Below are positions 1 to 64,000 of a stretch of 64,000 nt of DNA, in pieces; position 1 is the first letter of the stretch; each line of letters opens with the position of its first letter. A model generated the notes under the pieces. That model worked only from the letters and a program-made list of their open reading frames with translations. It had not been told where the DNA came from and made no database searches. The stretch lies in NCBI GenBank assembly GCA_023242925.1, contig CP096134.1:1201944-1265943 (forward strand). The letters run 5' to 3'. The position numbers and the translations under genes are program-made. The stretch is from Hyphomonadaceae bacterium JAD_PAG50586_4. Lineage in GTDB: Bacteria > Pseudomonadota > Alphaproteobacteria > Caulobacterales > Aquidulcibacteraceae.

Positions 1-159
1 GCGATCTTCTTCGCCGGCGGGGCGCTAAATCAAGCGCGGCCGCGCCAATATCGGGTGCGCCGGGGCATCTATGCTGCGCTTTGTGTGTGCGGGATCGTCG
101 CATCGGCGACGCTGGGCTTTGTCGGCATCGCCGCGATCGTGTATTTCGCTCAGCTATGA
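1..159 (+). CDS. 3' end of a membrane protein (partial, runs off the window)
   Basis: Frame 1 is open from base 1: AIFFAGGALNQARPRQYRVRRGIYAALCVCGIVASATLGFVGIAAIVYFAQL*. It has a hydrophobic C-terminal helix, and its TGA overlaps the next ATG (ATGA, 156-159). Confidence 0.6.
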   Translation, partial: AIFFAGGALNQARPRQYRVRRGIYAALCVCGIVASATLGFVGIAAIVYFAQL

Positions 160-1214
160 GCGATCTTCTGCGCGACCTCTGGTATTTCGCCGCGACCTCG
201 AAAGAGCTGAAGCGCGGCAAGATGTTTCGTCGCGAAATCTTAGGCGAGCCGATCGTGCTGGGGCGTGACGACGAAGGCCGTGCGTTCGCGCTGCGCGATA
301 TTTGCCCCCACCGCGCCGTGCCGCTCTCGTCGGGCAAGATCGAAGCCACCGATGGCGTGCAGACGGTGGAGTGTCCGTATCACGGCTGGCGCTTCAGCAC
401 GCAGGATGGGGTGTGCAAACAAATCCCGTCTCTGGTGGAGGGCCAGCCCTACGAAGCCGGCCGCATTCGCGTGCGCAATTTCCCGACGCACGAAGCCAAC
501 GGCATCGTGCTCGTGTTCGTCTCAAGCGATGCGCGCTTCACCGGCGAGGCGCCGCCTGCGCCAGAATTTGGTTTGGGCGATTTGGTCGAACCGAAATTCG
601 TGATCGAACGCATCTTCGCCGCGACCATGGACAACGCGGTCGTGGGGCTCATGGACCCGGCGCATGTGCCGTACGTGCATAATCAATGGTGGTGGCGTCC
701 GCCGAGCGCTGGCCGCAAGCTGAAGCAGAAGCGCTTCGTGCCGCGTGAGCGCGGCTGGGCGATTGAACGTCATGCGCCGAGTGGAAATTCGCTCGCCTAT
801 CGCATGCTGTTCGGCGGCGAGGTGACGACAGAGATTTCGTTCATGCTGCCAGGCTTCCGCTGGGAGGTCGTGGATAATCCAACGTCGCGTCTCTTCACAC
901 TGACCTGCCTCACGCCCGAGAACGAAAACTCCACACGCATCACGCAAGTGACGTATTGGAAAAACGCGCCACTGCTCGACGTACTGAAGCCGATCTTGAT
1001 CCCGGCCGGCCGCGAGTTCTTGGATCAGGATGGCCGCATGGTCGATTTGCAGAACACCGGGCTCGCCTATTCGCCGGCCATGCTCTGGATCGACGACATC
1101 GACGTGCAGGCCAAATGGTATCTGAAGCTCAAGCGAGAATGGACCAAGAGCCGTGAAGAGGGTCGTGAGTTCGCGAACCCGATTGAGCCGACGACGCTGA
1201 AGTGGATGAGTTGA
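156..1214 (+). CDS. Rieske non-heme iron oxygenase, alpha subunit (VanA/KshA-like)
   Basis: Rieske motifs CPHR and CPYHGW, plus mononuclear Fe motif DPAHVPYVH. Start moved to MSDLL at the ATGA overlap. Confidence 0.9.
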   Translation: MSDLLRDLWYFAATSKELKRGKMFRREILGEPIVLGRDDEGRAFALRDICPHRAVPLSSGKIEATDGVQTVECPYHGWRFSTQDGVCKQIPSLVEGQPYEAGRIRVRNFPTHEANGIVLVFVSSDARFTGEAPPAPEFGLGDLVEPKFVIERIFAATMDNAVVGLMDPAHVPYVHNQWWWRPPSAGRKLKQKRFVPRERGWAIERHAPSGNSLAYRMLFGGEVTTEISFMLPGFRWEVVDNPTSRLFTLTCLTPENENSTRITQVTYWKNAPLLDVLKPILIPAGREFLDQDGRMVDLQNTGLAYSPAMLWIDDIDVQAKWYLKLKREWTKSREEGREFANPIEPTTLKWMS

Positions 1215-1649
1215 TCACCGCGGAACCAGCACCACCGGAATAGTAATTTCGCGCGGTGTTGCGCCTTCGCCGGGCATGTCTTCTTGCAGGACGAGTGTCG
1301 CGGGCGTGTCTTGGGTGACGCGGAAATTGAGTTCGCCGCGGAAGGGCACGGGCGCTTCGGTCATCCAATCGCTTTGCGCGCGGGCGGGCGCTTCCGCGAG
1401 CATTGTGCCGTCGGCCGCGCGAAGCGCTAGCGGAAACTGCGCTTCAAAATACCAATCGCCACCCGCGTCGCCCTCCACGATAAGCGGACCGGTGACGCGT
1501 GCGCCCGCAAGGGGCGCCGTGACGTTGACGCCAGGGGCTTCAGCGATTGCGGCGGACGGCGCGGGTTCCCGAGCCTGTGGCGGCGGCGCGGGCGGTGAGC
1601 AGGCGCCAAGCGCGAAGGCCAGGATCAGCGCAGTGAGACGCATACTCAT
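1215..1649 (-). CDS. Lipoprotein with Gmad2-like immunoglobulin domain
   Basis: Lipobox LGAC, a Pro/Ala linker, then WYFEAQFP...AQSDWMTEAPVPFRGEL, typical of the Gmad2 family. Confidence 0.7.
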   Translation of the reverse strand: MSMRLTALILAFALGACSPPAPPPQAREPAPSAAIAEAPGVNVTAPLAGARVTGPLIVEGDAGGDWYFEAQFPLALRAADGTMLAEAPARAQSDWMTEAPVPFRGELNFRVTQDTPATLVLQEDMPGEGATPREITIPVVLVPR

Positions 1650-1714
1650 TCTCCAAGATTCCTGTTTATCGCGGCGTGCGATGGCGGCAACAAGGCGCGA
1701 GAAGGATATCGCCG

Positions 1715-2413
1715 ATGTCGCGGATGCATGTGGAACGTCACTTGGTGGAACGCGTCGGCTGGCTGCGGGCTGCGGTTCTGGGCGCCAATGACGGGATCGT
1801 TTCAACAGCCAGCTTGATTGTCGGCGTCGCCGCGGCCGCTGGCGGCCGCGATGCGATCATCGTCGCGGGTGTCGCCGGGCTGGTTGCCGGCGCGATGTCT
1901 ATGGCGGCGGGCGAATACGTATCGGTGAGTTCACAGGCGGATTCCGAGCGCGCGGATTTGGCGCGCGAGCGGGCGGAGCTCAAGAGCGACCCCGAGTTTG
2001 AGTTGGAGGAATTGACGCAGATCTACGTGGGGCGTGGCGTGGAGCCGGCGCTCGCACGGCAGGTGGCCGTGCAGATGACGGCGAAGGATGCGCTCGCCGC
2101 GCACGCGCGCGACGAACTGGGCATATCGCCGGCGACGCAAGCGCGGCCGATCCAAGCGGCGGTCGCGTCCGCTGCATCGTTCGCAACCGGCGCGGCGGCG
2201 CCGCTCATCGTGGCGTGGCTTGCGCCATTGACGCAACTTGGCTGGGTCGTGTCGAGCGCGTCGCTGATTTTCTTGGGCGTGCTTGGCGTGCTGAGCGCGG
2301 GGGCGGGCGGGGCGAAGATCGTGCGCGCGGTGGTGCGCATTGTATTTTGGGGCGCTTTCGCGATGGCGGTGACGGCGCTGATTGGCGCGCTGTTCGGCGC
2401 GACGGTCTCATAA
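1715..2413 (+). CDS. VIT1/CCC1 family Fe/Mn transporter
   Basis: WLRAAVLGANDGIVST and GAMSMAAGEYVSVSSQAD signatures. Confidence 0.92.
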   Translation: MSRMHVERHLVERVGWLRAAVLGANDGIVSTASLIVGVAAAAGGRDAIIVAGVAGLVAGAMSMAAGEYVSVSSQADSERADLARERAELKSDPEFELEELTQIYVGRGVEPALARQVAVQMTAKDALAAHARDELGISPATQARPIQAAVASAASFATGAAAPLIVAWLAPLTQLGWVVSSASLIFLGVLGVLSAGAGGAKIVRAVVRIVFWGAFAMAVTALIGALFGATVS

Positions 2414-2415
2414 AA

Positions 2416-2443
2416 ACGGACGCGCCTTGCGACGCGCCCGTTG
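2416..2443. terminator. Hairpin between convergent VIT1 and MCP genes
   Basis: aacggacgcg...cgcgcccgtt imperfect inverted repeat just after the TAA. Confidence 0.4.
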
Positions 2444-2465
2444 CACTTTCGTCGGGTGTTGCGGC

Positions 2466-4292
2466 TTAAGCGGCGTTGCGCTTGCCTGACGCAGATGTTG
2501 CGCCATTGACCTTGAACTGGCCAACCAAGCGGCTGAGGTCGTTGGCGTCGTCCGCGAGCGAGCGGCTGGCGGCGGTGGTCTGTTCCACCATCGCGGCGTT
2601 TTGCTGCGTGACTTGGTCCATCTGGTTGATGGCGGTGTTCACTTCGGCCAGGCCGAGCGATTGTTCACGCGCCGAGGCGGCGATTTCCGACACGAGGCCG
2701 TTGATCTCAGTGACCTTCGACACGATTGAGGAGATAGCCTGACCCGCATTGTTGATGCGTTCGACGCCAGTTTCGACCTGTTCGCTGCTGGTTGAGATGA
2801 GGCCTTTGATCTCCTTGGCGGCGCCGGCGGAGCGTTGCGCCAGCGCGCGCACTTCCGAGGCGACGACCGCGAAGCCGCGACCCGCTTCGCCCGCACGCGC
2901 GGCTTCGACGCCGGCGTTCAAAGCGAGGAGGTTGGTCTGGAATGCGATTTCGTCGATCACGCCGATGATCTGGCTGATCTGACGCGAGCTCTGTTCGATC
3001 TCGGTCATGGCGCGGACAGCGTCGCCTACGATATCGCCGGTGCGTTCGGCCTCAGAGCGCGTTTGCTCGACCGTCGCGTTGGCGTGGCTTGCGCCCGAGG
3101 CAGTCTTGGTGACGGCGGCAGTGATTTCGTCGAGCGCCGCGGCGGTTTCTTCAAGCGACGCGGCTTGCGTTTCTGTACGGCGCGAGAGGTCGTCGGCGGC
3201 GCGGCTGATTTCGTTGGTGCCGCTGGTGATCGAGAGCGTCGAGGTCGACACCAACGCCATAGCTTCGTGCAATTGGCGGATGGCGGCGTTGAAATCGTCA
3301 CGTAGTTTTAGATAGCGGCCGGCGAAATCGTTGGTGACCTGGCAGGTGAGGTCGCCGCGGGCCACGCGCTCCAGGGCGCCTGCGAGCGCATCGACCACTT
3401 CGGTCTGCTCTTTCTCGTTCGCCGCGCGAATGGCGTCGTTGCGCGCGCGTTCTTCGGTGGCGACCCGCTCCATGCGCACCTTTTCGGCGGCGGCCTTGTC
3501 GAGCGCTATGGCGGCGTCCTTGAACACTTGCACGGCCTCGGCCATTTCGCCGACTTCGTCCTTTTGGCCCACGGCCGGCACGACAATGGTTTTGTCGCCA
3601 TCGGCCAGGCGACGCATCGCGTCCGTCATTTGATTGACGGGGCGTGCGATCATGCGTGTCAGCAACATGCCGATCGCCGCCGAAAGCAGGGCGGAGAACA
3701 GCAAACCACCGACCAGGATCAGCGCAACCATGTTGGCGGCGGCTTCGGATTCGGCGTTCAGCTGGTCGAGTTGGGTCTGCTCCGCTGCGAGCAAAGCGTC
3801 GATGCCTTCTTCGGCAGGCGCAATGAGCTGATCCGCTGGGCCATTGTTACCGACGAGGGCGCCGGCTTGGCTAAGAGTGGCGGGGTTGCGGACAAGGCTC
3901 GTGGCGACGGGAACGACGCCATCGTACCAAAGGTCGGCTGCGCGTTCGACTTCATCGACGAGCGCGAGCTGTTCGGGTTCGCTGGCGGCCAGATCACGGA
4001 TGTTGTCGAGCGCCTCTTTGAACTTGGCGCGGTGGGATGCGACGCGCTCCAGATAATATTCGTCCTGACTGATGATCCAGCCGCGCACGGAGTTTTCTTG
4101 GCGCGCCAGGCGGAATTGGGCGTCGAACACGGCCTGCATCGTCGCGTTGCCGCGCGTGCTCTCCGAGCGCGCCTCATTCATCGTGTTGATGTTGAGTAGT
4201 GAGACGCCGCCCGTAGCGCCGATTACGGCGACGACAGCGGAGAAGCCCAGTAGCAGCTTCCGCGAAATCTTGAGATTGTTGAGATTCAACAT
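2466..4292 (-). CDS. Methyl-accepting chemotaxis protein (TM-CHASE3-like sensor-TM-HAMP-MCP signalling domain)
   Basis: [40 protein letters not shown] core, two TM helices, and a periplasmic segment with ENSVRGWII...YLE. Confidence 0.93.
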
Positions 4293-4503
4293 CGTAGCGC
4301 ATCCCCGTGGCGTTGCGATTCTTCGCACAAGGACTTGCCGTGTGAGCGATTAAGCATTTCTGACTGTCGCTGCACTTGCGAGAATCTTTGCAGTGCAATG
4401 CCGCAGCAGCGCTCGATTACAGAGCTGGCAAGGTCTGATTAACCGATTTGCGGCAGCCATTCTCGGGTCATGGATTGGCAAAAAGCCGAGGGGAATGAGG
4501 CAT

Positions 4504-5733
4504 ATGCGGAAAGTTCTAGTGCGCGCGCTGGGCGCGGTGGCGGGTGCTGCGTCGCTTGCGGGCGTCGCGAACGGCGAGGAAGCGAACACCATCAGTGAAG
4601 CGATTTCGGAAGGTGAGCTGATCGCCGAAGCGCGCTTGCGCTACGAAACTTTCGAGCAAGTTGGGCAGAACGACGCTGATGCGCTGACGCTGCGCTCGCG
4701 CCTCGGCTGGCAGACGGGCACGTGGAATGGTTTGACTGCGCTGGTCGAGTTTGAAGACGTGCGCGATCTCGCGGGCGATTATAATGACGGCATCCCGCCA
4801 GCTGAGCCGTACGCCTCGATTCCGGACCCGCCAGGCACGGAACTGAACCGCCTTCAACTGCGCTGGCAGGTCAATCAACATCTAACCACGACGCTCGGTC
4901 GACAAACCATCTCGTTTGACGACAGCCGTTTCCTCGATGCGTCGAACAGCCGTCAGGACGCGCGCACGCTCGATGCCCTACGCGCAGATGTCACGCTCGG
5001 CGGATTGAAGGCGACCTATGCGTTCGTCGATCACGTCAACAACACGACCGCCGAATACAATGATTGGGAAAGCGAAACCCATCTGCTGAACGTCTCGCAG
5101 ACGTTCTCGGACGCGTTCAAGCTCACCGGCTTCGCCTATATGTTCGACTTCGACACGCCGACCGTGGTCAACCAATCGTCGCGTTTCCTCGGTGTGCGCG
5201 CCACTGGCAAGGAAATCGAAGCGTTTGGCGCCGAGTGGGGCTACGCGGTCAGCTACGCCAATCAGGAAGATTACGGCAGCTCGACCGTCGAATTCGGCCT
5301 CGACTATATGCAGGCGTCCGTCAGCGTTGAGTATGGCGAATGGGCGGCTCAGCTCTGGTATGAATCGCTGGAAGGCGACGGCACGCGCGGCTTTTTCGTG
5401 CCGATCGGGTCGTCGAACAGCTTCCAAGGCTGGGCGGGCGCGTTCAGCTCAAAGCCAGCTGACGGCGTCGTCGATCGTAACATCATGGTGTCCTACGCGC
5501 CGCAATGGGCGCTGGACTATCTGGGCGGCCTCACCTTCATGGCGCGTTATTACGACTTTGAAGCTGAGCGCACCGGCGCCGATTACGGCGAAGAATGGGA
5601 TTTGGCTGTGGGCGCGGACATCACCGACAATCTCGAATTCTCTATTGAACGTGGCGATTACGACGCGGGCGAGGGCGCAGGCTCACCGGCCAGCCGCACG
5701 CGCACCCGCTTTGTGTTGCAATACCGGCTGTAA
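4504..5733 (+). CDS. Outer-membrane beta-barrel, alginate export (AlgE-like) family
   Basis: Signal peptide, RLRYE and LRSRLGWQT strands, TELNRLQL, GRQTI...RQDARTLDA, C-terminal aromatic residue (LQYRL). Confidence 0.75.
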   Translation: MRKVLVRALGAVAGAASLAGVANGEEANTISEAISEGELIAEARLRYETFEQVGQNDADALTLRSRLGWQTGTWNGLTALVEFEDVRDLAGDYNDGIPPAEPYASIPDPPGTELNRLQLRWQVNQHLTTTLGRQTISFDDSRFLDASNSRQDARTLDALRADVTLGGLKATYAFVDHVNNTTAEYNDWESETHLLNVSQTFSDAFKLTGFAYMFDFDTPTVVNQSSRFLGVRATGKEIEAFGAEWGYAVSYANQEDYGSSTVEFGLDYMQASVSVEYGEWAAQLWYESLEGDGTRGFFVPIGSSNSFQGWAGAFSSKPADGVVDRNIMVSYAPQWALDYLGGLTFMARYYDFEAERTGADYGEEWDLAVGADITDNLEFSIERGDYDAGEGAGSPASRTRTRFVLQYRL

Positions 5734-5745
5734 GCCGCTGGATCG

Positions 5746-7485
5746 TCAGGGCGCTTGATAGAGCGCCTTGGCGATCTCGGCTTCGCGGCGCTCGTCAATG
5801 ATGCGACGCGCGGCTTCGTCTGGAACGCCAATCCCGCTGAGCAGCGCTTCACCGAGCTGAAGCGCTGCTTCTATTGTGTCGGGGCTGGCGAGCGCTGCGC
5901 CCAGCTCATGCAAGCGGCGCGCATGTTCGCCATCGCGTGCGCGTGCATAGACGGGCACGTGGGGCCAAGCCTGCTTGGCCTGCGTGACGATGAGATTGAC
6001 CGAGCCCGGATTGTTGATGGTGACAACGATGGCGGCGGCGTTGCCTGCGCCAATGGAGGCCAGAACATCGTGACGGCTTGAATCGCCGAAATGCACCGGA
6101 TTATCGAGCGATTGCATGGACGAGACGAGCGCGGCGTCGGAATCGATGGCGACGTAAGTGATTTCTTGCTTGTCGAGGATGTCGGCCAGCGTTTGGCCGA
6201 CGCGGCCGAAGCCGGCGATGACGACGTGGCCGCCTTCCTGCGCCAAATTGGCTTCGATTCTGTGCTGCGCACGCACCATGCGTCGCGCAATGCGGCCGCC
6301 GAAGGTGGCCACGAAGGGCGTCACGAAGATCGAGAGCGCGGTGACGAGCAGCATGTAATCGGCGGTGGCTTCGGGGATGGCGCCGTTTGCGCGCGCCGCA
6401 GCAACGACAACGAACGCGAATTCGCCGGCCTGACCGAGCAGGAAGGCGATCGCGAGTGCGCGCGGCCACGGAATGGCGAACAAGCGCGCGAGCGGCGCAA
6501 TGATGGCGATCTTGATGGCAAAGAGCCCAAACACACCGACAAGAATGAGGGCGGGGTTCGCGAGTAGGAGCGCCAAATCGATCTGCATGCCGACGGTGAC
6601 GAAGAAGAGGCCGAGCAGCAGGTCTTTGAAGGGGCCAAGGTCGGTTTCGATCTGGTGGCGGAATTCAGTTTCGGCGAGCAGCAGGCCCGCGAGGAAGGCG
6701 CCAAGGCCCATCGAGAGGCCGACAGATTGCGCCGCGGCGGCCATACCTATGGCGGCGAGGATCGCGGCGGCGATGAACACTTCGTGGCTATCGATCGAGG
6801 CGACCCAGCGGAAAAGTGGACGCAACAGCACGCGACCGAGCGTGAAGATGAGCAACAGGGAGACGAACGCGCTAAGCAACGCAATGAGAACGTTGTGGCC
6901 GCTGAGGGTATTGGCGGCGTCGACGCCGAGGGCGGCGACCAGGAAGAGTATCGGCACCACCATGAGGTCTTGCATCAGCAGGACCGAAAAGCTGATGCGA
7001 CCAACAGGCGTCGTGATTTGACGCCCTTCGCGCAGCAATTGAAGCACGAGCGCGGTCGACGAAAGCGCGAAGGCAAGGCCGAGCACTGCGGACGCCGCGA
7101 ACGTGTTGCCGAACAGGAGCGCAACGCCTGCGATGGCGATGGTGCAAAGCACGACCTGCGCAAGGCCTAAGCCGAACACGTAGCGCTTCAGGGCCCAAAG
7201 GCGCTCGAACGAAACCTCAAGGCCGATGACGAAGAGCAGGAACACGACGCCGAGTTCGGCGAGCACTTCAGTTGGTTGGTCTTCGCGCAGCTCGAACGCG
7301 CTAAGCCAGGGCCATGAATTGGCCAACTGGCCGAGCACGTGGGGACCCATGGCGACGCCAATCAGGAGAAATCCCATCACGGCGCTCAACTTGGCTTTGC
7401 GTAGGGCCGGCACGACAAGGCAAGTCGCCCCCAGGAAGACCAACGCCTGGGTCAGGACCGCGCCACCTGTGGCTCCGTGCTCCAT
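5746..7485 (-). CDS. CPA2 family K+/H+ antiporter with TrkA-N domain (KefB/KefC-like)
   Basis: AELGVVFLLFVIGLE, LAETEFRHQIETDLGPFKDLLLGLFF, and C-terminal VVIAGFGRVGQ. Confidence 0.92.
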   Translation of the reverse strand: MEHGATGGAVLTQALVFLGATCLVVPALRKAKLSAVMGFLLIGVAMGPHVLGQLANSWPWLSAFELREDQPTEVLAELGVVFLLFVIGLEVSFERLWALKRYVFGLGLAQVVLCTIAIAGVALLFGNTFAASAVLGLAFALSSTALVLQLLREGRQITTPVGRISFSVLLMQDLMVVPILFLVAALGVDAANTLSGHNVLIALLSAFVSLLLIFTLGRVLLRPLFRWVASIDSHEVFIAAAILAAIGMAAAAQSVGLSMGLGAFLAGLLLAETEFRHQIETDLGPFKDLLLGLFFVTVGMQIDLALLLANPALILVGVFGLFAIKIAIIAPLARLFAIPWPRALAIAFLLGQAGEFAFVVVAAARANGAIPEATADYMLLVTALSIFVTPFVATFGGRIARRMVRAQHRIEANLAQEGGHVVIAGFGRVGQTLADILDKQEITYVAIDSDAALVSSMQSLDNPVHFGDSSRHDVLASIGAGNAAAIVVTINNPGSVNLIVTQAKQAWPHVPVYARARDGEHARRLHELGAALASPDTIEAALQLGEALLSGIGVPDEAARRIIDERREAEIAKALYQAP

Positions 7486-7529
7486 TTCGCTCTCCTGTGG
7501 CGCGGCGCCGCGCTCGGTGGCTCATCGGA

Positions 7530-7553
7530 GGTCTTTCGCAGCTGCGAAAGACC
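7530..7553. promoter_or_regulatory. Perfect 24-bp palindrome, candidate operator between divergent kef and mcd genes
   Basis: GGTCTTTCGCAG|CTGCGAAAGACC read directly from the sequence. Confidence 0.65.
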
Positions 7554-7585
7554 GGCTTTAGTGCCCCGACTCGGGAGGAAATAGC

Positions 7586-9206
7586 ATGTCCGCTGAAGTG
7601 CTGGCTGGGCTCGATGAAGCCGCCAACAACGCCGCCAGGTACCTTGAAGCCGCCCGCGATGCGGTAAAGGCGCTTGTGGTCAAGGGCGGCAAGGTCGATC
7701 GCGTGGCGCTCGATCGCGAACAGCACGTCGTGCACGGCTTGGCCTGGGTCGCAACGTACGCGGAAACGCTACGCGAAGTCCGCGACTGGGCGCGTGCGCT
7801 ATCCGACAAGGGCGCGCTGACCGAGACGGATCAATTGCTGGCAAAGCTGCTGGCGGCCGAATATAGCGCCCAACTCGCCGGCGGCGTGCCGATGACGCAA
7901 GTCGAGATCATCCGTCCAGATCATTTTGGTGTTCCGGCGCCGGGTGTGGCGCTTTCGATCACGCAGGCGGAGAAAACGCGGCTGGCGGCGTTGCTGCATG
8001 ACCTCGCAAGGCCGCGCGACGGTGGAGAACACCAATCTCGACGCGGACTTCGAGATGATCCGCGATCAATTTCGCAAATTCGCCGACGACAAGATCATGC
8101 CACACGCGCACGGCTGGCATTGCCGCGATGAATTGATCCCGATCGAAATCCTGAATGAGATGGGCGCGCTTGGCGTGTTTGGGCTCACCATCCCGGAAGA
8201 ATATGGCGGCTCGGGCCTGGGCAAGACGGCGATGTGCGTCGTCTCCGAAGAACTCTCGCGCGCTTGGATCGGTACTGGTTCGCTCGGTACGCGCAGTGAA
8301 ATCGCGGCGGAGCTGATCCTGATTGGCGGCACAGCTGAACAGAAAGCTGAATGGCTGCCGAAGATCGCCAGCGCGGAAATTCTACCGACGGCGGTGTTCA
8401 CCGAACCGAATACGGGTTCGGACTTGGGCTCGCTGCGTACGCGCGCGGTGAAGGATGGCGATCAATACGTCGTCACCGGCAACAAGACCTGGATCACGCA
8501 TGCCGCCCGCGCCGATGTGATGACGCTGCTGGTGCGCACTGATCCGAGCACCACCGGCTTCAACGGCCTTTCGATGCTTCTAGCGTCCAAGCAGCGCGGC
8601 GATGACGCGATCCCGTTCCCGACGCCCGGCATGAGCGGCGGCGAGATCGAGGTGATCGGCTATCGCGGCATGAAGGAATACGAGATCGGCTTCGACGGCT
8701 TCAAAGTGGCGACTGCAAATCTGCTCGGCGGTGTTGAGGGCCAAGGCTTCAAGCAGCTGATGGCGACGTTCGAAAGCGCCCGCATTCAAACTGCGGCCCG
8801 CGCTGTTGGCGTCGCGCAAAGCGCGCTTGAGCTCGGTCTGAAATACGCGATCGACCGCAAGCAATTCGGTCAAGAGATTTTCGAGTTTCCGCGCGTCTCG
8901 AACAAGCTCGTCATGATCGCGGCGGAAGTGATGGCGGTGCGTCAGCTCACTTATTTCTCGGCGCGCCGCAAGGACAGCGGCAAACGCTGCGACCTCGAAG
9001 CGGGCATGGCGAAATTGCTGGCGGCGCGTGTGGCCTGGGCGGCGGCGGACAACGCGCTGCAGATCCACGGCGGCAATGGTTTCGCGGTGGAATACCCGAT
9101 CAGCCGCGTGCTGGCCGATGCACGCATCCTCAACATCTTCGAGGGCGCCGGCGAAATCCAAGCCATGGTGATCGCGCGCCGGCTCTTGGAAGAGGGCGCC
9201 AATTAG
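7586..9206 (+). CDS. mcd: (2S)-methylsuccinyl-CoA dehydrogenase, ethylmalonyl-CoA pathway; frameshift near 8005
   Basis: Mcd-type N-terminal extension ([14 protein letters not shown]...[10 protein letters not shown]) in ORF 7586-8131 joins the ACAD core ([26 protein letters not shown]) in ORF 7926-9206. SD GGAGG precedes 7586. Confidence 0.8.
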
Positions 9207-9233
9207 GGCATCACGTGCGCAAAGGAGCTTTCC

Positions 9234-9557
9234 ATGCGCGCTTTGATGGCCTTGGCATTGTTGGCGCTCGCTGCCTGCGGGCCCCAGGCCGAACCCGGAT
9301 ACACGCCAGAATATTCCTTCGGGTTCACGCAAAGCTGTACGGCGCGAAGCGGGTCGCATGAATTGTGCACCTGCATCTGGGAGAAAATCGAAGCGAACGT
9401 CTCGCGCGCGGATTTCGATGCACTTGAGCGGATGACGCCGGCCGAGCGCGACGTGCACCCGCTTAACGCTCAGATCCAAGGTTACGCCGTTGAGTGCGCC
9501 GCAACATTGCCGCAGCCGGCAATTAATCCTGCGGTGGAACCGCAGACCGCACCATGA
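9234..9557 (+). CDS. Small 4-Cys lipoprotein of unknown function (paralog A)
   Basis: Lipobox LAAC; pattern SC-x9-CxCxW...C; SD AAGGAG. Confidence 0.75.
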   Translation: MRALMALALLALAACGPQAEPGYTPEYSFGFTQSCTARSGSHELCTCIWEKIEANVSRADFDALERMTPAERDVHPLNAQIQGYAVECAATLPQPAINPAVEPQTAP

Positions 9558-9988
9558 CGTTGTCGGGCGTTATGCGCTTTGTGCTCAATCGCAACACTCT
9601 TTCCGGCGTGGCGCTCGCGAGTGCGCTTGTGGCGGCTGCCTGCGCGTCGAGTGCGCCACAAGCGGCGCTGTCAGGCACGCGCTGGCAGGCGCAAAGCATC
9701 GAGGGCGCGCCGGTCGCTTATCGCACGCCCACGATCGAATTCGCCGCCGACCGCATAAGCGGCACGGGCGGTTGCAATCGCTATTTTGGCGTCTACCAAG
9801 TCACTGGCGCGCAAATCAGCGTCGGTGATGTCGGCTCCACCGAGATGGCCTGCGAGCCGGTCGTGATGGCGCAAGAGGCTGCATTTCACACAGCTCTTGG
9901 CGACGCCCGCCATTTTCGGCGCGAAGGCGAAACCTTGGTTTTGGCCTCGGCAAGCGGCGATGTGCTTGTTTTTCGGCCCGCGCAATAA
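9554..9988 (+). CDS. META/HslJ domain lipoprotein
   Basis: W...IEG, ISGTGGCNRYFG and GSTEMAC motifs; ATGA overlap with the upstream gene. Confidence 0.88.
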   Translation: MTLSGVMRFVLNRNTLSGVALASALVAAACASSAPQAALSGTRWQAQSIEGAPVAYRTPTIEFAADRISGTGGCNRYFGVYQVTGAQISVGDVGSTEMACEPVVMAQEAAFHTALGDARHFRREGETLVLASASGDVLVFRPAQ

Positions 9989-10082
9989 CGCTTAACCGCG
10001 TTCAGGTGGGGCTCTTTTAACCGTCCACGCGCATAATCGTGACTAATGATCGGCAATTATTGCCGGCCTTGGAGATCGTGAG

Positions 10083-10355
10083 ATGCGCACGCGCATCCTG
10101 AGTTTGATCGCAATCTCGGCGCTTTCGGCGTGTGGCGCGAGCGAGCCCAATCCCTATCCGGCTGAGGCGCAGGCTCAATTTGAAGCGTCGTGCCCGCCTG
10201 CAAGTGCTGTGTGCGCCTGCACATGGGACACGCTCACGCGCACGCTCACGTATGAAGAATACGACGCAGCGCTCACGCGCTTCCGCGACGAAGGTCTGAT
10301 GGACCCCAGTATCACGCGGGCGCGAACGCGGTGCCTCGAAAGGCACCGCGAGTAG
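10083..10355 (+). CDS. Small 4-Cys lipoprotein of unknown function (paralog B)
   Basis: Lipobox LSAC; pattern SC-x6-CxCxW...C; SD GGAG. Confidence 0.75.
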   Translation: MRTRILSLIAISALSACGASEPNPYPAEAQAQFEASCPPASAVCACTWDTLTRTLTYEEYDAALTRFRDEGLMDPSITRARTRCLERHRE

Positions 10356-10357
10356 CG

Positions 10358-10756
10358 TCAGGCTTTCTTGCCGATCATATTGTCCACGCTCCACGACCCG
10401 CCGCCAGCCGCGGCGATGTAGAGGAACGTGAAGCAGAACATGATCGCGAGCTCGCCGCCATTCTGAATGGGCCAGAACGCTTGCGGCGCATGCGCCATCC
10501 AATACGCGACCGCCATCATGCCCGAGAGTACGAACGCGACTGGGCGCGTAAAGAGGCCAATAGCCAACAACGCACCGCCAACCAATTCGAGCACGCCGGC
10601 GAACCAAACGAGCGTCATTGGCTCAGGTGGTTGGGCGAACATTTCGGTGGCGGGGAAGCCCAGGAGCTTCGCTGTACCGTGCGCCATGAAAAGCAGCGCT
10701 GACATGATCCGCAAAATGCTGAGCAGCGCGCCGGAATATTTGCTGAGAAAACCCAT
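10358..10756 (-). CDS. DoxX family membrane protein
   Basis: LRIMSALLFMAHGTAKL, ELVGGALLAIGLFTRPVAF and NGGELA. Confidence 0.9.
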   Translation of the reverse strand: MGFLSKYSGALLSILRIMSALLFMAHGTAKLLGFPATEMFAQPPEPMTLVWFAGVLELVGGALLAIGLFTRPVAFVLSGMMAVAYWMAHAPQAFWPIQNGGELAIMFCFTFLYIAAAGGGSWSVDNMIGKKA

Positions 10757-10814
10757 GTTCAGTCCCTCCGATGTCCGGAGCTAAGACCGCGTTGCGGGTT
10801 TTGGCTAGAACAAT

Positions 10815-11432
10815 CTAAGCGACGCTCGCCTGATCGACGAGCGCCAAGCGCGCAACGATCGCACGAGGCGCAAGCAAAGCGCCTGGCGCGACGACGGCGT
10901 TGGCGCCGATGCGCGCGCCGTCGCCGATGATCGCCCCGAACTTCTCCACGCCCGTATCGATCACGCCGTTCGCACTTGCGATGCGGATCCGCTTGTCGGC
11001 GCGCTCGTTGCGATAATTCGCGATCATCGCGCCGGCTTCGATGTTGACGTCGCCGCCGAGGATCGAATCGCCCACGAAATTGAGATGCGCGAGTTTGCTG
11101 CCGCCGAAGACGAAGCTGGATTTGAGCTCGGCGGCGGGGCCGATAATGCAGCCTCGCTCAAGCCAACAGCCGCCGCGCACCAGGGCTGTGGAGGCGATGA
11201 AGCAATCCGGCCCGACGATGGCCGGGCCTTTGATCGCCGCGCCCGGTTCGATCGTGGCGCTTGCGTGGATCGCGATGTCGTCGTTGATCGCATAGCCGTC
11301 GCAGCACGTGGCGAGCAACGAGCGCACGATGTCTGGCGTGTTTGACGTGAGCGTCCATGGCGCGTGGTCGAGATAGGCCGCCAGCGGCGATTGCTCCGCG
11401 GTGGCGACGTAATCGCGAAGGCGCACGCTCAT
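10815..11432 (-). CDS. Hexapeptide-repeat (LbH) acyltransferase, YaiX/GlmU C-terminal-like
   Basis: Repeated [IV]GxxxxI hexapeptides, [12 protein letters not shown] and [13 protein letters not shown]; ATGA overlap with recR. Confidence 0.8.
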
Positions 11433-12043
11433 GACGGGCGGCGGCTCTGCAGTGCGGCGAAGAGCGTGCCGTCGTCCAACAGATCAAGCTCGCCGCCGAC
11501 GGGGACGCCATGCGAGAGCCGGCTGACGATGATGCCGAGCGGTTGCAGCCGCTCAGCGAGATAATGGCCGGTGGTCTGCCCATCGACGGTGGCGGAGAGC
11601 GCGAGGATCACTTCGCGCACGCCGGACGCGCTGGCGCGTTCGACGAGTTTGGAAATGCGCAAATCTTCGGGGCGCACGCCGTCGAGCGCGGAGAGCAAGC
11701 CGCCCAGCACATGGTAGCGGCCCTTGAATGCGCCCGCGCGTTCGAGCGCCCAGACGTCGCCAACTTCAGCGACGACGCAGATGAGGCCGTCGTCACGCTC
11801 AGGCTTGCTGCACAGCGCGCACGGGTCTTGCGTGTCGAGCGCACCGCAGGTGGAGCACGCGCGCACCTTCTGCGCCGCTTCGGCAAGGGCTGACGCCAAC
11901 GGCACCATCAGCGCGTCCTTCTTCTTCAAAAGCTGCAATACTGCGCGCCGGGCCGACCGCGGGCCAAGGCCTGGCACCTTCGCGAGCAAAGCTATCAAAG
12001 CCTCGATCTCGGGGGCTGCGGTGGTCGATTTGCTGGAACGCAT
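11429..12043 (-). CDS. recR: Recombination mediator RecR
   Basis: [10 protein letters not shown] helix-hairpin-helix, C4 zinc finger CSTC...CALC, YHVLGG and Toprim [15 protein letters not shown]. Start set at MRSSKST. Confidence 0.95.
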
Positions 12044-12102
12044 CAAACTCAAATAGCGACCCGGGGCCGCCGAAGCGAGGGGCTCAAGGCCGCATCCCTC
12101 AG

Positions 12103-13128
12103 CTAGCTCGGCAATTTCTTGATGTGATCGGGCACGGCGCAGCGGCGGCGATATTCTCCGGGCGATCTCGCCCACGTAGCGCTTGAACAAGCGCCGAAAC
12201 GAGGCTGAATCCATATATCCGACCTGCTCGCCGATCGCCTCAATGGGTGTGTCGGAGGTTTCCAGCAATTGCTTGCTCTCTTCGATGCGCAGCCGCTGCA
12301 CGTATTCCAGCGGCGCAAAGCCCGTGGCTGCCTTGAAGCGGCGGGCGAACGTCTTTTCCGAGAGCTGAGCCTGCGTGGTCATGGCCGAGACAATGTCTGG
12401 CGCGGCGTAATTGTCGGCGGCCCATTCCTGTACGGCGTGGATCGCGGCGTCGTCGCGCTGTGGTTTGGTGACAAGTCGCGCGTAGGGATTTTGGCCTTGG
12501 TGGCGCCAATCGAACAGAGACATCTTCGCCAATCGCCGCGCTTCTTCCTGGCTTACAAGACGACCAACGAGATAGAGCACCAGATCCGTCCATGAGGTCG
12601 CGCCGCCGGCAGTGACGATAGAACCGTCTTCGTCGGCGGTGACGATGATGCGATCGCCGCGCACTTTGATGCGCGGATATTCTTTGCGCATCGGTTCGAC
12701 GAAGGCCCAATGCGTGGTGCTTTCGCGGCCGTCAAGCAGGCCCGCTTCAGCAAGCGCGAACGAGCCTGTGCAGGAGGAGACGACACGCGAACCGTTGGCG
12801 TGCGCGTGGCGCAGCCAGACCAACACTTCGGGATTGCTGCGGCCAAATTCCGCGCCGGAGGCGATGAGGATCGACGGCACGAAGATGATGTCGGGCGCGG
12901 CAGCGCGGCCAGAGTCGCTTGCGGGCTGATGTTCACGCCGGTGCTGGTTTTCATCATTGCGCCATCGGTGGAGACGATCCGCGGCGCGAACGCGGACGCT
13001 TCCGGTTCGCTCATCACGCGGTTCCAAAGCACGCCGACGGCCCAGAACGCATCATGGATGCCGAGCGCCACCCAGGGCTCAACCTCGGGCGTCGCCAGGA
13101 TCGCGATTTGGATCGGCCGTTGCACCAA
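12103..13128 (-). CDS. GlxA family regulator (DJ-1/PfpI plus AraC HTH); frameshifts near 12899 and 12170
   Basis: Reconstructed from three ORFs: N-terminal [12 protein letters not shown], then PDIIFVP...[17 protein letters not shown]...TTHW and [11 protein letters not shown]...[14 protein letters not shown], then C-terminal SPGEYRRR. Confidence 0.85.
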
Positions 13129-13240
13129 TCAATCTCCACTCTTGTCCATTTTGCCTCTATGAAGGGGGTTCCGCCACTCCAGATTGTTTTCAAGGCGGCG
13201 CATGTCTCTCTCGCGGGTTGGACGCAAGGAGGCGCTTAAG

Positions 13241-14146
13241 GTGCAACAACATACTTATCAGACGCTGCTGGACGTTTCGAAGCGCGTGAATTGGCGCATC
13301 GATGACATTATCGGCGGCGACAAGCGGCTCGATTTCAGCAAGCCATTTTTGCCCGAGACATTCGCGCGCACGGAGGCGTTATCGTTTCTCTCGGACCGCG
13401 AGCGGCTCACGCTCAATCACATCCGCGCTCACGGTTATCTGGCCATGTTCGCGTTGGTCGAAGGCTTTATCCTGCCGTTCGTGAACACGGCGATTGCGCA
13501 GGATGACGGCACTCCGCATCGCGCACCAGCGCTGCAGCAATTCGCGAGCGAAGAAGAAAAGCACATGGAGCTATTCCGGCGCTTCCTGAGCGACTTCACC
13601 GCGAGCTTCGGCAGCGAGTGCGGCTTTCTCGGTCCGCCAGAGGCTATTCGCGACGCCGTACTAGCGCATGGCGAAATGGCGGTGGCGATCGCGACGCTTG
13701 GTATCGAATGGATGTCGCAAGCGCATTACGTCGAAAGCGTGCGCGACGATGGCGATCTCGATCCGCAATTCAAAAGCCTGCTGAAGCACCATTGGCGGGA
13801 GGAATCGCAGCACGCGCGGCTCGATGGTTTGTTGCTGAAGGAATTGGCCGGCAAGGCGACGCCGGCGCAGATCGAGCGCGCCATCGATGAATATTTCGAG
13901 ATCGGCGCGTTTCTCGATGGCGGGCTGCGGAGTTTAGCGGAACTCGATCTCGATAGCTTTGAACGTGCAACCGGGCGCACGCTCAACGCCGATCAACGCG
14001 CGGAATTCTTGGTAGTGCAGCATCAGGCGCTGCGATGGACGTTCCTCGGCTCCGCCATGCGCAACAAGAACTTCCTCGCTGCGCTCGGCGAGCTTGGCGG
14101 CTCCGCACGGGCGCGCGTGGAGGAAGCGTCGGCGATGTTGTGCTGA
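13241..14146 (+). CDS. Ferritin-like di-iron oxygenase (AurF-like family)
   Basis: Two EExxH motifs (EEEKH, EESQH) plus IEW...HY. GTG start with SD AAGGAGG. Confidence 0.75.
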   Translation: MQQHTYQTLLDVSKRVNWRIDDIIGGDKRLDFSKPFLPETFARTEALSFLSDRERLTLNHIRAHGYLAMFALVEGFILPFVNTAIAQDDGTPHRAPALQQFASEEEKHMELFRRFLSDFTASFGSECGFLGPPEAIRDAVLAHGEMAVAIATLGIEWMSQAHYVESVRDDGDLDPQFKSLLKHHWREESQHARLDGLLLKELAGKATPAQIERAIDEYFEIGAFLDGGLRSLAELDLDSFERATGRTLNADQRAEFLVVQHQALRWTFLGSAMRNKNFLAALGELGGSARARVEEASAMLC

Positions 14147-14152
14147 TGGGAC

Positions 14153-14187
14153 GAGGCTGGCGGCGCGTTGTACGCGCCGTCGGCCTC
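14153..14187. terminator. 15-bp stem-loop between the convergent oxygenase and ybaB genes
   Basis: GAGGCTGGCGGCGCG-TTGTA-CGCGCCGTCGGCCTC, with G-U pairs. Confidence 0.7.
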
Positions 14188-14508
14188 AGAACGGCATCTT
14201 AAAGCCGGGTAGGATCCCTAGGCCGCCACTTAAGCCCTTCATCTCGTCGTTCTGCGCGGTCTCGAGTTTGCGGCGGGCGTCGTCGTGGGCGGCTTTGATC
14301 AAGTCTTCCAAAATCTCGCGTTCGTCGGCGACCATGAGCGACGCATCGATCGTAATGCCCAACAGCGCGTTCTTGCCGGAAACGCGCAGCTTCACCATGC
14401 CGCCGCCGGCCGTGCCTTCGACTTCCATGGCTTCGAGCTTTTTTGCGCCTCGTTGATCTTGGCCTGCATCTGCTGGGCTTGGCGCATGATCTGCGAGATG
14501 TCTTTCAT
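14186..14508 (-). CDS. ybaB: YbaB/EbfC nucleoid-associated protein; frameshift in an A6 run at 14439-14444
   Basis: MKDISQIMRQAQQMQAKINEAQK continues as LEAMEVEGTAGGGMVKLRVSG...EILEDLIKAAHDDA. One extra A restores the frame. Confidence 0.9.
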
Positions 14509-16244
14509 CGATCGGCTTCTTCTTGCGCGCCGGGGAGGGCGCGGATTTGGGTGGCGACGGCATCGGCACCACGTCGCCGCCGCCGGTTTCTTCCTGCGGC
14601 TGGCGCACGGCGGCAATTTCAGCGCCGGGGAAGTGCTTCAATGCCTCGGCGATGAAGGGCTGGCGCTTCAATTCTTCCATCGCGCGTTTGCGTTCGCGCA
14701 GGCGGCGTTCGGCCAAGCTCTCAACGGAAGCGTTGGTGCTTTCAACACCGCGCACGCGCCATTCGATCTCGGTGCTCTCTTCGAGGAAATCTTTGATCTG
14801 GCGGATGAGGTCGCGCGGCTGATCTGGCGCCGACACGAACACCAGATCGCCCGTGGGCGAATATTGAACGACTTTCATGCGGTCGAGCTGGATTTCGAGT
14901 TCGATCATGCGCGCGTCCGAAACGGCGCCGAGCAAGTCTTCGAAAGCTTGGAGGCGATGCGTTGGCGCGGGCGGCGGGGCCTTGTTGACGGTGGGCGTGT
15001 CGCGTGGCGGTTCGCGGGGTGGCTGCGCCGAAGGCCGGCTGGAAGCCGGCGGTCCGTCGCGCAGCAAGCGTGCGGCTTCTTCGGGCGGCGGCAGCGATTG
15101 CGCCGCGCAGATGCGAACCATCGCCATTTCGACGGCGGCGATCGGATCGGGCGCCTTGCTGGCTTCTTCGAGCGCCTTCAGCAACATCTGCCAAATGCGC
15201 GAAAGCTGCGCGGGCGAGAGCTTTTCGGCGAGCCCGCGCACGCGGCCCACCCAATCGGCGCCGCCGATGATGCGGGCTTCCGCGCCCAGCGCTTGCGCGC
15301 GCGCGGCTTCGTGGCCGATGTCGAGTAAATCGCGCAGGATGAGTGTTGGATCGGCGCCGCTGTCATATTGGCTTCGGGCTTCGTTGATCGCGGTTTTGGC
15401 GTCGCCCTTGGAAATGGCGTCGAAAAGGTCGAGCACGCGGGCGCGGTCGGCAAGGCCCAGCATATCGCGCACGTCCGCCGCGCTTACGGTTTCGCCAGGC
15501 TTTTGCACCAAAGCCTGGTCGAGCAGCGAAAGCCCGTCGCGCGCGGAGCCTTCGGCCGCGCGGGCGATCAGCGCGATGCCGTCCGCGTCGACCTTCACGC
15601 CTTCCTTGGCGCAGATATTGCCAAGGTGGGTGGCGAGGCGTTCACTATCGATGCGCTTTAGATCAAAGCGTTGGCAGCGCGAGAGCACGGTGACGGGCAC
15701 TTTGCGGATTTCCGTCGTCGCGAACATGAATTTTACGTGCGGCGGCGGCTCTTCCAACGTCTTCAGTAGGCCGTTGAACGCGGCTGTCGAGAGCATGTGC
15801 ACTTCGTCGATGATGTAGATCTTGAAGCGCGCCATGACCGGCGCGTAGCGGACGCTGTCGAGGATTTCGCGAATGTCGTTGATGCCTGTGCGGGAGGCCG
15901 CGTCCATCTCGAACACGTCAGGATGGCGGCTCTCCATGATCGCCTGGCAATGCTCACCCGGCGGATCGAGCTCCACACCGGGGTGATCGATGTCGCCACG
16001 TTTGTAGTTTAGCGCACGCGCCAAGAGGCGGGCGGTGGTGGTTTTGCCGACCCCGCGAACGCCGGTGAGCATGGTGGCGTGCGGAATGCGGCCAAGCGCG
16101 AACGAATTGGCGATGGTGCGCACCATCGCCTCTTGGCCGATCAGGTCCTCGAAGGTCTTCGGCCGATACTTCCGCGCCAAAACGACATAGCCGGGGCCAG
16201 TCGTATTGTCGCCGAAAAGGCCGGGGGATTGGGATTCTGCTCAC
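14505..16244 (-). CDS. dnaX: DNA polymerase III subunit gamma/tau; apparent indels near 16238 and 14515
   Basis: LARKYRPKTF, GVRGVGKTT, DAASRTG, IIDEVHML, LKTLEEPP and SRCQRFD. Likely GTG start at 16244 (MSESQSPGLFGDNTTGPGYVVLARKY) and a stop overlapping the ybaB ATG. Confidence 0.95.
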
Positions 16245-16383
16245 GCCTGAAACCTAGGGGGTTTCGCCGGAAATGCGACCCCGCGCCGGCCTAAGCGAAG
16301 GGGCGGCTACGGTAAATCTACACCTTTTGTTTAGCGAAGCGCCTTCCGGGTTGCCCTAAGGGCGCAAAGACCCGGAGGAGAGC

Positions 16384-17791
16384 TTGGCCGCGACAAGCGA
16401 AAATCGCCGCATCTGGGTCATGACGATCCGTCGCTTCGTGGAGCTGGCGTGGGCCGGGCACGGCCTGACGCGCTACGTGTCGGTCGCGGTGGTGCCGTTG
16501 CTGGTTGCCTTCATGGTCCCAGGCCTCTGGTGGGTTCCGTGCGCGATCGGCGGGGCGATCGGCCTGACGGCGGATCATTTCGCGCAACGCGCGTTCACGC
16601 GCCTCTCGGCGCGACTCGATGGGCTGGACGACAAGGCGCTGCGCGGTGTGTTCGCGGGGCACACCTTTGTGTTGGCGTTGATCACCGCAGCCTATGTGAC
16701 GCCCTATGCCGTGCTGGCGCTTGCGCCCCAGCCCGCGCCGCTCATTGGGCTCATGTTCTCGGCCGGGGCGTTGATGATCTGCACGTCATTGCATGTGATG
16801 ACGCCGCGCATGATCTTTTACTTCGCCGCCGGTCATCGTGGCGCTCGTGGCGAACGGCTACGCTTTGGGCGGCGAGAATGCGCTCTTGGGCGCGGCGCTG
16901 GCGGCGCTGCTCGGCGGCAACGCGATTGTCATGGCGCGCGCCAATGCCGGGAGTTTCCGCGATTTGATGGCGGCGCAATTCAAATCGGAGCGGGCTGCGG
17001 AGGAATTGGAATTGCGCGTGGAAGAGCGCACGGCGCAACTCGCTGTGGCGACACGGCGCGCCCAGGCCGCCAATCGCGCGAAGTCGATATTCCTGGCCAA
17101 TATGAGTCACGAGCTGCGCACGCCGCTCAATGCCGTGATCGGCTACGCGGAAATCGTGCAGGAGGATCTGGAGAGCGGTGAAACCGAACGAAGTTCGGCC
17201 GATCTTGGGCGCATTCGCAACGCCGCGAACCATCTGCTGGCGATGATTACCGAAGTGCTCGATTTCTCGCGCATCGAAGCGGGTAAGATGGAGCTTGCGC
17301 CGGAAGCTTTCGATCTCACAATGCTGCTCAACGCCTCTGCCGACGATGTGCGGCTCACGGCCGAGAAGAACAATAGCGTGATCAGTGTGAAGGTCGCGCC
17401 ATCGGTCGCGAACATCTACGCTGATCAGATGCGCGTGCGCCAATGTGTGCTGAATCTCATGTCGAACGCCGCGAAATTCACGCACGACGGCGAGATCGTT
17501 GTCGAGGCCGGTCCGTGTCGTATCGATGGTGAGCCGGGCGTGGCGATTGTGGTGCGCGATACCGGCAAGGGGATTGCGCCGGATGATCTGAAGCGCCTGT
17601 TCCGGCCCTTCGTGCAGGTCGACAACACCAAGACGCGCAAGCACGACGGCGCGGGGCTCGGCCTCGTGATCACGCGCCGCTTGGCGCGGGCGATGGGCGG
17701 CAATGTTGTCGCCGAGAGCGCGCCGGGCAGAGGTTCAATCTTCACGCTCTACCTGCGCTCCACGCCGATGGCGGCCAAGCAAGCCGCTTAA
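16384..17791 (+). CDS. Orphan membrane sensor histidine kinase; frameshift near 16828
   Basis: Multi-TM N-terminus; H-box MSHELRTPLNAVIGY; N-box NLMSNAAKFT; G-boxes DTGKGI and GAGLGL. TTG start with SD GGAGGAG. Confidence 0.85.
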
Positions 17792-18414
17792 GCGCTGAAG
17801 ACCAGCTTCACGTAAGCCCGATATTGCATGACCTGGCGTGGCAGCACGTCGGGCTGGCTCAAGCTCTTCGACAAGATGATGGCGCCGTCCGCAACCGACG
17901 AAAGCATGTCGGCCATGTCGTTGAGATCGATCTCGATCTTCGGCGGATAGCGCGCTGCGATGCGATCGAGCCGTTCGCGAAAACGCGTACGCCAAATGCG
18001 ATGGCCTTCGGTCGTCATGCGCCGGACTTCCTGGCTGAACAGATAGTCCTGGTAGACGTAGGAGGCGACCAAGCAGCCGGGATGGCCGTTGGGGATGTCG
18101 CCCAGCAGGTCGGCGAAGAGCTTCAGGAAGATGAGATAATTGTGGAGCGGATCGTCGCTGAGCTCGTCGGCTTGGCGGAAGAGATCGTCGAAGATGCGCC
18201 ATTCGTTGTCGAGGTAACGCTGGAGCAGCGCCTTCGCGAGATCGTTCTTGTCGCGGAAGTGGTAGAAAAAGCCACTCTTGGTGATACCCGCTTCGCAGAT
18301 GATCTCATCCAGCGAGGTGCCCGCGAAGCCTTTGTGCAGCACCGCGTCCTGGGCGATGTCGAGCAGGCGTTCGCGGGTTTGCTCGCCTTTGCTCAGAGCT
18401 TGAACTTGAACCAT
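17788..18414 (-). CDS. TetR/AcrR family regulator (copy 1)
   Basis: TRERLLDIA...KGF...GITKSGFFYHFRDKNDL. Confidence 0.92.
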   Translation of the reverse strand: MVQVQALSKGEQTRERLLDIAQDAVLHKGFAGTSLDEIICEAGITKSGFFYHFRDKNDLAKALLQRYLDNEWRIFDDLFRQADELSDDPLHNYLIFLKLFADLLGDIPNGHPGCLVASYVYQDYLFSQEVRRMTTEGHRIWRTRFRERLDRIAARYPPKIEIDLNDMADMLSSVADGAIILSKSLSQPDVLPRQVMQYRAYVKLVFSA

Positions 18415-18415
18415 C

Positions 18416-19051
18416 TCAAGCCTCCACTCGCGCTTCAAAGGCGAGCTTTACGTAATTGCGATAAGCCATCACTTGGCGCGCGAGCATTTGTTTCTCGTCG
18501 AGCGTGCGGCTGAGAATGATGCCGCCCTCAACGATGGCTGTGCACATATCGGCGAGCGCTTCGATCTCGACGCCCGCGCGCGGTGGGTAGCGCTTGGCGA
18601 TCTCTTCTAAACGAACATGGATCTGCGCGCGCCAGGCGCGAATGCCATCGCCGTTCAAATCGCGAATGTCACGACTGAATTGCTGATCCTGGTAGCAGAA
18701 CGAAGCGACGATACAGCCGGGATGGGTGTTGGGCAGGTCAGCCAGCATGTCGGCGAAGAATTTGAGGCCGATCAGGAAGCCCTGTAGGGGGTCGTCGGTC
18801 AGTTCGGCGGAGCGCACGAACATATCATCGATGATGTCGTTGTGGCGCTGAATATAGCGACGCAGCAGCGCTTGGGCGAGATCGTTCTTGTCGCGGAAAT
18901 GATAGAAGAAGCCGCTCTTGGTGAGCCCGGCGGCGGCGATTAATTCCTCGATCGTAGTCGCGCCAAAGCCCTTCTGCAGGACGGCCTTTTCGGCCAGGTC
19001 CAGCAGGCGCTCGCGCGTCGCCTCGCCCTTGCTCAAAACCTTTACGTCCAT
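18416..19051 (-). CDS. TetR/AcrR family regulator (copy 2, tandem paralog)
   Basis: TRERLLDLA...KGF...GLTKSGFFYHFRDKNDL; ends 1 bp before the start of copy 1. Confidence 0.92.
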   Translation of the reverse strand: MDVKVLSKGEATRERLLDLAEKAVLQKGFGATTIEELIAAAGLTKSGFFYHFRDKNDLAQALLRRYIQRHNDIIDDMFVRSAELTDDPLQGFLIGLKFFADMLADLPNTHPGCIVASFCYQDQQFSRDIRDLNGDGIRAWRAQIHVRLEEIAKRYPPRAGVEIEALADMCTAIVEGGIILSRTLDEKQMLARQVMAYRNYVKLAFEARVEA

Positions 19052-19058
19052 AGTCAAA

Positions 19059-19086
19059 ACCGTACCATAAGTACTGTACCAGCGGT
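19059..19086. promoter_or_regulatory. Candidate TetR operator region
   Basis: ACCGTACCATAAGTACTGTACCAGCGGT: three GTAC cores bracketed by ACCG/CGGT, immediately upstream of the TetR start. Confidence 0.45.
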
Positions 19087-19281
19087 GCACTTCTCACGCG
19101 TCTGTCATTAGCGAAATCGCTGCTGCAAACCCTGTGACGCGCGTAACGTCGTTATTTTCAAGCGCTTTTTAGAAAGCGCAGGCGCTGCACCACGAGTTTT
19201 CTATCGGGCTGGGCGACGCGCCGATACACCTCAATTCATCCCAACGCCAAGTGTTTGGGCATGAAACGAAGGAAAGGGAAA

Positions 19282-19386
19282 ATGTCACGCGGCCTCACGT
19301 TTTTGATTTCGATCGTCGTCTTCTGGCACAGCGCAATTGCGCTCATTGGCCTCGACGCGCTCGACCTCGCCCAATCCTTTATTTGA
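19282..19386 (+). CDS. 34-aa hydrophobic peptide (not in the ORF track)
   Basis: MSRGLTFLISIVVFWHSAIALIGLDALDLAQSFI*, preceded by purine-rich GGAAAGGG. Confidence 0.55.
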   Translation: MSRGLTFLISIVVFWHSAIALIGLDALDLAQSFI

Positions 19387-19440
19387 GCTGAACACACCGC
19401 CCGACGCCCCCGGCGCGGCGCACCGAATTGGAGAAATCCC

Positions 19441-20778
19441 ATGTTGAAAGATCGCTACGGCAACACCGCTTCGACGAACTCCGAAGTCGCGATGGCCAAG
19501 TACAACGAGGCGCTCGATCTCATCCGTCTCTATCGCGGCGACCCGATCGCGGCGCTGGATGATGCGATCGCCGCCGACCCTGATTTCGGCGGCGCCTGGG
19601 CCGCGCGCGCAGGGTTGCTCGTGCAGCAGACGGACAAGGCATATTCCGAGGAGGCGGCCAAGAGCATCCGTGCGGGCGCGGCTGCCAATCTCAACGACCG
19701 CGAGCGCTTGCACTTGAAGGCCGCACAAGACTGGGCGGAAGGCCGCTACAATGACGGCACGATGGGGTTAGCGCGCATCGCGCGGGAAAATCCGCGCGAT
19801 CTACTGGCGCTGCAATACGCGCATGTCGGGTGCTTTTTTCTGGGCATGCAAAGCGAATTACGCGATTGGCCGCTGCAAACCATGCGCGCGTTTAAGCCGG
19901 GCGATGATGGTTATTCCTACCTGCAAGGCATGGCCGCGTTCGGGCTCGAGGAATGCGGCGACTACGCCCGCGCCGACGAATTCGGCCGCGCCGCTGTCAC
20001 TGCTGACCCGCGCGATGGTTGGGCAGTGCACGCGGTGGCGCACGTCAATGAAATGCGCGGTGATCTTGAAGCCGGCATTCCGTGGCTTGCCGATAACGCG
20101 CAGCATTGGGCGCCGGAGAGCGGCTTTGCCTATCATAATTGGTGGCATTTGGGTTTGCTCTATCTCGACCAGGGCGACACCGCAAAAGTGCTGAAGCTGT
20201 TCGACGAGAAAGTGCGTCCCGATACGCAAGCGCAGGTCGTGCTCGAATGGATCGATGCGTCGGCGATACTGTGGCGTTTGCATCTCGAAGGCGTCGATGT
20301 CGGCGATCGCTTCGAGAAGCTCGCTGCGTGCTGGCAGCGCGCGGGCGAGGACGCGATCTACGCGTTCAACGATTTGCACGCGATCATGGCCTTCCTCGGC
20401 GCCGGGCGCGCCCTCGATGCGGAACGCACGCTGAAAGCGATGCGCCACGCGGCGGCTGATAGCGGCGACAATGCGTACATGACGCGCAAAGTCGGCCTGC
20501 CGCTGGCGGAAGCCTTCGTCGCGTTCGAAGCGGGACGGTACGGCGAGTGCGTGGACAAGATCATGGCCACGCGCGGCCTCGCCCAGCGTTTCGGCGGCAG
20601 CCATGCGCAACGCGACGTGCTGACGCTGACCGCGCTGCACGCGGCGTTGGCTGGCGGGTTTGCGTCCACGGCGGAAGCCATCGCGGCGGAACGCTTGGCG
20701 CACAAGCCGCAAAGTCCTTGGGCGGGACGCCTTGCGCGCCAAGCCCGCGAGCTGAGCGCCAAACAGCGCGCAGCTTGA
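19441..20778 (+). CDS. TTC38-like tetratricopeptide repeat protein
   Basis: PRDLLAL, GMAAFGLEE, DGWAVHAVAHV, HNWWHLGL, FNDLH and GGSHAQRD motifs; SD GGAG. Confidence 0.85.
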   Translation: MLKDRYGNTASTNSEVAMAKYNEALDLIRLYRGDPIAALDDAIAADPDFGGAWAARAGLLVQQTDKAYSEEAAKSIRAGAAANLNDRERLHLKAAQDWAEGRYNDGTMGLARIARENPRDLLALQYAHVGCFFLGMQSELRDWPLQTMRAFKPGDDGYSYLQGMAAFGLEECGDYARADEFGRAAVTADPRDGWAVHAVAHVNEMRGDLEAGIPWLADNAQHWAPESGFAYHNWWHLGLLYLDQGDTAKVLKLFDEKVRPDTQAQVVLEWIDASAILWRLHLEGVDVGDRFEKLAACWQRAGEDAIYAFNDLHAIMAFLGAGRALDAERTLKAMRHAAADSGDNAYMTRKVGLPLAEAFVAFEAGRYGECVDKIMATRGLAQRFGGSHAQRDVLTLTALHAALAGGFASTAEAIAAERLAHKPQSPWAGRLARQARELSAKQRAA

Positions 20779-20781
20779 TCC

Positions 20782-20836
20782 GAACCGGCGGCGGGCCCTC
20801 AACGCCTGCCCTAAGCCCGCCGCCGGTTCTTTATTT
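20782..20836 (+). terminator. Intrinsic terminator-like hairpin after the TTC38-like gene
   Basis: Perfect 15-bp stem GAACCGGCGGCGGGC / GCCCGCCGCCGGTTC with an 18-nt loop, followed by TTTATTT. Confidence 0.7.
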
Positions 20837-20855
20837 CTAATTGGAGATTGGTCCG

Positions 20856-21685
20856 ATGATTTCGGATTGCGCCTTCGTGCGCCTGAATAATGGTTTGCGT
20901 CTGGCTTATGTCGAGCAGGGGCGCGCGATGGGATCGCGCTGATTATGCTGCATGGCTATTCTGACACGCATCGCTCGTTCGATCTGGTGCGGCCGCTCTT
21001 GCCGCGCGCGTGGCGCGTGATTGCGGTGACGCAGCGCGGACATGGTCATTCGGACAAGCCGTACAGCGATTACGCAATGGGCGATTTCGCGGGCGACGTG
21101 CCGGCTTTGCTGGATGCGCTTGAAATCGAGCGCGCGGTGATCGTCGGCCATTCATTGGGCGCGGCCGTGGCGTTGCGGGCGGCGGCCGACTATCCTGAGC
21201 GCGTCGCCGGGCTTGCTTTGATCGGCGGCTTTGCGGATTTCCGCGGCAACGCTGGTGTAGTGGAGTTGTGCGATCTTGTCGGTCGTTTCGGCGAACAGAT
21301 CGATCCCGTGTTCGTGCGCAGCTTCCAAGCCAGCACGATCGCGGCGGCGATGTCACAAGCCTTCATCGAGTTCGTTAGCAACGAAAGCATGCGCTGTCCG
21401 ACGCGCGCCTGGAAAGGCGTCGCACAAGCCTTGATGGAATGCGATCCGCTGGGCGACGCAGCGCGGGTCAAAGCGCCATCGATGTTGATCTGGGGCGACA
21501 AGGACGGCTTTGCGCCGCGCGCCGACCAATACGCTCTGCGACGAGCCTTGCCGGCGGCGCGGCTGGTCACCCTCAGCGGCGCAGGTCACGCGCCACTTTG
21601 GGAGCGCACGGCGGACACAGCGGCGTGCTTGCGTGCGTTCGTCACCGACATTGATGAGCCGAGACTGGTCGCGGACGCCATCTAG
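20856..21685 (+). CDS. Alpha/beta hydrolase; frameshift in a G4 run at 20918-20921
   Basis: MISDCAFVRLNNGLRLAYVEQG joins LIMLHGYSD; QRGHGHS; nucleophile GHSLG; IWGDKD; GHAP. SD GGAG. Confidence 0.85.
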
Positions 21686-21703
21686 GGGGACGCCATCTAG
21701 GGG
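21674..21703. repeat. Perfect 15-bp tandem duplication
   Basis: GACGCCATCTAGGGG twice, at 21674-21688 and 21689-21703. Confidence 0.9.
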
Positions 21704-21706
21704 AAA

Positions 21707-21801
21707 GTGCAGACAGGACAACGACCCGTACGCAACCCGTTGCGGCTGCTTCCTTCCGGACCTGACCGGGTTGGCGGGGCGGCCGTCCGCCGCCTGCCTG
21801 C
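21707..21801 (-). ncRNA. ffs: Signal recognition particle RNA (4.5S)
   Basis: Minus strand contains CCCGGTCAGGTCCGGAAGGAAGCAGCCG (SRP domain IV with the GGAA tetraloop). The terminal GCAGGCAGG pairs with CCTGTCTGC. Confidence 0.93.
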
Positions 21802-21918
21802 GTCGCTCATATCGCCGCTCGGAGGAACCGGCGCAAGGGCGGAACTGACTGGGATGTGCGGCGTTTTCTCTCCGTCCAACCACAACGGAGAGGCCGCGCT
21901 AGAGGCGCGGACACGCCA

Positions 21919-22245
21919 ATGCTGCGAACCCTTGTCTTTGCCCTTGCGCTGACCCTGCCGTCCTTGGCCGGCGCGCAGCAAATGCGTGAGCAATTTCCGG
22001 ACTCTCCTTTGGGAATGGAAGTTCGAGGTCATGACGGCGCTGTGCTGGGGCGTGTCGCCAGTGTGGAACGCAACGCGCGCGGCACTATCGTTGCGGTGGA
22101 AATTCCAGGCCTGGAGCCGGGCGATGCGCCGGCAGCCTCTGGCGACCTCGTGGCTCAAAATGAGTCACGTCTGATGGCGCCCGATCGTCAGCGTTTAGCG
22201 CGTGAGCGTGTGTTGGCCAGCAGCCGCGATGTGCGCGTAAACTAG
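21919..22245 (+). CDS. Small secreted protein, PRC-barrel-like
   Basis: Signal peptide ending AGA-QQ, then LGMEVRGHDGAVLGRVASV, a PRC-barrel-type start. Confidence 0.6.
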   Translation: MLRTLVFALALTLPSLAGAQQMREQFPDSPLGMEVRGHDGAVLGRVASVERNARGTIVAVEIPGLEPGDAPAASGDLVAQNESRLMAPDRQRLARERVLASSRDVRVN

Positions 22246-22721
22246 CGGGCCAACAGCGCCAGGCCCGCAAGCACAAAACCGGCGCCGAAGAGAATGCCCG
22301 CGATCATGAACCCATAATCGGGCAACCCCGCGGCTAGGGCTGACGCAAACCAGCATATCGGCGCCGCCAAGGGCCGCTCGCCCGCGCGCACCCACGCCAA
22401 GCTTAGCCCGATTAAAGCAATTGCCAATGTTATCGCACCTTGCTCGTAGGTGCTGAAGCCGAACGGATCCGCGTCCGGGCCGCCGATGAAAGAGAGCGCG
22501 GCCATGCCGACGACGAAGCTCGCCAGACCCAGAAAGCCGAGCTTTGCCGCGCGCGAGACATAAACTCCAATCAGACCGAGCGTCAGGAATATGTCGACAA
22601 TCACCCAGAGCCATTGCTGCTGGACGGGATCGGTGATGAGGGGAAAGGCCGAAATGATGCGCAGCACGCCCCCGGTGATGGCGGCGCCGGCGGAAAGGCG
22701 AAACAATTGGCTAGCGTTCAT
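22242..22721 (-). CDS. Hypothetical integral membrane protein
   Basis: About five or six hydrophobic segments; no motif recognised. Confidence 0.65.
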   Translation of the reverse strand: MNASQLFRLSAGAAITGGVLRIISAFPLITDPVQQQWLWVIVDIFLTLGLIGVYVSRAAKLGFLGLASFVVGMAALSFIGGPDADPFGFSTYEQGAITLAIALIGLSLAWVRAGERPLAAPICWFASALAAGLPDYGFMIAGILFGAGFVLAGLALLAR

Positions 22722-22834
22722 GCGCGCGAACCTGACGTTCGACGCGCCGACGATCAACCGTTTGCAGAATGCGGAAAAGGCAAAGGGCGCGGCGATACCT
22801 CCGAGCCCTTGCTGTTTGCGTGGTTAGCGTGCGC

Positions 22835-23590
22835 CTAAGTGCCGCTTTCCGTTTCAGTGGTCGGCGTTTCGCTGGACGGCTGCGTTGGCGTTGGGGCCGT
22901 AACTGACGCATCCGCGTTGGCGACGCCTGCAAAGCTCATGCGGACCTCGAGACGGCCCGTGCTCGCGGCTTCTGCATCGACATTGGCTTGCTCGGCGATG
23001 GAAATGCGGTCAGCCGGCACGCCTTGCGCGATCAAGGTGGCGCGGACAGCGCTGGCGCGGCGGGTGGACGTATTGCCGTTGGCGCTATCGACGATTTGGA
23101 TTTGCTGGAGGTCGCAGACGGACGCAGCGTCCACGGCTTGCTCGATGGCGTTGCGGTTTTGCTGGGTGAGCGACGAGCCGCGTGCGCCGAAATGCACGGA
23201 GGTGACGCGCGCCTGGCAGACAGCGTTCGCGGTGGCCGGAATGGCGGCGCCCGGCGCTTCAGCTGTGGCGGTCGGGGTCGCGCCAGGAGTAACCGCGGCG
23301 TCCGGCGCAGCGGGCGTAGCCGCCATAGCGGAAGCGGCCTCGGCGGCTTCCGCGGGCGTATCGGCATCGGCTTGCGCTGCGGCTTGGGTCTGGGTTTCGG
23401 CGAGGACTGAGCCTTCCGGCGTCACGACACCGCCCTCAGCTTGGCCGCTCAAGCCAGTGTCGGGATCGGCGGGCGTTTCGGCGGTGATGGGCGGCGTTGC
23501 AGGGACGGCGTTGGGCAAATCTTGGGCAAAGGCCGGGGCCGAGAGCGCCAGACCGGCTGCGGCCACGGACGCCAGAAGCATGTTTCGCAT
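22835..23590 (-). CDS. Secreted protein with Pro/Ala/Thr-rich linker and degenerate OmpA-like C-terminal domain
   Basis: Signal peptide ending AFA-Q; [11 protein letters not shown]...[20 protein letters not shown]. Confidence 0.7.
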
Positions 23591-23698
23591 GGGGAGGGCT
23601 CCATTGGGGAAAACAAAGGGGCGCCGACTGCCGCCCGCGCCCCTGGGAGCCAACGCGGGTTAAAGCTGCCAGTTCCTGTTCCCTCACGGAGCGTTTGC

Positions 23699-23727
23699 TT
23701 GACGTCGCGCTCGGCTCTTCATACCTG
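23699..23727 (+). promoter_or_regulatory. Putative sigma70 promoter giving a leaderless def mRNA
   Basis: TTGACG at 23699, 17-bp spacer, TACCTG at 23722; the ATG follows 7 nt later with no SD. Confidence 0.4.
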
Positions 23728-23733
23728 CTGAGC

Positions 23734-24246
23734 ATGGCCATTCGCCCCATTCTCGTCGCGCCCGATCCGCGCCTGAAGCAGAAATCAGCCCCGGTTGAAG
23801 GACCGGTGACGGATGCGCATCGCCGCCTCATGGATGACATGCTGGAGACGATGTACGACGCGCCGGGCATTGGTTTGGCCGCGATCCAGATCGGCGAGCC
23901 GCTGCGCATTATCGTGATGGATCTCGCGCGCGAAGACGAGCCGAAGGCGCCGCGCTATTTCGTGAACCCGGAAATCCTTTGGGCTTCGCAAGAGGTCGTG
24001 CCGTACGAGGAAGGCTGCCTCTCGGTGCCGGATTATTACGACGATGTGGAGCGCCCGCGTCACGTGAAGATCCGCTACATGGATTACAACGGCAAGCAGA
24101 TCGAAGAAGACGCCGAGGGCCTTTACGCGGTCTGCATCCAGCACGAGATGGATCATCTCGAAGGTGTGCTCTTCATCGACCATCTCTCGCGCCTGAAGCG
24201 CGAGAAGGCGCTCAACAAGCTGAAGAAGACGCGCCGCGCGCTTTGA
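23734..24246 (+). CDS. def: Peptide deformylase
   Basis: [13 protein letters not shown] and QHEMDHLEG. Confidence 0.97.
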
Positions 24247-24276
24247 TCCTGCGCTGTCGTCGTGCATGAGGGTCGC

Positions 24277-25197
24277 ATGACGCTTCGCCTTGCTTTCATG
24301 GGATCGCCCGCCTTTGCGCTGCCGGCTTTGGCGGCGTTGATCGAGGCTGGCCACGAGATCGCCTGCGTCTATTCGCAGCCGCCGCGACCTGCCGGGCGCG
24401 GCAAGCAGGAACGGCCGACGCCGGTGCATGCGTTCGCGGCGGGGCGCGGGCTTGAGGTGCGGACGCCGAAGAGCTTGAAGCGCGCTGAAGAGCAGGCGGC
24501 GTTCGCCGCACTGAAGCTCGATGCCGCGATCGTGGTGGCGTACGGGCTCATTCTTCCGAAGGCGATCTTGGATGCGCCGCGCTTGGGCGCGTTCAATCTG
24601 CACGGCTCGCTGCTCCCGCGCTGGCGCGGCGCCGCCCCCATCCAGCGCGCCATCATGGCGGGCGACCGCGTGACCGGGGTTCAAGTGATGCGGATGGAAG
24701 AAGGGCTCGATACGGGGCCTGTTCTGGCGACCGCTGAAACGCCGATAGAAATCGAGGACAATACCTCGACTTTGCACGATAGATTGGCAGGACTTGGTGC
24801 GCGACTTTTGATCGACACGCTGGAGAAGGTGGCGCTTGGAGAAGCAGTAGAAACGCCTCAAACCGAGACTGGCGTCACCTACGCGCACAAGATCACACCC
24901 GTCGAGACGCGCATTGATTGGACGCGCCCAGCGCGCGAGATCGATTGCATGATCCGCGGCCTCGCGCCGACGCCCGGCGCTTGGTTCGATCTGGATGGCG
25001 CCCGCATGAAAGTGTTGCATTCGCGTCTCGGTCTCGGACAGGGCGCGCCTGGCGAAGCTTTGGACGATGCGCTGCTGATCGCCTGCGGCGATGGCGCGGT
25101 GCGCTTGCTTCGGGTGCAGCGCGAAGGCCGGGCGCCGCTTGAAACTGAAGCGTTTTTGCGGGGACAGCCCGTTCCTATCGGTTCCAAGCTGTCATAA
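24277..25197 (+). CDS. fmt: Methionyl-tRNA formyltransferase
   Basis: [16 protein letters not shown] and [20 protein letters not shown]. Confidence 0.97.
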
Positions 25198-25255
25198 AGC
25201 TACATTGAAGCAATGCAGGCAGCCGGCTAAGTTTCCGGCAGCGGAGGGTATTTTC

Positions 25256-25828
25256 ATGCGTGTTCGCATCGCTCTTGTGGCGTTGGCTTTGGTGCTTGCT
25301 GGTTGCGACCAGCCCGGATCGACGGGTGAAGCGGGCGGCTCTGACGCGCCATCGCTCGATGCGCCGGCGCCGGAAAGCGAACCGTCACGCGTATTTGCCG
25401 CGGCGAACGATGCAGCGCGGGGCGCGACGGGTGAACTGACGGTCTCGCTTGCGATGCGCATGCCAGATGCGGCGCAGGAAAACGCCGAGGCGCGCGAAAC
25501 GCTGACGCTGCGCGGCGCGAATGATTTGGTCGTTGAGGCCGAGATCAACGGCGCGGTCTCGCCGGCGACGCAGGTTGGCGGCCAGACGCTGCGCGCGTTG
25601 CTGAACATACCGGTCGAGGAGCCGCAAGTGCTCGTCTATCGCGTCACGCAAGAGACGAAGCCCTCGAACGGCCAAGGTTTGTGCGGCGCGGATGCGCCGG
25701 CGTTTGTCATCGTATGGGAGCCTTCGGGCCCGGGCGATGGCGGCATGAAGGTGCTCGGCCTCACTGGCGGCGCACCGGGCGCAGAGGGCGCGCGCGCTTG
25801 CCCAATGTTAGAATACGGAAGGCAGTAG
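25256..25828 (+). CDS. Hypothetical lipoprotein
   Basis: Lipobox LAGC; SD GGAGG; two further Cys near the C-terminus. Confidence 0.7.
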
Positions 25829-25884
25829 GCAGTGGGCGGTAGGGATAAGGAATTCCACTGCCCAATCCCCACTGCCCATTACCC
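25821..25884. repeat. Inverted array of heptamer repeats (STRR-like)
   Basis: GGCAGTA GGCAGTG GGCGGTA GGGATAA GG AATT CCACTGC CCAATCC CCACTGC CCATTAC CC. Confidence 0.75.
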
Positions 25885-25889
25885 TAACC

Positions 25890-26624
25890 ATGCGCTTCAA
25901 GCTGACCATCGAATATGACGGCGGCCCGTTTCAGGGCTGGCAGCGTTTGCCTAATGCGCCGAGCGTGCAGGGTGCGCTTGAGGATGCAGTCGAGAAGCTG
26001 ACCGGCGTGCGCTCGGAGGTGATCGGTGCGGGGCGTACGGATTCGGGCGTGCATGCTTATGCGCAGGTCGCGCATGTCGACATCGAGAAGCCCTTTGAGG
26101 TGGGGCGTTTGGCGGACGCGTTGAACGCCCATCTGCGCCCGCATCCGATCGCCGTGAGCGCGGTTGCCGAAGCAGCGCCGGACTTTCACGCGCGGTTTGA
26201 CGCGAAATTGCGGGCCTATCGCTATCGCATCCGCAATCGGCGCACGCCGCTGACGTTTGAGCGCGGCCAAATGTGGCGCGTGTCGCGGGCGTTGGATGTG
26301 GATGCGATGCAGGCCGCGGCGGCGCGGCTGGTCGGCAAGCACGATTTCACCACGTTTCGCGATGCGCATTGCCAAGCCAAGTCGCCGCTAAAGACGCTCA
26401 ATGTCGCGCAAGTAACGCGCAACAGTGACGAAGTGGATTGCTGGTTTGAAGCGCAGAGCTTTCTGCATCGCCAAGTGCGCTCGATGGTGGGAACGCTGGT
26501 AGAGGTAGGCCTCGGCAAAATGGGCGCCGACGGTGTGGCGCGTATACTGGCGGCGGCGGATCGCGCGCAATGCGGCCCGGTGGCGCCGGCGGATGGATTG
26601 TATCTTGCGCGCGTCGATTACTGA
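25890..26624 (+). CDS. truA: tRNA pseudouridine(38-40) synthase
   Basis: [29 protein letters not shown] and [11 protein letters not shown]. Confidence 0.97.
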
Positions 26625-27007
26625 CGTTCGATCATATCCCAGCGATTGCCGTAGAGGTCCTCGAACACGACGACCTTGCCGTATTTTTCCTGACGCGGCG
26701 TTTCGATGAAATGTACGCCGGCGGCGCGATAGCGTTCATAAGTGAGATCGAAATCGGGTGTGTAGAGAAACAGGAAGACGCGGCCGCCGGTTTGATTGCC
26801 GATATAGGCTTGCTGGGTGTCGTTGCCGGCTTTCGCCAGCAGCAGGCGCGCGCCGTCGCTTTGGGACGGCGCGACGACAACCCAGCGCTTGGTGTCGCTG
26901 AGCGCTGTATCTTCGATCAGCGTGAAGCCGAGGCTCTGTGTGTAGTACGCGATGGCTTCGTCGTAATCGCGGACGAGGAGGCTGAGCATGCCAAGTGTTG
27001 TACTCAT
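26618..27007 (-). CDS. VOC/glyoxalase family protein
   Basis: [22 protein letters not shown] and [10 protein letters not shown]. Confidence 0.9.
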
Positions 27008-28149
27008 GCGAAATACCGGCGCAGCACAGCCTCATAACAGCGCGCTAGCGTGCGCACATCCTCGACGGCGCAATGCTCGTCGACCATGTGCGCGGTGGCG
27101 TTGCGCAGGCCAAGTTCGGCGACTTGCGCGTAATTGCGGATGTAACGCGCGTCCGAGGTGCCGCCAGTGGTGGTGAGTGCGGGGACGATGCCGAAGCTCT
27201 CGCGCACCGAATCCACCAGCATCGCGGTAAAGTCGCCTGGATCGGTGTAGAAGGGCACACTTTGCGAAGCGATCACGAAGCTCGCCTTGCCGCCAATGCG
27301 GGCGGCGGCGGCTTCCGTCGTTTCCTTGATCCAAGCAAACAGCGCCTCGCCGGTGTGATTGGTGTTGAAGCGGATGTTGAGCTTGGCGCTGGCGCGCTGC
27401 GGGATCACGTTGTGAGCGGCATTGCCGACATCGATGCTGGTGACTTCAAGGTTGGACGGATCGAAGCCTGGCGCGCCATAATCGAGGCGCCGCGCCTTCA
27501 GTTCCGCACAAGCTTCGACCAGCGCCGTCACCGGGTTCACCGCACGCTGCGGATAGGCGACGTGCCCTTGCTTGCCGTCGATATTGATCACGACATTGAT
27601 GCTGCCGCGCCGGCCGTTCTTGATCACGTCGCCGACGCGGTCTTCGCTGGTCGGTTCGCCGACGACGCAATGGTCGAGCTTCTCGCCTTCGGCGGCGAGC
27701 GCTTCGAGCACCGCCTTGGTGCCGTCCACAGCCGGACCTTCTTCGTCGCAGGTGAGCAAGAACGAGATCGAACCCTTCGGCGCGCCGTTCTTGTTCAGAT
27801 AGCTTTCTGTCGCGGCGATCATGGCGGCGATCGCGGTTTTCATGTCGGTGGCGCCGCGTCCATAGAGATTGCCGTCGCGAATTTCGGCCGTGAACGGATC
27901 GCTGGCCCAGCCTTCGCCCGGCGGCACGACATCGAGATGGCCGGCGAAGCAGAAATTCGGCTGCGCCTCGCCGAGCCGCGCGTAGAGATTGTCGACCGCG
28001 CCAAATTTCATGCGGCGAGTGCGAAAGCCCAGCTTCGTCAGCGCCTGTTCGGCCACATCCATCGCGCCAGCTTCGACCGGCGTCACGGAAGCGCAACGCA
28101 TTAAAGCTTGGGCGAGCGGGATTGGGTCGGTAAGAGTGCGAGCGTCCAT
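27004..28149 (-). CDS. dapE: Succinyl-diaminopimelate desuccinylase
   Basis: FAGHLDVVP, GRGATDMK, DEEGP, GEPTS, GRRGS and GGTSDAR. Confidence 0.95.
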   Translation of the reverse strand: MDARTLTDPIPLAQALMRCASVTPVEAGAMDVAEQALTKLGFRTRRMKFGAVDNLYARLGEAQPNFCFAGHLDVVPPGEGWASDPFTAEIRDGNLYGRGATDMKTAIAAMIAATESYLNKNGAPKGSISFLLTCDEEGPAVDGTKAVLEALAAEGEKLDHCVVGEPTSEDRVGDVIKNGRRGSINVVINIDGKQGHVAYPQRAVNPVTALVEACAELKARRLDYGAPGFDPSNLEVTSIDVGNAAHNVIPQRASAKLNIRFNTNHTGEALFAWIKETTEAAAARIGGKASFVIASQSVPFYTDPGDFTAMLVDSVRESFGIVPALTTTGGTSDARYIRNYAQVAELGLRNATAHMVDEHCAVEDVRTLARCYEAVLRRYFA

Positions 28150-28203
28150 GTGAATGCTTTAGAGTGTTCGCGCTTCGGGTTGAAGCGCTTGCGGGAGGAA
28201 AAC

Positions 28204-29418
28204 ATGAGCGATGTTGCGCCCGTTCAGGAGCAAAGCCGGATCAAGAGCCTCGACGTCATGCGCGGTTTTGCCGTGTTGGGCATCTTGATCGTCAACGCAG
28301 CCTATTTCGCCGCGCCTTGGCAGACCGGGCTCAACCCGTCCTTGCCGCCTCTGGCCGTCACCGAGGAGACGCTCTGGTCGTGGTTCATCATGCATGTGTT
28401 CTTCGAGTTCAAATGCATCACGCTGTTCTCACTTCTGTTTGGCGTGAGTATCTACCTGGTTGGCGGCGAGCGCGAGGACAAGGCGCGCGGCGCGTTGCTG
28501 CGATCGCGATTGTTTTGGCTGCTAATCTTCGGGCTGATCCACGCGACATTGATCTGGAACGGCGACATTCTCGTCACCTACGCGCTGACGGGCTTTCTCG
28601 TGATGCTGGCGCGCTCCTGGTCGCCGCGGGCTTTACTCATGGTGGGCGTGCTGCTGCTGATCGTGTCGATCGGCGTTCAGAGCATGTTTGCGCTGTTCAT
28701 GGATTTCATTCCCGCGCCAAAGCTGGCGCAGATCGAGGCGCAGATTTATACGCCCGCGCCCGAAACCATTCAGGCCACGATCGCGGCCTATCAAGCCGGC
28801 GTGTTCAGCGCCGTGCAGGAGAACATCTCGACATGGCTTGAATTCTTGTCGAACTCGCTCGTGGTGTTGATTGTGCGCACGGCGGGCGTGATGATGATCG
28901 GACTCGCGCTCTATAAGCTCGGCTTCCTTTCCGGCAATGCGAGCGCGTGGGTGTACGGCCTATTCGTGGCGCTCGGCGCTGCTGCGCTTGGCGTCATTGG
29001 CTATCAAGCGTGGCTGAACGCCGAGGGCGGTTTCACATTTCGACACATGATGGCGGGCGGGGGTTTTGCGAACACGGCGCTGGCGATCTTCGGCTCGCTT
29101 GGCTACGCGAGCTTGCTGATCCTGCTGGTGAAGGCGGGCGCACGCTTCATCACCGAGCCGCTGGCCGCGGTCGGGCGCATGGCGTTCACGAACTATCTGA
29201 CGCAATCGCTGATCATGACGACGATTTTCTGGGGCGGGCGCGGCTTTGGGCTCTATGGCGAAGTCGATCGACCCACATTGACGGGGATTGTCGTCGCGAT
29301 CTGGGTGCTGCAATTGATCTGGTCGCCGCTCTGGCTGGCGCGGTTTCAGATGGGACCGTTTGAATGGATTTGGCGCAGGCTCTCCTACGGGCGGCCTGTG
29401 GCGATGGCGAAAACATAA
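28204..29418 (+). CDS. DUF418 family membrane protein (YeiB-like)
   Basis: RIKSLDVMRGFAVLGIL, LFSLLFG, GRMAFTNYLTQS and GPFEWIWR. Confidence 0.88.
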   Translation: MSDVAPVQEQSRIKSLDVMRGFAVLGILIVNAAYFAAPWQTGLNPSLPPLAVTEETLWSWFIMHVFFEFKCITLFSLLFGVSIYLVGGEREDKARGALLRSRLFWLLIFGLIHATLIWNGDILVTYALTGFLVMLARSWSPRALLMVGVLLLIVSIGVQSMFALFMDFIPAPKLAQIEAQIYTPAPETIQATIAAYQAGVFSAVQENISTWLEFLSNSLVVLIVRTAGVMMIGLALYKLGFLSGNASAWVYGLFVALGAAALGVIGYQAWLNAEGGFTFRHMMAGGGFANTALAIFGSLGYASLLILLVKAGARFITEPLAAVGRMAFTNYLTQSLIMTTIFWGGRGFGLYGEVDRPTLTGIVVAIWVLQLIWSPLWLARFQMGPFEWIWRRLSYGRPVAMAKT

Positions 29419-29437
29419 CAACAGGGAAGGAATGGAC

Positions 29438-29800
29438 ATGAAGAAATTCGCTGCAATGGTCGCGTTCGGCTTGGCGCTCTCGACGGGCGCTGCGTTCGCC
29501 GACACGATGGCCAATGCGTTCGGCAACACGGTCGTCGTGACCTACGCCAACGGCGCGCAGGCTCGTTATCATTTCAACGCCGACAACAGCTTCGGTATCC
29601 ACGCACCGGACGGCAGCCATGTGCACGGCACATATGAACTTGCGGATGGTCAATTGTGCCTGACGCCAGCCGGCGGCGAGCGCGCGTGCGCGGCCTATGT
29701 CGGCGACAAGAATGTCGGCGACACCTGGACACAAACGGCGACCGATGGCTCGACCATCAACGTCGCGCTGGAAGCGGGCCGGGGCGGCCACGCGCACTAA
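29438..29800 (+). CDS. Small secreted hypothetical protein
   Basis: Signal peptide MKKFAAM...AAFA-D; beta-rich mature part with two Cys. Confidence 0.75.
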   Translation: MKKFAAMVAFGLALSTGAAFADTMANAFGNTVVVTYANGAQARYHFNADNSFGIHAPDGSHVHGTYELADGQLCLTPAGGERACAAYVGDKNVGDTWTQTATDGSTINVALEAGRGGHAH

Positions 29801-29808
29801 AGGTGAGC

Positions 29809-29831
29809 GAGCGGAGCTGAAAAGCTCCGCT
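29809..29831. terminator. Hairpin between convergent genes
   Basis: GAGCGGAGCT-GAA-AGCTCCGCTC, a perfect 10-bp stem. Confidence 0.7.
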
Positions 29832-30673
29832 CAATCCCGCAATAGTTCGTTTACGCCGGTCTTTGAACGCGTTTGGGCATCGACGCGTTTCACGATCACG
29901 ACGCATGCCAGGGACGCGCCGCCCTTCGGATCGGGCAGCGCGCCGGGCACGACAACAGAATAGGCCGGCACTTCGCCGCGCGTGATTTCGCCGGTGGCGC
30001 GGTCGACGATCTTGGTGCTTTGGCTGATGAACGTGCCCATCGCCAGCACAGCGCCTTCGCGCACGATGACACCTTCAGCCACTTCCGAACGCGCGCCGAT
30101 GAAGCAGCCGTCTTCGATGATGGTGGGATTGGCTTGCAGCGGCTCAAGCACGCCGCCAATGCCAGCGCCACCGCTCAGATGCACGTTCTTGCCGATCTGC
30201 GCGCACGAACCAACCGTCGCCCAGGTATCGACCATCGTGCCTTCATCGACGTACGCGCCGATATTCACGAAGCTCGGCATCAGCACGACGTTCTTGCCGA
30301 TGAAACTGCCGCGGCGCACCACCGCGCCCGGTACGGCGCGGAAGCCGGCTTTCTCGAAATCGTCGCCTTGCCAGCCTTCGGTTTTCAGGGGGACTTTGTC
30401 CCAATGGATCGCTTGACCAGCTGCGTGCATGCCGGGCGTGAACGCGGTGTTGGCGTTGAGGCGGAAGGAGAGCAGCACGGCCTTCTTCAGCCATTGGTGC
30501 GTGGTCCAACCACCATCAGCGCCGCGCTCAGCGACGCGCGCTTGGCCGCTGTCGAGCAGATCGAGTGCTGCCTGCACGGCGCGACCGTCGGCGCTAGCGC
30601 GTGCGGCGGGCGTGAGTTCGGTGCGCCGCTCCCAGGCGGCTTCGATGGCGGCGGAAAGATCAGAATGGCTCAT
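29831..30673 (-). CDS. dapD: Tetrahydrodipicolinate N-succinyltransferase
   Basis: [39 protein letters not shown] and GGVLEPLQA. Confidence 0.97.
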
Positions 30674-30762
30674 GGCGTCGAGTTAGCCCTCGCCTGACGT
30701 GGTGGCAAGGATCGACAGGCCCGCGCGTCGGCTCAATAGTGTCGCCAAGAGGGAGCGAAACA

Positions 30763-31548
30763 ATGAGCGCATTCAAGGACGGTCTGCTGAACGGCAAAGT
30801 GGCGTTCATCGCCGGCGGTACGAGCGGCATCAATCTGGGCATCGCTACGCGCATGGCTGAGCTTGGCGCGAAAGTCGCCGTCGCGGGCCGCGATCTGGAG
30901 AAGGCGCAGCGCGCGGCGGCGTCGATCGGCCGCGGTGCGGTCGGCTATTCCACGGACGTGCGCGATTACGCAGCGACGCGCGCGGTGATGGAGCAAATCC
31001 ACGGTGCGTGGGGGCCGATGGACATCGTCGTCTCCGGCGCGGCGGGAAATTTTCTCTCGCCTGCGGCTGGCTTGTCCGCGAACGGCTTCAAGACGGTCGT
31101 CGATATCGATCTGCTTGGCACGTTCAACGTGTTTCGCGGCTGCTATGACCTCATCAAGAAGCCGGGCGCCTCGCTGATCGCGATCACGGCGGGCCAAGCG
31201 GTCAATCCGATGATGATGCAGATCCATGCCTGCGCGGCGAAGGCGGGCATCAACCAAGTCATTCGCGTCATGGCGATGGAATGGGGGCCGGAGGGCGTGC
31301 GCGTGAACGGGATTTCGCCCGGACCAATCGCGGGCACCGAGGGCATGGCGCGGCTCGCGCCCAATCCGGAAGTGACCAAAGCGCTGACCGGCCGTATCCC
31401 GCTGCGCCGCTTCGGCGAGATCAGCGAGATCGCGGAGAGCGCTGTGTTCTTGAGCTCCGATAGCGCCGCCTACATCACCGGCACGATTCTAGATTGCGAA
31501 GGCGGCTCACAATTAGGCGACGCGCGGAGCCCGCTGGAGCGGACTTAA
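30763..31548 (+). CDS. SDR family oxidoreductase, 2,4-dienoyl-CoA reductase (DECR2/SPS19)-like
   Basis: [15 protein letters not shown] and [14 protein letters not shown]; HACAAK replaces the usual YxxxK. Confidence 0.8.
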
Positions 31549-32192
31549 GCGCCGATCCAGTCGCGCAACAATGTGTGCACGTCGTACGCATAATGTTGGA
31601 CATAAGACGGGCGTGGGTCCGGATGGACCGGGCCGACGAGGGCGGTGGCGAAGCCCATATCGTGCGCGGGTTCGAGGTTGCGCAGCGTGTCTTCGATCAA
31701 GATCGCGCGAGTGGGATCGATATCGAACGCCGTGCAGAGGCGCTCATAGGATTGCAATTGCGGCTTCGGCGCGTAGCCGGAATCGCCTAGATCGAAGACG
31801 TGCTCGAACAGATCGGCGAGGCCGAGCGCTTTCAGCGTGCGTTCGGCATGTCCGCCGCCGCCATTGGTGAAGATGATTTTGCGCCCGGGCAGCTTTGCGA
31901 TCAGCGCGGCGAGCTCGCGATCTTCGCCGAGTACGGAATAATCGACGTCATGCACGTCGAGCATGAAATCGTCGGCGTCGATGTCGTGATGGCGGCTGAG
32001 GCCGACGACGGTGGCGCCGTATTCGTGGAAATAGTGCTCGCGCAGCTCAAGCGCGCGCATCTCATCAACGCGAGCGTGCCGGGCGATATAGGACGTCATG
32101 CGCTCGCCAATTGCGTCGTAGAGCGTGGGCGCTGGGTAGAGCGTGTTGTCGAGATCGAACACCCAGTCGCGAATTCCCGCGAGCGGCATCAC
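31545..32192 (-). CDS. Pyrimidine 5'-nucleotidase (HAD)
   Basis: WVFDLDNTLYP, IIFTNG, KP and EDTLRNL. Confidence 0.9.
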   Translation of the reverse strand: MMPLAGIRDWVFDLDNTLYPAPTLYDAIGERMTSYIARHARVDEMRALELREHYFHEYGATVVGLSRHHDIDADDFMLDVHDVDYSVLGEDRELAALIAKLPGRKIIFTNGGGGHAERTLKALGLADLFEHVFDLGDSGYAPKPQLQSYERLCTAFDIDPTRAILIEDTLRNLEPAHDMGFATALVGPVHPDPRPSYVQHYAYDVHTLLRDWIGA

Positions 32193-33364
32193 TCACCTGT
32201 TCCGCGATCTTGCGTCGGCGCCGAGGGCGGTGCGAACCCTCGGCGTTGTGCATCGCTCGCCGGCGCTTCAGTGCCGTCAGGGGTCGCCGCCGCCATGCGC
32301 GGACGGACGCCGACATCAAGGAAGTCGCGCGTTTCAAACTCAACGACCAAGCCTTCGCGGCCGCGTGCGTTTATCGCCGCGAACGGTTCGGTGCGATAAT
32401 AGCGGCCTTCGCACTCGCCACGGCCGAGGATCGCAAAGCGCGAGGGGCTGGTGCAGAACGGTTCGCCCGCGGCGAGGTAGCGCGAGCCTTCCGGCGTATC
32501 CATCGCTGCGTACACGAAATAGCGCTCCTGCATCAGCACTTCGTCAATCACGCGCACGCACGTATCGGCATTGAGCGGCCACCAGCCGCGGCTCTCCCAT
32601 CCTTCGCCGCGACGACGGCCCACCGCCGTCCACACGCGCGCATTGGTGCGGTTGCAGAGCGTGAGGCCGACTTGGCTTGCGCGGCGACGCGCGGCGGTTT
32701 CAAGCGCGTCGATCAATTGATCTTCGCTGGCGTTGGGCGATAGACGCGCGACCGAGCGGAATTGCGCGATGGCCTGCGCGATGGCGCGCGGATCCACGCC
32801 GCGACGGCCTTCCGGCACGCTATAGCCGGCGTCATCCAACAGACGCTGCAAGCCGCGCTGGCGTGCGCGCGCCAGAGTATATTGCTGAGCTTCCGAGAAC
32901 GAGGTGCGCCAGCTGTCGCGCTTGTTGATTTGCACGCGGCGGAAGCGGCGTTCTTCCAAGCCCTGCGGCGCGCATTGGGGCGGGTTCTCGATCGAGAACG
33001 AACTGGCGGGATCGACGCAGAGAATGCCGTCGCCGGCCCATTGGCGCCGGCCGCCGCGATGCGCGGAGGAGGTGCGGGCATAGAGATAGTGCGTGCCGCG
33101 CGCCAGCGGCGCTGCAATCGCGGTGCGGCATTCGCCGGGGCGCAGACGTGTCCAACCTTGCACGATGATGGAGCGATTGTCCGGGCGCCCGGTAGCGGCT
33201 TCGAGCACGAAGCTCGTCTCGTTGCAGACTTGCCAGCCATTGGCGCGGTCGCGTTGTTGCGCGTCGGCGCGATGCGCGAACACAAAGAACGCCGCGAGCG
33301 CGACGCAAACAAGACCGGCGAAAGCGCCGAGCTTAATCAGCCTTGATGAGCGTGCCTGCGCCAT
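32189..33364 (-). CDS. Secreted protein with two DUF1036 domains and a central PGBD-like segment
   Basis: Repeats VCNETS...[10 protein letters not shown] and LCNRTN...[10 protein letters not shown], separated by [11 protein letters not shown]...AIAQF. Confidence 0.75.
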
Positions 33365-34259
33365 AATCGGTGAACAATTCCATGAGCAGGACGTGCGGCG
33401 AGCGCCCGTCGAGGATGACAGCTGCTTCGACGCCGTGATCGACAGCGGTGATGCAGGTTTCGAGTTTCGGAATCATGCCGCCGGTGGCGACGCCGTCCTT
33501 GATCGCCTTGCGCGCATCTTCGGCGGACATTTCGCGGATCAGTTCGCCGTCCTTGTCGAGCACGCCCGGCACATCGGAAAGCAGCAGGAAGCGTTTGGCG
33601 CTCAGCGCCTTTGCAATGGCGCCGGCGGCGGTGTCGGCGTTGATATTATAAGTACGGCCGTCCTCGGCGACGCCGATCGGGGCGATCACGGGGATGTAAT
33701 CTTCGGGCGCGTTGATTAGCGCTTGGATCAAAGTCGGATCGACTTCGGTCGGTTCGCCGACGTAACCCAGATCGATTGCTTGCTCGATCATGCTGTCGGG
33801 GTCTTTGCGCGTGCGTACGACTTTCTCGCAGGTAATGATCCGTGCGTCCTTGCCTGAGAGGCCGACGCCGCGCACGTCCGCTTCGCGCCCCTCGGAGGTG
33901 ATGAGGTGCGCGAGCTCTTTATTGACGCTGCCGGAAAGCACCATCTCCGCCACTTCCATGGTATCGGAATCGGTGACGCGCAAACCATCCACGAACTCGG
34001 ATTTCACTCCCGCCTTTTGCAGCATGCGGCTGATCTGGGGACCGCCGCCATGCACCACGACCGGATGCATGCCCACCAGCTTCAGAAGAACGATGTCTGC
34101 GGCGAATTTGCGGGCGGTTTCGGTGTCGCCCATGGCGTGGCCGCCATATTTCACGACGATCGTCTCGCGATCGTAGATCTGAATGTATGGCAGCGCTTCG
34201 GCGAGCGTCTTTGCCGAGGCGAGGCCTTCCGCGAGCCGGGCGGCGTGATCTTTGGACAT
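33333..34259 (-). CDS. argB: Acetylglutamate kinase
   Basis: [30 protein letters not shown] and GGMIPK. Confidence 0.97.
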
Positions 34260-34296
34260 CTTGTTCACGGAAGCTTTTCCTAAGCCGTTCGCACGA

Positions 34297-34929
34297 TCAC
34301 GCCAAGGCCGTGATTTCAGCGCGTAGAATATCGATGCCTTGGCCGGTCTCGGAAGAGGTTGCGATAATTTCAGGATGCGCCGCGGGCCGCTTGACGATGG
34401 CGGCGCGTACGCCTTCGAGCGTTTCAGCCAGCTCGGTTGGTTTGATCTTGTCAGCCTTGGTGAGCACGATCTGATAGATCACCGCCGTGGTGTCGAGCGT
34501 GTCCATGACTTCTTTGTCATACGGCTTCAGACCGTGGCGCGCGTCGATCAGCAAGATCACGCGGTGCAGCGTCGGACGGCCACGCAGATAATCGCGGATG
34601 AGCGTCGTCCAGCGATTGATCTCTGATTTGCCGGCTTTGGCGTAGCCGTAGCCCGGCATGTCGACGAGCCGCAGCCGATCGCCGACACGGAAGAAATTGA
34701 GCTCGCGCGTGCGGCCAGGCTCGGTTGACGCGCGCGCCAACTTGTTGCGGCCGGTGACGGCGTTGATCAGCGATGACTTGCCGACATTGGAGCGGCCGGC
34801 GAACGCCACCTCCGGCAGCGAGGAATCCGGAAGAAACTCCATGCTCGGCACGCCGCGTTCGAAATCGACAGGGCCTGCGAAAAGCAGCCGCCCAGCTTCG
34901 ATCCATTCCGCGTGCTCTTGGGCGTCCAT
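34297..34929 (-). CDS. yihA: Ribosome biogenesis GTPase YihA/YsxC
   Basis: [27 protein letters not shown] and LTKADK. Confidence 0.96.
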
Positions 34930-34939
34930 GTTCTCTTCC

Positions 34940-34975
34940 GTGATCCCGGCCGACCGGAGGAAGAGCCGGGACCCA
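34940..34975. repeat. REP-like palindromic intergenic element
   Basis: GTGATCCCGGC...GCCGGGACCCA. A similar TCCCGG...GCCGGGA stem lies at 37282-37302. Confidence 0.5.
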
Positions 34976-34984
34976 GGGCTGAAT

Positions 34985-36856
34985 TTACTCGGCAGCTTTC
35001 GCGCCGCTTCCGAAGCGTTTGGCAAGGAACGTGTCGAGCTGCGTCGCCACACCTTGGCGGCGCATGATGACGTATTGCTGCAGGATCGAAAGCGCGTTCG
35101 ACCACGTCCAATAGATCACGAGGCCAGCCGGGAAGGCCGCGAACATCACCGTGAACAGGATCGGCAGGAAGCGGAAGATCTGCGCCTGCACCGGATCGGT
35201 TGGCGGCGGCGACAGCGCCTGCAGAGCCCACATCGACACACCGTAAAGGATCGGCCACGCGCCAATCAGCAGAAAGGCCGGTACGTCGAACGGCAGCAGG
35301 CCGAAGAGATTGAACAGCGAGGTTGGGTCGCGCGCCGAGAGATCGTTGATCCAGCCGACGAACGGCGCATGCCGCATTTCGATCGTGACGCTCAGCGTCT
35401 TGTAGAGCGCGAAGAAGACCGGGATTTGCAGAAGGATCGGTATGCAGCCCGCGACCGGGTTGATCTTCTCAGTTTGATAGAGCTTCAAGATTTCCTGTTG
35501 CTGACGCTGCTTATCGGCGGCGTAGCGTTCCTGCACTTCCTTCATCTTCGGCGCGAGCGCACGCATCTTCGCCATCGACTTGAACGATTGATAGACGAGC
35601 GGGAACAGCAGGATTTTGATCACGATCGTGGAGGCCAAGATCGCGAGGCCGAAATTAAACACCACACCCCAATCGGCGAAAATCTGCGCTAGCGGGTGCA
35701 GTAGCCACTGAAAGAACGGCCGCGTCAGAAACCAGAAATTGCCCCAGTCGATCGCGTCGTCAAAGCGCGGGATCGCCATATCGGCCTGATAATCGCGCAA
35801 AAGTTCGTAGCGCTTGGCGCCAGCGAACAGGTGCTGGGTGTAAGTGGCTTCGCCGCCCGCGGCGATCTCGCGCCAATCACCGCGATAGGCGGCGCGATAA
35901 TCGTTCACCGCGCCTTCGGAGCGCGCGTCGAAATAGGTTGAGACACGTTCGGTTGGGGCGGGAATGATCGCCGCCAGCCAATAGTGATCGGTAATGCCAA
36001 GCCAGCCGCCTTGACCTTGCATCTCGTCGATGCGCTCGTCGGCGCCAACGCGGCCGCGGTCGCGATCGCGGATGTGTTTGTTGGCGTTCTCGTAGGTGAC
36101 CTGGCGCAAATTATTGTTTTCGCCAAAGGCGCCGATCAGGCCCTGGTGCACGATCTGATTGCGCACGTAATCCTGCGGCAAGCCCATACGGCGCACCGCG
36201 CCGAACGGGCGCGCACTGACGGGCGCGCCGGACGTGTTGCGCACGACGTCCGTGATCGTGAACATATAATTTTGGTCGATCGAGATCGTGCGCTCGATGG
36301 TGAGGCCCTCGGCGGCGACGAGCGTCAGCGTAACCGGCGTTTGCGGCGTCAGGCGCGCGCCTTCGGCGACAGTCCAGCCGCTATTGGCGTCGGCCAAGGT
36401 GGCGGTGTTTTCGCCAGCGCGGGCTTCCCAGCCGAAGAAGGCGTCGTGCGCGAACTCGGCCGCACGCGGCGCGAGCAGCGTGACCTCGCCGCTGTCTTGT
36501 TCGATCGTGCGGCGATAGTCGCGCAAATTCAGATCGTCGATGCGCGCGCCTTGCAGCGCGATCGAACCATCGACTTCGGGCGTGTCGATGACGATGCGGG
36601 CGCCGGCGGATTGGGCCAGCACTTGCTCACGCGCAATCGGCCCAGAGGGCGGCGCTTCGGTGGTTGCGCCTTCGCCTTCGGCGCTGGCCGCCGGTTGCGT
36701 CGCCTCAATGCGGGCTTGCTCTTCTGCTTGGAGGCGGGCGCGTTGGGGCGCGTTGTAGAAGAATTCGAAGCCGAAAAGGATCGCCGCCGAAAGCGCGATG
36801 GCGATGATGACGTTTCGGGTCTCGCCAGGGCCTGGGCCGCCGCCGGAAGTCTGCAT
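34985..36856 (-). CDS. yidC: Membrane protein insertase YidC
   Basis: [32 protein letters not shown] and [10 protein letters not shown]. Confidence 0.97.
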
Positions 36857-36862
36857 GATGCT

Positions 36863-37279
36863 TTAGTCGCTTTCGGTAGGGGTTTTGGGCGGTTTGCTCG
36901 CGCGAATTTCGAGGGCGCGCCGATGCCCGGTTTCCAACTCGGCGCGGAGCCTTATCAGCGCGTTTCCAACATCGTCAAGCAAGGCGTCCCAGGGGGCGTC
37001 TGGGGCGCCTTGACGCGCCACCAGCACGTAATCGACGCCACGCAGGCCGTGCTGGGGCAGCAACTGGCGGGCCGCCTCTCGAAGCCGGCGTTTGGCCCGG
37101 TTGCGGGTCACCGCGTTGCCCACCTTTTTGCTGGCGGTGAAACCCGCGCCGATCGGGCCGTCCTCGGCGCGCCGGCGCGCTTCGATCAGCACGCAGCCGC
37201 GCCCGGCCCGCGCGCCTTGGCGCACGAACAGGAATTCCGCCCGCTTGCGCAGGCGCTGGAGGATTGGTTTAGAGGTCAT
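36863..37279 (-). CDS. rnpA: Ribonuclease P protein component
   Basis: RLRKRAEF and GFTASKKVGNAVTRNRAKRRLR. Confidence 0.96.
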   Translation of the reverse strand: MTSKPILQRLRKRAEFLFVRQGARAGRGCVLIEARRRAEDGPIGAGFTASKKVGNAVTRNRAKRRLREAARQLLPQHGLRGVDYVLVARQGAPDAPWDALLDDVGNALIRLRAELETGHRRALEIRASKPPKTPTESD

Positions 37280-37281
37280 TT

Positions 37282-37320
37282 TCCCGGTTCGTTCAGCCGG
37301 GATGCCGGCTCAAAGCCGGC
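37282..37320. repeat. Paired hairpins / REP-like element between rpmH and rnpA
   Basis: TCCCGG...CCGGGA followed by GCCGGCT-CAA-AGCCGGC. Confidence 0.45.
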
Positions 37321-37336
37321 GGTGCAAGGCCGCTGA

Positions 37337-37477
37337 TTAGGCGGAGAGCTTCTTGCGGCCCTTGGCGCGGCGACGGGCCAGCACCTTTTGGCCGCCTGCA
37401 GTGGCCATACGGGCGCGGAAACCGTGGCGACGCTTACGGACGAGCCGGCTCGGTTGATAGGTCCGCTTGGTGCTCAC
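37337..37477 (-). CDS. rpmH: 50S ribosomal protein L34 (not in the ORF track)
   Basis: GTG start; [46 protein letters not shown]. Confidence 0.97.
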
Positions 37478-37549
37478 AACGCGTCTCGATCTTTAAGGTG
37501 TAAAAACGAAGGGGCGGGAATTAGCCTAGCCCCTGGCGAGCGTCAAGGC

Positions 37550-37657
37550 TCAGACCGGAAGGAATGCACGGACCACGAGAATTCCGATTGCGGCAAGCCA
37601 TACCGCACCGAGAACCAGGGTTGCGCGCTGTCGGCGTGCTTTGGGTTGCGGGTGCAT
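37550..37657 (-). CDS. 35-aa single-TM peptide
   Basis: MHPQPKARRQRATLVLGAVWLAAIGILVVRAFLPV*; SD GGAG upstream. Confidence 0.5.
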   Translation of the reverse strand: MHPQPKARRQRATLVLGAVWLAAIGILVVRAFLPV

Positions 37658-37805
37658 AAAAGTCGCTCCGTTAGGGTGAGGCGGGAGCTGGCGTTGTGTC
37701 TCAGTTGCTGGCGGCCTCAAGGTTAAGGTTCCGTGGGCCGGCAATATTCACAGTTTAAGGCTATAACCCACCCGCCAACAGTGAATTTTCGGGCAAGGCT
37801 GGTTC

Positions 37806-39309
37806 TTGACCGCGGAACCCAGGACAGCGTTCCCCCGCTCGGCTAAGGGCTTAGGGGTCGATGACGCTGCCTTTGCCCCCGCCCGGCCCGCTGGTCCGCT
37901 CCAGCGTGTGCGCGCGTTCATCGACAGCCTTGCAGGCCGATTGCTGGCGCTGACGGTGCTGGCGGTGGTTGCCGGGGAGATTTTCGTGTTCGCGCCGGCC
38001 TTGGCGGGCTTTCACGAAAGCTGGCTGCGCGAACGCGTGAGCTTGGCCCAGATCGCCGCGCTCGCGCTTGAAGTGACGCCCGAATACGAGATCGCGGATC
38101 TCGCTCGAGTACGAATTGTTGACGAACGCCGGCGTGCAGCGCGTGGCGATGCAACGCGACGGTGAGCGCGTGTTGTTGCTGGAACGCGAGCCGCTGCGAC
38201 CGGCCACGCACGTCGTGGTGTATGATTACACGCAGGCGACGGGCTTCCAGCGTTTCCGCTGGTCGGTGGAAACCTTCTTCGCGCCGCCCGGCCGGGCGTT
38301 GCGCGTGCTGTCGCGGCCGCGCTTTGAGAGCGGTGAATTCATCGAGATCGTTCTGGATGAGGCGCCTCTGAAGCGCGCGATGGAGCGGTTCGCACAGAGT
38401 TTCGTACGCATATCCACGCTCATCCTCATGGCGGCGGGGGCGCTGATCTATGTGGCGCTCACAGCGGCGTTCGTGCGGCCGATGCTTGATCTCACGCTCG
38501 CCATTGAGCGCTTCCGCGACAAACCGGAGGACGTCTCGATCGCGTTCCCGCGCAGCCAACGCACCGATGAGATTGGCCGTGCGCAGCGCGCTGCGGCGGA
38601 CATGGCCGAGCAGGTGCGTAACGCCCTGCGCCAGAATGAACGGCTTGCCGCTTTAGGCGCGGCCGTCGCGCGGATTGGGCACGATCTGCGCAATATGCTG
38701 TCAACGGCGCAACTCGTCGCCGATCGCCTGGCGCAGTCAGAAGATCCCGCTGTGCGCCAACTCGCGCCGCGTCTGGAGCGGACCATCGATCGCGCCGCGG
38801 GGTTGGCGGCGAGCACGCTGAAATACGGGCGCGCCGACGAAGACCCGCCGGTGCTGGCGCGCGTGATCGTCGCGGATGCGGCGGAAGAGGCGGCGGCCGA
38901 TGCGCTGATTGGTTTTGGCGCCACCGAGTACAAGCACGACATCGAGAAGGGCCTCGCCTGCATCGCGGACGCCGATCACCTGCATCGCATTCTTGTGAAC
39001 CTCATCCGCAACGCCGGTCAGGCGATGAAGGAACACACGCGGCGCGACAAGGATCGCAGCGTGCTCATTCGCGGCATGCGCATGGAAGGACGTTGTGAGA
39101 TCGAGGTGATCGACCACGGCCCCGGCGTGCGCGAGAATTTGCGCGGGCGCTTGTTTGAGCCGTTTGTCTCGGCAGCGCCTGAAGCTGGCGGCACCGGGCT
39201 CGGCCTCGCCATCGCACGCGAACTGACGCGCGCGATGGGCGGCGAGCTTGAATTGACGCGAACCGGCGCCGAAGGCTCGACCTTCAAGATTACCTTGCCG
39301 GCGGCGTAG
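37806..39309 (+). CDS. Sensor histidine kinase (TM-periplasmic-TM-HAMP-HisKA-HATPase); frameshift near 38100
   Basis: IGHDLRNML, NLIRNAGQA, DHGPGV and GTGLGLAI; the two ORFs join at EIADSLEYELLTNAG. Confidence 0.88.
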
Positions 39310-41078
39310 TCGCGGCGGCTTGTGCGGTGGACGGAATGCGGCCAACGATGCCTTCACGGCGCGGATCGGCGCCGCCCTCAAAGCCATTGGGTCGCACGCG
39401 GATAGCGTGGATGCCGCTTTCCTCGAGCCCCGTCACATCGCGGAATTCCCAACCGCGCCGCGTCAGCGCCTCGCCGACACCCGCAGGCAAGCGGGTGGGC
39501 TCAAGGTTCGCGGGCGAGAAGCGCGCGGTGATGTTGGAAAGATTGATCGCGTCCTGCACCGGCATGTTCCAATCGAGGATGCCGATCGTGGTGCGCGCCA
39601 CATAGCCGATGATCGATGAGCCGCCCGGCGAGCCGATCACCATCTGCAATTCGCCGTCTTGATCGGTGATGATCACCGGCGACATCGAGGAGCGCGGCCG
39701 CTTGTTCGGCGCCGCTGCATTTGCGAGAGGGCGACCGTTCAATGTCGGTTCGAACGCAAAGTCCGTCAGCTCATTGTTGAGGAAGAAGCCCGACGCCATG
39801 CGTTGCGAGCCGAACACGCTCTCCACGGTCGCCGTCATCGACACGGCGTTGCCCCATGCATCGATGATGGAGAGGTGGGTGGTGCCGTGGTCTTCGCTGT
39901 CATCGCGCCCCCAGCGCTCGTAAAGCTCAGCACCAGCCGGCTGTCCCGCGCCGACATGGCCTGGCGCGCGCGCCAAATTGATCTCAGCGGCGCGGCTATC
40001 GAGATAGGCGGGTGCGTACAATTCTTGTGTCGGCGTCGGCACGAATTGATCGTCGGCCATGTAATGATCGCGATCTGCGTAAGCGAGCCGGCTCGCCCAC
40101 AGGAACGCCGCCCAATCATCAGGATTGCTCGCACCGCCCGGTTGCGGGCGCGCGCGCTCGTAGAGGCCGAGGATAGAAAGCACTGCGTTGCCGGATGTTG
40201 GCGAACCCAAGGTGCAGACGCGATAGATGCGATAGGCGCCGCAGATTGGTTCAAGCCGACGCGGTTGTGCCGCCTGCAAGTCGGCAAGCGTGAGCGTGCC
40301 GCCGCGCGGGTTGCGGCGGGCGGCAGCGACGATCAGAATCCGCGATCGGGCCTTGCGTCATGGCGGCAGGGCCTTGCGCGGCGATCGCGCGCAAACTGTT
40401 CGCGTAGGCCGCGTTGCGCAACAATGTGCCGGCTGGCAGCGGCGCGCCTTCGCGATCAAACAGATAGGCGCGCGCCTGGAAATCGGCGCGCAAACGGCCG
40501 CGTTCGCCAGCGCCGGCGATCATGCGCGCCATGCGCGGCGAAATTTCAAAGCCTTCGTCGGCGAGCCGGATCGCCGGCTCGAACAGGCGCGCCCACGGCA
40601 AGCGGCCGTGATCGTCATGCGCGAGCTTCAGCATCGGGATCAGCAGCGGCACGCCGGTGGAGCGGCCGCTGGCTTGTGCGTCGAGAAACGCCATCGGCCG
40701 GCCGCGCGCGTCGAGGAACATTTCGGGCGTCGCGCCCGCCGGCGCCCATTCGCGTCCGTCATAGCCGACCATTTGCTCGGTGCGGCCGTCATAGAAGAGC
40801 ATGAAGCCGCCGCCGCCGAGGCCGGAGCTCTGCGGCTCCACCAAGCCCAACACCAATTCCGCTGCGACCGCCGCATCCACGGCCGAGCCGCCGGCGCGCA
40901 ACATTTCGAGCGCGGCTTCGACGGCATGCGGGTTCGCCGCAACGGCCATGGCTTCGCCGCGCGGCGCGGGTTCGCCGCGACCGCTTGGGCCGGCGCTGGT
41001 TGAAGATGTTGTGGCGCAGGCCGCGAGCGCCAGTGCGAAAAGGAGGGCGCCGAAGCGCTGAGGCAGGGAATAAAGCAT
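39290..41078 (-). CDS. ggt: Gamma-glutamyltransferase; frameshift near 40336
   Basis: GGSAVDAAVA...VEPQSSGLGGGGF; nucleophile TTHLS; NNELTDF; RPRSSMSP; GSPGGSSI; GGADPRREG. Confidence 0.92.
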
Positions 41079-41162
41079 CCCCCGTTTCGTACACGCCGGA
41101 ATCGATTTGAGAAAACCCCTAAAGGACTTGCGCTTTGACGCATGCCGAGGTTCCTGGCCGCC

Positions 41163-42173
41163 ATGTCTTATATTGGCGCCACCAATTCGCTCGTTGACGT
41201 TGCAGGCCTCAGCGTCGGCTGCGCTGAGGATCACGGGGCGCTTACGGGTGTGACGGCGATCGTGCCTGACGGCCGTGTGGTCTGCGCCGTCGATGTGCGC
41301 GGCGGCGGGCCCGGCACGCGTGAGACGGATGCGTTGGCGGCTGAGAATTTGGTCGACGCTGTGGATGCAGTCGTGCTGGCGGGCGGCTCTGTCTATGGGC
41401 TCGCCGCCGCAGACGGTGTCGCGGCGCTGATGGGCGCGGAGGGGCGCGGCTATGGCTTGGTCGATCTGCCGGGCGTCCCGAAATCACCGGTGATACCAGC
41501 GGCAATCCTCTACGATCTCGCGAACGGTGGCGACAAAGCCTGGGGTCAAGCGCCGCCCTACAACGCGCTCGGTCGCGCCGCCTACGTTGCGCGTAGCAAG
41601 GGCGTGCCGCTTGGCAATGCCGGCGCGGGGCTGGGCGCTAAGGCTGGCGCGCTCAAGGGCGGGCAAGGCAGCGCGAGCATCGTGACGGCCGACGGCTTCA
41701 CGATTGCGGCGCTGGCGTGCGTCAATGCCTTCGGCTCAACCACGATGCCGGGCAGTCGCGCCTTCTGGGCGCATCCGTTCGAGATCGATGGCGAGTTCGG
41801 CGGCGTGCGCCCTGATGGGGTGCACGCGTTCGATATCGAGGATTGGGACGGCGCCAAGGCCAATCCTGCGCCGCGTGAGAATACGACGATTGCCTGTGTC
41901 GCCGTGGATGGCGATCTCACGCCAGCGGAATGCAAACGCATCGCGCAAATGGCGAGCGCCGGTTTGGCGCGCGCGATCCGTCCCGTGTTTGCGCCGTTCG
42001 ATGGCGACGTCGTGTTCGCGTTGGCGACAGCGGCGAAACCGGTCGCCGAACCGCGTGCTTTTGCGATTGCGCGCTTCGGCGCGCTCGCTGCGGATTGTTT
42101 GGCGCGTGCGGTGGCGCGCGGAATCTATGCGGCGACAAGCGTCGGCGCACACAAGGCCTGGCGCGATCTCTAA
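41163..42173 (+). CDS. Peptidase family S58 (DmpA/P1)
   Basis: VDVRGGGPGTRET, LAGGSVYGL, NTTIACV, GLARAI and PFDGDVVFALAT. Confidence 0.88.
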   Translation: MSYIGATNSLVDVAGLSVGCAEDHGALTGVTAIVPDGRVVCAVDVRGGGPGTRETDALAAENLVDAVDAVVLAGGSVYGLAAADGVAALMGAEGRGYGLVDLPGVPKSPVIPAAILYDLANGGDKAWGQAPPYNALGRAAYVARSKGVPLGNAGAGLGAKAGALKGGQGSASIVTADGFTIAALACVNAFGSTTMPGSRAFWAHPFEIDGEFGGVRPDGVHAFDIEDWDGAKANPAPRENTTIACVAVDGDLTPAECKRIAQMASAGLARAIRPVFAPFDGDVVFALATAAKPVAEPRAFAIARFGALAADCLARAVARGIYAATSVGAHKAWRDL

Positions 42174-42583
42174 ACTTGCTTGGCGCGCTTGGGGGCGGGC
42201 TTCTTCTTCTTCGACGCATTGAGCGCGGCCGCTTCATTGATCAGCGCTTTGAACGCCTTCTCGTTCAGCTTGTCGCCCTCGAAGATGTCGAGCGCGCGGC
42301 GGACATTGCCGTCGAGGCTCGCGTTGAAAAGGCCTGACGGGTCCTTGAGCGCCGCGCCCTTGGCGAAGGTGAGCTTCACTTTGTCTTTGTAGGTTTCGCC
42401 CGTGCACAGAATGCCGTCGTGCTCCCAGACGGGGACGTCCCATTTGCGCGTCTCGATCGCCTCGGGCACGGCGTCCTTGATGAGCTTGCGCACGTGCTCA
42501 AGCGCGTCGGAGCGCCAATCCTTTGCCGAGGCGCTCTTTGCGGCAGCCTTCTTCGGCGCGGCTTTCGTCTTGGTGACGCTCAT
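42170..42583 (-). CDS. DUF1801 (YdhG-like) protein with Lys/Ala-rich N-terminal tail
   Basis: KWDVPVW...GETYKDKVKLTFAKGAALKDPSGLFNASLDGNVRRALD. Confidence 0.85.
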   Translation of the reverse strand: MSVTKTKAAPKKAAAKSASAKDWRSDALEHVRKLIKDAVPEAIETRKWDVPVWEHDGILCTGETYKDKVKLTFAKGAALKDPSGLFNASLDGNVRRALDIFEGDKLNEKAFKALINEAAALNASKKKKPAPKRAKQV

Positions 42584-43067
42584 AGCTTCTCTCCCGGCAG
42601 CTTGCTGGCCTGCTTTACCCACGCGCTGAATTGCTTTTCGTCGAGTTCGCCGTCGTAGATGTCGAGGTAGCGCACGTTCTTCTGCTTGGAGGCGCCGGGC
42701 GGGATGGGCCTCAGTGAAGCGCCGTCGAAGAACGCCACCTTGATGTATTTGGCGAAGACGTGAAAACTCATGAAATAGCGTCCTTCCTCGACGCCGTAAA
42801 AGGGCGAATTCCACTTCACCGCCTTCAGCACTTTCGGCACGGTCCTCGTGATCAGCGTATCGAGCTTGGCGCCGACTGCGCTTTTCCAACCCGGCATCGC
42901 CGCGATGTATGCTTGCACCGGTTCGTCGCCATAGCCTTTGGCAATTTGCGGATTGCCGCCGGACAGGAGTTTCGGTGCGCCGCTCATTTTCGCTGCGCCC
43001 TTGGGTGGCGGCGCCTTGTTTGCGGCGGCTTTCTTTTGGGCGCGGCCTTCTTGGCAGTCTTTGCCAT
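42580..43067 (-). CDS. DUF1801 protein with Lys/Ala-rich N-terminal tail; frameshift near 43035
   Basis: LLSGGNPQIAKG and AVKWNSPFYG. One added A joins MAKTAKKAAPK to KAAANKAPPPKGAAK-MSGAPK. Confidence 0.8.
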
Positions 43068-43069
43068 GT

Positions 43070-43273
43070 TTACGCTCCAGTGCGCCGTTTCGACAGGTAG
43101 GGCTGCACGTAGAGATAGATGCCGCTCAGCGCCAGGAAAGCGAGCGGAAGCAGCGGCGCGTATGACATCCACATGATCGGCTGGGCTTGCGCCAGCGCGA
43201 TCGTCGTCGCGATCACGCTCAGCACGAAGAAGGCGGACACCCAGCGATGGAACTGACGAATGAACTTGCTCAC
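43070..43273 (-). CDS. Small two-TM membrane protein
   Basis: MSKFIRQFHRWVSAFF...LSGIYLYVQPY, resembling a PepSY-TM-like HRW motif. Confidence 0.7.
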   Translation of the reverse strand: MSKFIRQFHRWVSAFFVLSVIATTIALAQAQPIMWMSYAPLLPLAFLALSGIYLYVQPYLSKRRTGA

Positions 43274-43314
43274 GCGGATCTCCCTGGTCGGGGCATAATG
43301 TTGTGCGTACATCT

Positions 43315-43716
43315 TCAGCCCTGGATCATCTTCCAGGCATTGCCCGAGGGATCGCGGAAATTGGCGTCGACGCCGCCGAAACGCGCGATCGGCTCTTGCG
43401 TGAACTCAACGCCTTTGGCGCGAAGTGTGTCGTAAGCCGCGCGACAATCTTCGACGATGAGCACGAGCGGCGGCATCGCGCCCTTGGCCACCATTTCGCG
43501 CATCGTTTGCGCGGTCGCTGCGTCCAGCACAGGCTCCTGCGGCACGAAGAGGCCGAGTTCGAACGAGGGCTGATTGGGGTGCTTGATCGTCAGCCAACGG
43601 TAATTGCCGTTGCGATGATCGGCATGGACCGTGAAGCCCAATGTGTTGACGTAGAAATCCAGCGCCTCGTCCTGGTCGTGCACGTAGAGGCCGAAAACGC
43701 CGATACCTTTGCTCAT
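43315..43716 (-). CDS. VOC/glyoxalase family protein
   Basis: LYVHDQDEALDFY, YRWLTI and FRDPSGN; SD AGGAG. Confidence 0.9.
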   Translation of the reverse strand: MSKGIGVFGLYVHDQDEALDFYVNTLGFTVHADHRNGNYRWLTIKHPNQPSFELGLFVPQEPVLDAATAQTMREMVAKGAMPPLVLIVEDCRAAYDTLRAKGVEFTQEPIARFGGVDANFRDPSGNAWKMIQG

Positions 43717-44209
43717 GACGATGTCTCCTTGTCATCTGAGCTGCTTTTATCGGCGCCTCCTGGCGGCGCTTCTCCGAAACTGCGGTTTTGAGATTGGGGC
43801 GATAAGCTGCGCTGACAAAGCAGTGCGGAACCTGATCGAGGCTATGGGCGCTGGCCTGCTCTCGCGCGCGCAATTCCGTGGGGCTATCGCCTGTGACGTC
43901 CTTAAAGACACGGCCAAACGTGCCAAGGCTGCCCCAACCCGTCTCAAAAGCGATCTCGATGACGGGCATCTCGGTGTCGCGCAGCATGGCCTTGGCCCGT
44001 TCGATGCGGCGCGTCAGCAAGTAACGATGCGGCGGCATGCCGAAGGCGTCCTTGAACGAGCGGGCGAAATGCGCCTGCGAGACGCCGCTGACATCGGCCA
44101 GCCGCTTGACCGGCCATTCCTCATGCGAAGCCGCGTCCATGCGATCCTTGGCGCGGAGCAGGCGGCGCAGCAGGGCGGGATCTTGGCAAACGCGTCCGTT
44201 CGAGGCCAT
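43713..44209 (-). CDS. AraC family regulator (HTH only); frameshift near 43760
   Basis: SQAHFARSFK...PHRYLLTRRIERA...SLGTFGRVF. A shifted frame ends DKETSS* overlapping the VOC ATG. Confidence 0.85.
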
Positions 44210-44278
44210 GCGACCGATCAAGGTTCGCCGGCGCCCGCCGTCAAGCGCTCACGTTTCGATTGGCCCAATTAAGGAGAA

Positions 44279-44355
44279 TGGCGCGCCCGAAGAGATCTGA
44301 ACTCCTGACCCCCAGATTCGTAGTCTGGTGCTCTATCCAGCTGAGCTACGGGCGC
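44279..44355 (-). tRNA. tRNA-Arg(ACG)
   Basis: GCGCCCGTAGCTCAGCTGGATAGAGCACCAGACTACGAATCTGGGGGTCAGGAGTTCAGATCTCTTCGGGCGCGCCA: 77 nt, anticodon ACG, encoded CCA. The T-loop reads TTCAGAT. Confidence 0.92.
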
Positions 44356-44522
44356 GAAGGCGGGGGCATAGCTGGTGGCGACGGCGTTTGCAAGGCGACC
44401 TTTTCAGGCTTGAGGCGGAAATGGCATTCGCCAAAGCGGTGTGCGCGGGGATTGGTCGATAATGCCACTCAATGAGGTTTTAAATTGCCTGCAACGCACT
44501 AAATACGGCAATATTATCCCTC

Positions 44523-44548
44523 TGATTTGATCCTTGTTGCACAAATCA
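44523..44548. promoter_or_regulatory. Inverted repeat upstream of the DUF885-ldh-bkd operon
   Basis: TGATTTG-N12-CAAATCA. Confidence 0.3.
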
Positions 44549-44622
44549 CGCCTTTGTGCTCTTGGCCGGGAAACAATAGCGACGGCTGTCTTCGCAGCGG
44601 CCGTTGGGAGCGAACATCCGCC

Positions 44623-46406
44623 ATGATCTCAAATCGCCGCCGGGTCATTACAGCACTCGGCTCCACCATGCTTGCGCCTCTGGTGGCCGCGCCCGCTTGG
44701 GCGCAAACGCGCAGTCGCGCGGATCGCGCATTCGAAGCTTTGGGCCGTCGCTGGCTCGATCGCTCGCTGCGGCTTTCGCCGATCAATGCAACGACGACCG
44801 GCGATCACCGCTTCGATCACCTCCTCGATGACGTGAGCGCATCCGGGCGCGCCGCGAGCCTGCGCTTTGCGCGCGAAACGCTGGACGCGCTCGAAGCGAT
44901 CGATGCCAGCCAGCTCTCACGCGCGAACCAAGTCGATGCGCTGATCCTTGGCAATTCGCTCCGTGCGCAGATTTGGCAGACGGAAACCTGGCGGAATTGG
45001 GCGTGGAATCCGCTGGGCTACCAATCGCTCGCGGGTGGCGCGCTTTACGGTTTGATGGCGCGCGAGTTCGCGCCGTTGCCGCAGCGTTTGGAATCTGCGA
45101 CTGCGCGGATGGAGCGTTTGCCGACTTTGCTGGCGCAAGCGCGCAGCGAGTTGCAGCCCGCGCGCGTGCCTGCGCCGCACGCCGCCATGTACGCCGCGCA
45201 GAATCCGGGCCTGAAGAGCATCGTCACTGACATGATCGAGCCGCACAAGGGCGTGCTCAATGCGCGTAAGCGTGCGCGTCTTGAGGGGGCGATCGTGACG
45301 TTCAACGCAGCAGTCGATGAGCATCAAGCCTGGATCGTCAGCACGCTCGTGCCAGCGGCGCAGGCGGAATTCCGCGCCGGCGCTGAAGTGTTCGACACGC
45401 AATTGCGCTTCACGCTGCAATCGGATCTGACGCGCGCCGAAATCCGGCGTCGCGCTGATGCGGCCGTCATCAGTGTGCGCGAGGAGATGTATCGGGTGTC
45501 TAAGCTGGCGCTGGCCGACCGCGCCGAGGCGCCGGCGACACCCGACGCGCCTTCGCCGGAGCAGCAGCAAGCCGCGATCCGCGCAGCACTCGATCTGGCC
45601 GCCGCTGATCGCCCTGCACGCGATCGTGTCGTGCAGATCGCGACCGAAGGTGTGGAGGAAGCGCGTCGTTTCGTGGTTGAGCGCAATCTCATCACCGTGC
45701 CGGAAGGCCCAGTGCGGGTGATCGATATGCCGGAATTCCAACGTGGGGTCGCTGTTGCGTATTGCGACTCGCCCGGCCCTCTCGAACAGCATCTCGATAC
45801 GTTCTACGCGGTCTCGCCGATCCCGGACGATTGGACCGAAGAGCAGGCGACGTCGTTCTTGCGTGAGTACAACATACGCCAATTGCTCGATGTATCTGTG
45901 CACGAGGCGATGCCGGGCCATTACACGCAAATCTGGCATTCGAACCGCTATCCCTCGACGTTGCGCGCGGTGCTGGGCTCTGGTTCGTTCGTCGAGGGCT
46001 GGGCGGTCTATGCGGAAGAGCTGATGGTGGAAGAAGGTTTCCGCCGCGACGATCCGCTGTTTTGTCTGTCGCAGTTGAAGATGCAATTGCGCTCGATTGC
46101 CAACGCCATCATCGATCAGGCCATCCACGTTGATGGCATGAGCCAAGAGGAGATGATGCACTTCCTGACGCATACGGCGTTCCAGGAAGAGCGCGAGGCG
46201 GCGGGCAAGTGGCGTCGCGCCCAACTCTCGGTCACGCAACTTTCGACCTATTTCGTGGGCTTCCAGGAGCATCTGGAAACCCGCGTCGCCGCGCGCGCTG
46301 CGTGGGGCGGCCAATTTAATCTCAAGCGTTATCACGACGGCGTACTGGCGTTCGGCTCACCGCCGTGCCGCTTTGCACGCCAATTGCTGCTGGATGAACC
46401 GATCCA

Positions 46407-46410
<4 letters not shown>
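44623..46410 (+). CDS. DUF885 family protein with Tat-like signal
   Basis: SNRRRVITALG twin-Arg leader; HEAMPGHYTQ and FVEGWAVYAE motifs; QLSTYFVG. Confidence 0.9.
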
Positions 46411-48680
<2,270 letters not shown>

Positions 48681-48684
48681 TCAG

Positions 48685-49698
48685 ATGGCCACGATGACCA
48701 TGATCCAGGCGCTCAATTCAGCGCTCGACACCATGATGGCGCGCGATTCACGCGTGCTCACCTTCGGCGAAGACGTTGGCTACTTTGGCGGCGTCTTCAA
48801 AGTGACGGAGCACCTGCAGGAAAAGTACGGCGCCAAGCGCTGTTTCGATGCGCCGATCAACGAATGCGGCATCGCCGGCACGGCGATTGGCATGGCCGTC
48901 TATGGCCTGCGCCCTGTGATCGAAATCCAGTTCGCGGATTATATGTATCCCGCCTACGACCAGCTGGTCTCGGAAGCGGCGCGCATACGCTATCGCTCGG
49001 CCAATGACTTCACCGTGCCGATGACGGTGCGCATGCCTTATGGCGGCGGCATTTATGGCGGCCAAACGCACAGCCAAAGCCCGGAAGCTCTGTTCACGCA
49101 CGTTGCGGGTTTGAAGACGGTGATCCCGGCGACGCCGTATGATGCGAAGGGTTTGTTGATCAGCGCGATTGAGGACGACGATCCGGTGATCTTTCTTGAG
49201 CCGAAGCGCGTCTATAACGGCCCATTCGACGGCCGCCGCGATCGCCCGGTGATCCCCTGGTCGAAGCACCCGGCCAGCGAAGTGCCGGAGGGCTATTACA
49301 AGATCCCGCTCGGCAAGGCGAATATCGTGCGCGAAGGGTCGGAGATGACGATCCTCTCCTACGGCACGATGGTGCACGTGGCGCTGGCCGCCACCGAGGA
49401 TAGCGGCATCGACGCTGAAGTGATCGATCTGCGCACGCTGCTGCCTGTTGATATCGAGGCGATCAAGACGTCGGTTCAAAAAACCGGCCGTTGCGTGATC
49501 TTGCACGAAGCCACACGCACCTCCGGCTATGGCGCGGAACTCGCGGCTCTCGTGCAGGAACATTGCTTTTATCATCTCGAAGCGCCCATCGAACGCGTTA
49601 CGGGCTTTGACACGCCCTATCCGCACGCGCTCGAATGGGAGTATTTCCCAACCCCGCCGCGCATCATCAAAGCCATGCGCCGCGCGATGGAGGCGTAA
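48685..49698 (+). CDS. bkdA2: Branched-chain 2-oxoacid dehydrogenase E1 beta
   Basis: FGEDVGYFGGVF, EIQFADY, HSQSPE and EVIDLRTL. Confidence 0.95.
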   Translation: MATMTMIQALNSALDTMMARDSRVLTFGEDVGYFGGVFKVTEHLQEKYGAKRCFDAPINECGIAGTAIGMAVYGLRPVIEIQFADYMYPAYDQLVSEAARIRYRSANDFTVPMTVRMPYGGGIYGGQTHSQSPEALFTHVAGLKTVIPATPYDAKGLLISAIEDDDPVIFLEPKRVYNGPFDGRRDRPVIPWSKHPASEVPEGYYKIPLGKANIVREGSEMTILSYGTMVHVALAATEDSGIDAEVIDLRTLLPVDIEAIKTSVQKTGRCVILHEATRTSGYGAELAALVQEHCFYHLEAPIERVTGFDTPYPHALEWEYFPTPPRIIKAMRRAMEA

Positions 49699-49703
49699 GG
49701 GTT

Positions 49704-51155
49704 ATGGGCCAGTACGTATTCAAGCTGCCGGACGTGGGTGAAGGTACGGCTGAGGCCGAGATCGTCGCCTGGCACGTGCGCGTGGGCGACATGGTCAAAG
49801 AAGACGCCCCGCTCGTTGACGTGATGACGGATAAGGCGACGGTCGAGATGACCGCGCCAGTCAGCGGCAAGATCGTCGAGATCAATGGCGAGCCGGGCGA
49901 CATGGCCGCCGTTGGTTCTGCGATCGTGGTGTTTGAGACGGATGCTGCTGACCTTGGACCGACGGCGTCCTCGCCGTCGACCCAGGTTCAGCCGCCGCAA
50001 AAACCCGCCGGCGAGACGCAGGCGGTCCAAGAGGCGCCGGCGCAAGTGGCGAACAGCAACGGCGTAGCGCCGCCGCCAGCCGCCGCGAGCGAACCCAAGC
50101 CGCGCATCAGAGCGCCGGCCGGAGCTGTGTGGAGCGAAGAAGCCGTGCAAGCGGCGATGGGCGCCAGGTCTGCTGTGCCGACAGCGTCCACCCCGGTTGG
50201 CAAATCATCACAGCCCGCGCCGAAGCCATCGCAAGCGGTGGCGCGCGCGGATCTGCGTGAACCCGCTGTGCGCGAATGGGGCAACGCGCTGGCCTCGCCC
50301 GCCGTGCGCGCGCGTGCGCAAAAACTCGGGATCGATCTCGGCCAAATTCGCGGCACTGGCCCGGACGGGCGTATCTCGCATGAAGATTTGGACGCGGTGC
50401 TTGTGCCCGCAACCGGCGCGCGCGGCGGTGGTTCGTCAGCGTTGGCCGTGAAGAATGGCGTCGAGCCGGTGAAGGTGATTGGCCTACGCCGCAAGATCGC
50501 GGAGAAGATGCAAGACGCCAAGCGCCGCATTCCGCACTTCGCTTATGTCGAAGAATGCGATCTCACCGAACTTGAAGAACTCCGTGCGCATCTGAACGCG
50601 ACCAAGCGCAATGATCAGCCGAAGCTGACAATGCTGCCGTTCCTGATGCGCGCGCTCGTGCTCGCATTGCCGGATTTCCCGCAGATCAATGCGCGCTACG
50701 ATGACGAGCAGGGCGTCGTCTATCGCCATGATAACGTCGATATCGGCATCGCCACGCAAACTGATAACGGCCTGATCGTGCCGGTCGTACGTCACGCCGA
50801 AGCGCGCGACGTGTGGGATTCCGCGACAGAAGTTTCGCGCCTCGCCGCCGCTGTGCGCAACAACAGCGCCGGCAAAGACGAACTCTCCGGTTCCACCATC
50901 ACGATCACGTCGCTGGGCGCGCTCGGCGGCATCGTCACGACGCCGGTGATCAATCACCCTGAAGTCGCGATCATCGGCGTGAACAAGCTGGTCGAGCGCC
51001 CGGTCGTGAAGAACGGCCAGATCGTGGTCCGCAAGATGATGAATCTCAGCTCGTCCTTCGATCACCGCGTCGTCGATGGCTATGACGCCGCCGCCTTCAT
51101 CCAACGCGTGAAGGGCCTGCTGGAGCATCCCGCCGCGCTGTTCATCGAGCGCTGA
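49704..51155 (+). CDS. bkdB: Dihydrolipoamide acyltransferase E2
   Basis: Lipoyl domain VMTDKATVE; E3-binding ASPAVRARA...GTGPDGRI; catalytic SFDHRVVDG. Confidence 0.95.
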   Translation: MGQYVFKLPDVGEGTAEAEIVAWHVRVGDMVKEDAPLVDVMTDKATVEMTAPVSGKIVEINGEPGDMAAVGSAIVVFETDAADLGPTASSPSTQVQPPQKPAGETQAVQEAPAQVANSNGVAPPPAAASEPKPRIRAPAGAVWSEEAVQAAMGARSAVPTASTPVGKSSQPAPKPSQAVARADLREPAVREWGNALASPAVRARAQKLGIDLGQIRGTGPDGRISHEDLDAVLVPATGARGGGSSALAVKNGVEPVKVIGLRRKIAEKMQDAKRRIPHFAYVEECDLTELEELRAHLNATKRNDQPKLTMLPFLMRALVLALPDFPQINARYDDEQGVVYRHDNVDIGIATQTDNGLIVPVVRHAEARDVWDSATEVSRLAAAVRNNSAGKDELSGSTITITSLGALGGIVTTPVINHPEVAIIGVNKLVERPVVKNGQIVVRKMMNLSSSFDHRVVDGYDAAAFIQRVKGLLEHPAALFIER

Positions 51156-51212
51156 GGACGACTTGCATCCATCTGCGAGCAGTGCGCTCCTTCCGTCACT
51201 GGACTGGGGCCT

Positions 51213-51767
51213 GTGATGTTGCGCCATTCGATTTTTGTGATTGCCGCCGCCACTCTGCTCTGTGGTGAAGCCGTAGCGTGTTCGATCCGTCCGCCGGTGC
51301 AGGACGTGCCGCTCGTCGGTGAGACTGCGGAGGCGTTCCAGCAGCGTGTCGAAGCGCGCCGTGCGCAGGAGGAAGCGGACCGCCAAGCGCGGCTGATCGC
51401 GTTTCAACGCCAGACCTGGGAAGAGGCTTCATCGGTCGTCATCGCCCGCGTAGTGCGCAGGGAAGAGGCCGTGCCGCTGCGTAACGATTATGGCGAAGTG
51501 TACGGGCGGTCACCGCGCACGCACTTGCGCGTGGTGCGCTGGCTGAAGGGGCAAGCGCGCGGGCGCCCAAGCTTCAGCGTGCGCTACGCTGGTCTAACCA
51601 GTTGCGGGCCCTTTGGCGGCGGCGATGCGGTCGATGGCGCGCTAGGTCAGGATTTTGTGGTGTTCCTGAGTGCGGGAAGACTGCGCGAGAGCCGGGTCAT
51701 CAATTCGCTCGCGCCCGATCGCGTGATAGTGCCCGAACTTCGTGACGTGCTGACCGCCTCGAATTGA
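51213..51767 (+). CDS. Secreted protein, TIMP/NTR-like
   Basis: Signal peptide ending AVA followed by mature Cys-Ser; ASSVVIARV, VRWLKG, TSCG and GQDFVVF. Confidence 0.6.
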   Translation: MMLRHSIFVIAAATLLCGEAVACSIRPPVQDVPLVGETAEAFQQRVEARRAQEEADRQARLIAFQRQTWEEASSVVIARVVRREEAVPLRNDYGEVYGRSPRTHLRVVRWLKGQARGRPSFSVRYAGLTSCGPFGGGDAVDGALGQDFVVFLSAGRLRESRVINSLAPDRVIVPELRDVLTASN

Positions 51768-51911
51768 GTGTCCGCACCCAAGCGCGTGTTTTTACGACGA
51801 ATTTCCCATCACTCCCCATTCACGTGACCGGCGTCATCTTCCCGTCGCGTCCTTAAGCGCCTAATAGAGGCGCAAGGGACGACTTGTGCAGAAGGCTTAA
51901 GGGGCGCGGCG

Positions 51912-53509
51912 ATGGCGGATGTCTTCATTTCCTACGCGAGCGAAGACCGCAATCGGGTCCGCCCGCTTGCTGAAGCGCTGCAAGCGCGCGGCTTCAATGT
52001 GTGGTGGGATCGTTCGCTGGCCGCGGGCCAGGACTACACGGCCGTTATCGAAAAAGAATTGAAGGGCTCAAAGGCCGTCATCGTCGTTTGGACGCAATCG
52101 TCCTCGGCCTCGACCTTCGTGCGCGACGAAGCGGGCCGCGCGCGGGACGAAGGCCGCCTCGTGCCGGTGCTGCTCGACCAAGTTCAATTGCCGTTGGGCT
52201 TCGGCGCCTTCCAAGCAGAAGATTTCACGCGCTGGAATGGCGGCGCCAACGCCCCGCAAATGCAGCTCTTGGAAGAAGTGCTGAAAGCAAAGCTTTCGGG
52301 CCGTGACGTCGATGGCAGCGCGATCGAACGTCGCCGTCGCAAACTCGGCGCGCGCATTCGCCTCGTCTCTGTACTGACGGTGATCGCGCTTGTGGTCGGC
52401 ATTGCTGTTGGCGGACGTTACCTGATCAACCCGCCAGAACCGGAAGTCACCCAAGCCGATCTTCGCGCGGAATTGCTGCGCTTGTTGGCTGAGGGCCAAC
52501 TCACGCCCGAGCAGGCCATCCAGCTTGCGCAAATTCTCGAAGCTGGCGCGCTGGGCGAAACGCAAAGCGCGTCGCTGAGTGAGGATCTCCGGCGTCCGCA
52601 CCGTCAGCCGAAGGCCGCACCGCGGACGGCGAAGTGCAACTCGCCTCGGTCTCGGAAGCCGAGTTCGACGCCACCGCGCGCGACACGTATCGCCAAGCCT
52701 TCCTCGCTGTCGCTCAGCATCCTGACGCGCAAGTGCGCTTGGCCGCCGCGCAGATGTCGCAACCGCAAACGCAAGCTGCGGCGATGCAGACGCTGTGGAA
52801 TTTCGCGCAGAACAATCCTGATGATCCGCTGCGTGATGAAATCTTCTTGCTCTGTGGTTCGGTCGGTGAAGCTAACAACAATCCGCTCGGCCAACGCGCG
52901 CTAGAAATCGCCACCAACCTTAACCCCCGCAATGCGCAGGTCTGGCGCATGCTGTCGCGCTCTTACGGTCGCGCCAACCGCGCCGGAGAGGCGACGGCGG
53001 CCGCGCAAGTTTCGGAAGCTGTGGTCGCGCAAGACGAAGGCCGCACGGCTGAAGCCGAACAGCAGCTTCAAGGCGCCGCCCAAAATCTCGAAGCGCCCGC
53101 TGTGCGCGCGCAGGTGGTTTCGGAACTGGGCCAGATCGCTGAGCAACGCGGCGATTGGACCTCGGCCAGCGCGCGCTTTGCACAAGCCTACACCTTGCGC
53201 GAACAAGTGGCCGACGCCGCGCCCGAGAATGCGCCAGCGCAGCAAGTCATTCAAGCGGACGCCCAGCAGCTTGTCATCGCGCTCGATCGCTCGGGCCGGA
53301 CGCGTGAAGCCTGTGAACGTCTGCGTCAAGCGCAGCAGCAGCACGATGTCGCCGCGCCCGATCAGGAAATCCTCGATCGCTGCCAAGCGGAATTCCGCAC
53401 GCAGCTCAGGTCGGACGTGCAATTGGCGCCAACGCTGCGCGTGCGCCCCGAAGTGATCCAGCGCCAACGCGGTATTACCCCGACGCCGACGCCAGCCCCA
53501 ACGCCGTAA
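51912..53509 (+). CDS. TIR (TIR_2) domain, single TM, TPR-like protein; frameshift near 52584
   Basis: DVFISYASEDR, VWWD, VIVVWTQSS and catalytic-position Glu in VRDEA; TM LVSVLTVIALVVGIAVGG; TPR-like ALEIATNLNPRNAQVWRMLSRSY and LGQIAEQRGDWTSASARFAQA. Confidence 0.85.
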
Positions 53510-53514
53510 CGACA

Positions 53515-53535
53515 GCTCCCCCGCAGGCGGGGAGC
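53515..53535. terminator. Hairpin between the convergent TIR gene and rsmD
   Basis: GCTCCCC-CGCAGGC-GGGGAGC. Confidence 0.55.
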
Positions 53536-53537
53536 AT

Positions 53538-54098
53538 TTAGGCGCGTTTCAAGAACAGCACTTTCGCGGCGCCATAGTCGCGCTCATCCAGTGTTTGGTA
53601 GCCCGGCAACACCGGGGCTTCATCTGAGGCGCATTCAAACACGATCAACGCATCGGCGCTGAGCCAACCTCCATTGCCGAGCTTGACCAAAGTCCGCTCG
53701 CCCAATCCCTTGTGGTAGGGTGGGTCAAGGAAAACGAGATCGAACGGCTCGCCGAGGCCCGCGGGCTTTGAGCCGAGATCGGTGGCGTCGCGGCGATGGA
53801 TGCGCGTGTTGCCGAAGAGGCCGAGCGCTTCGATATTGTCCCGGATCGCGCCGCGCGCGCTGGCTTCGGTTTCCACGAACAGGGCGAAACTCGCCCCGCG
53901 CGACACCGCCTCCAGCCCCAGCGCGCCCGAGCCCGCAAACAGGTCGAGCACCCGCCGGCCCTCAAGCCCCGGCGACCATTCGGCGTGCGCCAGGATGTTG
54001 AAAACCGCTTCGCGCGCGCGGTCGCCGGTCGGGCGGGTGTCACGCCCGCCGGGTGCGGCGATGGCGCGGCCTTTGAATTGTCCCCCAACGATACGCAT
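53538..54098 (-). CDS. rsmD: 16S rRNA m2G966 methyltransferase
   Basis: MRIVGGQFKGR, RPTGDRAREAVFN, LDLFAGSGALGLEAVSRGA and FLDPPY. Confidence 0.96.
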   Translation of the reverse strand: MRIVGGQFKGRAIAAPGGRDTRPTGDRAREAVFNILAHAEWSPGLEGRRVLDLFAGSGALGLEAVSRGASFALFVETEASARGAIRDNIEALGLFGNTRIHRRDATDLGSKPAGLGEPFDLVFLDPPYHKGLGERTLVKLGNGGWLSADALIVFECASDEAPVLPGYQTLDERDYGAAKVLFLKRA

Positions 54099-54234
54099 TC
54101 TGTTCCCTACCAAAGCCGGCGGCGAACGCCATATGTCGCGCCATGCGGCCGTCGCCAAGCGCTTGACGCACGCGGCAGGCTTCGTGAACAAGGGCGGCCC
54201 CCGGGTTCGGGGCCATATTGGGAGTGACGCTGCC

Positions 54235-54903
54235 TTGCCTCTAGACGCATCCGACATCGCAGCTCTTATTCAAGTTATCCTGATCGACCTGGCCCTTGCC
54301 GGCGACAATGCCGTGGCCGTTGGCCTCGCGGCCGCTGCGCTTCCGCACGAACAACAACGCCGCGCAATCTTCTGGGGCGTTGTGCTGGCGCTTGTGCTGC
54401 GCATCGTGTTCGCCGGCATCACCATTCAATTACTCGCCATTCCGGGCCTGCTGTTCGTCGGCGGCCTGCTGCTGTTCTGGGTGGCTTGGCGGATGTGGTC
54501 CGACCTGAAGGCGCATGAGCCGGTGATGGTGGGCGATCCTGTGGCCGGCGAGCATGTCGCCGAGGCCATGGCGTCTGGCGGCAAGACGCCCAAGACTTTT
54601 GGCAGTGCGCTGCTCACGATCATCATCGCCGACGTTTCGATGTCGCTCGACAACGTGCTCGCCGTGGCGGCCGTGTCGAAGCACAGCCCTTACATCATGG
54701 CGTTCGGTCTGATCTTGTCGGTGGTGCTGATGGGCCTTGCCGCGTCAGTGATCGCGCGCATCATCAACAAGCATCGCTGGATTGCCGTGCTTGGCATCGT
54801 GATCATCATCTTCGCGGGCACGCGCATGATCTGGGAAGACGCCCACAACTTCTTCCCGGCTGCGATCCCGGCGATCCCGAGCTTCCTCGGCGGCGGTCAC
54901 TGA
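54235..54903 (+). CDS. TerC/YjbE family membrane protein
   Basis: IDLALAGDNAVAV and IIADVSMSLDNVLAVAA; TTG start after SD GGAG. Confidence 0.9.
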   Translation: MPLDASDIAALIQVILIDLALAGDNAVAVGLAAAALPHEQQRRAIFWGVVLALVLRIVFAGITIQLLAIPGLLFVGGLLLFWVAWRMWSDLKAHEPVMVGDPVAGEHVAEAMASGGKTPKTFGSALLTIIIADVSMSLDNVLAVAAVSKHSPYIMAFGLILSVVLMGLAASVIARIINKHRWIAVLGIVIIIFAGTRMIWEDAHNFFPAAIPAIPSFLGGGH

Positions 54904-55322
54904 TCGCCGAGTTTCACGCGATTGCTTTCGTGTAGCGCGCGGGTTTCCGGCGTGAGCACGGGCGCGAAAGTTTCCTCGAAATCGATCACGGGGCGGACTT
55001 CGATCTCGCTTTTGGTCGGCATCGGGTTGGGGCAGCGTTTCACCCACGCGAGCGCCTCATCCATGTCTTTGACCTCCCAAAGCCAATAACCGGCGACGAT
55101 TTCCTTGGTTTCGGTGAACGGCCCGTCGGTCACGGTGCGGCTGTCGCCATCGAACAGGACGCGCTTGCCGAACGAAGAGGGCTGCAGTCCGTCGCCGCCC
55201 TTCATAATGCCTTCGGCGATGAGCAATTCGTTGTAGCGGCCCATCGCCTCCACCAAGTCGTCCGACGGCATGGCGCCCGCTTCACTATCGAGGGTGGCTT
55301 TGACGAATACGACGACACGCAT
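54897..55322 (-). CDS. YciI family (DGPF) protein
   Basis: VTDGPFTETKEIVAGYWL and IEVRP. Confidence 0.9.
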   Translation of the reverse strand: MRVVVFVKATLDSEAGAMPSDDLVEAMGRYNELLIAEGIMKGGDGLQPSSFGKRVLFDGDSRTVTDGPFTETKEIVAGYWLWEVKDMDEALAWVKRCPNPMPTKSEIEVRPVIDFEETFAPVLTPETRALHESNRVKLGDQ

Positions 55323-55387
55323 GGCTTTCTCCGCTGCTTTGCCCAGAGGACGAACGATAAGCTGCGATCCCGACAGCGCGGCTTAAA

Positions 55388-56137
55388 CTATCCGCAGCGC
55401 CTGTGTCCTAGCTGTTCGCGCAGGACTTTGGCGGGGATTTCTTCAACTGCGCCTGGTTCCATCGTGCCCAATTGGAAAGGGCCGTAGCTCACCCGGATGA
55501 GCCGGTTCACCTTCAGTCCAATCGCGTCCAGCACGCGGCGGACTTCGCGGTTTTTGCCTTCGGTGATCGCCACGCTGATCCACGCGTTGGCGCCGGCGCC
55601 GCGTTCGAGCTTTGCGTCGATCGAGCCATAGCGCACGCCCTCAACCGTAATGCCGTCTTTGAGATGATCCAGCTCTTCCTGCGTCACGCGACCGTAGGCG
55701 CGCGCGCGATAGCGGCGCACCCAGCCGTTTGAGGGCAGCTCCAGCTTGCGCGCCAGCTCTCCGTCATTGGTGAGCAGCAGTAAGCCTTCAGAGGTGAGGT
55801 CGAGGCGGCCGACTGAGATCACCCGCGGCAGCTCCGGGGGCAGATGCTCGAAAACGGTGGGCCGGCCAGCAGGATCGCGGTGCGTGGTCACCAGGCCCGT
55901 GGGCTTATGATAGCGCCACACCCGCGTCGGCTCGGCGGCGCCAATCGGGCGGCCGTCGACCTGGACCTTGTCCTTCTCGCTCACCTTGAAGGCCGGCGTA
56001 TCCAGCACCTTGCCGTTTACCTTGACACGACCGTCCGCGATCAGCCGTTCGGCGTCGCGGCGCGAGCAGACGCCCGCGCGCGCCAAGAATTTGGCAATGC
56101 GCTCGCCGTCGCTAAATGGTTCTGAGGAGGTCGCCAT
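55388..56137 (-). CDS. rluB: S4-domain rRNA pseudouridine synthase (RsuA/RluB family)
   Basis: ERIAKFLARAGVCSRR, YHKPTG, VGRLDLTSEGLLLLTNDG and EGKNREVRR. The exact ortholog (rluB versus relatives) is uncertain. Confidence 0.85.
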   Translation of the reverse strand: MATSSEPFSDGERIAKFLARAGVCSRRDAERLIADGRVKVNGKVLDTPAFKVSEKDKVQVDGRPIGAAEPTRVWRYHKPTGLVTTHRDPAGRPTVFEHLPPELPRVISVGRLDLTSEGLLLLTNDGELARKLELPSNGWVRRYRARAYGRVTQEELDHLKDGITVEGVRYGSIDAKLERGAGANAWISVAITEGKNREVRRVLDAIGLKVNRLIRVSYGPFQLGTMEPGAVEEIPAKVLREQLGHRRCG

Positions 56138-56456
56138 GTTCGCTGTGATCTATCGTTGGCGCGTCGTACCAGGGCTTGAGGCGCAATTCGAGGCCGGCTG
56201 GAGGGCGGGCGCCGAACGCATTGCAGCCGAGTTCGGCGGTTGGGGCTCGCGTCTGCACGCGGCGGGCGAAGGCGTGTATATCGCCTACGCCCAATGGCCC
56301 GACGAGACGACCTGGAAAAAGGCGATGGAAACCCGCATGGAGCACTCCGACACCGAGGCGCGCCGGATGTATCGCGAAGCGATTGTGGAGGGTTCGTTCG
56401 AGACCTTGGCGTCGGGGCCGGTGGTGTCCGATGTGCTGGATTTGCGCCGGGCATGA
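56136..56456 (+). CDS. ABM (antibiotic biosynthesis monooxygenase-like) ferredoxin-fold protein
   Basis: MFAVIYRWRVVPG, GSRLH and YAQWPD; strong SD GAGGAGG. Confidence 0.75.
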   Translation: MFAVIYRWRVVPGLEAQFEAGWRAGAERIAAEFGGWGSRLHAAGEGVYIAYAQWPDETTWKKAMETRMEHSDTEARRMYREAIVEGSFETLASGPVVSDVLDLRRA

Positions 56457-56905
56457 GCGACGAGGCGCATATGGCGCGCGCCCTGGCGCTGGCGGCGGCG
56501 GCGGCGGCGGCGGGCGAGGCGCCGATCGGCTGCGTGATCGTGGATGGCGCGGGCGAGGTGATCGCCGAGGGCGCCAACGCGCCGATCGCGCTCCATGACC
56601 CCACGGCCCATGCCGAAATCATCGCGCTCCGCCAGGCAGCCGCAGCGCTGGAGAATTACCGGCTGAAGCCCGGCTTGACCCTCTATGTTACGCTCGAGCC
56701 CTGCGCGATGTGCGCTGGGGCGATCTCGAACGCCCGGATCAACCGGCTCGTCTATGGCGCCTTCGACCCCAAGGGCGGCGGCGTGGCGCATGGGGCCAAG
56801 GTGTTCGACCAGCCCACCTGCCATTGGAAGCCTGCCATCACCGCCGGCATAGAGGCCGAGGCCGGGGCCAAGCTCTTGAAGGAATTCTTCAAAGCCCGCC
56901 GCTGA
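56453..56905 (+). CDS. tadA: tRNA adenosine(34) deaminase
   Basis: GEAPIG, DPTAHAE and TLYVTLEPCAMCAGA; ATGA overlap with the ABM gene. Confidence 0.93.
   Translation: MSDEAHMARALALAAAAAAAGEAPIGCVIVDGAGEVIAEGANAPIALHDPTAHAEIIALRQAAAALENYRLKPGLTLYVTLEPCAMCAGAISNARINRLVYGAFDPKGGGVAHGAKVFDQPTCHWKPAITAGIEAEAGAKLLKEFFKARR
56492..56512 (+). repeat. (GCG)7 in-frame trinucleotide run in tadA
   Basis: Encodes the AAAAAAA stretch. Confidence 0.8.
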
Positions 56906-56926
56906 GGCGAGGGGGATTGTGCTTTG

Positions 56927-56938
56927 TGCGTTGCAGCA
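56927..56938 (+). promoter_or_regulatory. PhaR-box-like site upstream of the MaoC dehydratase
   Basis: TGCGTTGCAGCA fits the TGCRNYGCASMA consensus I recall for rhizobial PhaR; it lies 15 nt before the ATG. Confidence 0.5.
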
Positions 56939-56953
56939 TAAGCTCCCCGCCCG

Positions 56954-57409
56954 ATGACCCTGGCCGTTACCCAATCGCTCTATTTCGAAGACCTCAGCGT
57001 CGGCATGCGCGAGGATTATTCCAAGCACGTCCGCGCCTCGGACGTGGTGGGCTTTGCCGAGCTTTCGGGCGATCGCAATCCGATCCATCTCTCCGAGCAC
57101 TTCGCCGCCAAGACGCCGTTCGGCGGGCGGATCGCGCACGGGCTTTATACCGCCAGCCTGATCTCCGCGGTCATTGGCACACGTATGCCGGGGCCGGGTG
57201 CGATCTACATTTCGCAGACGTTGCGTTTTCTCGCGCCAGTGAAGATCGGCGACACGGTGATTGCGAGCGTCGAGATCGTTGAGCTGGTCGAGAAGGGCCG
57301 CCGGGCCAAATTGCGTTGCGAATGCCGCGTGGGCGATACGCTGGTGCTTGAAGGCGAAGCCGAAGTGAAGATCCCGGCGCGGCCAGCGGTGGAACAGCTG
57401 AGCGCTTAG
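56954..57409 (+). CDS. MaoC family (R)-specific enoyl-CoA hydratase (PhaJ/CroR-like)
   Basis: FAELSGDRNPIH, RIAHG, PGPGAIY and FLAPVKIGD. Confidence 0.88.
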   Translation: MTLAVTQSLYFEDLSVGMREDYSKHVRASDVVGFAELSGDRNPIHLSEHFAAKTPFGGRIAHGLYTASLISAVIGTRMPGPGAIYISQTLRFLAPVKIGDTVIASVEIVELVEKGRRAKLRCECRVGDTLVLEGEAEVKIPARPAVEQLSA

Positions 57410-58317
57410 GCGAAGATCGCGCGCGCCTTCGCGGCGTCATCCGCCATTTGTGTCTTGAGCGCCTCGATATCGGCGAAGTGCGCTTCGTCGCGCAGGAAGG
57501 TGATCATCTCGACTTCGATGGTTTTGCCGTAGAGCTCCGCATCGAAATCGAACACGTGCGCCTCGAGTAATGGCGCCGGCAGCGCGCCGACTGTTGGGTT
57601 GACGCCGACACTCGCGACGCCCGGCAGCGATGCGCCGTCCATGATCACACGCACCGCATAGATGCCCAGACGCGGGCGTGCGTACTCGCCCAGCGGCACA
57701 TTCGCTGTGGCAAAGCCAAAGCCACGCCCACGTTGGAAGCCGCGTTGCACCATTCCTTCGATCGCCCACGGGCGCGAAAGGATCGATGCTGCCTTGCTCA
57801 TGTCGCCTGCAGCGAGTGCGGCACGCACGGCCGTGGACGAATAGCGCGCGCCGCCGCCCTTTACAGCTTCGACAGCCTCAACGCTAAAGCCATAGCGCTC
57901 GCCAAGCGAACGCAGTCGCGCCGCGTCGCCCATGCGCCCTCGGCCGAAGCGGTAATCCACGCCAACGCTGACATGGCTGACGCCGAGCCGATCATGCAGC
58001 AGCTCGCGCGCGAACTCTTCGTCGCTCCGCTTCGCCAAGCCTGCGTTAAAGCCAATCTCAAACAAATCCTTTACGCCAAGCGCTGCGAGCGCCCGCTCGC
58101 GTTGTGACTCTGTTTGTAAACGAAAGGGCGGCGCGTCCGGTTGGAAGAAGCGGCGCGGATGCGGGCGGAAGAGTGCGACGCCCAGATGCGCGCTGTGCGC
58201 CCGCGCCGATGCGATCACCGCTTGATGGCCGCGATGCACGCCGTCGAAATTGCCGAGCGCGATGGCTGCGCTGCGTGCGTCTGCGGGAATGGAGTCCAAA
58301 GGGGCGTGGCGGCGCAT
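57406..58317 (-). CDS. ribF: Bifunctional riboflavin kinase/FAD synthetase
   Basis: GNFDGVHRGHQ, YSSTAVR, GFATAN, GVASVGVNPT and EAHVFDF. Confidence 0.96.
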   Translation of the reverse strand: MRRHAPLDSIPADARSAAIALGNFDGVHRGHQAVIASARAHSAHLGVALFRPHPRRFFQPDAPPFRLQTESQRERALAALGVKDLFEIGFNAGLAKRSDEEFARELLHDRLGVSHVSVGVDYRFGRGRMGDAARLRSLGERYGFSVEAVEAVKGGGARYSSTAVRAALAAGDMSKAASILSRPWAIEGMVQRGFQRGRGFGFATANVPLGEYARPRLGIYAVRVIMDGASLPGVASVGVNPTVGALPAPLLEAHVFDFDAELYGKTIEVEMITFLRDEAHFADIEALKTQMADDAAKARAIFA

Positions 58318-58415
58318 TTAGTTCACAAAGTCTTGCGTTCGCGACCAGATGCAGCGGCTTGCGTTTCCAAAGTGTTGCTTCCTTCGTCGCGAAAAGCGCG
58401 CGCGTTCATTCATAC

Positions 58416-58431
58416 TTAAGCGCTGTTTTAC
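58416..58431 (+). promoter_or_regulatory. CtrA-like box upstream of the cheY-like gene
   Basis: TTAA-GCGCTGT-TTTAC, one mismatch to TTAA-N7-TTAAC. Confidence 0.5.
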
Positions 58432-58573
58432 CGAAAATTTTCGGCTCTTTGCTATCTATCATTTCACTACGGCGCAAAAAACGCCGGGACGCTCCGCCGC
58501 CGGGTCATCGCACCCTGAGCCGGCGGCGGGCGCGACCCCGGACAAAACAGGAGCGCCGAAGAGGGGTATGAAT

Positions 58574-58954
58574 ATGTCCGTGTCGATGACCGCGCCAATT
58601 CTGATCGTGGATGATTACAACACCATGATCCGCATCATGCGCAATTTGCTGCGTCAATTGGGTTTCACCAATATCGACGAAGCTTCGGACGGCCGCACTG
58701 CTCTCACCAAGATGAGCCAGAAGAATTACGCGCTGGTGATCTCCGATTCCACGATGGCGCCGATGACGGGCATGGAGCTATTGCAACGCGTGCGCGCTGA
58801 CGAGCGCACCAAGCAAACCCCGTTCGTGATGGTCGCAAACGATTCCAGCGAAGGCTCGGAAGCCGAGCGCCGCACCGCCTCAGGCTACATCCTGAAGCCG
58901 TTCAACGCGCAATCGCTGAAGACCAAGCTCGTGCCGGTGTTCGGCGCGTTCTAA
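58574..58954 (+). CDS. Single-domain CheY-like response regulator, atypical
   Basis: ILIVDD, LVISD, PMTG and KPF are present, but VTAE is replaced by VAND. Confidence 0.85.
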   Translation: MSVSMTAPILIVDDYNTMIRIMRNLLRQLGFTNIDEASDGRTALTKMSQKNYALVISDSTMAPMTGMELLQRVRADERTKQTPFVMVANDSSEGSEAERRTASGYILKPFNAQSLKTKLVPVFGAF

Positions 58955-59721
58955 ATCGCGGTCTGGCCGCCATCCAAAACATAAGTCTGCCCTGTCGCGA
59001 ACGACCCTGCGGGTGACGCGAGCAGCACGGCCATGCCGGCGATGTCGTCGGGCTCGCCGATGCGCTTGAGCGCTGAGCGGCCAGTCCATTCCTTCAAAAT
59101 CTCGGGGTTCTCCCAAAGCGCCTTGGCGAAGTCGGTCTTCACCAGACCCGGCGCGATGGTGTTCACCCGCACATTGTCGCCGCCGAATTCGGCCGCGAGA
59201 TTGCGTGCGAGCTGCATGTCTGCGGCCTTCGAGATGTCGTAGGCGCCGATCACCGGCGAGCCCTTGAGGCCGCCGATCGATGAAATGATGATCACCGAGC
59301 CATCCTTGCGTGCGCGCATCTGGGGCGCACACATCTGGATCAGCCAATGGTTCGAGATGATGTTGTTTTGCAGCACCTTGGTGAATTGTTCATCGGTGAT
59401 TCCCGCCATCGGCCCGAAATAGGGATTGGAGGCCGCGTTGCAGACAACGATGTCGATCTTGCCAAACGCCTTGTTGGTCTCGTCGACAAGGTTCTGCAGC
59501 GCCTCTTTCACGGCGATATTGGCGGCGACCGCGATGGCGGCGGTGCGGCCGACCAGTTTGTTGATCTCGTCGGCGGCTTCCTGGCAGGCGTCGAGCTTGC
59601 GGGAGGACACGACCACGTTGGCGCCATGCTCGGCCAGGCGATGGGCGATGGCTTTGCCGATGCCGCGCGATGAGCCGGTAATGATCGCGGTCTTGCCGGT
59701 CAGATCGAACAAATTGGCCAC
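58951..59721 (-). CDS. SDR family oxidoreductase (DHRS4-like)
   Basis: TGSSRGIG, NAASNPYFG, YDISK and VNTIAPG. Confidence 0.9.
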   Translation of the reverse strand: MANLFDLTGKTAIITGSSRGIGKAIAHRLAEHGANVVVSSRKLDACQEAADEINKLVGRTAAIAVAANIAVKEALQNLVDETNKAFGKIDIVVCNAASNPYFGPMAGITDEQFTKVLQNNIISNHWLIQMCAPQMRARKDGSVIIISSIGGLKGSPVIGAYDISKAADMQLARNLAAEFGGDNVRVNTIAPGLVKTDFAKALWENPEILKEWTGRSALKRIGEPDDIAGMAVLLASPAGSFATGQTYVLDGGQTAI

Positions 59722-59800
59722 GCGCTTACTCCCTGTTATGTGGGCGCTATCCTAGGCGCTGGCCCTGCGGCCGGTCTAGGCTGACGTTGGAGGAGGCCGC

Positions 59801-60745
59801 ATGGCGAAGGGCTGGATTTGGAGCGCGAGCGCGCTGGTGGTGCTGGCGCTGGCTGCGTGTGAACGGACGCCACCTGATCCGCTGGCCGAGGTGCGCGGCG
59901 TCTGCGCCGACGATAGCGCTGAAGCCCAAGCGCGGATCGAAGCGTGCGGCGCGCTGATCAATTCCGGTTCACTCGAAGACGCCGAGCGCGGCTTGGCCCT
60001 GTCGCGTCGTGGTGAGGCGACGCTAGAGGCCGGCGATGTCACCGACGCGCTGCGCGACTACAACGCCGCCCTCGCCATTGATGAAGCCAACGTGCTGGCG
60101 CTCAAAGGCCGCGCTTCGATCATGATCGCGTCCGGCCAATTGGACGCCGCCGAGCCGCTGGTGCAACGCCTGCTCACGAGCGGCGAATACGCAGCCGACG
60201 CGCATTTCTTCGTGGGCGAGATCGCCCGCTTGCGCGGCGATGCCGAAGCGGCGCGGGCAGCCTATGACGCGGCGATTGCCGCCGACCGCCGCTATGCACC
60301 GGCGCTCACAAGCCGCGGCCTCATCAAACAAAATGCGCTCGACTACGCGGGCGCGATCGAAGATTACAACGCGGCCCTTAACGCCAATCCGCAGCTGACA
60401 AGCGCGATGTCCGCGCGCTGCTGGGCCAATGTGCTGATGCGCGACGGCAATCTCGGCCGCGCGCGCTCTGACGCGGACGCAGCGGTTGAAGCCGAGCCGC
60501 GCAACGTGCAAGCGCAGCTCTGCCGCGGCCTGCTGCAATTGCGCGCCGGCGAATGGGAAGCGGCGCAAGCGTCCTACGACGCTGTGCTTGAGGTCGAGCC
60601 CGGCAATCCAAATGCGCTCTTCGGCCGTGGCGTCGCGCGCCGACGCGGCGGCGACAATGAAGGCCGCGACGACATGAACCGCGCCCGCGATTTCGAACCC
60701 CACATCGCCAGCGCGTTCGAAGATTTGGGCGTGCGGACGTATTAG
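59801..60745 (+). CDS. TPR-repeat lipoprotein
   Basis: Lipobox LAAC; repeated A..RG...A..DY.AAL...P TPR units; SD GGAGG. Confidence 0.85.
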   Translation: MAKGWIWSASALVVLALAACERTPPDPLAEVRGVCADDSAEAQARIEACGALINSGSLEDAERGLALSRRGEATLEAGDVTDALRDYNAALAIDEANVLALKGRASIMIASGQLDAAEPLVQRLLTSGEYAADAHFFVGEIARLRGDAEAARAAYDAAIAADRRYAPALTSRGLIKQNALDYAGAIEDYNAALNANPQLTSAMSARCWANVLMRDGNLGRARSDADAAVEAEPRNVQAQLCRGLLQLRAGEWEAAQASYDAVLEVEPGNPNALFGRGVARRRGGDNEGRDDMNRARDFEPHIASAFEDLGVRTY

Positions 60746-61593
60746 GCCAGTTCCGGCATCACGTAGTTCGCGCGCACGCCTTCGCTCGCGAGAGCGGTTT
60801 CGACCTTTGCGGAATCGAGTGCGCCGTCGGTGAAGAGCGCTTCGCCGTGCATGCCGGAGGCGATGAAGAGACAATCGAGCCCTTGGCCATTGGCGCCGGC
60901 CACATCGGTTGGCACGCCGTCGCCGATGCAGAGAATGCGGGACTTGTCGATCGCGCGACCAGCGTGCGCTTCGAGTTCGCGCAAGGCGAGGTCGTAGATC
61001 GGCGGATAGGGCTTGCCGGCCATGATTACGCGGCCGCCGATCGCGGCATAATCGCGCGCGATGGCGCCGGCGCACCAGACGAGGTGATCGCCAACGCGGA
61101 CGACGATATCTGGATTGGCGCAGATCAATTCGAGATCGCGCGCGCGGGCCTGCTTTAGAATGTCAGCATAATCCGCCGGCGTTTCGTCTTCGCGATTGAG
61201 GCCGGAGATAGCGACGAAGCGGGCTCGATCGAGCGTTGTGGTTTCAAGGCCAAGACCTTCCCACAGCGGTCGATCAAATTCCTCGGGCCCTATCTTGAAT
61301 ACTGGGCCGGGTGCGCGTGCGCCGAGTTCGAAGCGCGTCGCGTCGCCGGAGGTGACGATCATATCCCAAGCATCGCGCGGGCAGCCGATGCGATCGAGTT
61401 GGCCGGGGATGGGCCCGCGCGGCTTTGGCACGTTGGTGAGCAGCGTGACGAGCTTACCCGCTTTGCGCGCGCGCTGAAGGGCCGCTGCGGCGTGTGGGTA
61501 GAGGCGGCGGCCATTGTGCAGCACGCCCCAAACGTCGCAAAGCAGCGCCTCGTAGCGATCAAGCACGGCGTCGAGCGAAGTGAGAGTTTGCAT
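60742..61593 (-). CDS. HAD-IIA hydrolase, TIGR01459 family
   Basis: CDVWGVLHNG, CANPD, GKPYP and IGDGVPTDV. Confidence 0.9.
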   Translation of the reverse strand: MQTLTSLDAVLDRYEALLCDVWGVLHNGRRLYPHAAAALQRARKAGKLVTLLTNVPKPRGPIPGQLDRIGCPRDAWDMIVTSGDATRFELGARAPGPVFKIGPEEFDRPLWEGLGLETTTLDRARFVAISGLNREDETPADYADILKQARARDLELICANPDIVVRVGDHLVWCAGAIARDYAAIGGRVIMAGKPYPPIYDLALRELEAHAGRAIDKSRILCIGDGVPTDVAGANGQGLDCLFIASGMHGEALFTDGALDSAKVETALASEGVRANYVMPELA

Positions 61594-62204
61594 CAGATGA
61601 AAGTCTCGGCGATGCGCGCTGCGTTCTGCTCGGCGTGTTCGGGGCCGGCGTCATAGGGGCATTGCAGGATGATGTCGGCGTGATTGCGCTGCGGTTCGAT
61701 ATAGGTCTCGTGCATCGGCCGCACCGTCATGAAGAATTGCGACATCACCGAACGCGGCGTGCGGCCGCGCTGCTCCACGTCGCGGATCATGCGCCGCGCC
61801 AGGCGCACGGATTCATCGGCGTTCACGAACACTTTCAGATCGAACATCGGCGCCAGTTCCGGCGCCGCCAGCAGCAGAATGCCTTCGACGATGATCGTGT
61901 CGGCGTGGACGATGCGCTCCACCTCAGGTTTGCGACGGTGGGTGACGAGATCGTAGATCGGCTTGTCGAACGCCACGCCGCTCTTGGCAAGTTCGAGGTG
62001 TTCGCGCAGCAGGCCGTGTTCCTTGGCGGAGGGGGCGTCGAAATTGTGGGTTGCGGCGTCGAAGTCGGGAATGGTCGAGGCGCAGCGGTAATAATCGTCT
62101 TCCGCGATCACCACAGCGCCCGCGCCCATTTTGCGCGCGAGCGCGCGGGCGATGGTCGTCTTGCCGGCCCCGGAGCCGCCGGTGATGGCGATAGTGCGTG
62201 TCAT
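61593..62204 (-). CDS. udk: Uridine kinase
   Basis: IAITGGSGAGKTT, EDDYY, NFDAP, EGIL and RRMIRDVEQRGR. Confidence 0.88.
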   Translation of the reverse strand: MTRTIAITGGSGAGKTTIARALARKMGAGAVVIAEDDYYRCASTIPDFDAATHNFDAPSAKEHGLLREHLELAKSGVAFDKPIYDLVTHRRKPEVERIVHADTIIVEGILLLAAPELAPMFDLKVFVNADESVRLARRMIRDVEQRGRTPRSVMSQFFMTVRPMHETYIEPQRNHADIILQCPYDAGPEHAEQNAARIAETFI

Positions 62205-62236
62205 GCGCCGCTACGTGCTGCGGCTGGCGGAAAAAC

Positions 62237-63529
62237 TCAAGCCACGCGGCCGTTCTGCTTCAGCAGGAATTCACGCGGCGGGGCGGTTTCTTCCATCAGG
62301 CTCTCTTTGATGGCGCGCGGCGCGCCGAAGAGGTGGCCTTGGCCATAGGGCACGTCGAGATCGAGCACTTCGAGGACGCCGTCCTCGTTCTCGATCCGCT
62401 CGGCGATGAGATCGATGCCGTAGCGCTGGAAGACGGCCGAGATATCGATGGCGGCGATCTCGCGGGTGATGGCCGAGCGCGGGCGCACGCCGCCGCGGAC
62501 GATCTGCTCCACCATCGTGCGGCCGGCGATCTTTACATAGCGCACGCCGGCGCGCTCGAGGTCCGGCAGATCAAGTGCTGCGTTGGTCACGCGGTCGATC
62601 GAGAAACGGAAGCCAAGATCGACCAGCTTCGACATCGCCCGCGCCTCGATCGAGGTGCGGTTCTCGTAAGCGTCTTGCTGGATTTCAAAAATCACGCTGC
62701 CGGCCAGATCGCGGTTCTCGCGCATGAAATCGAGGAATTGCGGGAAGAACATTTCATCGGCCAACGCACTCGGCGTCAAATTGCAGAAGATGCCGACGCG
62801 GCGATCCTGTTTCATCAGCTTGCGCACGATCTGCACGCAGCGGAACAGCAGCACGTTGTCGATCGTCGTCATCAGCCCGGCCTGTTCGGCGGCGGGGATA
62901 AATTCTTGGGGTAGGATGAGACGGCCGTTCGCGTCCTTGAGGCGCGTGAAGCCTTCGTAGAATGCGGTCTTGCGCTGCGGCAGCTGTACGATCGGTTGAA
63001 GGTGCAGTTCGACGCGGTTTTCCAGCAGCGCCTCGCGCACCAGATCCATGGGCCCGCGCGGCGCGTTTGGATTGAGCGGCGCGACCGTGCCCGCTTGAAT
63101 GCCTTGCAGGCGCGCATCCATCGCCGCGCCAAGCTTGTCGACGATCTGATCGATGAGCTTCAGCTCAAGCGGCATGCCGATGCTTTGGCTCTGCGGCGCT
63201 TCCAGTTGCGGCGGCGGCGCGAACGCGATCTGCGCTTCCAAGCTATCCATACGCGTTTGGATCGCGTCGATGTCGGCGACGATCTCGCGTTGCGCAGAGC
63301 GGATGCGTTCGCTGTCGGCTTTCAAGCGCTTCTCGGCGCCGCCGATGCGGTTGGCCGCTGCACTCGATGAAATGCCTGCATGCGTGACCGCGCACGCGCT
63401 GAAGAGCGCGATGCCGCCAAGCAAGGACGACCCAAGCGGCTCGCCGCCGATTTGCATCAGCGCAGCGCCGGTCGCGAACGAAATCATCGCGTAGCCGGCG
63501 TAGAGCAGCACATGCGTAATGATAGGCAT
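62237..63529 (-). CDS. tipF: TipF-like degenerate EAL protein (2 TM, coiled coil, EAL)
   Basis: Two N-terminal TMs, a coiled coil, then LHLQPIVQLP...YEGFTRL (EGF for EAL), GIFCNL, IFEI and GQGHLF. Confidence 0.7.
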   Translation of the reverse strand: MPIITHVLLYAGYAMISFATGAALMQIGGEPLGSSLLGGIALFSACAVTHAGISSSAAANRIGGAEKRLKADSERIRSAQREIVADIDAIQTRMDSLEAQIAFAPPPQLEAPQSQSIGMPLELKLIDQIVDKLGAAMDARLQGIQAGTVAPLNPNAPRGPMDLVREALLENRVELHLQPIVQLPQRKTAFYEGFTRLKDANGRLILPQEFIPAAEQAGLMTTIDNVLLFRCVQIVRKLMKQDRRVGIFCNLTPSALADEMFFPQFLDFMRENRDLAGSVIFEIQQDAYENRTSIEARAMSKLVDLGFRFSIDRVTNAALDLPDLERAGVRYVKIAGRTMVEQIVRGGVRPRSAITREIAAIDISAVFQRYGIDLIAERIENEDGVLEVLDLDVPYGQGHLFGAPRAIKESLMEETAPPREFLLKQNGRVA

Positions 63530-63542
63530 TATTTGCCGTCCC

Positions 63543-63592
63543 GAATCTCTCAGTGAGCATGGGGCGGGATTTATGGTTGATCGAGTCTTAAC
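63543..63592. promoter_or_regulatory. Two GANTC sites and a CtrA-like box upstream of the tipF-like gene
   Basis: GAATC at 63543, GAGTC at 63583, and TTGA-N7-TTAAC at 63577-63592. Confidence 0.55.
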
Positions 63593-63715
63593 GACAGCCG
63601 CGGCGCTGCGCATAACGCATTGTTTCAGCGTATATTTGTCGGCTTTGGCCGCTGTAAAAAGCTCGTTTCGGACGCGGATGATTTTGCTTGTGGCTTTTGA
63701 TGGCCTGTTCAAAAA

Positions 63716-63734
63716 ATTATTGTAAAACAATAAT
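63716..63734. promoter_or_regulatory. AT-rich inverted repeat, candidate operator
   Basis: ATTATTGT-AAA-ACAATAAT, perfect 8-bp arms. Confidence 0.55.
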
Positions 63735-63778
63735 ATATTTCTGTATGGCGATCATGCTGGCGGATGGATGGTTTTGCG

Positions 63779-64000
63779 ATGACGGACGAGGCGCAACGTT
63801 TGGCGACAGCGCGTAAGCAAGCAGGGCAGATGCGCTATCTCAGCGATTTGCTGGCGCCGATGCTTGTTGCAGCGATTGGTCTGCCGTTGATCGGCGATCT
63901 CTATTTGACGGCATTTGAGCCGGCGCCCTTGGCGGCGGCTCTGGGCGCGCCAGCGGCGCTTGCGATCAAGCTCTTGAGCTATGCGCCAGCGATCGTGGCT
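63779..64000 (+). CDS. Membrane protein, 5' partial (possibly DUF2975-like)
   Basis: MTDEAQRLATARKQAGQMRYLSDLLAPMLVAAIGLPLIGDLYL...; the frame stays open to the window end. Confidence 0.5.
   Translation, partial: MTDEAQRLATARKQAGQMRYLSDLLAPMLVAAIGLPLIGDLYLTAFEPAPLAAALGAPAALAIKLLSYAPAIVA

Follow-up and report, generated by a model that had tools for sequence, protein, structure and literature searches.

A TIR protein with a predicted transmembrane helix and a TPR-like periplasmic domain encoded next to rsmD in a Caulobacterales family

Described TIR proteins and single-pass membrane receptors

To our knowledge, the bacterial TIR enzymes known so far act in the cytoplasm, where they serve phage defence as sensors or effectors. 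AbTir, SARM1, ThsB and plant TIRs require self-association for catalysis. Full-text searches of the literature revealed no description of a bacterial protein in which a TIR domain is joined through a transmembrane (TM) helix to a periplasmic sensor. A candidate for such a protein is encoded on the plus strand of the window, i.e. the whole stretch of 64 kb that was analysed.

NADases of the AbTir/PdTIR/BtpA type (Protein Data Bank entries: 7uxu, 7uwg, 8g83, 3h16, and 4lzp) were the best sequence and fold matches of its N-terminal domain. They share with it box-1 (DVFISYASED) as well as a glutamate at the same alignment position. However, the AbTir/PdTIR/BtpA-type proteins are soluble and possess coiled-coil N-terminal regions, whereas here the TIR domain occupies the extreme N-terminus and is followed by a predicted TM helix and periplasmic domain. 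The Trp of their WxxxE motif is replaced by Phe, and NADase activity of the protein is a prediction from sequence and fold. Thoeris (types I-XI) combines a ThsB TIR sensor with a ThsA-type effector, and its likeness to the present locus lies in a TIR presumed to make an NAD-derived signal. Unlike Thoeris, the locus has no adjoining effector, is not located in a defence island and shows a core instead of a patchy distribution. Moreover, TM helices are described in a Thoeris survey for the effectors only (10.64898/2025.12.03.692087), whereas here the TIR protein itself is predicted to be membrane-anchored. The single-protein TIR defence systems of E. coli (TIR-II etc.), which were compared by TIR domain and layout, likewise carry TIR and TPR in one polypeptide and require the catalytic Glu; their description does not place the TPR part in the periplasm and notes an apparent absence of TLR-like membrane features from bacterial TIR systems (PMC11350192).

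Membrane receptors with a comparable layout are found outside this group. The metazoan Toll-like/IL-1 receptors are likewise single-pass proteins whose repeat solenoid lies outside the cell and whose TIR domain lies inside it, and clustering driven by the ectodomain would be a further analogy. In contrast to them, the order is reversed here (TIR first, followed by a signal-anchor TM helix), the ectodomain is TPR-like without LRR or Ig repeats, and the TIR belongs to the enzymatic group of bacterial TIRs. The likeness is therefore one of layout, by analogy and not by orthology. RseA-type anti-sigma factors, DdvA of Myxococcus (PMC11506125) and CadC/ToxR also place an output domain at the cytoplasmic N-terminus and a sensor in the periplasm, connected by one TM helix, but the output domain here is a TIR instead of an anti-sigma or DNA-binding domain, and neither a sigma factor nor a protease partner is encoded nearby. 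Similar in overall layout are also uncharacterised TIR-TM-(TolB-N-like)-TPR proteins of Caulobacterales and other phyla, for example G029:C1 (805 aa) and G033:C19 (770 aa). These have the N-terminal TIR+TM module in common with the present protein (profile positions 1-175, E ~1e-49), are likewise predicted to be N-in/C-out and occur in several copies per genome. Their ectodomains of 600-650 aa contain a TolB-N-like module ("IAVLPF...") before the TPRs, which is absent from the rsmD-adjacent family; in the latter, a SHOCT-like helix pair is followed by a linker and a probably Cys-stapled solenoid of ~250 aa instead. The protein is best read as the variant that one lineage possesses of a broad TIR-TM-ectodomain class, itself uncharacterised.

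The interrupted reading frame

In the assembled sequence, ORF1 extends from 51912 to 52904 in frame 0, whereas an open stretch of frame 2 runs from 52583 to a stop codon at 53509. Joining the two frames yields a protein of 532 aa with the domain order TIR_2, RRRRK, TM helix, helix pair, disordered linker and TPR-like solenoid. The closest relative (P0001, loci L013-L017) shows 96% amino acid and 88.7% nucleotide identity, and alignment with these loci revealed a 1-nt deletion at 52584..52586 (plus strand, GAGGAATCG in the relative and GAGG-ATCTC here) as the sole indel of the whole gene. The deletion, which shifts frame 0 to frame 2, is located in the variable disordered linker (aa 214-246). 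It sets the present sequence apart from every orthologue. The intact protein of the closest relative (P0001) has 532 aa, and the earlier proposal that repair of a frameshift near 52584 gives one protein of ~530 aa is borne out. A programmed frameshift or two natural genes were rejected, since the orthologues are without exception single ORFs with no interruption.

At the deletion site, relatives read GAATC, which corresponds to the motif GANTC. Comparison of the 64-kb window with G009 or L013 revealed at least eight coding 1-nt frameshifts, including that of the TIR gene. The others affect an acyl-CoA dehydrogenase (~8003), a GlxA/AraC-type regulator (~12169 and ~12896), YbaB (~14441), a histidine kinase (~16819), a gamma-glutamyltranspeptidase (~40334) and a leucine dehydrogenase (47014). 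Four of the eight frameshifts fall on a GANTC of the relative, a motif that covers 0.66% of positions (binomial P=1.3e-7). The genome consists of one 4.18-Mb contig with a completeness of 92.76%, whereas relatives reach 99%. A global mis-calling of GANTC was rejected, since its density in the genome (1.26 per kb) matches that in a relative (1.31 per kb), and the errors are confined to some of the sites.

The frameshift at 52584-52586 most probably arose as an error of long-read basecalling or assembly, as judged from these sequence comparisons. A real frameshift would mean a recent pseudogene, or a TIR-TM protein that is cut short and ends in a junk tail, accompanied by a cytoplasmic TPR fragment. 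The deletion is present in the assembly as given, the site is a run of two bases only and not a long homopolymer, and loss of the gene appears to be tolerated, because one genome of the same genus lacks it. Nevertheless, this explanation is very unlikely in view of the seven or more further 1-nt shifts in conserved genes of the same 64 kb, the location of half of the eight sites at GANTC motifs, the completeness of 92.8% for a closed contig, and the state of the two gene halves, neither of which has other lesions (dN/dS 0.02-0.04). Coding indels occur in the assembly about once per 8 kb and accumulate at GANTC sites, and "frameshift" or "pseudogene" calls in this genome therefore deserve distrust.

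Domain structure and predicted topology

The first-pass annotation had described the repaired protein as an N-terminal TIR_2 domain retaining the catalytic-position Glu (VRDEA), a basic RRRRK stretch, one TM helix and a TPR-like helical ectodomain outside the cytoplasm, and the data presented below agree with all parts of this description. The TIR domain (aa 1-135, 51912..52316, plus strand) matched Pfam TIR_2 (PF13676) over aa 4-108 with E=6e-23 and 82.1 bits against a cut-off of 28; ThsB_TIR was a weak Pfam match. The protein has no signal peptide and begins directly with TIR strand A, which is consistent with a cytoplasmic location of this domain. AlphaFold2 (AF2) predicted the TIR fold with a pLDDT of ~90 over aa 1-130. 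In a Foldseek search AbTir (7uxu) matched the model with a TMt of 0.74 and an rmsd of 2.7 Å, and further matches were the SPARTA TIR-APAZ, SARM1, BtpA and MyD88. A profile search of the PDB aligned Glu73 (FVRDEA, with VRDEA at aa 70-74; codon at 52128..52130, plus strand) to the Glu of "DWTNYE" in AbTir and to that of PdTIR/BtpA. The AbTir residue is presumably the catalytic E208, the equivalent of E642 in SARM1. All 56 orthologues have Glu73, and so do distant family members and the TIR paralogues of the same genome, with no exception. Phe69 stands at the position of the Trp in WxxxE.

Only one strongly hydrophobic segment was found, at aa ~149-168 (52356..52415, plus strand), where the 19-mer mean of the Kyte-Doolittle scale reaches 2.47, and AF2 predicted an unbroken helix over aa 135-169. 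It is preceded by the RRRRK stretch (aa 140-144, 52329..52343, plus strand), which would flank the TM helix at its cytoplasmic end. Averaged over the 56 orthologues, the net charge amounts to +5.3 at aa 134-150 and to -1.0 at aa 169-185. Moreover, three invariant Cys residues of these orthologues are confined to the C-terminal part, with none in aa 1-170. The charge bias and the restriction of Cys to the C-terminal part support a bitopic N-in/C-out topology.

The predicted periplasmic part starts with two juxtamembrane helices (aa 181-193 and 199-213 in the AF2 model; 52452..52550, plus strand, LLRLLAEGQLTPEQAIQLAQIL). This pair is SHOCT-like, with a weak Pfam match (E=0.0085), and is kept in distant relatives as well as in relatives without a TIR domain. 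The linker that follows (aa 214-246) has a pLDDT below 50 and varies in length among orthologues. The TPR-like alpha-solenoid of 13 helices (52655..53392, plus strand) is all-helical and was modelled confidently, with a pLDDT of 93-97 in the full model and of 90.7 (pTM 0.84) for the domain alone. Its best Foldseek matches were all TPR proteins, namely APC6, CTPR, PEX5, OGT and MamA (E from 5e-4, probability 1.00), with low global TM-scores of 0.2-0.5. The domain-only search gave generic TPR solenoids only and no ectodomain-specific structural analogue. The Pfam models TPR_12, TPR_16, TPR_14 and HEAT_2 all remained under their gathering scores in the 532-aa protein, and a few orthologues bear precomputed TPR_19 or TPR_12 matches. 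Since the Pfam TPR and HEAT models are all below cut-off, "TPR-like" is the apt term. Two of the invariant Cys residues, C468 (codon 53312..53314) and C491 (codon 53381..53383, both plus strand, 532-aa numbering), are shared by all 56 orthologues and by members with 34-45% overall identity. In the AF2 model C468 is located in helix 464-478, which adjoins helix 485-494, and a C468-C491 disulfide probably staples the solenoid. The gene ends with a variable Pro/Thr/Ala-rich C-terminal tail of low pLDDT and the stop codon (53393..53509, plus strand).

Relatives that lack a functional-looking TIR domain bear on the role of the two halves. P0156 (L104, between mutL and rsmD) is a genuine positional orthologue without a TIR domain, and P0197 is an ectodomain relative with a degenerate TIR; the periplasmic module may therefore work without TIR chemistry. 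P0145 was discarded as a further TIR-less case, as its start lies 17 nt from a contig end, so that a truncation is possible. P0156 and P0197, which both keep the ectodomain, are consistent with an alternative in which the helix pair and TPR module form the functional core, a membrane-anchored envelope scaffold or chaperone-like binder, and the TIR is a non-catalytic tether to other TIR proteins, adaptor-style as in TLR/MyD88. Possible partners exist, as the genome encodes about ten further TIR_2-type proteins, some of them soluble and several of them TIR-TM paralogues. Furthermore, neither a linked effector nor a receiver domain was found: a search of the genome for DUF2270 gave no match, that for SLATT_1 was uninformative, as the controls stayed silent as well, and the one SIR2_2 ORF of the genome (1109 aa) is unlinked to the TIR gene. 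On the other hand, Glu73 and the surrounding motif FVRDEAxRAR are invariant in the family and in the paralogues, the fold is nearest to the enzymatic TIRs AbTir, SPARTA and SARM1, and the TIR is the most constrained segment of the protein (dN/dS 0.023). A scaffold with a non-catalytic TIR is thus considered unlikely.

Distribution, neighbourhood and proposed function

Full-length, uninterrupted orthologues were found in 22 of 24 genomes of the same genus, in 22 of 23 genomes of a second sample and in six sister genera (g16, g17, g18, g20, g21, and g22). One genome of the same genus that is 99% complete (G017) has no copy. An intact 532-aa protein with 96% identity is present on at least eight metagenome contigs. 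Records of the Caulobacterales family that carries the gene are named Terricaulis, Vitreimonas, Hyphomonadaceae and Caulobacteraceae. The solenoid-type ectodomain family is rare, with ~30 clusters among 1.84 billion representatives. Comparison with L013 gave dN/dS values of 0.023 (TIR domain), 0.03 (TM region) and 0.044 (TPR part), which indicates that both halves are under strong purifying selection; the C-terminal tail reached 0.32, against 0.04 for the solenoid.

The TIR gene is located between the BCKDH operon and rsmD/terC/rluB, and related loci are syntenic. In nearly all of them rsmD, here at 53538-54098 on the minus strand, adjoins the TIR gene tail-to-tail. ORF clustering of the flanks of 21 loci revealed that only the downstream rsmD/terC/rluB/ribF block is conserved, whereas the upstream genes are lineage-specific. 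A survey of homologue neighbourhoods for linked genes, as had been suggested, thus found nothing conserved beyond vertical synteny in these loci. The absence of an adjoining Thoeris-type effector noted by the first-pass annotation was confirmed for effectors such as SIR2-SLOG, Macro-TM, caspase-like, SLATT or DUF2270 proteins: in all loci the gene is flanked by the BCKDH E2 gene and a variable small gene on one side and by rsmD, terC and rluB on the other. The "TIMP-like" upstream gene, which it had named as the only co-oriented accessory neighbour, was not supported as a partner, as the closest relatives carry an unrelated gene of 152 aa at this position and other loci another gene or none. 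The upstream 184-aa ORF gave no tblastn match in 17 related loci and was dismissed as a partner; conservation is limited to the ~114 nt that directly precede the ATG. Nor was a reading as an accessory "system" supported: as judged from synteny and distribution, the gene is monocistronic and vertically inherited and belongs to the core genome of a single family of Caulobacterales, in which it occupies a fixed housekeeping locus.

This genomic setting bears on a further alternative, a single-gene abortive-infection sensor against phages or predators, in which the ectodomain would detect phage or envelope breach and the TIR would kill by NAD+ depletion. Such a function has precedents in single-protein TIR systems, including TIR+TPR and TIR+TM, that protect E. 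coli (PMC11350192), and PADLOC gave weak matches of the TIR to defence-type TIR models. The PADLOC matches are domain-level only, and no further defence call was obtained with this tool. Moreover, a core, syntenic housekeeping locus across the family is neither patchy nor a defence island, and the strong purifying selection comes with no sign of diversifying evolution of the ectodomain. We therefore regard an abortive-infection sensor as quite unlikely. The core status of the gene, the lack of a linked effector and the several TIR-TM paralogues in each genome make physiological signalling from envelope to cytoplasm more likely than a mobile abortive-infection module.

The explanation that we favour, and to which we assign about an even chance as a whole, is one intact gene with an error at a GANTC site, encoding an N-in/C-out receptor of the enzymatic TIR type for physiological envelope-to-cytoplasm signalling. 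The living organism would possess one intact gene, the apparent break having arisen in basecalling or assembly at a GANTC methylation site of the CcrM type. The encoded 532-aa protein would be bitopic in the inner membrane, with an AbTir/SARM1-like TIR inside and the helix pair, flexible linker and solenoid in the periplasm. The periplasmic module may bind a peptide or protein ligand or report the envelope state, either of which would change the self-association of the receptor. The clustered TIRs at the inner membrane face might then cleave NAD+ and thereby either release ADPR or a messenger of the cyclic ADPR type or reduce the NAD+ level; a clustering-dependent NADase is proposed because AbTir and the other TIRs named above depend on self-association. 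Against this explanation stand the presence of Phe69 instead of Trp, the TIR-less P0156, the degenerate TIR of P0197, the absence of the gene from G017 and the lack of a candidate nucleotide receiver among the domains searched for.

A wider proposal, which we put forward tentatively and consider rather doubtful, is that bacteria possess true outside-in TIR receptors, in which a disulfide-stapled TPR solenoid senses a periplasmic ligand or the envelope state and induces TIR clustering, resulting in an NAD+-derived nucleotide signal or NAD+ depletion. The protein would then act in a core pathway of this Caulobacterales family and represent one branch of a large TIR-TM-ectodomain class with several paralogues per cell. 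If so, TIR/NAD+ signalling would extend to extracytoplasmic cues, and bacteria would have an analogue of the Toll-like receptor layout. The present copy is a good test case: the gene is single, core and strongly conserved, with cultured relatives named in databases, and the receptor claim is therefore directly testable.

Finally, conserved or structured sequences were observed on both sides of the gene. The region upstream of the ATG (51800..51911, plus strand), which is 96.5% identical to L015, contains the motif GTGACC..GTCATCTTCCCGCCGCG..GCGCCTAATA; this motif is kept across 13 orthologous loci, and the region may be the gene's own promoter or 5'UTR. Between the convergent TIR gene and rsmD, direct reading of the sequence revealed a 7-bp GC-rich hairpin (gctcccc / ggggagc) at 53515..53535.

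Reading frame and origin of the frameshift

The TIR gene (window 51912-53509, + strand) is split over two reading frames. Frame 0 contains an open reading frame from 51912 to 52904, which is overlapped by frame 2, open from 52583 to a stop at 53509. Past about 52590 the frame-0 translation is Arg/Pro/Cys-rich junk, and it is there that frame 2 turns protein-like. The closest relative, P0001, an intact protein of 532 aa found on at least eight metagenome contigs, shows 96% identity at the protein and 88.7% at the DNA level. Over the whole gene a single indel separates the two, a base missing in the window at 52584-52586 (GAGGAATCG in relatives vs. GAGG-ATCTC in the window); neither half of the gene carries a further lesion. 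The first-pass annotation had placed the frameshift near 52584, which proved exact, and its single protein of about 530 aa after frame repair is matched by P0001, one indel apart.

Two references served for comparison with the window: a syntenic stretch of 100 kb from a genome of the same genus (G009, 99% complete) and the 13.6-kb contig L013. Conserved genes of the window showed at least eight frameshifts of 1 nt: in an acyl-CoA dehydrogenase (~8003; 95% identity on one side of the shift), twice in a GlxA/AraC-type regulator (~12169 and ~12896), in YbaB/EbfC (~14441), a histidine kinase (~16819), gamma-glutamyltranspeptidase (~40334), leucine dehydrogenase (47014) and the TIR gene (52584-52586). 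At four of the eight sites (8003, 12169, 47014, 52585) the shift coincides exactly with a GANTC pentamer in the relative, where the window has GATC-like strings; some of the others lie in short homopolymers. GANTC, the CcrM methylation motif of Alphaproteobacteria, covers only 0.66% of positions (binomial P=1.3e-7 for at least four of eight by chance). In the 13.6 kb common to the window and L013 only two coding indels were present, both at GAATC. The source genome is a single 4.18-Mb contig with a completeness of only 92.76%, compared to 99% in relatives. Both halves of the TIR gene are under strong purifying selection (dN/dS vs. L013: TIR 0.023, TM region 0.03, TPR part 0.044). Because of the window-wide frameshifts, their GANTC sites, the low completeness, the purifying selection and the lack of any other lesion, the shift very probably arose as an error in long-read basecalling or assembly, and the protein made by the organism is of full length; a real, recent pseudogene in the source strain is quite unlikely. 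The assembly has the look of long-read data that were never polished, so calls of frameshifts or pseudogenes in this genome should not be relied on. Two more TIR open reading frames (C1:3800612-3801448 and C1:839862-840875, on the contig of the source genome) end in Cys/Arg/Pro-rich tails resembling out-of-frame junk, probably further indel artefacts.

Domain architecture and membrane topology

The TIR domain (aa 1-135; Pfam TIR_2, E=6e-23; AF2 pLDDT ~90) has AbTir (7uxu, TMt 0.74), SPARTA TIR-APAZ, SARM1 and BtpA as its nearest folds in Foldseek. Alignment of the domain profile with PDB sequences placed Glu73 (FVRDEA) on the Glu of the AbTir "DWTNYE" motif, which we take to be the catalytic E208, and Phe69 on its Trp. 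Glu73, already pointed out at the catalytic position (VRDEA) in the first-pass annotation, shows no variation across 56 orthologues, relatives of 34-45% overall identity and the other TIR proteins of the source genome. The domain clearly belongs to the TIR_2/enzymatic TIR group.

A basic stretch (RRRRK, aa 140-144) precedes the only strongly hydrophobic segment of the protein, a TM helix at aa ~149-168. On average over 56 orthologues, the flank N-terminal to the helix has a net charge of +5.3 and the C-terminal flank one of -1.0; the 532-aa protein has no signal peptide. On account of this charge bias and the missing signal peptide, the TIR domain is predicted to be cytoplasmic and everything past aa 169 periplasmic, in agreement with the Toll-like-receptor topology suggested earlier. 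The protein is thus predicted from charge and hydrophobicity to be bitopic (N-in/C-out), with its TIR domain, which is of the enzymatic type, on the cytoplasmic side and its TPR-like solenoid, which contains the Cys residues, on the periplasmic side. The outer part comprises a conserved helix pair (aa 181-213, weak SHOCT-like match), a disordered linker of variable length containing the frameshift site (aa 214-246) and a 13-helix solenoid (aa 249-495; pLDDT 93-97 in the full model, 90.7 with pTM 0.84 for the domain alone). The proposed TPR nature of this ectodomain was borne out in part: its Foldseek neighbours are TPR proteins throughout, with low global TM-scores, but Pfam TPR models remained below threshold. 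The three Cys of the protein, all in the ectodomain, are present in every one of the 56 orthologues; C468 and C491, in neighbouring helices and retained by the most distant relatives, would fit a periplasmic disulfide.

Searched by itself against 1.84 billion representatives, the ectodomain matched over the full length of the domain in only about 30 clusters. One is P0156 (350 aa; metagenome contig L104:241-1293), a genuine TIR-less positional orthologue encoded between the mutL 3' end and a convergent rsmD, with a short N-terminus, TM helix, helix pair and the same TPR-like domain including the Cys pair; another member, P0197, has a degenerate TIR. The TIR-less orthologue speaks for the ectodomain as main actor with the TIR as a non-catalytic adaptor, a reading that we consider rather doubtful for a protein family with an unvaried Glu73.

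Distribution and genomic neighbourhood

Full-length copies were found in 22/24 and 22/23 genomes of the genus (two samplings) and in a further six genera of the family; they were absent from the sampled genomes of four genera of the same family and of the other families of the order. In these other families only the TIR-TM part matches (profile positions 1-175), within proteins of 600-860 aa having a TolB-N-like plus TPR ectodomain. Carriers are named Terricaulis, Vitreimonas, Hyphomonadaceae, Caulobacteraceae or Caulobacterales in public records. The TIR gene is core, vertically inherited, strongly constrained and without a linked effector.

The gene is monocistronic and preceded by a conserved 5' region of ~114 nt with its own motif, GTGACC-N4-GTCATCTTCCCGCCGCG-N8/9-GCGCCTAATA (51800-51911), which is shared by 13 orthologous loci although the DNA around it has diverged. 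The spacing is unlike standard sigma-70, and the element may serve as a promoter for an alternative sigma factor or as a site for a regulator. TIR gene and rsmD (53538-54098, minus strand) lie tail-to-tail with a 7-bp hairpin between them. A survey of homolog neighbourhoods, as the first-pass annotation had proposed, found the downstream rsmD-terC-rluB-ribF block retained even near relatives at 35-50% identity, and a variable upstream side (BCKDH operon in the source genus, other genes elsewhere). The secreted-looking 184-aa "TIMP-like" ORF (51213-51767), formerly regarded as an accessory neighbour, occupies this variable slot. It is ruled out as a partner of the TIR gene, since it has no counterpart in 17 related loci and an unrelated gene for a 152-aa exported protein takes its place in the closest relatives (L013-L016). 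Paralogues of the latter occur elsewhere in the source genome, e.g., C1:2716647-2716913.

Proposed mode of action and other TIR genes

TIR NADases such as AbTir, SARM1, ThsB and plant TIRs need self-association. By analogy, the ectodomain would sense ligand binding or envelope state and change the oligomeric state of the receptor. This would turn on cleavage of NAD+ at the membrane, so that a nucleotide messenger is made or NAD+ runs low. As the gene is core and lies outside defence islands, a physiological role in signalling is more likely than mobile phage defence; a single-gene abortive-infection sensor is accordingly unlikely. The system is not Thoeris, which is accessory and has an effector, because the TIR gene is core and has none; as already noted in the first-pass annotation, no Thoeris-type effector is adjacent, nor did the surveyed loci contain one. 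PADLOC gave domain-level matches only.

Single-protein TIR+TPR and TIR+TM defence proteins exist in E. coli; the paper on them gives no periplasmic sensor and states that bacterial TIR systems appear to lack membrane features of the TLR kind (PMC11350192). In a 2025 Thoeris survey TM helices are described only in effectors (10.64898/2025.12.03.692087). No description of a bacterial TIR-TM-periplasmic-sensor protein was found in the literature searched, although the TIR-TM-ectodomain layout is common in databases. As judged from sequence, the protein is an enzymatic bacterial TIR in a receptor-type membrane architecture with a lineage-specific ectodomain.

Other TIR_2 membrane proteins of the source genome have the architectures TIR-TM-periplasmic domain, TIR-DUF805 and TIR with C-terminal TM helix. 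Outside the window, C1:2910627-2912699 encodes a tandem pair, a TIR-TM-periplasmic domain protein and a TIR-DUF805 protein (the latter with Pfam E=2e-24); adjacent pairs of TIR matches that resemble it in arrangement occur in many same-genus genomes. More TIR-TM genes are present at C1:807006-807791 and at C1:3317667-3318728, of which the second encodes a Cys-rich ectodomain. An ORF at C1:1571944-1573620 has a C-terminal TIR domain fused to a region resembling reverse transcriptase (YADD motif) and is possibly a retron- or Abi-type defence gene. The only SIR2_2 (PF13289) match of the genome (C1:1993908-1994339) falls within an open frame of 1109 aa that is not linked to a TIR gene and may encode a defence-type SIR2 protein.
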